A stretch of DNA of 46,706 nucleotides, filler included, from Pseudogymnoascus verrucosus (taxonomy: Eukaryota): NCBI GenBank assembly GCA_001662655.1. It is 25 parts of 25 records of this genome, joined end to end, with 100 filler letters (N's around TTAATTAATTAA, not from the genome) between each part and the next. Parts side by side here need not be neighbours in the genome. Positions count along the whole stretch, not along the records: positions 32,180 to 33,617 come from KV460343.1; positions 33,718 to 35,136 come from KV460344.1; positions 35,237 to 36,601 come from KV460345.1; positions 36,702 to 38,038 come from KV460346.1; positions 38,139 to 39,452 come from KV460347.1; positions 39,553 to 40,807 come from KV460348.1; positions 40,908 to 42,040 come from KV460349.1; positions 42,141 to 43,254 come from KV460350.1; 17 more parts are not named here. One strand, written 5' to 3'. The notes beneath the pieces were generated by a model. It was not told the DNA's origin, did not search any database, and worked only from the letters and a program-made list of their open reading frames with translations. Shown piece after piece: positions 1-46,706 of this stretch. How positions within the stretch are numbered: position 1 is the stretch's first letter; every line of letters starts with the position of its first letter. Position numbers and translations under genes: made by a program.

Positions 1-2
1 AA

Positions 3-1634
3 ATCGAGGCACAGAAGCCACCAAGAGCATCTCACTGGCAGTTAGTATCCAGTCAAACGCATGTCACCGAACATGTTCTCAATCACACATATCTTGGAAT
101 GGGAACGACTGAAAGTCCCTTCATCGTCGATTTCATTCCTCATGATCCAAGAAACCCGTTGACCTTCAAAGCATCGAAGAAATGGTTTATCACTTTCGTC
201 GTGGCCATTGCCACCATGGCTGTCGCGTTTGTCTCATCCGCATACTCCGGAGGTCAGGCAGAAATCATCGCGGAGTTCGGCTGCAGTCAGGAGGTTGCTA
301 CTCTTGGAATTTCTCTCTTCGTTCTTGGTTTCGCCATTGGTCCGTTGATCTGGGCGCCAATGTCTGAGCTATATGGTCGCCAATGGCTCTTCATTGGGAC
401 TTATGCTGGTCTCACAGCCTTCAACGCTGGAGCCGCTGGCAGCCAGAACATCTGGACTTTGATTATTCTTCGATTCCTCGCTGGTTCCATCGGTTCATCG
501 CCACTTGTCAACGGAGGTGGTTGCATTGCCGATATGTTCAGTGCAAACGAGCGTGGACTTGCAACTGCTCTTTTCGCCGCTGCGCCATTCCTTGGCCCAA
601 GCATTGGTCCAATCGTTGGAGGGTTTGTCGGCCAGACTGTTGGATGGAGATGGGTTCAGGGTGTTATGGCCATTTTCACCGGTGTGATTACCATTGTCGG
701 AGCTCTCACTATCCCTGAAACCTACGCGCCCACAATTCTCAAACGCCGTGCTAAGAAGCTTGGCGTTATGAGCAACGGGACCAAGGTTTACGTGTCGCGC
801 ATCGAAGTGCAAAATGGCGTGAAAACTGCCAAGGAGGAATTCAAGATCGCTCTTTCGCGCCCATGGGTTCTGCTTTTCACAGAGCCGATCGTTCTCGCTC
901 TTTCGATATATATGGCGATCATCTACGGAACGCTCTATCTCATGTTCGGCGCCTTCCCAATCGTCTTCCAGGGGGGACGTGGCTGGTCCCCTGGCGTTGG
1001 TGGATTGGCTTTCCTTGGTGTGGCCGTTGGCATGATATGCGGGGTCGTTATTATCATTCCGGGTAACAAGATGTACATCCGCAAAGCAGCGGCTAGTCCC
1101 GGGGGGATTGCCCCACCCGAGGCGCGTCTCCCCCCTGCGATGATTGGATCAATCGCTTTGCCTATCGGCCTCTTCTGGTTTGCCTGGACCAACCAAGCGT
1201 CCATCCACTGGAGTGTCTGCATCATCGCAACTGCCCCTTTCGGTTTCGGCATGGTGCTCGTGTTCTTGAGTACCATAAACTACCTGGTCGATACCTACAC
1301 CATCTACGCCTCTTCAGTTCTTGCCGCCAACAGTGTCCTCCGTTCTCTCTTCGGCGCCGCTTTCCCACTTTTCACCTCCCAAATGTACGCAAACCTCGGG
1401 ATTCACTGGGCATCTTCTATCCCAGCCTTCCTTGCGCTTGGATGTGTTCCATTACCATTCTTGTTCTACAAGTACGGACCGGCGATCCGTCAGAAGTGCA
1501 AGTACGCTGCTGAGGCACAGGCAGCCATGGCGGATATGAGAAAGCCCGTTGCCATGGTGGCACAGGAGAGCGGTACTGAAATTGAGCCGGAAAGACCTAT
1601 TAAGAAGGTGTCTACTTGTGGCATCATTACTTAG
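3..1634 (+). CDS. MFS multidrug transporter, DHA1 family (5' end probably upstream of the window)
   Basis: 511-aa ORF from 99 with about 12 hydrophobic segments and DHA1 motifs (DPRNP, WAPMSELYGR, RFLAG, GPSIGPIVGGF, PETY, PPEARL). The frame is open back to base 3 (..HVLNHTYLGMGTTESP). No introns needed. Confidence 0.9.
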   Translation: MEAQKPPRASHWQLVSSQTHVTEHVLNHTYLGMGTTESPFIVDFIPHDPRNPLTFKASKKWFITFVVAIATMAVAFVSSAYSGGQAEIIAEFGCSQEVATLGISLFVLGFAIGPLIWAPMSELYGRQWLFIGTYAGLTAFNAGAAGSQNIWTLIILRFLAGSIGSSPLVNGGGCIADMFSANERGLATALFAAAPFLGPSIGPIVGGFVGQTVGWRWVQGVMAIFTGVITIVGALTIPETYAPTILKRRAKKLGVMSNGTKVYVSRIEVQNGVKTAKEEFKIALSRPWVLLFTEPIVLALSIYMAIIYGTLYLMFGAFPIVFQGGRGWSPGVGGLAFLGVAVGMICGVVIIIPGNKMYIRKAAASPGGIAPPEARLPPAMIGSIALPIGLFWFAWTNQASIHWSVCIIATAPFGFGMVLVFLSTINYLVDTYTIYASSVLAANSVLRSLFGAAFPLFTSQMYANLGIHWASSIPAFLALGCVPLPFLFYKYGPAIRQKCKYAAEAQAAMADMRKPVAMVAQESGTEIEPERPIKKVSTCGIIT

Positions 1635-2120
1635 GGTTTGAGATTAGGAGAGTTATTTCGAGTAAAGTTGTGTGATGTACGGAGTAGTGTGGATTTCATA
1701 AGAATGACAGGCTTTAGCGACATTTTTAGGCGTTTGGTATACCTGTTATAGAAAGGTATATAGGAAGACATTTAGATTTAGGAATGGTAGAGGAGGACTT
1801 ACCTTAATAATTAGCAGAGACGGATAAAAGGAGGATTAGTACTAATCTTCTTCTCTCTCCTCCTCTTCCTTCTGTCTCCTATGCTTAATATTAAGGCCTA
1901 TAATTTCGATATGTAGTTGTTCTAGTAGNNNNNNNNNNNNNNNNNNNNNNNNNNNNNNNNNNNNNNNNNNNNNNNNNNNNNNNNNNNNNNNNNNNNNNNN
2001 NNNNNNNNNNNNNNNNNNNNNNNNNNNNNNNNNCCTGCCCCCCCTATAGGGTCCGTCTTAACGAGGCCCCCTAGAGCCGCTCCGACTTTAGGGTTTTAGA
2101 GACGGCCTTTAGTAGGGGCG

Positions 2121-2803
2121 ATGAGCGAGGCCTTCACCTACCTCCCGGAGTGGGGCGTGCTCCTGTGCACGCCCTGCGGCTACTACCTGCAGCCCCGGCC
2201 GGAAGTCTGGGTCCCGCACCTACGGCAGCACCCGCACGGCCTGCGCGGGGCCCAGCTTAAGCGTCTAGGAGAGCTCTTCAGCAGCTACAGGCTTAGCGCT
2301 CCCTAGGACGTGCCAGCCCCTAGGCAGACTAGGGCTGGTCCTACAGCGGCTATCAGTGGCCTCTAGGTCGTAGACGGCTGGCAGTGCCTCACCTACGCGG
2401 GAGGGCTCACGAGAAACCTTCAGACGATGAAGGTGCACGTGTCGAAGGCGCACTAGCAGAAGCCCGGCCTACATAAGAGGGGCCCTCTATGGCGGGCCTG
2501 CAAGCTCTAGACGTTCTTTGCTGAGAACTGCCTAATCTGGTATTTCGTGGTAGCCCTAGAGGAGGAGCGGGGCTGCTGCGCAGGCAGCAGCGAGGCGGCA
2601 GAGCAGCGCCTAGGCCGCGAGGAGGAGGAGAAGTTCTTCTAGCAGTAGAGCGAGGACACGCTCCGCGCTAAGGAGGACGGCAAGGCAGCAGCTAACATCG
2701 TCGAGGGCTTTGGCAGCCACTGGTCTGCTGTGGTGCCATGGCTTTAGCGGACTAGTATCAAGGACTGCCTTAAGGGCCTTGACAAGGAGCAGATCTAAGC
2801 GTT
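2121..2803 (+). pseudogene. RIP-mutated DUF3505-domain gene (N-terminus of telomere-linked RecQ helicase-type protein), truncated
   Basis: Reading through TAG/TAA stops gives VLLCTPCGY..HLRQHPH..DGWQC..MKVHVSKAH..WRACKL*TFF..YFVV..VPWL*RT. Stops fall mostly at expected Gln/Trp codons (C>T, G>A). Confidence 0.7.
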
Positions 2804-2823
2804 TTAGGGTTAGGGTTAGGGTT
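2804..2823 (+). repeat. Telomeric repeat (TTAGGG)3+TT at the contig end
   Basis: ttagggttagggttagggtt runs into the linker with the G-rich strand pointing to the end. Confidence 0.7.
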
Positions 2824-2923
2824 NNNNNNNNNNNNNNNNNNNNNNNNNNNNNNNNNNNNNNNNNNNNTTAATTAATTAANNNNNNNNNNNNNNNNNNNNN
2901 NNNNNNNNNNNNNNNNNNNNNNN
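2824..2923. other. Artificial contig linker (first of 24)
   Basis: 44 N + TTAATTAATTAA (stops in six frames) + 44 N. Others start at 5655, 8483, 11233, 13884, 16269, 18462, 20635, 22765, 24809, 26814, 28767, 30536, 32080, 33618, 35137, 36602, 38039, 39453, 40808, 42041, 43255, 44446 and 45598. Confidence 0.98.
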
Positions 2924-3915
2924 CACAATCATCCATATCAACCTCGGTGCTAATCAACCCACCATCCTCAACCTCCCACAACGGCTCAACAAGAACAGTG
3001 CCGTTGGAATTAACAATGCAGGATCCGCCACGAGAGACGAAGTCGTCGCCCTTGGAGACGTCGCCCTTGACCCATGCGGGCAAATGGCTCTTTCGCTGGC
3101 ACTGGTTGGCTGAGACAACTACACACCTACCCTCGCAAGCAATCATGCGCATAGCGCTCAACCATGTGTCACGGGCATCGGCCGTTGGCGCCAAAAACAG
3201 ATTGACGTTCTGGTTGTACAGACTTTGTCTGAGGAGCGGCATGTAGTTCTCCCAGCAAATAGCAGCAGCCATGATAATCTTAGTACCGCGAATCTCCGTG
3301 GTAACAGCTCTCAGCGAGGAAGCCGCTCCCTGGCCCCAAACAAGTCTCTCGCTGCCCGTCTGTTCCCCACCTCCATCAGCTCTCGCTTGTCATGTGATAT
3401 TACCAAAAGAAAGAGTGGTGGCAACATCCAATACATACCGGCATCAACTTCCTCCTCTTCCCCAAAGCGCCATGCACAGGATCCACGTATATAGCACCAC
3501 AGTACAAGGTTCCCCCACACCTCTCAATTAGTCCCACAACGAGGAAAACGCCCGTCTGCTTCGAAATCCTCTCCAGCTCCTCTCTCGTCCCATCACCTCT
3601 CACGCCCCCATTCTTCGGCGCAGGCAAAGATTTCTCAACCCAAGCGTCGCCAGCTCCCTCAGGGGTATCCCCCAAATCAACCGCTGCGCGGAAGTACTGG
3701 AGGAACTGCTCACGGCCGGCGTCGGAACGTGAGCCGATCACGGCGCCGAAGTCACAGCCTCGCGGATAGCCGCCTAAGTAAGCTTCGGGGAAGAGCAGGA
3801 CATCGATGTTTTGCGCTGCTGCTTTCTTGGTGATTTCCTCGAGGTCGGTTAGAGTTTCGGTGAGGGTGTTTAGAGTGCGCGCTTGAGCGGCGCCGACTTT
3901 GATGACGGATGGCAT
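2924..3915 (-). CDS. Nitrilase, mirror copy, 3'-truncated
   Basis: Reverse complement of 4663-5654; intron 3360-3438. Confidence 0.75.
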
Positions 3916-4662
3916 TTTGAGGTTAAAGAGAGACCAGCGAATCAATATTATTAATTAGGACAGGCTTGAAAATGGTAGATTTGTGGTTTTTGACTTTTGC
4001 TACAAGAGGATATGGGAGCAGATGTCGTCTCTAAAAGAAGTCCCATTGGTATAAATTAGATGGCCATCGTAGGATTTGGGTTGACCTAATTAACGTTCAT
4101 GGTATGCAAGGTCCGAGCCTACCGAATAACGTAATACAAAAAATGTGAATCCACACCGGTGCGCGTATAGCAATTTATTTACTTGACATTAGGTTTAGTT
4201 TTAAGGGGTTTAAGGGAGTTAAGGGATTTAAGTTAACCTCTTTAATACAAGGCTTAGACCGGCACTTAGACACGGGAGAACATTTACTTAGTAAATGTTC
4301 TCCCGTGTCTAAGTGCCGGTCTAAGCCTTGTATTAAAGAGGTTAACTTAAATCCCTTAACTCCCTTAAACCCCTTAAAACTAAACCTAATGTCAAGTAAA
4401 TAAATTGCTATACGCGCACCGGTGTGGATTCACATTTTTTGTATTACGTTATTCGGTAGGCTCGGACCTTGCATACCATGAACGTTAATTAGGTCAACCC
4501 AAATCCTACGATGGCCATCTAATTTATACCAATGGGACTTCTTTTAGAGACGACATCTGCTCCCATATCCTCTTGTAGCAAAAGTCAAAAACCACAAATC
4601 TACCATTTTCAAGCCTGTCCTAATTAATAATATTGATTCGCTGGTCTCTCTTTAACCTCAAA

Positions 4663-5654
4663 ATGCCATCCGTCATCAAAGTCGGCGCCGCTCAAGCGCG
4701 CACTCTAAACACCCTCACCGAAACTCTAACCGACCTCGAGGAAATCACCAAGAAAGCAGCAGCGCAAAACATCGATGTCCTGCTCTTCCCCGAAGCTTAC
4801 TTAGGCGGCTATCCGCGAGGCTGTGACTTCGGCGCCGTGATCGGCTCACGTTCCGACGCCGGCCGTGAGCAGTTCCTCCAGTACTTCCGCGCAGCGGTTG
4901 ATTTGGGGGATACCCCTGAGGGAGCTGGCGACGCTTGGGTTGAGAAATCTTTGCCTGCGCCGAAGAATGGGGGCGTGAGAGGTGATGGGACGAGAGAGGA
5001 GCTGGAGAGGATTTCGAAGCAGACGGGCGTTTTCCTCGTTGTGGGACTAATTGAGAGGTGTGGGGGAACCTTGTACTGTGGTGCTATATACGTGGATCCT
5101 GTGCATGGCGCTTTGGGGAAGAGGAGGAAGTTGATGCCGGTATGTATTGGATGTTGCCACCACTCTTTCTTTTGGTAATATCACATGACAAGCGAGAGCT
5201 GATGGAGGTGGGGAACAGACGGGCAGCGAGAGACTTGTTTGGGGCCAGGGAGCGGCTTCCTCGCTGAGAGCTGTTACCACGGAGATTCGCGGTACTAAGA
5301 TTATCATGGCTGCTGCTATTTGCTGGGAGAACTACATGCCGCTCCTCAGACAAAGTCTGTACAACCAGAACGTCAATCTGTTTTTGGCGCCAACGGCCGA
5401 TGCCCGTGACACATGGTTGAGCGCTATGCGCATGATTGCTTGCGAGGGTAGGTGTGTAGTTGTCTCAGCCAACCAGTGCCAGCGAAAGAGCCATTTGCCC
5501 GCATGGGTCAAGGGCGACGTCTCCAAGGGCGACGACTTCGTCTCTCGTGGCGGATCCTGCATTGTTAATTCCAACGGCACTGTTCTTGTTGAGCCGTTGT
5601 GGGAGGTTGAGGATGGTGGGTTGATTAGCACCGAGGTTGATATGGATGATTGTG
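4663..5654 (+). CDS. Nitrilase (carbon-nitrogen hydrolase), 3'-truncated
   Basis: ATG 4663; exon 1 to 5139; intron GTATGT..AG 5140-5218; exon 2 [11 protein letters not shown]... The E-K-C triad is present ([20 protein letters not shown]). Confidence 0.9.
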
Positions 5655-5754
5655 NNNNNNNNNNNNNNNNNNNNNNNNNNNNNNNNNNNNNNNNNNNNTT
5701 AATTAATTAANNNNNNNNNNNNNNNNNNNNNNNNNNNNNNNNNNNNNNNNNNNN

Positions 5755-7950
5755 CGGTATGTGGCCGCCCAAGATAGCGAAATGTAGAGCAGTGCATTGC
5801 AGATCCCAGGCAACGACATTAATATCGTAGAAGTCAGGTTCATCCTCGTCATCATCTGGTATGTCGTTCGACTCTCCAGGTGCGGCCTCCTTAACTTTAG
5901 TGAAGCCCTGAGTCTCCGAGTCGTTATCACTATCATCTTCCGTCTCAACCTCCATGCCTGAGCCTTCCGAATCGCTTCCGTCGGCATCTTCCATCTCCAC
6001 GTCGTCATTTTTAGATTTCTTTGCGGCCAATTTAGCAGCTCTAAGTTTATCCTCCTTTTCTGCCTCTTCCTCTTCATTTGCAAGACTCTTGTCCATCAAG
6101 ATCTTTATGATATCGGCATGGCCCAGTTGTGCAGCAATATGCAAAGCACAACGTCCATCAAGGAGTCTGGCGATGATTTTCGCACCGTTATCAATGAGAA
6201 CCTTGGCAATATCTGCATGTCCATTGATAACCGCCAGGTGAAGAGGCGCCCTTCCGACATAATCTCTGGTGTTGACGTCGTTGCCTTCCTGCTCGCACCA
6301 GCTCGTAATGTAATCAATATCGCCATCGACAATTGCCTGACAAAGCATTTGGGTGTTTCCAACATATGCCATCTCAGTCCAGTCATCGGTGGTAATGGGA
6401 TTGAAGCTACCAATCTCCTGGCGTCCAGGGTCATCCTTGACAAAGGTAAGGGATCCTGAGATGTACGTCTTGCTCTCTTCCTCTGCAATCTCAATCTCCT
6501 CGTCTGTCTTAGGAACAGGGCAAAAGCCACAGCAATCTCCCAAAACATCCTCAGCAGTGCCGAAGAAGCAGGGGTGACGATGCAGGTCAACCTCGCGCTC
6601 CTTGGGGCGATTCCATTCCGAGTTGAGGAGGAGATCCTTGGTATACAGCACTCGTTCAATTTTGCGTGCAGTAAATCGTTTTCCATACGGCACAACCATG
6701 GTGTGGTAGTTGGAAACCTGGTCTTCTTCGGCCCAGTCGGCAACTTCGTCCTCTTGCTCATCCTTAATATTTCCAAAGAGCTTATGCTGGTCTCTGACGT
6801 GTCTGTCAACAGCGGGGCGACCTCTCTCTTTGCGCCTCTCGTCAGTATATCTCTCGCGGTCCACTGTTTGGGGAAGCTTTTCCAGGACTAGAAGTCTGGA
6901 AAGACCAAGCGTCTTCCGGAATGCCCTCTCAAAGATGGTGGGGTCGACGCGCGAGCGGTCAAGGTCAGGCCAATGGACTTCAAATCCGCGGTGAGAGTAT
7001 TTCGAGAGGCGATTCTCGTACGACGGTGATCGACGAGTAAGGTCAATAGTATTGGTCTGAGTCGAAAACGCCGCAAGCGCTCTAGGACTGCCATAGACCT
7101 CGTTGCCATCGTATGCAACGCAGGCACAGTCAACATCGAAACCAGTGATAATCTGAGAGATGGAATCGTAGAGACGCAGGACAATCTGCACGTGCCGAGT
7201 CGGATATTGACTGGCAATAGTGATGGCGTTCTTCGTGCGAATAGTCGTTACTTCGTGAAGAACACTGTCCTTAACCGCTGTCTCAATGTGCTTAATCTTC
7301 TCCAGTGCCTCCTCCTCATTAAGTCCATAGAGGAAGAGATCCACATCACTCGCCGGGGCAAGCCGATCATGATAGTACTCCCTCAAGCTCTTCTTGCTTC
7401 CAGACCACTTCTCCGGGACGGGCAAAAGCGCAGTCGTAACAGAACTCCCTGCAGCAACAACATTGCTCCAGTCAAGTTCGCTCAATGACGATTCGGAGAA
7501 GAGGTTGAAGTTGCTCTGGAACTCCTTCAAGGATGTAACCACAGCTGGAGATCCGTCGGGCTTACGATCAGCCTTGCTGAGGCCCATAATATACTTTTCC
7601 TTCTCAGCGTCCGTCTCAGCGTCCAGCTTGCGCGCGCGGACCTTCAGAGACGACTCCTGCCCAGCAAAGATGGGGACCATATTGATGTGTCCATCTTTCA
7701 GGACCGGGTCATCCGGCTGCTGGGCATAGAACTTCCTGAGCTCCGCCTCGTAGGCGTGATACGGCTCGAGAAGCTCAGGCACCGGCGTGTCCTTTGCATT
7801 GGATAAATATTGGGCAAAATCTTTGACAGCTGCGGGTAGGGGGGGCAGCTCCAGGACAGCCTCAATCTCTGGACTGCTGCTTTTCTGGCGCTTGGCGTTG
7901 GGGTTTTGTTCGACGGCGAGCTTCTCTAGGTTTGTGCGGAGAGAAGGCAT
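5755..7950 (-). CDS. Nucleotidyltransferase-like domain + ankyrin repeat protein, 3'-truncated
   Basis: Over 730 aa open. AAGSSV..SDVDLFLYG..VQIVLRLY..GFDVD..RLSKYSHRGF, followed by ankyrin repeats (GRAPLHLAV, GRCALHIAA, CTALHFAI) with an acidic insert. Confidence 0.85.
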
Positions 7951-8749
7951 GGCGTGAAGGGGTGTTCAGGCGCGTTATAATATGTCGTAGAAAGCTCTCA
8001 GAAAACAGAGGGAGGCTTAATCAGGGAGGTGGGGATTTGTGAATGTTAATAGTTAGGGGAATTTGTTGAAGGCTGAATGTGACAATGGACTGGCATTCGA
8101 CAAAGCATTCAAATGAAGGAGAAGATGAAGATGGATGCAGAACAAGAGATTGAAAGGATATTGAAGCTACATATATACAGATATCGCCTTAACACATTTT
8201 AACCCACGCCCGTGAGGCAGAATCTCAGCCGAGCGGTCAATTCCAATGGAGGTGGAGAGGTATCGTCAAGCTAACAGGGTTGCGGCACAGAAATCGTCCG
8301 AGAGCGGGCCAGCGAGTGGATGTGCTGCCTTGTGACAGGGATCCCCGCTCTTTCAGCTCAGCTCCTCCATTGGAAAGTTCGCGACGCGTGCGACTAAGAA
8401 TCGGCGCGTGTTCCCGTGATTTTAATTATTTACCCTTGGCTGCGCCGAGGGAGCCTGGAGGTGGTGGAGAGGATCCAAGAGANNNNNNNNNNNNNNNNNN
8501 NNNNNNNNNNNNNNNNNNNNNNNNNNTTAATTAATTAANNNNNNNNNNNNNNNNNNNNNNNNNNNNNNNNNNNNNNNNNNNNGACTCTCTTCTGTGTATG
8601 AGCGGGCATCACGTAAGACCTTGTAAGAAAACACTACGCTAAAGAGAAAGCTCACGGGGGCGGTGGGCTTATAGGAGTCGAGCCCTCTAGGGGGTGTTCT
8701 CTTAGGAGAGAGAGTCTCCGAGGAGCTTTGTCCACAGAGCAGAGGCGAA

Positions 8750-8935
8750 CCTGGAGCAAACTCCTTAGATGTATGAGCGCCTAGGAGGGTCCTCCTTAGA
8801 TGGTAGGGATCCTAAGAGGATCCGCCTAGGCAGTGGGTGCTCCTAGGGACTTCCTCCTTAAGGCACTAGCGTCCTAGGAGGATCCTCCCTACGACTCTAC
8901 AATCCTAGGCGTTCCCCTCGCCTACAAGGGTACCC
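8750..8935. repeat. Degenerate tandem array, about 6 units, 30-31 bp period
   Basis: CCT(A/G)(G/A)G starts at 8750, 8780, 8811, 8842, 8873 and 8904, mostly followed by a (GA)TCCTCC-like core. Confidence 0.5.
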
Positions 8936-9018
8936 TTTAGAGTGCCACCTAGCTAGGAGCACTCTCTAAGGCTTTATAAATAAGCTACAAAAACTCTAGC
9001 TATCTACGCGTAACCTAT

Positions 9019-9980
9019 CTACTTTAGCTGGTAATCTAGTTCTACGAATTTCACCCCTATCTGCATATACTTCCTCACGACCGCCTATAAATCGTCTCTA
9101 ATCACGTCTAAGCTAGACGCTTTCGTCTGTTAGCACTACACACATGGCAGACCGTAGAGTACTTACCTACAACAAGCATCCCTCCATCTCCTGCCACTGT
9201 CTACCTACTCCCGGATTCAACATTACCCTAAAGCGTACTAGATGTTAACTCGCTCTGTTCTAAAGCCTTCTGTCCTTTAGCACTGACTTCCGCTGCGTAG
9301 ACCTTGATATTATTTCCTAAGAGCTCTGCGAGGAAGATCTCTAGCAAGGGACCGGACCCCGGATACATAGTAGGTCGTTCGCCAAATGGCTTTTTAGGCA
9401 AGCTCATAGTTTCAACATACACTGAAATCAAGAGGATCTAGTCCGGGTAATCATTAGCTGTAGTTTAGAGGGTTTCACTGAACGTACATAGCCATCATCT
9501 AATTTATCCTCCTCTAGCGCAATGTTAAGTGGTTCCTAAACTATAAGACCGTTAGCTACACTATTAGCTTTGGTACGGATTTGCATATTGCATACAACAA
9601 TCCCACCTTCATTCTTTATCTGCCACACTAGATGAATGCGGCGAGTTTGGACCGCGCGAGTGTTATAGCCGTAGATTAGCTTCTTCAGGTGTGGTACGAA
9701 GGCAGCGATGCTGAAGCCACTCGCCACCATTAGGACGCTCTCGTACTCGCCCATCGACAGGGTGCCTCCGTAAGGGCCACTGAACATGACGAGGGGGTTT
9801 ATGGTATAGCCTTTCTCCGCGTAGTACAACAGCTCTCGCGTGAGCCATCTCCGAGGCTCGATCAGGAGATCACTGGTCCTTTGCATCCCATGAGATGACC
9901 GTGAACGGGTGAGTTTGGAGGAAAGACCAGAAGCTGACAGAAGGGATCCAGAGGTTTATATACTGCCTAGCATCCATATT
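9019..9980 (-). pseudogene. Ferric reductase-like (FAD/NAD-binding) gene relic, RIP-mutated, 5' end lost
   Basis: QYINLWIP..THPFTVISW, IEPRR.LTRELL, FSGPYG, VLMVASGFSIAA, RIHLVWQ and C-terminal FVELDYQLK*. A frameshift and stops are present. Confidence 0.75.
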
Positions 9981-10070
9981 ACATCTATATCTCTACGCCT
10001 ACGTCCTAGTTAGGGACTAGACTTAGGCTAGTTGCTTATCTTATATAGTTCTTATGATTCTTATGCGTTA

Positions 10071-10532
10071 ACTTAGGTCATGTCGTAAGCGCTGCCATGG
10101 CGTAAGCGACAATTTCAGCAACCACACCAAAATCCACGTCATGTGACTAAAATTAAAACCTTAATAACTTCTGTAATAATGGTTATAAATCTTAATGCTC
10201 TTAGACTATTACTCTTTATATAATCATCTAATATATGTAAAAACGCTAGTAGCGCTAGTCTTATTTTACAATAAATATTAAGGCTTTAACTTTTACTATA
10301 TAAAATATTTATATAGTAAAACTTAAACTATAAATAACTCTTTAATAAGACTAGCTTACATTATTACAAATTAAGCCCTAATGTATGCATATATAAAGAG
10401 TAATAATATAAGAGGATTAAGCTTTATAACAGTTAATTAAAAAGTTATTAAGGTTTTCACATGACGTGGATTTTGGTGTGGTTTCTAGAATAGCCCTTTA
10501 GGCCATGTAGCCCTTTAGGCCATGACCTACGT
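10071..10532. mobile_element. pogo-type MITE with non-matching ends (left degenerate GCGTAAGCG type, right CCTAAAGGG type)
   Basis: TA-flanked; the interior is the reverse complement of the 11863-12333 MITE interior. Confidence 0.75.
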
Positions 10533-10534
10533 TA

Positions 10535-10661
10535 TGATTTTTATTAGCAGAGATATTTAGATTTTTAGTTTTATAAACATAAGTACCTTTACATACAAAT
10601 TTGGCTGTAAAGGTACATTAGGCCCATTACGCCATTAGACCCATTACGCCATGACTTACGT
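10535..10661. mobile_element. MITE end, TIR core TGGCGTAATGGG(T/C)CTAA
   Basis: ..cccattacgccattagacccattacgccatgacttacgt|ta. Confidence 0.7.
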
Positions 10662-10779
10662 TATATAATATGTGTTTAAGGTTATTATAGGTTGCTATAA
10701 TATTATATGCTAACTAACAAGTGTTTTAGGTTATTAGGTTATTATATGTTTATTTGTGTTGGCTTTTGTAGTGACTTAA

Positions 10780-10936
10780 GTCTTTAAGGAAAAAACTTAT
10801 CTATTTCTAAAGGTTAATTCCATGTTTGTATAAATGGTTTTCCTTCTATATAAACCTACTAGCATACTATTCTACATATGTTCTAAGTTATCACATAAGT
10901 TATACCTTCTATACCTATGTTCTAGATTATTATGTA
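10780..10936 (-). repeat. Fragment of the LTR-like ATAAC(T/C)TAGAACA repeat family
   Basis: Reverse complement resembles 35590-35740; also similar to 35446-35527. Confidence 0.45.
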
Positions 10937-11220
10937 ACGTAAGTCGTGGCCATACCGGCTACATGGCCATACCGGCTAACGTAGGTCATGGCCATACCGG
11001 GACTAACGTAGGTCATGGCCTAAAGGGCTACATGGCCTAAAGGGCTATTCTAGAAACCACACCAAAATCCACGTCATGTGAAAACCTTAATAACTTTTTA
11101 ATTAACTGTTATAAAGCTTAATCCTCTTATATTATTACTCTTTATATATGCATACATTAGGGTTTAATTTGTAATAATGTAAGCTAGTCTTATTAAAGAG
11201 TTATTTATAGTTTAAGTTTT
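10937..11220. mobile_element. Three stacked TIR left ends (10937, 10979, 11006); the last continues as a CCTAAAGGG-type MITE
   Basis: ta|acgtaagtcgtggccataccggc..ta|acgtaggtcatggccataccgggacta|acgtaggtcatggcctaaaggg. Confidence 0.85.
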
Positions 11221-11332
11221 AGATCGGAAGAGNNNNNNNNNNNNNNNNNNNNNNNNNNNNNNNNNNNNNNNNNNNNTTAATTAATTAANNNNNNNNNNNN
11301 NNNNNNNNNNNNNNNNNNNNNNNNNNNNNNNN

Positions 11333-11571
11333 TTCTCTGTACCCTTATTCTATACTCTACGCTTCTAGATAATTAAGCGTAAGTTATCACACTCTCTTTT
11401 TTAAAGGGTGTTGCGTGTATTAAGGCGTTCTGTCTCGTCTGTTAACTTATTAATATATCGCTTTATAGGAGTATTAAGAGTAGTACTCTAACTTATTATA
11501 GTAGAGAGTACTATATTTACTGTTATAAATAAGGAGCCTTTGTTATAGTTTTCCATTTTGTATTACTTTTA
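11333..11571 (-). pseudogene. RIP-mutated, internally deleted pogo transposase fragment
   Basis: Matches 46390-46530 and 41810-41860 with many C>T/G>A changes. Confidence 0.75.
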
Positions 11572-23759: not shown

Positions 23760-24908
23760 GGTGTGGTGGGTGTAGTGTGGGGTTGGTGCATTCGCTGGGT
23801 CTGGTGGTTCTGCTGCTGCTGGATTGTAGTCGCTGTAGTCGTAGTCGTCGGTCGGTTCGGAGTGCTGGAGAAATGAGAGTGTTAGAGGAGGGATTGTTCA
23901 GGACATTGTTGTAAAGTTGCGGAGGTTGTAGGAAGGAAGATATGGGTGTGGTGTGGGGGGGATGGGGTCGGTGGGTATTTTTGTGGAGGTGGACCACCTT
24001 GCTTGGACTTCTTACCGTGAGATACCGACTGGGTGTTTGCGCCGGCGGGATGGCTGTCGGTCTGTCTGTCTGGCTGGCTGGCTAGTAATGGGCTGTGCAC
24101 AAGCCAAAGGTCGAGATCTTCGCGGTGGAGACGCAGGGTCAGCTCACGCAGGTACGGTGGGGATTTGATGGTGGTGGAGGTACCTTTTAGTGTAGTGGGA
24201 TGTACTTTGGCGGGCTAGTGTAGTGTAGTCGAAGTAAGGACAGAGCCTGGACTGGGTTGTCAACTCAACACCGGATGGAAGATGACGGGTTTGAAGTGAC
24301 GGCGTTGATTACGACGGCGAGGTAAGGTGTGTAGAGATTAGAAGAGGTGAAGTTGTAGAAGTGTAGGTGAGGTTAGGAATTGGATTAATTGTACTGTCTG
24401 TTAAGAATTCACTGTAATAGCAGATGGCACGGGGACAGAATACGCGAAAACGCTAGTACTAAAGTGTTGGAAAGCTTAAAGGCGGTGGGTTGGACAGGTC
24501 TAGAAGGTGGTGTAGGTGCATAGGGGGAATGTCTAGGTAATGTCTAGGTAAGTAGAGTAGGAGAATAGATAATGCTAATGGGGATTTAAAGGGGAATGCT
24601 AACAGGGATTTAAAGGGGATGATGCTAAAGGGGATTGTTAAAGGGGATGTTTAACACACACTGACGTGTGACCGTTGATAGAAGGTCTCAGGCGAGTAAG
24701 TCGTCACTTACTTACGGAACAAATATCCAATACTGATGCAATCAATACTGATTCAATATTTCCCTCTAAATCAGGATATACCCATGCTCCATGTACACAC
24801 CCTCGGNANNNNNNNNNNNNNNNNNNNNNNNNNNNNNNNNNNNNNNNNNNNNTTAATTAATTAANNNNNNNNNNNNNNNNNNNNNNNNNNNNNNNNNNNN
24901 NNNNNNNN

Positions 24909-26813
24909 TGGGCAGCAGAGAGAAGGGATGCGGCGATAGTTAAGTTACTACTCGAAAGGGACAGCGTCGACCCCGACTCGAAGGACAACAGTGGTCGCAC
25001 ACCGCTTTCGTGGGCGGTAAAGAGATGGGATGCGGCAATAGTTAATTTACTACTTAAACAGGGCAACGTCAACCCTGACTCGAAGGACAGCAGTGGTCGC
25101 ACACCGCTTTGGCAGGCGGCAGAGAGAAGGGATGTGGCGATAGTTAAGTTACTACTTGAACAGGGCAACGTCAACCCCGACTCGAAGGATAGCAGTAGTC
25201 GCACACCGCTTTTGTGGGCGGCAGGGAATAAGGAGGCGGCGATAGTTAAGTTACTACTTGAAAAGGGCAACGTCAACCCCAACTCGAAGGACAGCAGTGG
25301 TCGCACACCGCTTTCGTGGGCGGCAGGGAATAAGGATGTGGCGATAGTTCAGTTACTACTTAAAAGGGACGGCGTCGACCCCGACTTGAAGGACAGCAGT
25401 GGTCGCACACCGCTTTCGTGGGCGGTAGAGAAAGGGGATGCGGCGATAGTTGAGTTACTACTTGAAAAGGGCGACGTCAACCCCGACTCGAAGGACAGCA
25501 GTGGTCGCACACCGCTTTCGTGGGCGGCAGGGAATAAGGATGTGGCGATAGTTGAGTTACTACTCAAAAGGGACGGCGTCAACCCCGACTCGAAGGACAG
25601 CAGTGGTCGCACACCGCTTTCGTGGGCGGCAGAGAAAGGGGATGCGGCGATAGTTGAGTTACTACTCAAAAGGGACGGCGTCAACCCCGACTCGGAGGAC
25701 AGCAGTGGTCGCACACCGCTTTCGTGGGCGGCAGAGAAAGGGGATGCGGCGATAGTTGAGTTACTACTCGAAAGGGACGGCGTCGACCCCGACTCGAAGG
25801 ACAGCAGTGGTCGCACACCGCTTTCGTGGGCGGTGGAAAAGGGGTACGACAAAGTGGCAAGATTACTACTCGAAAAGGACAGTGTCGCGCCAGACTTAAA
25901 GGACAATAACGACCGGACGCCGCTCTTGTGGGCAGCAGGGAACGGGCGCGAGGCGATGATCAAAATGCTGCTTGCGACGAACAGAGTCGACCTAGATTCT
26001 AAGGACAAGAATGGTTGGACACCGCTGTTATGGGCAGCACGCCTTAGGATGGAGGATTTAGTGGAGGTACTGCTCACAAAGGATACTGTTGATCCGAATT
26101 CTAAGGATAATAATGGTTTCACACCGCTTTGGTGGGCGGTGGAAAAGGGGTACAACAAGGTATTAAGACTGCTGCTCGGAAAGGACGGCGTTGACCCGGA
26201 ATCGATGGACAGCAGTGGACGTACACTGCTTTCGCGGGCGGTAGAGAAAGGGTACGTGGCGATAGTTGAGTTACTACTCAAAAGGGACGGCGTCAATCCC
26301 AACTCGAAGGACACTAGTGGTCGNNNNNNNNNNNNNNNNNNNNNNNNNNNNNNNNNNNNNNNNNNNNNNNNNNNNNNNNNNNNNNNNNNNNNNNNNNNNN
26401 NNNNNNNNNNNNNNNNNNNNNNNNNNNNNNNNNNNNNNNNNNNNNNNNNNNNNNNNNNNNNNNNNNNNNNNNNNNNNNNNNNNNNNNNNNNNNNNNNNNN
26501 NNNNNNNNNNNNNNNNNNNNNNNNNAAAGGGACGGCGTCGACCCCGACTCGAAGGACAGCAGTGGTCGCACACCGCTTTCGTGGGCGGCAGAGAAAGGGG
26601 ATGCGGCGATAGTTGAGTTACTACTCGAAAGGGACGGCGTCAACCCCGACTCGAAGGACAGCAGTGGTCGCACACCGCTTTCGTGGGCGGCAGAGAAAGG
26701 GGATGCGGCGATAGTTAAGTTACTACTCAAAAGGGACGGCGTCAACCCCGACTCGAAGGACACTAGTGGTCGCACACCGCTTTCGTGGGCGGCAGAGAGA
26801 AGGGATGCAGCGA
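24909..26813 (+). CDS. Tandem ankyrin array (102-bp/34-aa units, about 17 visible); probable NLR sensor domain; both ends missing
   Basis: Open frame of repeated SGRTPLSWAA.KGDAAIVELLL.RDGVNPDSKD; internal gap 26324-26525. Confidence 0.88.
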
Positions 26814-26936
26814 NNNNNNNNNNNNNNNNNNNNNNNNNNNNNNNNNNNNNNNNNNNNTTAATTAATTAANNNNNNNNNNNNNNNNNNNNNNNNNNNNNNN
26901 NNNNNNNNNNNNNCCTCCCTCCCTCTCACCTCGACA

Positions 26937-28766
26937 ATGGCCTTCCACCCTGCACAGCCGTACGCCCTCCAGCAGCACCTCCGAGACGGCAGTATGGGAA
27001 TGGGCATGGGCAGGCAGCCGGGCTCGGCCGCGACGGACGCCTACGACGACTTTCTCGACCAGTATCTGACCTTTGAGGACACAGACGCTATGGGTGGTGG
27101 TGCCGCTGGGGCTGGCCCAGGCGCTGGCAATGGTGCAGGCGCCGCTTCCGCTGTGGTGGTGCATGCCCAGTCCTCGTCTTCGCCCTTCCTTCCTAGATCA
27201 GCGATGGGTGCACCACACTCGGAACCTTCTCCGCCGCGAGATACCGACGAACTGATACTACAATTCCCCCGACCCCCGCAGCAGTCGCCTCAGCACCAGA
27301 CCGCGGATGACCAACAGCAGCAGCAGGAAGACCGTGACCAGGACCATGAGAACGATCACGAGCACGAGCACCACCACCACCAGCAGCAGCAGCAACAACC
27401 ACAGCAAGCCTGGGCCTCATTTCCCCCGACTCATGCATCTCCGCCGCTGCGATCCAGTCGGGGACGCCGACAAACATTCGCCGAACATTGCAGCGCGCGA
27501 GCCACAATCTCCGATTCGGACCTTCTAAGTCTAGAAGGCATACATCTCAAATCCCCACGCTACCCGCCGTCACCACCACAGAACCCGCGTCCGTCCACTG
27601 CTAACACAGTCATCGGCACATCAAAGACACTTAATAGCAAAGCCAGCAAAGGCTCCCTCAGCGGCTCCGGACCCTCTCTCCGTAGAAAAAAGGCCTTCTC
27701 CCGCTCCTCATCGAATTTCCACGCCAAAGACCTCCCCGCCACCCCAAACACAGTCACAACCATCGACCCGCACATCCGCACCCCCAGCCGCTCCGCGAGC
27801 CGCGGCGCCATCCGGAAATCCGTATCCTCCATCAACATCTCCCCGGCGAAGATGCAGGCCCAGTCCGTCGCGGCGCTAGACGAATGGACGCAGCGCATGG
27901 CTGTCGCTGAAGCAGCAGCCTTCGAATTCGGCTTTGGACAGGGTTCTGGGATCCCAATGACGCCCCCGCCGAGCGCGAGGGTGAGCGACACGAGCAGTGC
28001 GAGTGAGCGCGAGATGGGCGGCGGTGGCGGCGGGTCGAGGAGTGCGTTGGCAATGAGCCACTCAAGGTCGCTGTCGCAGACGCAGCTTGCGGCGATGGGG
28101 GCGGCGATCGATCAGGGGAATTTACCGTGGACGAGGCCACCGCAACAGCAGCAGTTTACGGTTGTAAGGAATGGGAAAAAGTTGCATGCCCCTGCTGAGG
28201 TGGGGGAGATGAAGTTTGTGGATGCGTTTTCGTTGCCGTATGGGGTTGGGTGGGGCGGTGGGGATTTTGGCGGGGTGTTGCAGGGAACGGAGCAGCAGGA
28301 GGAGGAGGTGCACCAGCAGCAACAGCNNNNNNNNNNNNNNNNNNNNNNNNNNNNNNNNNNNNNNNNNNNNNNNNNNNNNNNNNNNNNNNNNNNNNNNNNG
28401 GTGGTCGCAGGAGAATCATGTTATTGAGATGGGGGATGATGGGAATGATGTCTCGCCGAGGCAAAGACTGCCTCATAAATCGCTCTCTGTGCAAATCGCA
28501 CCTTCAGGACCATGGGGAGGGGATGAAATGAACACCGACGTCGTCGATATTGACGTCGACCTGGACATCCCACCCTCGATGCCTACAGACACGAATGGCC
28601 ATGCGATGATGGCAATGTCGCCCTCAGGATCCCAAGTCTCACTTCAACAGATCCAGCAACATCAACAACAATTCCAGCAACAACACCAACAGCGCCAGCA
28701 ACAGCATCATCAACAACAACAGCAATTACAGCAGCAGCAACACCATCAGCAACAACACCAGCAAGC
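26937..28766 (+). CDS. wetA: WetA-like developmental regulator, Gln/Ser-rich, 3'-truncated
   Basis: Blocks DDFLDQYL, ISDSDLLSLEGIHLKSP and PMTPPPS match what I recall of WetA N-terminal motifs. The diagnostic C-terminal ESC1/WetA domain is not in the contig, so the name is tentative; the CDS itself is clear. Confidence 0.55.
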
Positions 28767-29879
28767 NNNNNNNNNNNNNNNNNNNNNNNNNNNNNNNNNN
28801 NNNNNNNNNNTTAATTAATTAANNNNNNNNNNNNNNNNNNNNNNNNNNNNNNNNNNNNNNNNNNNNGGGAGTGTAGGCACCACCCGTACGTGGATGGGAC
28901 TTATTTCAGCTGTTATTATTTTTTTTAGGGAGGGAGGGGTAGGTATGGGATATGCGGTTCGGAGACGCCGGATGAGAATGCGCATGGGGTTGTGAGGGAG
29001 GGGAGGAGGGAGTTTAAGGAGGGTTTTGAAGGGGATGGGTGCGAGGATGGGGTGGGGATGAGTATTTGTACGCGCGCTCCGTTATGCTCTCTTACAGCAG
29101 GACTCAATATACCGCTGTCTTCCCCCTTCATTACTAGTAAATCCCGATATGTAAAAGGTAAATAAATGAACGGTAGATTGAATGAAGTGAAGATGGATTT
29201 GATTGCTGAGAGTAGAGGTCTATCTATCTATATAAAAATAAAAACGGCTAAAAACTACTTAAATAAAAATATCAAAAAAATCTATTCCTAAAGTCTCAAA
29301 ACACACTTTCCTCCTACATCTCCTCCCCTTCATCAAAAAAGAAGTGAAAATATCGCAGCTATTCGCGTACATATATTCGAATCGAAACTGGGAAGCCCCC
29401 ATCGCTGGTGTACCCCGTGATGGGTGATTCTTCTCCGATCCAGTCCAACTCGACAGATACGATAACAAAAAACTAAATGTCAAAAAAATTAACGATAGTG
29501 TCAAGAAAACTCGTGGTGCATCGTTGTCGGTCGTTTGAGGTGCGTCGTGGGTGTATTAGTACACGCGCCCGGCGGCGCGGTTGGGTGTGTCTTGTCTGTC
29601 TGTCTGTCTCTCTCTCAGTCTCTACCACCTCATTCTGCCTCAGTGACTGTGTATCCTCCTCTCTGTCCTGACATCCAATCTCCCTCCTTGGAGCTCTGGC
29701 TAGCGAGTGTATGCCAGCGGGCGTGTCTCTGCCCGCATATCTTCAGCGAATTGGCTAGCGAATGTCCGTATCTCATATGAGAAAATCCCTCCTTACATCT
29801 CGTCCACCTCTTTAAAAAAGCGAGTGTCCTTTCCCTCATCCTTCCTAACCCCTTGATCAAAATAACGACTTCCCACTTT

Positions 29880-30535
29880 CTATCTCGAATCGCTCCCCCG
29901 ACTATTCCCGCTCCCCCCCCTCCCAGCTCCATCATACTCATAGAAACTATAATCGCGACTCCCCTGCCTCGAGCCCCCCTGCGTCGCCTTGCCCCTCTCG
30001 ACAATATGGCGCATGCTCGGTCCACCCCAGGGGAGACCAGAGAGATCGGACTCGAGACCGAGGTCGTCCGGGTCGGGGCTGGTGTAGGAGTAGCCCGCGT
30101 GGAGCTGGTTCTCTGCGTCGCGGTCGCGGGATTCCTTTTGGTCTTTTGCTTTTTCGCCTGTGGAAACGTAACAGTCAGTTCTCATTGCCTCTCGCTTAGA
30201 AATGATAAAAATGTAAAGAAATATTGGGACATACGAAACTTCCTCTGCGCCAACCGATTCTGAATCCTCCTCCTCTCATCCGGCTCATTCACACCACTCC
30301 AATCATCCTTTTGCGCCTTCTTCCCCCCCGTCTTCACGCTACTGCTAGCCTTCGAATTCCCCTTCGAGCTCGCGCTCTTCCCGCTCGATCCCCCCTCACG
30401 CTTCTCTCTACGATCAGACATTTCCGTCTCGGTGCTAGATCCCGATGAAGAGGACTCGGACGGCGATGGCGGCGAACAGGTCGGCGACTTGATGACAATG
30501 AGTGGTGGGCTGGTGGCTTGCTGCTGCTGCTGCTG
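29880..30535 (-). CDS. bZIP-type transcription factor, 5'-truncated
   Basis: DDWSGVNEPDERRRIQNRLAQRKFR, intron 30158-30234, EKAKDQKE..GLPWGGPSMRH; stop at 29880. Confidence 0.85.
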
Positions 30536-30635
30536 NNNNNNNNNNNNNNNNNNNNNNNNNNNNNNNNNNNNNNNNNNNNTTAATTAATTAANNNNNNNNN
30601 NNNNNNNNNNNNNNNNNNNNNNNNNNNNNNNNNNN

Positions 30636-30820
30636 AGATAAACATCATATGTCCGGAGTATCTTGTCACTCTCAATACTCTCCCCTGTCTTGGTATCCCC
30701 TTTAAAGTCTTGGACAATCCCGCATCCCCCAACGGCATGCGACCGTATAACCGCTGCAGCGGCAGACTCAGCGGCGAACAGGAGCAATGCCGCGCCCGCT
30801 AGTGGCTTGGTGAAGATCAT
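30636..30820 (-). CDS. N-terminus of a secreted protein, probably a CE1/feruloyl-esterase-like hydrolase
   Basis: Signal peptide, then GGCG..SIES....RTYDVY; only about 61 aa visible. Confidence 0.5.
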
Positions 30821-31826
30821 TTTATCGAGGTGGGAGGGTGTGTTCTGAAACCCAAAATTGAATTAAAGTGCGGCTGGGCAAGTTATGCGCAAACAACAAC
30901 CAGCGCAGGGAATCCTCAAAGAGCTTATATGCGCCCCCGCGTTCACACACTCCGCCCCATGACGGTCGGCGAAGTCGTTCACCGGCTATACCGGCACCTC
31001 CTCATGCGGTAAGATGTGTCTCAGACGATCTTTGGTGTCGCATTGGGTGATATTCCGTCAGGTCATCTTGGGATAACCACCAAGGTTTGTCGTGGACTCG
31101 GGCAGGACCGATGGCATCGAGGGATACGATAAACGGAAATGTGGGGGAAATGAGGGGGGATGCGAGGCTGGGGGAGAGATCACTGCTGCTTCTGTCGAGG
31201 CGTGGCTGATGGCGGGCAGATCTCGTATCTCCGAATAGAGGTGGGGCAACGGTTTGCGTAGGCGGAAAAGGCCGGGCGAAGGCAGGCCGATCCCCTCCGT
31301 TTACTCCGTAAGTTTATAGCGGCCCGATTTAAGTCGGCGAACTTCCGAAAGTTATTGCATCCTAACGGATTTTCCCTGGCTACCACAGAAACAACCTCTT
31401 AGAGTCCTCTAGTTAGCCAATAAGTCTGTTCATTATATCTGATTTGGTTTTATTTGAAACAAGTGCCGGTACCACTAGGAAAAAGGCATCTCGCCCCTGA
31501 ACAAAGTATATTTAGGGTTATCTAGGAGCTTTCTCGACGAGATGAATTATGTCAGCGGACCGCTTACGTAGACATAAGTGCCGCTCTTTGCCCAGAGCAC
31601 TATTAATGCTTGACCGTGCTCTTGGTTTGGGTGGGTCCAAAAAATGGGGTGTTCCTTCTCCCCATCCTTCTCCATATGGTGACCTGTGGGTGCGGGGAGT
31701 CAACCTGGAGAGGAGATTCGAAGCTCTGCTTAAAAGCTCTATCCTTTCTCACATGGACCCTATTGGCTTGTGCTCTATTTACATTCGTTCACGTCCGTTT
31801 ATGAGTCGTGATATGCGAACGCCCCC

Positions 31827-32079
31827 CAGTGTTCGGCGGATCGTATCCAGATCTGATCCGCAGCTGTCACGGATAGGATCATGATCCGGCCAACATTTGA
31901 CGGATAGATACGGGTTATATCCGGATCTTCAGGATATTGAGGCTCAAAATCTATAAATTGCCTAATATAAAAATAAACGTATAGCTGATAGCCAATTTGT
32001 CTAGTCCTCCCCCTCATCATCAGCGTCTTCAGCTCCGCTATCTTCAATCTCTAGTATATGACCCCAATCTCTTAGACAT
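31827..32079 (-). mobile_element. Right end of a hAT-type transposon
   Basis: Terminus CAGTGTTCGGCGGATC with many subterminal GATCC(G)/CGGAT motifs. The minus strand reads CLRDW..acidic tail*, like a hAT dimerisation-domain end. Confidence 0.65.
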
Positions 32080-32179
32080 NNNNNNNNNNNNNNNNNNNNN
32101 NNNNNNNNNNNNNNNNNNNNNNNTTAATTAATTAANNNNNNNNNNNNNNNNNNNNNNNNNNNNNNNNNNNNNNNNNNNN

Positions 32180-32980
32180 CATTCAACAGCAGACACCCAT
32201 TCCTGTCGGCTAGGATGAGCTTGAAATCGCGTACGGAGCGTAGAGTCGACTATAATTCGTGTAGATTGCATAGTTCCAATCGAAAATCCAGTTTCATCCA
32301 TATTGTAGGTGTTGTAGTTTTCGATTTTTAGCTCTGTTATAAGGCTTTTATACGCGTCAAACCACCCCTTCAACACCTGCTTTGTTACCCCATTCATCCT
32401 TTGTGCCTCAACTCTACGTCCTAACTTAACACGTAAGTTAGGATGCCTTTGAATGAATCGTGGCACCCACTCTTGCCCAAGAGGTAACTTAGGTATTTGA
32501 GGTTGTTGAGTTTGAGGTTGTTGAGTTTGAGGTTGTTGTTGTTGTTGTTGTTGTTGAGGCTGAAAAACGCGACACTTATTTGACCGGACTTCATCTGCAA
32601 CCTCCTGTAATATCCGATGGCTAGGAGCGTAGCCGCTTGCAGTAAGCTCTTTAATCCACTTTAGAAGTGTTTGCTCTTGATTTTTTGTAAGGAGTTGCTG
32701 TTGTTGTCGCGCTTCCTTACACGTCTGCCCTCCATTTAAGCGTGTCTGTACTGTATATGTCCGAAGCCCTAAAGCCTTTGCAGCAGCATAGGAAGATTTA
32801 TATAATCCGGATTTTATTCCAATGACTGCCTCAGCTAATAGATTATTGCGTTCTTGAGCCTTTAAACTGCTCTTGCGTACCATATTTATAATATAATTAA
32901 TGGGTTGGTGAGTTTAATGGGGTAGTTCCAACCCCACTATGCCGGTTACGCCATTGTGCCGGTTACGCCATGACTTACGT
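32180..32980 (-). mobile_element. Left part of a pogo transposon (TIR TGGCGTAACCGGC) with an uninterrupted transposase ORF from 32883
   Basis: psq HTH + CENP-B HTH + YNMDETGF, no stops in about 234 codons; TIR ends at 32980|TA. Confidence 0.92.
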
Positions 32981-33194
32981 TACTTAACGAAAATAGCATA
33001 CACTCTAGCAAATTTAGCTATAATAAATAGGGATATAAAGAGTAATAGTCTAAGAGGATTAAGCGTTATAAGCATTATTACAAAAGTTATTAACGTTTTA
33101 ATTTTGATCGTGTGACCTTGGTTTTGGTGGGGTGCGGGTGGCTCTAACAAAGCGTCCCGTTACGCCATCCGTCCCGTTACGCCACGACTTACGT
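32981..33194. mobile_element. MITE half, TIR core TGGCGTAACGGGACG
   Basis: ..cgtcccgttacgccatccgtcccgttacgccacgacttacgt; interior related to the 11863 MITE. Confidence 0.75.
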
Positions 33195-33390
33195 TGGGGT
33201 CCGCTAGGCTATTCTTCTTGAAATTAATAGTCATGAAGGTGACTGCTTTGCACTATTTCCGGAATATATACAGAGAATGAAGACCTCTAATCCAAATAAT
33301 TAAGTCCTACTCCAAATAGTAGATGAAGAAGATAACAATAACAACATACGTAATAACTTAAGACGATTTAAGGCAATTGCTTTTGCACTA

Positions 33391-33617
33391 ACGTAAGTCG
33401 TGGCCTAATGGCACCAATGGCCTACTGGCACTAGTGGGGTTAGGCCGACCCCATCAAAGCTTCAAAAAATTGCAATAATTCAATTACTACCACCCTAATT
33501 CATCTATATCATCATCAGAAGGCTCTTCTTCGCTCTCTTCATCCATTTCCTCAATTATAGCTTCGTTTATAGGTCGTAGCGTTGTTCTAGGCCTCTGTGA
33601 AGCTATGGCTGTTGCTG
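33391..33617 (-). mobile_element. Right end of a pogo transposon, TIR core TGGCCTA(A/C)TGGCAC
   Basis: ..DDIDELGW* then the TIR; TA flank. Confidence 0.88.
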
Positions 33618-33717
33618 NNNNNNNNNNNNNNNNNNNNNNNNNNNNNNNNNNNNNNNNNNNNTTAATTAATTAANNNNNNNNNNNNNNNNNNNNNNNNNNN
33701 NNNNNNNNNNNNNNNNN

Positions 33718-35136
33718 TACCTAACCAGCTATTGTCAAAAAATCAGGAAATTGTCCTCTTAAAGTGGATTAAGGAGCTTACTGCAAGTGGCTACGCTCCT
33801 AGCCATCGGATATTACGTGAGGTTGCAGACGAAGTTCAGTCAAATAAGTGTCGCGTTTTTCAGCCTCAACACCTACAACTACAACAACAACCTCAAACTC
33901 AACAACCTCAAATACCTAACTTACCTCTTAGGCAAGAGTGGGTGCCACGATTCATTCAAAGGCATCCTAACTTACGTGTTAAGTTAGGACGTAGAGTTGA
34001 GGCACAAAGGATGAATAGGGTTACAAAGCAGGTGTTAAAGGGGTGGTTTAACGCGTATAAGAGCCTTACAATAGAGCTAAAAATCGAAAACTACAACACC
34101 TATAATATGGATGAAACTAGATTTTCAATTGGAACTATGCAATCTACACGAATTATAGTTGACTCTACGCTCTGTACGCGATTTCAAGCTCATCCTAGCC
34201 GACAGGAATGGGTGTCTGCTGTTGAATGCATTTGCATGGATGGAACAGCTATTGAGCCCCTTATTATATTTAAGGGCCAGAACATCCTACAAAGCTAGAT
34301 TCCAAAGGAGGTTATACAAAAATGGCACTTCTCTGCAAATACAAAAGGATAGACAAGCAATCTTCATGGATTAGAGTAGCTAAAACGCGTTTTTAAGCCC
34401 TCTACAAGAGCAAAAGCAACACAAAATGGAAAACTACAACAACGGCTCCTTATTTGCAATGGTCATGATAGCCATATAAGTGGAAGCTTTATATCACACT
34501 ATATTCAAAATCGAATATCGCTCCTTATAATACCTCCTCATACATCTTATGTTCTACAGCCACTTGATGTTGCGATTTTTGGACCTTTAAAGAAACACCT
34601 TACAACAGCCCTCTCACACCTAAATGAAGCACAACTACTACGTATATAGAAGTCGGAATGGATAGAGGCATACATTACTACAAGAGCAGCTGCTTTTTCA
34701 AATGTAAATATCACTTCTGCTTAGAGAGGGAGTGGGCTACAGCCATTTCAACCACAAACAGTCATTCGGGCAGCTACGCTTCCTACAACAGACGTTATAT
34801 TAGAACGGCCACATACTCCTATAGAGCATGATATTTTTAAGAAGGTATTCTTAAACAGTAGTCCACCTGATTTTAATACTCTTCAAAAAGCGAACTCTAT
34901 GCTCTCTTCTACAATAAGTCAGAGTGTTTTGAATACTCCTACAAAGCAATATATCAATAAGTTAGCAGATGAGTTAGAACGCCTTAATACACGCAACACC
35001 CTTTAGAAAAGAGAGTGTAATAACTTACGTTCAATTATCCAGAAGCGAAGAACATAGAATAAGGGTAAAAGAGCAGTTTTAAAGGGTCAATTCCACATCT
35101 CAACAGAGGAGTTACAGTCGCAAGTTATAGAAGCAG
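33718..35136 (+). pseudogene. pogo transposase body (CENP-B HTH + DDE), RIP-inactivated
   Basis: NMDETRF, LLICNGHDSH, HTSYVLQPLDVAIFGPLK; TGG>TAG and CAG>TAG stops. Confidence 0.92.
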
Positions 35137-35236
35137 NNNNNNNNNNNNNNNNNNNNNNNNNNNNNNNNNNNNNNNNNNNNTTAATTAATTAANNNNNNNN
35201 NNNNNNNNNNNNNNNNNNNNNNNNNNNNNNNNNNNN

Positions 35237-35443
35237 ATTATTACAAATTAAACCCTAATGTATGCATATATAAAGAGTAATAATATAAGAGGATTAAGCT
35301 TTATAACAGTTAATTAAAAAGTTATTAAGGTTTTAATTTTAGTCACATGACGTGGATTTTGGTGTGGTTTCTAGAATAGCCCTTTAGGCCATGTAGCCCT
35401 TTAGGCCATGACCTACGTTAGCCGGTTACACCACGACCTACGT
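35237..35443. mobile_element. CCTAAAGGG-type MITE end (to 35418) inserted in the TIR of another element (remnant to 35443)
   Basis: ..catgacctacgt|ta gccggttacaccacgacctacgt|ta. Confidence 0.85.
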
Positions 35444-35527
35444 TAAGTCTTAGAAGGAAAAAACTTGTCTATTTCTAAAGGTCTAATTCTATGTTCGTAT
35501 AAAGGGAAAACCCTTTGTATAAATATA

Positions 35528-35740
35528 TGTTAGAGTGGCAACGCACATAACAACAGTATTACGTGTAAACAAACGAACAACAACTTATGTGATAACTTAG
35601 AACATAGGTGTAGAAGGTACAGCTCATGTAATAACTTAGAACACATGTAGAATAGTACGCTACTAGGTTTATACGAAAGGAAAACCCTTTGTATGAACAT
35701 ATGAACATAGAATTAGACCATTAGAAATAGACAAGTTTTT
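35528..35740 (+). repeat. LTR-like repeat starting TGTTAGAGTGGCAACGCAC
   Basis: Shared with 16048 and 38617-38747; a TG start is typical of LTRs, but no CA end or internal domain is seen. Confidence 0.5.
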
Positions 35741-35873
35741 TGTTAGAGTTTATAAACCAACCTAAGACTACTACAAGTATAGGCGTTCTACCTTTGCATA
35801 ATTTAATGGTTTTGACAGTTATGAGCCTAGAATATAGCATTACATAACATGTAGGCTGCTTTTGTCATAAACT

Positions 35874-35933
35874 TCACACTTTGTACAAACGAGCGACACT
35901 TCGTATAAACGAGCAATACTTTGTATAAACGAG
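35874..35933. mobile_element. Probable end of a different TA-targeting element: three 20-bp units ACTT(T/C)GTA(C/T)AAACGAG
   Basis: The array stops at a TA inside pogo transposase sequence (..gag|TAtttttgaatagcag). Confidence 0.55.
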
Positions 35934-36338
35934 TATTTTTGAATAGCAGTCCACCTGATTTTCAAACACTTTATAAAGCAAATACAGTGCTCTTAACAGC
36001 CTTAAATCAAGGTGTTTTAAATACTCCTACAAAGCAATATATCAATAAGTTAGCAGATAAGTCAAAACGCCTTAATACACGCAACACCCTTTAGAAAAGA
36101 GAGTATGATAACTTACGCTCAATTATTTAGAAGCGTAGAGTATAGAATAAGGGTAAACGAGCAGTTTTAAAGGGTCAATTCCACATCTCAACAGAAGAAC
36201 TCTAGTCGCAAGTTATAGAAGTAGAAGCAGTAACAGCTATAGCTTCACAGAGGCCTAGAACAACGCCACGACCTATAAACGAGGCTATAATTAAGGAAAT
36301 AGATGAAGAGAGCGAAGAAGAGCCTTCTAATAATGATA
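35934..36338 (+). pseudogene. pogo transposase 3' fragment, RIP-mutated
   Basis: Matches the reverse complement of about 46205-46618. Confidence 0.85.
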
Positions 36339-36601
36339 ACGTAAGTCGTGGCGTAACCGGCACAATGGCGTAACCGGCATAATGTCACTTTACACTGAAC
36401 TTTGTATAGAAAGGTACTTACTTCTAATGATTTTTGAAATGATCATAACTTTTGCACTTTTGACTGTACAACTTAGCTCTTTTGTATGGTAATAGTACAC
36501 ATATTGTCCTATTATGTATAGAAGCTATAAAATATTCACGACGTTATTAAAAAAAGTTGATTTTTTTTGGTGAGGGAACAACACATGATTATGCCGGTTA
36601 C
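36339..36601. mobile_element. TGGCGTAACCGGC-type short MITE, cut by the contig end
   Basis: Inverted homolog of 12491-12768. Confidence 0.85.
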
Positions 36602-36704
36602 NNNNNNNNNNNNNNNNNNNNNNNNNNNNNNNNNNNNNNNNNNNNTTAATTAATTAANNNNNNNNNNNNNNNNNNNNNNNNNNNNNNNNNNNNNNNNNNN
36701 NGGG

Positions 36705-36743
<39 letters not shown>

Positions 36744-37013
36744 CGGTTGGGGGGGTGGTTTGTGGGGGGGGATGTGGGGTGGGGGGGGGGTTGGGGGGGG
36801 GGGGGGGGAGGGGGGGGTGGGGGGAGGGGGAGGGGGGGGAGGATGGTGCCTGATGGCGCCAGTGGGAGGGTGTGAGGGCGGGGAATCAGACTGGTCTGAG
36901 ATGTGTGGAAGAGGGATTGGGGGTGTTTGAGATGGTAGATGCTGGGTAATAATTCGGGATTGGAATCGGGGATAGGCAAGGACGAATAGGAGGGAGATGG
37001 GGTGAAAACACAC

Positions 37014-38038
37014 CTTATCTTTCTTACACCCGAACCCCTCAAGATAGCACCACCCAACCTCATTCATCGCGTCTAGAATCCCTTCCGTTAGCCGGCTGTG
37101 CATACGTGTGGGGGTGGGCCAAGAGAATGCGAGGGTCGTACCTGTGTCCCCTAGATTCGCGGCGGTTTCGTAATACTGCGTTTCGTCAGCTCCTTGTGCT
37201 ACCGATTGACTTTCCCCTCACTATCGCCATATACCACCGACGATCACGAGGCGCACGCCACACCACTTACTTGCTTAGCAGCCACGGGGTCCTTCTTGAC
37301 CCCCCAACCTTGCCTGAAGGAATTCGCGAGCTCGAAAATCGCGAGGACTAGCTCGCCCTTTGCGGCGCCTCCTTTTGCGGAGCCGGCGCGCAGAGCGGCT
37401 TCTTCGATGGAGGCGGCGTTTGAAGCGGCATAGGTGAGATATTGCATTGCCTGCGCTGGATCCGCTGTGCAGCCCCATCCGTGTCTATTCAATTGTGTCA
37501 GTAAAATGTTGCGAAAAAGAACCATGTAGCTGATGACCCAAGGACCAGCAAGGAGGTGAGTGAGGATAAAATCCCATACCTTAGAGCAAGCCCATAAAGC
37601 ACCTGACTCAACGCATTATTATCCCCCCCCGGATCCGCCAACCGGCCAAACATCCGCGTCGCCTCCTCCAAGCTCCCCTCCTCATGAAGCCGGATAGCCT
37701 CCTGTATATTATCATCCGCCTTCTTATCCCCCACCACGCCCACGTTCTCTCTCCTCAGCTCCTGCCCCAGCGTCTGTCCCATCCCCACCCCCGCGGTCGC
37801 TAGCAGGCTTCCAACGCCCCTCTCAGGACTCCCGCTCGCGCTGCGAATGATAGCGCCGTTGCTCCTCGCAAGCAGCGTGGCGCGCTTCTCCCACTGGCGC
37901 TCGCGCTCTGTTTGGTCGCCCCCCCCTTCGGCATCGGGGGCTACGTCTATCGCGGGGAGGTCGGTGGGGATGTTTGAGCTGCTGACTTCGCGGCGGAGGT
38001 GGAGGCGGGCGGAGAGGCGGCGGCGGGTGCGGTTTTCG
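37014..38038 (-). CDS. Sel1-repeat protein (Dsf2/Nif1-like), internal exons only
   Basis: IQEAIRLHE..SQVLYGLALR | HGWGC..LAIFELANSFRQGWGVKKDP | YYETAANLGD | AMNEVGWCYLEGFGCKKDK, joined by GT..AG introns. Confidence 0.85.
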
Positions 38039-38138
38039 NNNNNNNNNNNNNNNNNNNNNNNNNNNNNNNNNNNNNNNNNNNNTTAATTAATTAANNNNNN
38101 NNNNNNNNNNNNNNNNNNNNNNNNNNNNNNNNNNNNNN

Positions 38139-38228
38139 TAGAAGGGTAAGTATCTTTGCATACAAATTTATATGTAAGGGTACTTATCGCCGCTTACGCC
38201 ATATCGCCGCTTACACCATGACTTACGT
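38139..38228. mobile_element. MITE end, TIR core TGG(T/C)GTAAGCGGCGATA
   Basis: tatcgccgcttacgccatatcgccgcttacaccatgacttacgt|ta. Confidence 0.75.
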
Positions 38229-38747
38229 TAGTTGTTATGCATAGTTCCTCATTTGACTTTCAGGCGGCACGAGTATGAGTGCAGGCAGGGTGTGGGATAT
38301 TTCTGAATCTCTGCAAAAACGTCAGAACTCTTTAGTGAATGTAATGTATTTTTGTAGCTTATGGAGCCTTTAGCCAATATTTAGGTTCAAATAAAGAGTG
38401 TTATTACCATTGTCATATTTTGTTCCATTCGGACTAACTTATCTATCTACATTGCTAAGATGTTAGTAATATATCTGTAAAAAAGATCTAGCATTTTCTA
38501 GACTTGTTAACGCTAGAGCTACTACCTAAAATAATAAAAAATATCAAAACTACCACCCTATCTATAATTAGTAGATATACTATAATTACCGATATAGACG
38601 TAATGAAGGATTAAACGGTTAGAGTGGCAATGTGCGCGACAACAATGTCATGTGTAAACAAACAAACAAACACTCATGTGATAACCTAGAACATGTGTAG
38701 GAACTATAACACTACATAATAACCTAGAACACAGGGTGTAGAAGGTA

Positions 38748-38914
38748 ACGTAAGTCGTGGTCAGACCGGCTACATGGCCAGACCGGCTACCCCACTAAAA
38801 TCTAGGACTAAACCACCAAACCTTACCACCACCACTAATACTACAATGGTAAAGCGTAGGAGTATAAAGGCTCAAGAGCGTGATTTTCGACTTTCTGAAG
38901 CTATTTTAGGAATA
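38748..38914 (+). mobile_element. Left end of a pogo transposon, TIR core TGG(T/C)CAGACCGGCTA (ATG 38846), interrupted
   Basis: Same start as 42934; inserted in the LTR-like repeat at 38617-38747. Confidence 0.85.
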
Positions 38915-39400
38915 ACGTAGGTCGTGGGGATACCGGCTCAATGGGGATACCGGCTCAATCACCAACCCCACCAAAATCTAGAGTAAGAACACTAACCCAC
39001 CACAACTACAGAATGGTACAACGCAGGAGTATTAAGGCTCAGGAGCGCAATATACAGCTTTCTGAAGCTGTTTTAGGAGTACAAACTAGAAAATTCAAAT
39101 CAGCATATACTGCAGCTAAGGCCTTAGGACTTAGGCCAGATACAGTGCGTAGGCGCATAAGCAGTGTACAGAAGACACATACTGATTCCCATTAGAAACA
39201 GCAACTCCTATCCAAAAACTAAGAGAAGACCTCTTAAAGTGGATTAAAGAGCTTACTGTAAGCGGCTACGCTCCTACCCATTGGATATTACAGGAGGTTG
39301 CAGATGAAGTCCAGTCAAATAAGTGTCGCGTTTTTCAGCCTTAACAACAACACTTACAACAACTACAACTACAACCTCAAATTCCTAACTTACCTCTTAG
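38915..39400 (+). mobile_element. Left part of a pogo transposon, TIR core TGGGGATACCGGCTCAA (ATG 39013), with stops and a frameshift
   Basis: MVQRRSIKAQ..LGLRPDTVRRR..KWIKELT; another TIR starts at 39435. Confidence 0.85.
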
Positions 39401-39946
39401 TTAACAGTTCTAATATTTTAAAACAGTTAATGTAACGTAGGTCGTGGCGTAANNNNNNNNNNNNNNNNNNNNNNNNNNNNNNNNNNNNNNNNNNNNTTAA
39501 TTAATTAANNNNNNNNNNNNNNNNNNNNNNNNNNNNNNNNNNNNNNNNNNNNTCCCCAATCCTGCGTTGCGTCACCGATCAACAGGGGGCATATGTACTC
39601 GAGTACGTATGTTGCAGCACGCAAATCCACCTTTGGACCCAATATAACTAACTCCCTTATCGCGCCCGTTCAAATCTCAAAAGCTCCCCTTCTACCCCCA
39701 AACACACATCCTTCTCATTCTCCTACACTCCTTATCTCCTTTAAAACCATCGACGACTCCAACCGGCCATCTCGCCAGAGAGTCACCTACCCTACAGACT
39801 ACACTCCTCTCTCTCCTAGAGTTTCAACAACTTTTCCGTCGCCCATCCGAGTCGCCCGGCGTGAAACGTCAGCCCTAAATAACAAGGGAAAAATCCATCT
39901 CCTTCTCCTGAACAACCTCGAATCCCCCTCAACCACCAACAGCAAA

Positions 39947-40709
39947 ATGTCCAGCAACAAAGCATCCCGCAAGAAGTCGCCCACGCGAAAGGGCTCCTCG
40001 CGCTCACCCGCTCCCAAGGACAAGGTGAGCGCCGAGCAGCCTCTCCTGAATGGCACGGGCGCCGCCGCCGCAGGCAGCAAGGAGGAGCACCCTTACGAGA
40101 ACATTTTTCTCTTCTGGCCGAATATCATCGGTAAGTCTTCCACTTATCCCATCCTCTATCGATATCCTACCGCGCAGAACCTAACAACAATCCCCAGGCT
40201 ACGTGCGCATCGTCCTCGCCCTCGGCTCGCTCTACTACATGCCTCTCCACCCCCGAACCTGCACAATCCTCTACAGCGTGTCGTGTCTCCTCGACGCCCT
40301 CGACGGCTACGCCGCGCGCTACTTCAGCCAGTCCACCCGCTTCGGCGCTGTTCTGGATATGGTGACTGATCGCTGCACGACGGCGTGTCTGCTTGTTTTC
40401 CTCGCCTCCGCGTTCCCGCGCTGGTCGATCGTGTTTCAGGGTCTTATCTCTTTGGATCTCGCGAGCCATTACATGCATATGTACGCTACGCTCGTGATGG
40501 GTGGATCGGGAGAGAGTCACAAGAAGGTCGATCGTAGCCGTAGCTACATCCTGAACCTTTACTACACGAACAAGGTACTTCCCCCATTCTCCCCCAAAAC
40601 CACCACATCATGAACTCCCCGCTAACCCCACCCCCCCTTCCAGACGGTCCTCTTCCTCTTCTGCGCCCTCAACGAAATCTTCTTCATAGCCCTCTACCTC
40701 CTCTCCTTC
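39947..40709 (+). CDS. PIS1: Phosphatidylinositol synthase, 3'-truncated
   Basis: ENIFLFWPNIIG|YVR; introns 40131-40197 and 40575-40643; CDP-alcohol phosphotransferase motif LDALDGYAAR..FGAVLDMVTDR; DLASHYMHMY. Confidence 0.95.
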
Positions 40710-40907
40710 CCCCCTCCCCCCCCCCCCCCCCCCCCCCCCCCAGCCCCCCCCCCCCCCTCCCCCCCCCCCCCCCCCCCCCCCGCCCCCCCCCCCCCCCCCT
40801 CCCCCCCNNNNNNNNNNNNNNNNNNNNNNNNNNNNNNNNNNNNNNNNNNNNTTAATTAATTAANNNNNNNNNNNNNNNNNNNNNNNNNNNNNNNNNNNNN
40901 NNNNNNN

Positions 40908-42040
40908 GGGCTATTTTACCGACCCCACCAAAATCTAGGACTAAACCACTGAACTACCACCTTTAAAAATCGCAAATAATTCAATTACTACCACCCTAAT
41001 TCATCTATATCATCCTCTGAAGGCTCTTCTTCACTCTCTTCATCTATTTCCTCAATTGTAGCTTCGTTTATAGGTTGTGGCGTTGTTCTAGGCCTCTGTG
41101 AAGCTGTTGCTGTTGCTGCTTCTGCTTCTACAACTTGCAACCGGAGTTCTTCTGTAGAAATGTGGAATTGACCCTTCAAAACTGCTCTTTTACCCTTATT
41201 CTGTATTCTTCGCTTTTGGATAATTGAGCGTAAGTTATCNNNNNNNNNNNNNNNNNNNNNNNNNNNNNNNNNNNNNNNNNNNNNNNNNNNNNNNNNNNNN
41301 NNNNNNNNNNNNNNATATATCGCTTTGTAGGAGTATTCAAAACACCTTGATTTAAGGCTGTAGAGAGCACAGTATTCGCTTTTTGAAGGGTATTAAAATC
41401 AGGTGGACTGCTGTTTAGAAATACCTTCTCAAAAATATCATGCTCTGTAGGAGTATGTGGTCGTTCTACTATAACGTCTATAGTAGGAAGTGTAGCTGCT
41501 CGAATGACCGTTTGTGGTTGAAATGGCTGTAGACCACTCCCTCTCTAAGCAGAATTGATATTTGAAGTCGAAAAAGCAGCTGCTCTTGCAGTAATATATG
41601 CATCCATCCATTCTAACTTATGTATTCGTAGGAGTTGTGCCTCATTAAGGTGCGAGAGAGCTGTTGTAAGGTGTTGCTTTAAGGGCCCAAAAATCGAAAT
41701 ATCAAGTGGCTGTAGAACATGAGATGTATGAGGAGGTATTATAAGGAGCGATATTCGATTTTAAATGCAGTGTGATATAAAGCTTCCGCTTATATGGCTA
41801 TCATGGCCATCGCAAATTAGGAGCTATTGCTGTAGTCGTCCATTTTGTGTTGCTTTTGCTCTTGTAGAGGGCTCAAAAACACGTTTTAGCCACTCTAATC
41901 CATGAAGATTGCTTGTCCATCCCTTTGTATTTGCAGAGAAGTGCCATTTTTGTATAACCTCCTTCGGAATCCAGCTTTGTAGTATATTCTGTCCTTTGAA
42001 GATAATAAGGGGTTCAATAGCTGTTCCATCCATACAGATG
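40908..42040 (-). mobile_element. 3' half of a pogo transposon (AAAGGGCTA-type end), lightly mutated
   Basis: MDGTAIEPLIIFKG..KGWTS..LLICDGHDSH..LQPLDISIFGPLK..DELGW*; few stops. Confidence 0.9.
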
Positions 42041-42140
42041 NNNNNNNNNNNNNNNNNNNNNNNNNNNNNNNNNNNNNNNNNNNNTTAATTAATTAANNNN
42101 NNNNNNNNNNNNNNNNNNNNNNNNNNNNNNNNNNNNNNNN

Positions 42141-42668
42141 ACCCAATCCTGCCCAAGAGGTAAGTTAGGAATTTGAGATTGTAGTTGTTGAGTTTGTGGT
42201 TGTTGAGTTTGTAGTTGTTGTAGCTGTTGTTGAGGCTGAAAAACGCGACACTTATTTAACCGGACTTCATCTGCAACCTCCCGTAATATCCGATGGCTAG
42301 GAGCGTAGCCACTTGTAGTAAGCTCCTTAATCCACTTTAATAGGGTCTGCTCTTGGTTTTTAGATAGGAGTTGCTGTTGCTGTCGCGCTTCTGTCCGTGT
42401 AAGGCTACTACCTTTAACGCGTCGTTGTATAGTCCTCTCACAGACCCCTAACACCTTTGCAGCCTCATATAATGACTTATATTTTTTGTTTCAGACTCCT
42501 AGGACTGCTTCAGCTATTTTATTATTGTGTTCTTAAGCATTCTGGCTCTTCTGTCGTACCATAACTTAATAAAAGTTATATAGTAGTAGTAATTAAGGCT
42601 GTTAATAGGGTGGTCCTAACCCCACTACCGACATTACGCCATTACCGACATTACGCCACGACCTACGT
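42141..42668 (-). mobile_element. Left part of a pogo transposon, TIR core TGGCGTAATGTCGGTA (ATG 42562, early stops)
   Basis: MVRQKSQNA*..LGVCERTIQRRV..LLKWIKELT; TIR ends at 42668|TA. Confidence 0.88.
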
Positions 42669-42933
42669 TACAACCTAAGTTACCTCTTAGGCAAGATTGG
42701 GTTCTACAATTCATTTAAAGGCATCCTAACTTACGTGTTAAGTTAGGACGTAGAGTTGAGGCACAGAGGATGAATGGGGTAACAAAAGAGGTGTTAAAGG
42801 GGTGGTTTGACGCGTATAAAAGCCTTACAACAGAGCTAAAAATCGAAACATATAATATCTATAACATAGACAAGACTAGATTTTCAATTAGAACTATGTA
42901 ATCTATACGAATTATAGTTGATTCTACGCTCTA
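42669..42933 (+). pseudogene. Internal pogo transposase fragment lying between two outward insertions
   Basis: Matches about 33915-34173. Confidence 0.8.
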
Positions 42934-43254
42934 ACGTAAGTCGTGGTCAGACCGGCTACATGGCCGGACCGGCTACCCCACCAAAATCCAGAATAGAACC
43001 ACCAAACCCAACCACCACCACTAATACTACAATGGTGAAGCGTAGGAGTATAAAGGCTCAAGAGCGTGATTTTCGACTTTCTGAAGCTATTTTAGGAATA
43101 CAGACTGGAAAATACAAATCTGCAAATGCTGCAGCTATAGCCTTAGGGCTAAGGCCAGACACTATACGGAGACGCGTTAGTGGTATACACTGTACACAAG
43201 CAGAAGCGCAACTACATAATCAGCTACTATCAAAAAATCAAGAACAGATACTCT
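42934..43254 (+). mobile_element. Left end of a pogo transposon, TIR core TGG(T/C)C(A/G)GACCGGCTA, ORF from 43032
   Basis: MVKRRSIKAQ..LGLRPDTIRRRV..QLLSKNQEQIL is open to the contig end. Confidence 0.88.
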
Positions 43255-43354
43255 NNNNNNNNNNNNNNNNNNNNNNNNNNNNNNNNNNNNNNNNNNNNTT
43301 AATTAATTAANNNNNNNNNNNNNNNNNNNNNNNNNNNNNNNNNNNNNNNNNNNN

Positions 43355-44092
43355 AAGAACATGACGAGCGTTATGATGGATGTGTAGAGAACAACGACGA
43401 CGATACTGAACCAGGCGGCGATGCGAAACCATGTCTGCGGCGACAATCGGAGGTAGACCGTGAGCAGCGAGAGTTTCGTGAAGCCATTGCACAGCTGGTA
43501 AACAGGAGCTGCAATGTATATGTCCTTTGGAAAGTCATCAGTCCAACCCGTGTAATTTGCGGGGCAGTAGGGTATCGCAAAAACTTACGACCGAGTACTT
43601 CTCGAATCTTGTGAGTGGCATTTCCCACACATGGACACACAGGCCGCCCCCAGCAATTGATCCTGCGAGGTTATCGTCAGCAATGCCACTTTGACAGAAT
43701 GAAATCAAGTATCCTTACGGACAAGTATTGCCTGTGTTGCTATTGAGAAGCCCTATAGATGGCTGTTAGTCGTCTATGCCATAGAGGGATTCCCTGTATC
43801 GCCATATCATACCCATCCAATGAGCATCAAATCTGTTGGTGTCAGTAACGAGTTATTGCGGTTTCCTTGAATACTAACAGTCATCTATCTGCAAAGACCT
43901 GTGTTTGGTCAAGAATAGCTTCGTGTAGAGCCGCTGGCATATAGCAAGAAAGGCCAAAGTTCCTCCTATGGCGAACACTAAGTAGTGTGCCAACCATAAA
44001 TGGTGCCGGGGCGGATTGTTGAAATCTGGGATAATGCCTGGTGGCGGCAGCTCGAAGACGGTGACACCGTTGACGACTGGAAATCCCGACAT
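43355..44092 (-). CDS. PTH11-like (rhodopsin-domain) integral membrane protein without CFEM, multi-exon, 3'-truncated
   Basis: LPPPG..PDF.NP, QRLYTK..LQIDD, CVHVWEMP, FTKLSLLTVYLRL across short GT..AG introns. Confidence 0.85.
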
Positions 44093-44545
44093 CTCATCAG
44101 CGGGGCCGGCTACACAGTGCTTCGCGTCACCGGAAGAAAAGCTAGAGGTGTAAGCAAGTTGGAGATCGTGTGGAGAGCGCCGCGAATCAGATTATATATG
44201 GTACATACATACCTAGGTTGCTCCTCCCTCTAGAATAGATTACTGCGCATGTTAAAATTTGTCTCAGCCCTCTTGTTTTAAGCCATGTGATGTTGTAACT
44301 CCGCGGCCTGCCATTGTCTCATTGATATGACGTATTTCCCCGGTGTTGAAGGTTAGATCCCGTTGATGTTAGTCTGAGGTGCCTTAGGCTGAAAGCTGCC
44401 GACGGGTGAGAAAATCGGTTGTAGATTGGTAGTCAGGTCGTAGTCNNNNNNNNNNNNNNNNNNNNNNNNNNNNNNNNNNNNNNNNNNNNTTAATTAATTA
44501 ANNNNNNNNNNNNNNNNNNNNNNNNNNNNNNNNNNNNNNNNNNNN

Positions 44546-45597
44546 AACAGCTAAGGCTGCTATTATCTCGTCTATAGCTTAGATCTGTGTTTTCGTTAGC
44601 TAGATAACATCCCTTAGCAGCACTTAGTCTAGCTTAGCCTATGTGAAATGGCCGCCCTCGTAATGCACTACATAGTAGTAGTACACTAAGAGCTGCTTTA
44701 TGGTAGTAAAGTACGTAACTAGGGTTAACAGGTTCTTAAAATGCTAGAACCCGTCTGCTTTTCCTAACGCCCTAGCATAGAATTCGTTTAGAATATTAGC
44801 CTACTACTACGTCATTTTCCGCTCTAGCAAAGTGTTACTATATAGCTTGTAGGCATCTCTTAACATAGCCTTAGCAGCACCTAGGATGTAGACTAGGTTA
44901 AGATCTATAGCACCCTTAGCACTAGCATCAACCTCTCTCTTTAGTAGTAGCTTATATAAGTACTAGATCTCTTCCTCCTTTAGCTTAGCCGTGTGCGATN
45001 NNNNNNNNNNNNNNNNNNNNNNNNNNNNNAGACAATGCTAGCTTGCTCTTTAATATCTCCCTTAACGTCTTAGTAGTCCTCCTCTAGCTTTATAAAAAGC
45101 GCCTTCTCCTCTTCTTTTAATAGTGTTGATAATTCTAATATATTTAGTTTTTCCTCATTTTTGTTTTTATCAACTACAATAAAATAATCAATTCGGCCCT
45201 TCCCTACAAAATATGTCTATAGCGTACACTCTTTCTATAATTGCCTTGTCTTATGCTCTACTGCCTTAATTTTATAAGAACAACTTACGTGCTCTTTCAT
45301 CTTAGGCAAATGCTACGTATAGTAGCTGCATTGCGTATAGAGACAGTAGAAGCCATCGTACGTAGCTAGGCCCTTAATTAGTGCACACCTAGCCCTTAGC
45401 TTACACGCCTCGTTTTTAAGCTCCTCAATCGTCTTAAGCTTGTAATTGCTTAATAGTTGGACCTATGTCTTAAGTACATTGCCTAAAAGCTAGTGTAGAT
45501 CCGCTTAAAGGTGCTGCTCTTACCTAGACCAACCTAGGACGACGTAAGACCTATACATACAACATACTACTATACTGTTACAGCTGAAACATGCAAC
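44546..45597 (-). pseudogene. Second, diverged RIP-mutated DUF3505-domain gene
   Basis: Minus strand reads YDGFYCLYTQCSYYT*HLPKMKEHV..L*KECTL*TYFVGKGRIDYFIVV; many TAG/TAA. Confidence 0.65.
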
Positions 45598-45697
45598 NNN
45601 NNNNNNNNNNNNNNNNNNNNNNNNNNNNNNNNNNNNNNNNNTTAATTAATTAANNNNNNNNNNNNNNNNNNNNNNNNNNNNNNNNNNNNNNNNNNNN

Positions 45698-45887
45698 AAG
45701 CAGACTTAAATTGATTTGATCGGACAGCTAATACTGCCTTCTCTATTTCAATATTATGCTCTTGGGCCTTAATACTCCTACGCTTAACCATTTGATGTAG
45801 TAGTGGTGATAGTCGAGTGGTTGATAGGGTGGGCCCAACCCCACTAGTGCCAGTAGGCCATTGGTGCCATTAGGCCACGACTTACGT
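45698..45887 (-). mobile_element. Left end of a pogo transposon, TIR core TGGCCTA(A/C)TGGCAC (ATG 45791)
   Basis: MVKRRSIKAQEHNIEIEKAVLAVRSNQFKSA; TIR matches that at 33391. Confidence 0.85.
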
Positions 45888-46077
45888 TAGCTTACATTAT
45901 TACAAATTAAACCCTAATGTATGCATATATAAAGAGTAATAATATAAGAGGATTAAGCTTTATAACAATTAATTAAAAAGTTATTAAGGTTTTAATTTTA
46001 GTCACGTGACGTGGATTTTGGTGTGGTTTCTAGAATAGCCCTTTAGGCCATGTAGCCCTTTAGGCCATGACCTACGT
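45888..46077. mobile_element. CCTAAAGGG-type MITE half
   Basis: Near-identical to 35237-35418 and 10352-10532. Confidence 0.85.
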
Positions 46078-46079
46078 TA

Positions 46080-46706
46080 ACGTAAGTCGTGGTCAGACCG
46101 GCTACATGGCCGGACCGGCTACCCCACCAAAATCCAGAATAGAACCACCAAACCACCAACTTAGAAAATCGCAAATAATTCAATTACTACCACCCTAATT
46201 CATCTATATCATCCTCTGAAGGCTCTTCTTCGCTCTCTTCATCTATTTCCTCAATTATAGCTTCGTTTATAGGCCGTGGCGTTGTTCTAGGCCTCTGTGA
46301 AGCTGTTGCTGTTGCTGTTGCTGCTTCTGCTTCTATAACTTGCGACTGGAGTTCTTCTGTAGAAATGTGGAATTGACCCTTTAAAACTGCTCTCTTACCC
46401 TTATTCTGTGCCCTACGCTTCTGGATAATTGAGCGTAAGTTATCACACTCTCTTTTCTGAAGGGTGTTGCGTGTATTAAGGCGTTCTGACTCATCTGCTA
46501 ACTTATTGATATATCGCTTTGTAGGAGTATTTAAAACACCTTGATTTAAGGCTGTTGAGAGCACTGTATTTGCTTTGTGAAGTGTTTGAAAATCAGGTGG
46601 ACTGCTATTCAAAAATACCTTCTCAAAAATATCATGCTCTGTAGGAGTATGTGGGCGTTCTACTATAACGTCTGTAGTAGGAAGCGTAGCTGCTCGAATG
46701 ATTGTT
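46080..46706 (-). mobile_element. Right part of a pogo transposon (CAGACCGGC-type TIR); transposase C-terminus open to the stop at 46187
   Basis: ..NSSPPDFQ..KGQFHIST..DDIDELGW*; shares one TA with the MITE ending at 46077. Confidence 0.9.

Follow-up and report, generated by a model that had tools for sequence, protein, structure and literature searches.

Divergent end-and-HTH cassettes around a near-uniform interior in a Fot-type pogo transposon family of Pseudogymnoascus verrucosus

How can copies of one transposase family start with clearly different N termini, between clearly different terminal inverted repeats (TIRs), and still be nearly alike further in? The question is raised by a window of 46,706 nucleotides from Pseudogymnoascus verrucosus (GCA_001662655.1), which consists of unplaced small contigs strung together with N/TTAATTAATTAA spacers between them, so that neighbourhood across a spacer is meaningless. 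Because these are leftover contigs, the analysis was widened to the whole genome (G000). The initial annotation had described five left ends with different TIR cores and N termini, and these hold, TIR cores and helix sequences included: type AACCGGCA at 32180..32980 on the minus strand (TIR 32980-32937, ATG 32883, reading frame truncated at the contig end; G000:C138), type GATACCGG at 38915..39434 on the plus strand (TIR 38915-38958, ATG 39013, with stops, a frameshift and a nested TIR at 39435 that ends the piece), type AATGTCGG at 42141..42668 on the minus strand (TIR 42668-42625, ATG 42562, two stops in the head), type AGACCGGC at 42934..43254 on the plus strand (TIR 42934-42977, ATG 43032), and type AATGGCAC at 45698..45887 on the minus strand (TIR 45844-45887). 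The last, whose start at 45791 is indeed cut before the helix, at codon 31, is of the same type as an intact 580-residue copy elsewhere in the genome (G000:C116:2270-4208, L034). A sixth left end, again of the AGACCGGC type seen at 43032, lies at 38748..38912 (plus) and is interrupted after codon ~22 by the 39013 element.

Around these left ends the window holds further pieces of the same family. Right ends with transposase tails are found on the minus strand at 33391..33617 (type AATGGCAC, TIR 33391-33434) and 46080..46706 (type AGACCGGC). A transposase body with RIP-type stops at 33718..35136 (plus) begins with a remnant of the AGACCTGC (C89a) head type, a tail fragment at 35933..36601 (plus) carries a short AACCGGCA-type MITE inserted at 36339, a core and tail fragment lies at 40908..42040 (minus; right TIR cut), and a body fragment at 42671..42931 (plus) separates two left ends. 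Unstranded MITE pieces comprise a fragment at 32982..33194 with a AACGGGAC-type TIR at 33194 and two AAAGGGCT-type ends, one at 35237..35443 nested in a second TIR end, the other at 45888..46077 adjoining the next TIR at a common TA. A second cluster, apart from the main region, spans 10069..16268 (unstranded) with MITEs at 11863-12333, 12769-13252 and 13394-13876, a TIR-bounded piece at 14722-15229, and body and tail fragments.

Across the whole genome this family, here family A, is a Fot-type pogo family with a DD35D triad (D193, D309 and D345, 35 residues separating the last two), TA flanks, and TIRs that start with ACGT and contain two 17-bp repeats each. TA directly precedes 250 of 253 ends, counted at occupied sites only; the TIR core is 44 bp in all types and the TIRs reach ~50-75 bp in five matched elements. 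A DDE_1 domain (PF03184, E=5e-28) covers residues 224-397, and its fold matches Mos1 and Metnase. DD35D is a Fot criterion in the accessible part of PMC7386202, by which HTH_Tnp_Tc5 or HTH_psq, one motif being enough, also marks membership; the former scores above its cut-off in the intact copy and, at E<=1, appears in 26 of 27 heads, the latter is found in only 12 of the 27 and is absent from the reference. A sequence search of solved structures gave no useful match for the transposase, fold searches with the heads gave only weak HTH matches, and the full-length structure model is poor over the second HTH. For residues 6-105 the best near-full-length fold matches are the CENP-B(1-129)-DNA complex (1hlv) and the Tc3 bipartite domain (1u78), at a Foldseek probability of 0.47 and Z 4.5; these are weak, not above unrelated HTH rows, and such folds do not fix the base contacts.

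What sets the copies apart is concentrated in the head. The 42 left ends of the genome carry 22 labels, which amount to ~20 real types of TIR, 5'UTR and first HTH. In the codon alignment, from which all head divergence figures are taken, 18 types differ by transversions at 1162 of 3035 fourfold-site comparisons (0.38) over codons 1-72 and at 132 of 1901 (0.07) over codons 73-106, with none in 421 within types; silent transversions in the core come to 889 of 16153 (~0.055). The drop is sharp, at codon ~72, with non-homologous flanks masked in the sliding-window analysis. Divergence along the gene is thus very uneven even at silent sites, the reverse of the even divergence that had been named as grounds for abandoning the modular reading, and neither RIP nor protein constraint explains the contrast. 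Over codons 1-36, transversions between the four window heads long enough to include the helix number 8-24 per 108 nt. The earlier statement that copies past the head differ mostly by transitions holds for codons 73-108 (1-2 transversions vs 5-8 transitions per 108 nt, n=4 copies), but the body does carry transversions, in a shared pool of transversion polymorphisms. At the protein level cores are 92-96% identical and heads 51% on average, with variable residues clustered at helix positions 41-43, 46-47 and 50 and at linker positions 52-56.

Such clustering in helix and linker would also fit clonal subfamilies in which heads and TIRs evolve fast, through diversifying selection or locally raised mutation, over a core under purifying selection. 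Two recombination results leave room for this: the test on the whole family A body is not significant (p=0.69), and clonal evolution simulated under fitted rate variation reproduces the raw site incompatibility (0.40+/-0.06 vs 0.44 observed) and so does not discriminate. We nevertheless regard clonal subfamilies as distinctly improbable, as the head/core contrast sits at silent sites and comparison with other samples contradicts them. Heads were found on four foreign elements, three of them from one metagenome. Three metagenome elements have heads of G000 types on cores outside all G000 cores: in the head tree L092, L091 and L097 group with G000 heads (100/100, 100/98 and 97/77), whereas the 23 G000 cores all fall into a single group (93/88), also when coded as purines and pyrimidines (SH-aLRT 95.9, bootstrap 95). 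In the GTR trees RIP draws heavily mutated copies together. With groups picked after viewing the data, AU tests reject a single clade of G000 heads (p=8e-37) and, for the core tree, each of the three pairings across samples (p=4e-56, 1e-5 and 0.006); C117b and C120 as a core clade are not rejected (p=0.20). Head and core trees are therefore incongruent, where congruence would have counted against the modular reading, and the heads predate the host split while the cores have been homogenised within the host. Between samples, heads of one type differ at 1-2 of 26-33 silent sites and the cores that go with them at 7-9 of 53-81; heads are thus not faster-mutating; among same-type copies, too, heads are more uniform than cores (0.002 vs 0.02).

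Signs of an exchange of the interior also come from within the genome. One tail adjoins many right TIRs, one TIR type adjoins three tails, and the recombination test is significant for the family A core (p=0.011). C117b and C120, which have a common head, show no transversions over nt 217-680 and then 16 over 681-1161. The C117b element has mismatched ends in the assembly, and since family A copies form nested clusters on short contigs or at contig ends, single mosaics such as this one may be assembly joins. Could collapsed repeats attached to various heads, or repeated use of a single consensus body, account for the whole pattern? The window is made of leftover contigs with gaps, and in four public runs no contig spans an element, C117b included. 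But shuffling cannot leave the body pool less diverse than the head pool, the bodies carry private RIP changes, the same heads sit on related bodies in independent metagenome contigs, a second family (below) is dispersed with matched ends, and run contigs join a body to other heads in three runs, with a head-type loose end in the fourth; an artefact on this scale is highly improbable. In each of the four runs, one of which (X1) may come from the source sample, read depth drops ~20-40-fold across the head, which is only a hint, as depth is not copy number. No RNA data set was listed as containing the family, a result that carries no information about expression. The earlier proposal of a TIR and first-HTH module swapped onto a homogenised core is thus supported by the incongruent trees, the uneven silent divergence and the run-contig joints. 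As the module takes in the matching right TIR too, the picture becomes one of fixed ends and an exchangeable interior.

The left end matches the right one in 5 of 6 full elements and in 51 of 56 MITEs, where random pairing would give 5%. Over 19 types, partial Mantel tests tie the helix to TIR bases 9-15 (r=0.41, p=1e-4) and the linker to bases 4-8 (r=0.61, p=2e-4), with crossed pairs near zero, although positions were picked with the data in view and the types are related to one another. Matched ends and covariation suggest, indirectly, that head types may differ in binding specificity. All heads might instead bind all TIRs, with ends matched by intramolecular TIR-to-TIR conversion and heads hitch-hiking beside the TIR; residues 1-37 correlate with TIR bases as well (partial r=0.24), and the helix test in the second family is not significant. 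We think this unlikely, given the lack of crossed signal and the pair C35a/C36, which keeps a common helix (1/24 transversions) and TIR core while codons 1-37 differ (25/111). The 56 MITEs (278-516 bp, TIR-bounded, inner GC 0.24-0.28 in six checked) have no match to the transposase interior, and some whose interiors are 90-95% identical have different TIR pairs at both ends, which likewise speaks against heads without specificity. Most head types have their own cognate MITE, and the common TIR types suggest that the cognate transposase may move these in trans. As to the possible escape from MITEs that the initial annotation raised, types AATGGCAC, AATGTCGG and AGACCTGC have no MITE ends matching their own (0/4, 0/5 and 0/3) and include well-preserved copies, but such copies also occur in MITE-rich types.

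The head/core pattern is repeated in family B, a second, distant family in the same genome, whose copies are dispersed, with matched ends in 16 of 16 elements and a significant recombination test (p=0.001). Here residues 1-37 correlate with the TIR (r=0.48) and the helix-TIR Mantel test does not reach significance (r=0.18, p=0.11), but R, D or N at residue 47 pairs by eye with TIR base G, C or T, as specificity would have it. Close types are separated by point changes, such as PFESLRTR/PFESLRAR, which clonal descent would also produce. In a metagenomic sister clade the pattern is echoed at the protein level; DNA of five loci from five metagenomes gave no head/core silent contrast.

Taken together, family A is probably a cut-and-paste family of the Fot type in which a specificity cassette is kept apart from an exchangeable catalytic interior. 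The cassette comprises the left TIR, 5'UTR, HTH1 and linker (codons 1-72) and the matching right TIR. Within the 17-bp repeat, helix 3 (residues 41-47) would read bases 9-15 and the linker bases 4-8, and the second HTH, common to all, would read the constant part. Interiors could be exchanged through ectopic gene conversion, or when the repair of an excision gap switches template; a single crossover would leave mismatched, immobile ends, so that only interior swaps persist. New cassettes may arise by point changes in helix and TIR, and by exchange within the head. More speculatively, and somewhat less likely than otherwise, old cassettes may persist because rare specificities escape titration by MITEs and dead copies. 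With similar reserve, we suggest that Fot-type pogo elements in general could be multi-allelic specificity systems, with old TIR/HTH1 cassettes kept across hosts by frequency-dependent selection against MITE load, interiors concerted per host, MITEs following by two-TIR swaps, and a readable code of orthogonal transposase/end pairs.

Finally, we would like to place family A among known systems. In mariner and in rice Osmar/Stowaway elements, TIR and transposase co-diverge, lost cross-recognition creates subfamilies, and MITEs match the TIRs of their partners; Tc1 copies exchange sequence during repair. Unlike in family A, however, the whole transposase diverges in these cases, or exchange occurs among copies with one TIR type, and we know of no precedent for its combination of features. 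In the literature covered, with most subscription journals, Repbase, Dfam and supplements outside its scope, we found no description of such a cassette/interior family. The Fot family of pogo (PMC7386202) and Trem, Aft1 and Tan1 (PMC2836289) resemble family A in DD35D, 40-60-bp TIRs and two 17-bp repeats, proposed to bind the HTH and CENP-B domains, and FotC/FotD in the TA flanks; in the accessible parts of both papers they are described as separate families, with no common interior under many cassettes. DAHLIAE1 a-e of Verticillium dahliae have overall identities of 73-74% at the DNA level and 67-72% at the protein level, with no head/core split, mosaicism or code reported in the available text (PMC3441728), as opposed to the 92-96% cores and 51% heads of family A. 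The hobo_AC hAT elements of Anolis, as far as the excerpted account goes (PMC3014272), similarly combine termini of one group with the centre of another through interelement recombination, but are mostly non-autonomous, and neither a tie to DNA-binding specificity nor old cassettes common to several hosts are described for them.

The idea that loss of cross-recognition splits DNA transposons into subfamilies, which thereby shed parasites and self-inhibition, has long been discussed. Some 20 TIR/HTH pairings on one enzyme suggest a route to lineage splitting with continued trade of working parts, and family A makes the idea testable, with ~20 heads by 20 ends, a near-constant enzyme and cognate MITEs. 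Core-based trees and identity-threshold families would merge functionally distinct lineages and mis-date them. Family B and the sister-clade protein echo suggest that the pattern is not a one-off, and if the specificity is true, the set would offer orthogonal transposon tools of natural origin and rules for HTH-DNA recognition.

The window consists of unplaced small contigs whose joints are N runs and one TTAATTAATTAA spacer, and all five left ends that the initial annotation had described as different TIR and helix modules on one transposase body were found in it, with their TIR cores and helices. Since the window copies are fragments, we fetched this family (family A) from the whole assembly (151 contigs, 30.2 Mb), in which the TIR start has 262 exact matches; a slightly looser TIR pattern gave 256 unique ends among the fetched loci. 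One intact copy, on contig C116, encodes 580 aa and has matched TIRs. Copies of family A and MITEs are heavily nested, at the ends of contigs and on small ones (C19, C23, C25, C29, C32, C35, C55, C65, C72, C105-C121); 13 of the 253 ends sit immediately next to another end, the two having one TA in common. The transposase contains DDE_1 and HTH_Tnp_Tc5 domains, a DD35D catalytic triad and a core fold resembling Mos1; its nearest named database relatives are from Pseudogymnoascus (92%), with Sclerotinia and Lipomyces farther away. TA precedes 250/253 ends, and the TIRs start with ACGT and contain two 17-bp repeats. These features agree with the definition that the accessible part of PMC7386202 gives for the Fot family of pogo. 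Separately, window 19305-19955 holds a piece of a different, more distant pogo-like transposase, and a third-family pogo transposase on contig C67 (L050:2561-4282) is intact (573 aa, matched TIRs) and 37-43% identical to family A. The contig at window 2924-5654 is a perfect inverted duplication, probably a fold-back artefact, of a gene that we take from its translation to be nitrilase-like.

In the core, 463 of 786 C-to-T mismatches against the column majority fall at CpA, as expected for RIP. RIP makes no transversions, and because the copies bear its marks, divergence was judged on transversions; a poly-Q/QP tract in the second HTH region (codons 109-130; window 32500-32560 and 33860-33910), whose length differs in every copy, was masked throughout. 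Of 43 left ends collected, 42 could be labelled as 22 types (one stayed unlabelled), two of which are near-duplicates, leaving about 20 real types. Each type is a head, comprising the left TIR, 5'UTR, first HTH and linker (codons 1-72), on a shared body. Along the gene, transversion divergence falls from 0.19-0.28 in codons 1-60 to values of mostly 0.00-0.03 for the body, with local rises at codons 361-400 and in the tail. The core also has, at codons ~345-400, a strongly divergent haplotype block that is re-assorted across head types. At fourfold sites, transversions between 18 type representatives drop from 0.38 in codons 1-72 to 0.07 in codons 73-106, with 0.055 for the core and 0/421 within types. 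Heads average 51% amino-acid identity among types, not far from the 46% against a metagenomic sister clade, whose proteins are overall only 56-61% identical. As the contrast between head and core lies at silent sites, protein constraint does not explain it.

Within the genome, the same-type copies C32/C23 and C89a/C45 are clonal along their full length, whereas C117b/C120 and C106c/C25a switch haplotype part-way; one tail sequence is found beside many right TIRs, and three tails beside a single right-TIR type. With a PHI-like test, p was 0.011 for the core, 0.002 within heads and 0.69 for the whole body, and by raw site incompatibility a clonal simulation was indistinguishable from the data. 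The strongest evidence is therefore the incongruence across samples. Three metagenomic elements (L091, L092, L097) carry heads of types present in P. verrucosus, and L092 is also nearly identical in TIR and UTR. In the head tree, which includes four foreign heads, three of them from one metagenome, each of the three pairs with its matching type, while in the core tree all 23 P. verrucosus rows (of 45 labelled; those omitted were too short or frameshifted) form one group with four foreign rows outside. GTR trees are distorted by RIP; purine/pyrimidine-coded trees gave the same head pairing and core grouping. AU tests, on groups named once the head tree had been inspected, rejected the P. verrucosus heads as a single clade and every cross-sample pair in the core; one same-head trio was also rejected, but the pair C117b and C120 was not. 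Set against 7-9 per 53-81 silent sites in the matching cores, the 1-2 per 26-33 by which same-type heads differ across samples mean that the heads are not hypermutable. The contrast recurs among foreign elements (heads 34/119, cores 30/444). Judged from these sequences, the heads predate the cores.

We compared contigs from four public runs of four studies, of which X1 may be the source sample, with the element C117b. One X1 contig bridges its boundary between head and body by more than 31 letters on either side, and three further contigs do so by fewer letters; no contig in the four runs covers the whole element. Runs X1, X2 and X8 contain joints whose sequence follows the body, diverges from it near codon 65-72 (in one case deeper in the body) and returns to it at the conserved second helix; X2 and X4 have loose ends that run on into other heads. 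An independent metagenome protein (P0001) joins a P. verrucosus head type to the common body.

In a structure predicted for residues 1-107, with a mean pLDDT of 83, helices span 7-24, 31-38, 42-49, 55-62, 67-82 and 89-100. Head residues 41-43, 46-47, 50 and 52-56 are variable and 38, 40, 44, 48 and 51 conserved, a pattern typical of HTH recognition helices. Across 19 types, helix residues covary with repeat bases 9-15 and the linker with bases 4-8, with no crossed signal; the p-values are optimistic because positions were picked on inspection and the types are related. Copies C35a and C36 have the helix and the TIR core in common yet differ over codons 1-37. Ends match in 5/6 traceable full elements and 51/56 short elements, against 5% of random pairs. 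One full-length element (L040:852-2842, contig C117) has left and right TIRs of different types, and arose either by a single crossover or as a join made in assembly.

A second Fot-type family (family B; L063, L064, L067, L069, L171-L200), ~35% identical to family A and dispersed in the genome, unlike the nested family A, also combines a shared core with many TIR and helix types; it accounts for 28 of 44 loci examined, the remainder being other families, short or without match. Its ends match in 16/16 cases, silent divergence is 0.21-0.23 in codons 16-45 and 0.02-0.08 past codon 60, and a recombination test gave p=0.001. Residue 47 (R/D/N) pairs, as judged by eye, with G/C/T in the 17-bp repeat, but for the helix a Mantel test gave no significant correlation (p=0.11). 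In the metagenomic sister clade, cores are up to 94% identical and heads near 50-60%, but five DNA loci from five metagenomes gave no silent contrast between head and core.

The cassette structure and its boundary, the cross-sample incongruence, the matched ends and the cognate MITEs are direct observations. Exchange would likely proceed by template switching in gap repair, a process known for Tc1. In Tc1/mariner elements, two transposases bind the TIRs via HTH motifs (accessible part of PMC2874221); by analogy, both ends would have to fit the head, so that interior exchanges would survive and single crossovers would not. The closest published descriptions, as far as the accessible text of each goes, include DAHLIAE1 a-e of Verticillium dahliae (PMC3441728), Trem/Aft1/Tan1 for TIR anatomy (PMC2836289) and the Anolis hAT elements for swaps of terminus and centre (PMC3014272); the accessible parts of PMC7325037 and PMC5751038 report nothing like the head/core pattern described here. 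In the literature covered, with most subscription journals and Repbase/Dfam lying outside it, we met no description of a concertedly evolving pogo core that carries many old specificity cassettes. The component parts are already known; their combination and scale appear undescribed.

What, then, of the non-autonomous copies, from which the initial annotation had suggested that such swaps might offer escape? We found 56 TIR-bounded elements of 278-516 bp without transposase sequence, and MITE ends outnumber autonomous ones (159 vs 73; 24 unclassified). The MITE interiors (e.g. L031:5618-6100) are very AT-rich imperfect palindromes, with 59-75% identity to their own reverse complement in six checked. 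MITEs 90-95% identical internally bear different TIR pairs, so MITEs, too, change address. Two MITE types have TIRs whose exact or near matches occurred otherwise only in foreign elements, L080 (contig C7) matching the metagenome element L096 exactly and L051 (contig C29) nearly matching the sister-clade L094; no fitting heads were found among the fetched P. verrucosus loci. The accessible part of PMC3072357 discusses how autonomous and non-autonomous copies compete, and any bearing on the persistence of old cassettes is speculative. Most head types possess a cognate MITE, and together the MITE data are evidence that MITEs track the head types, not that heads escape them.
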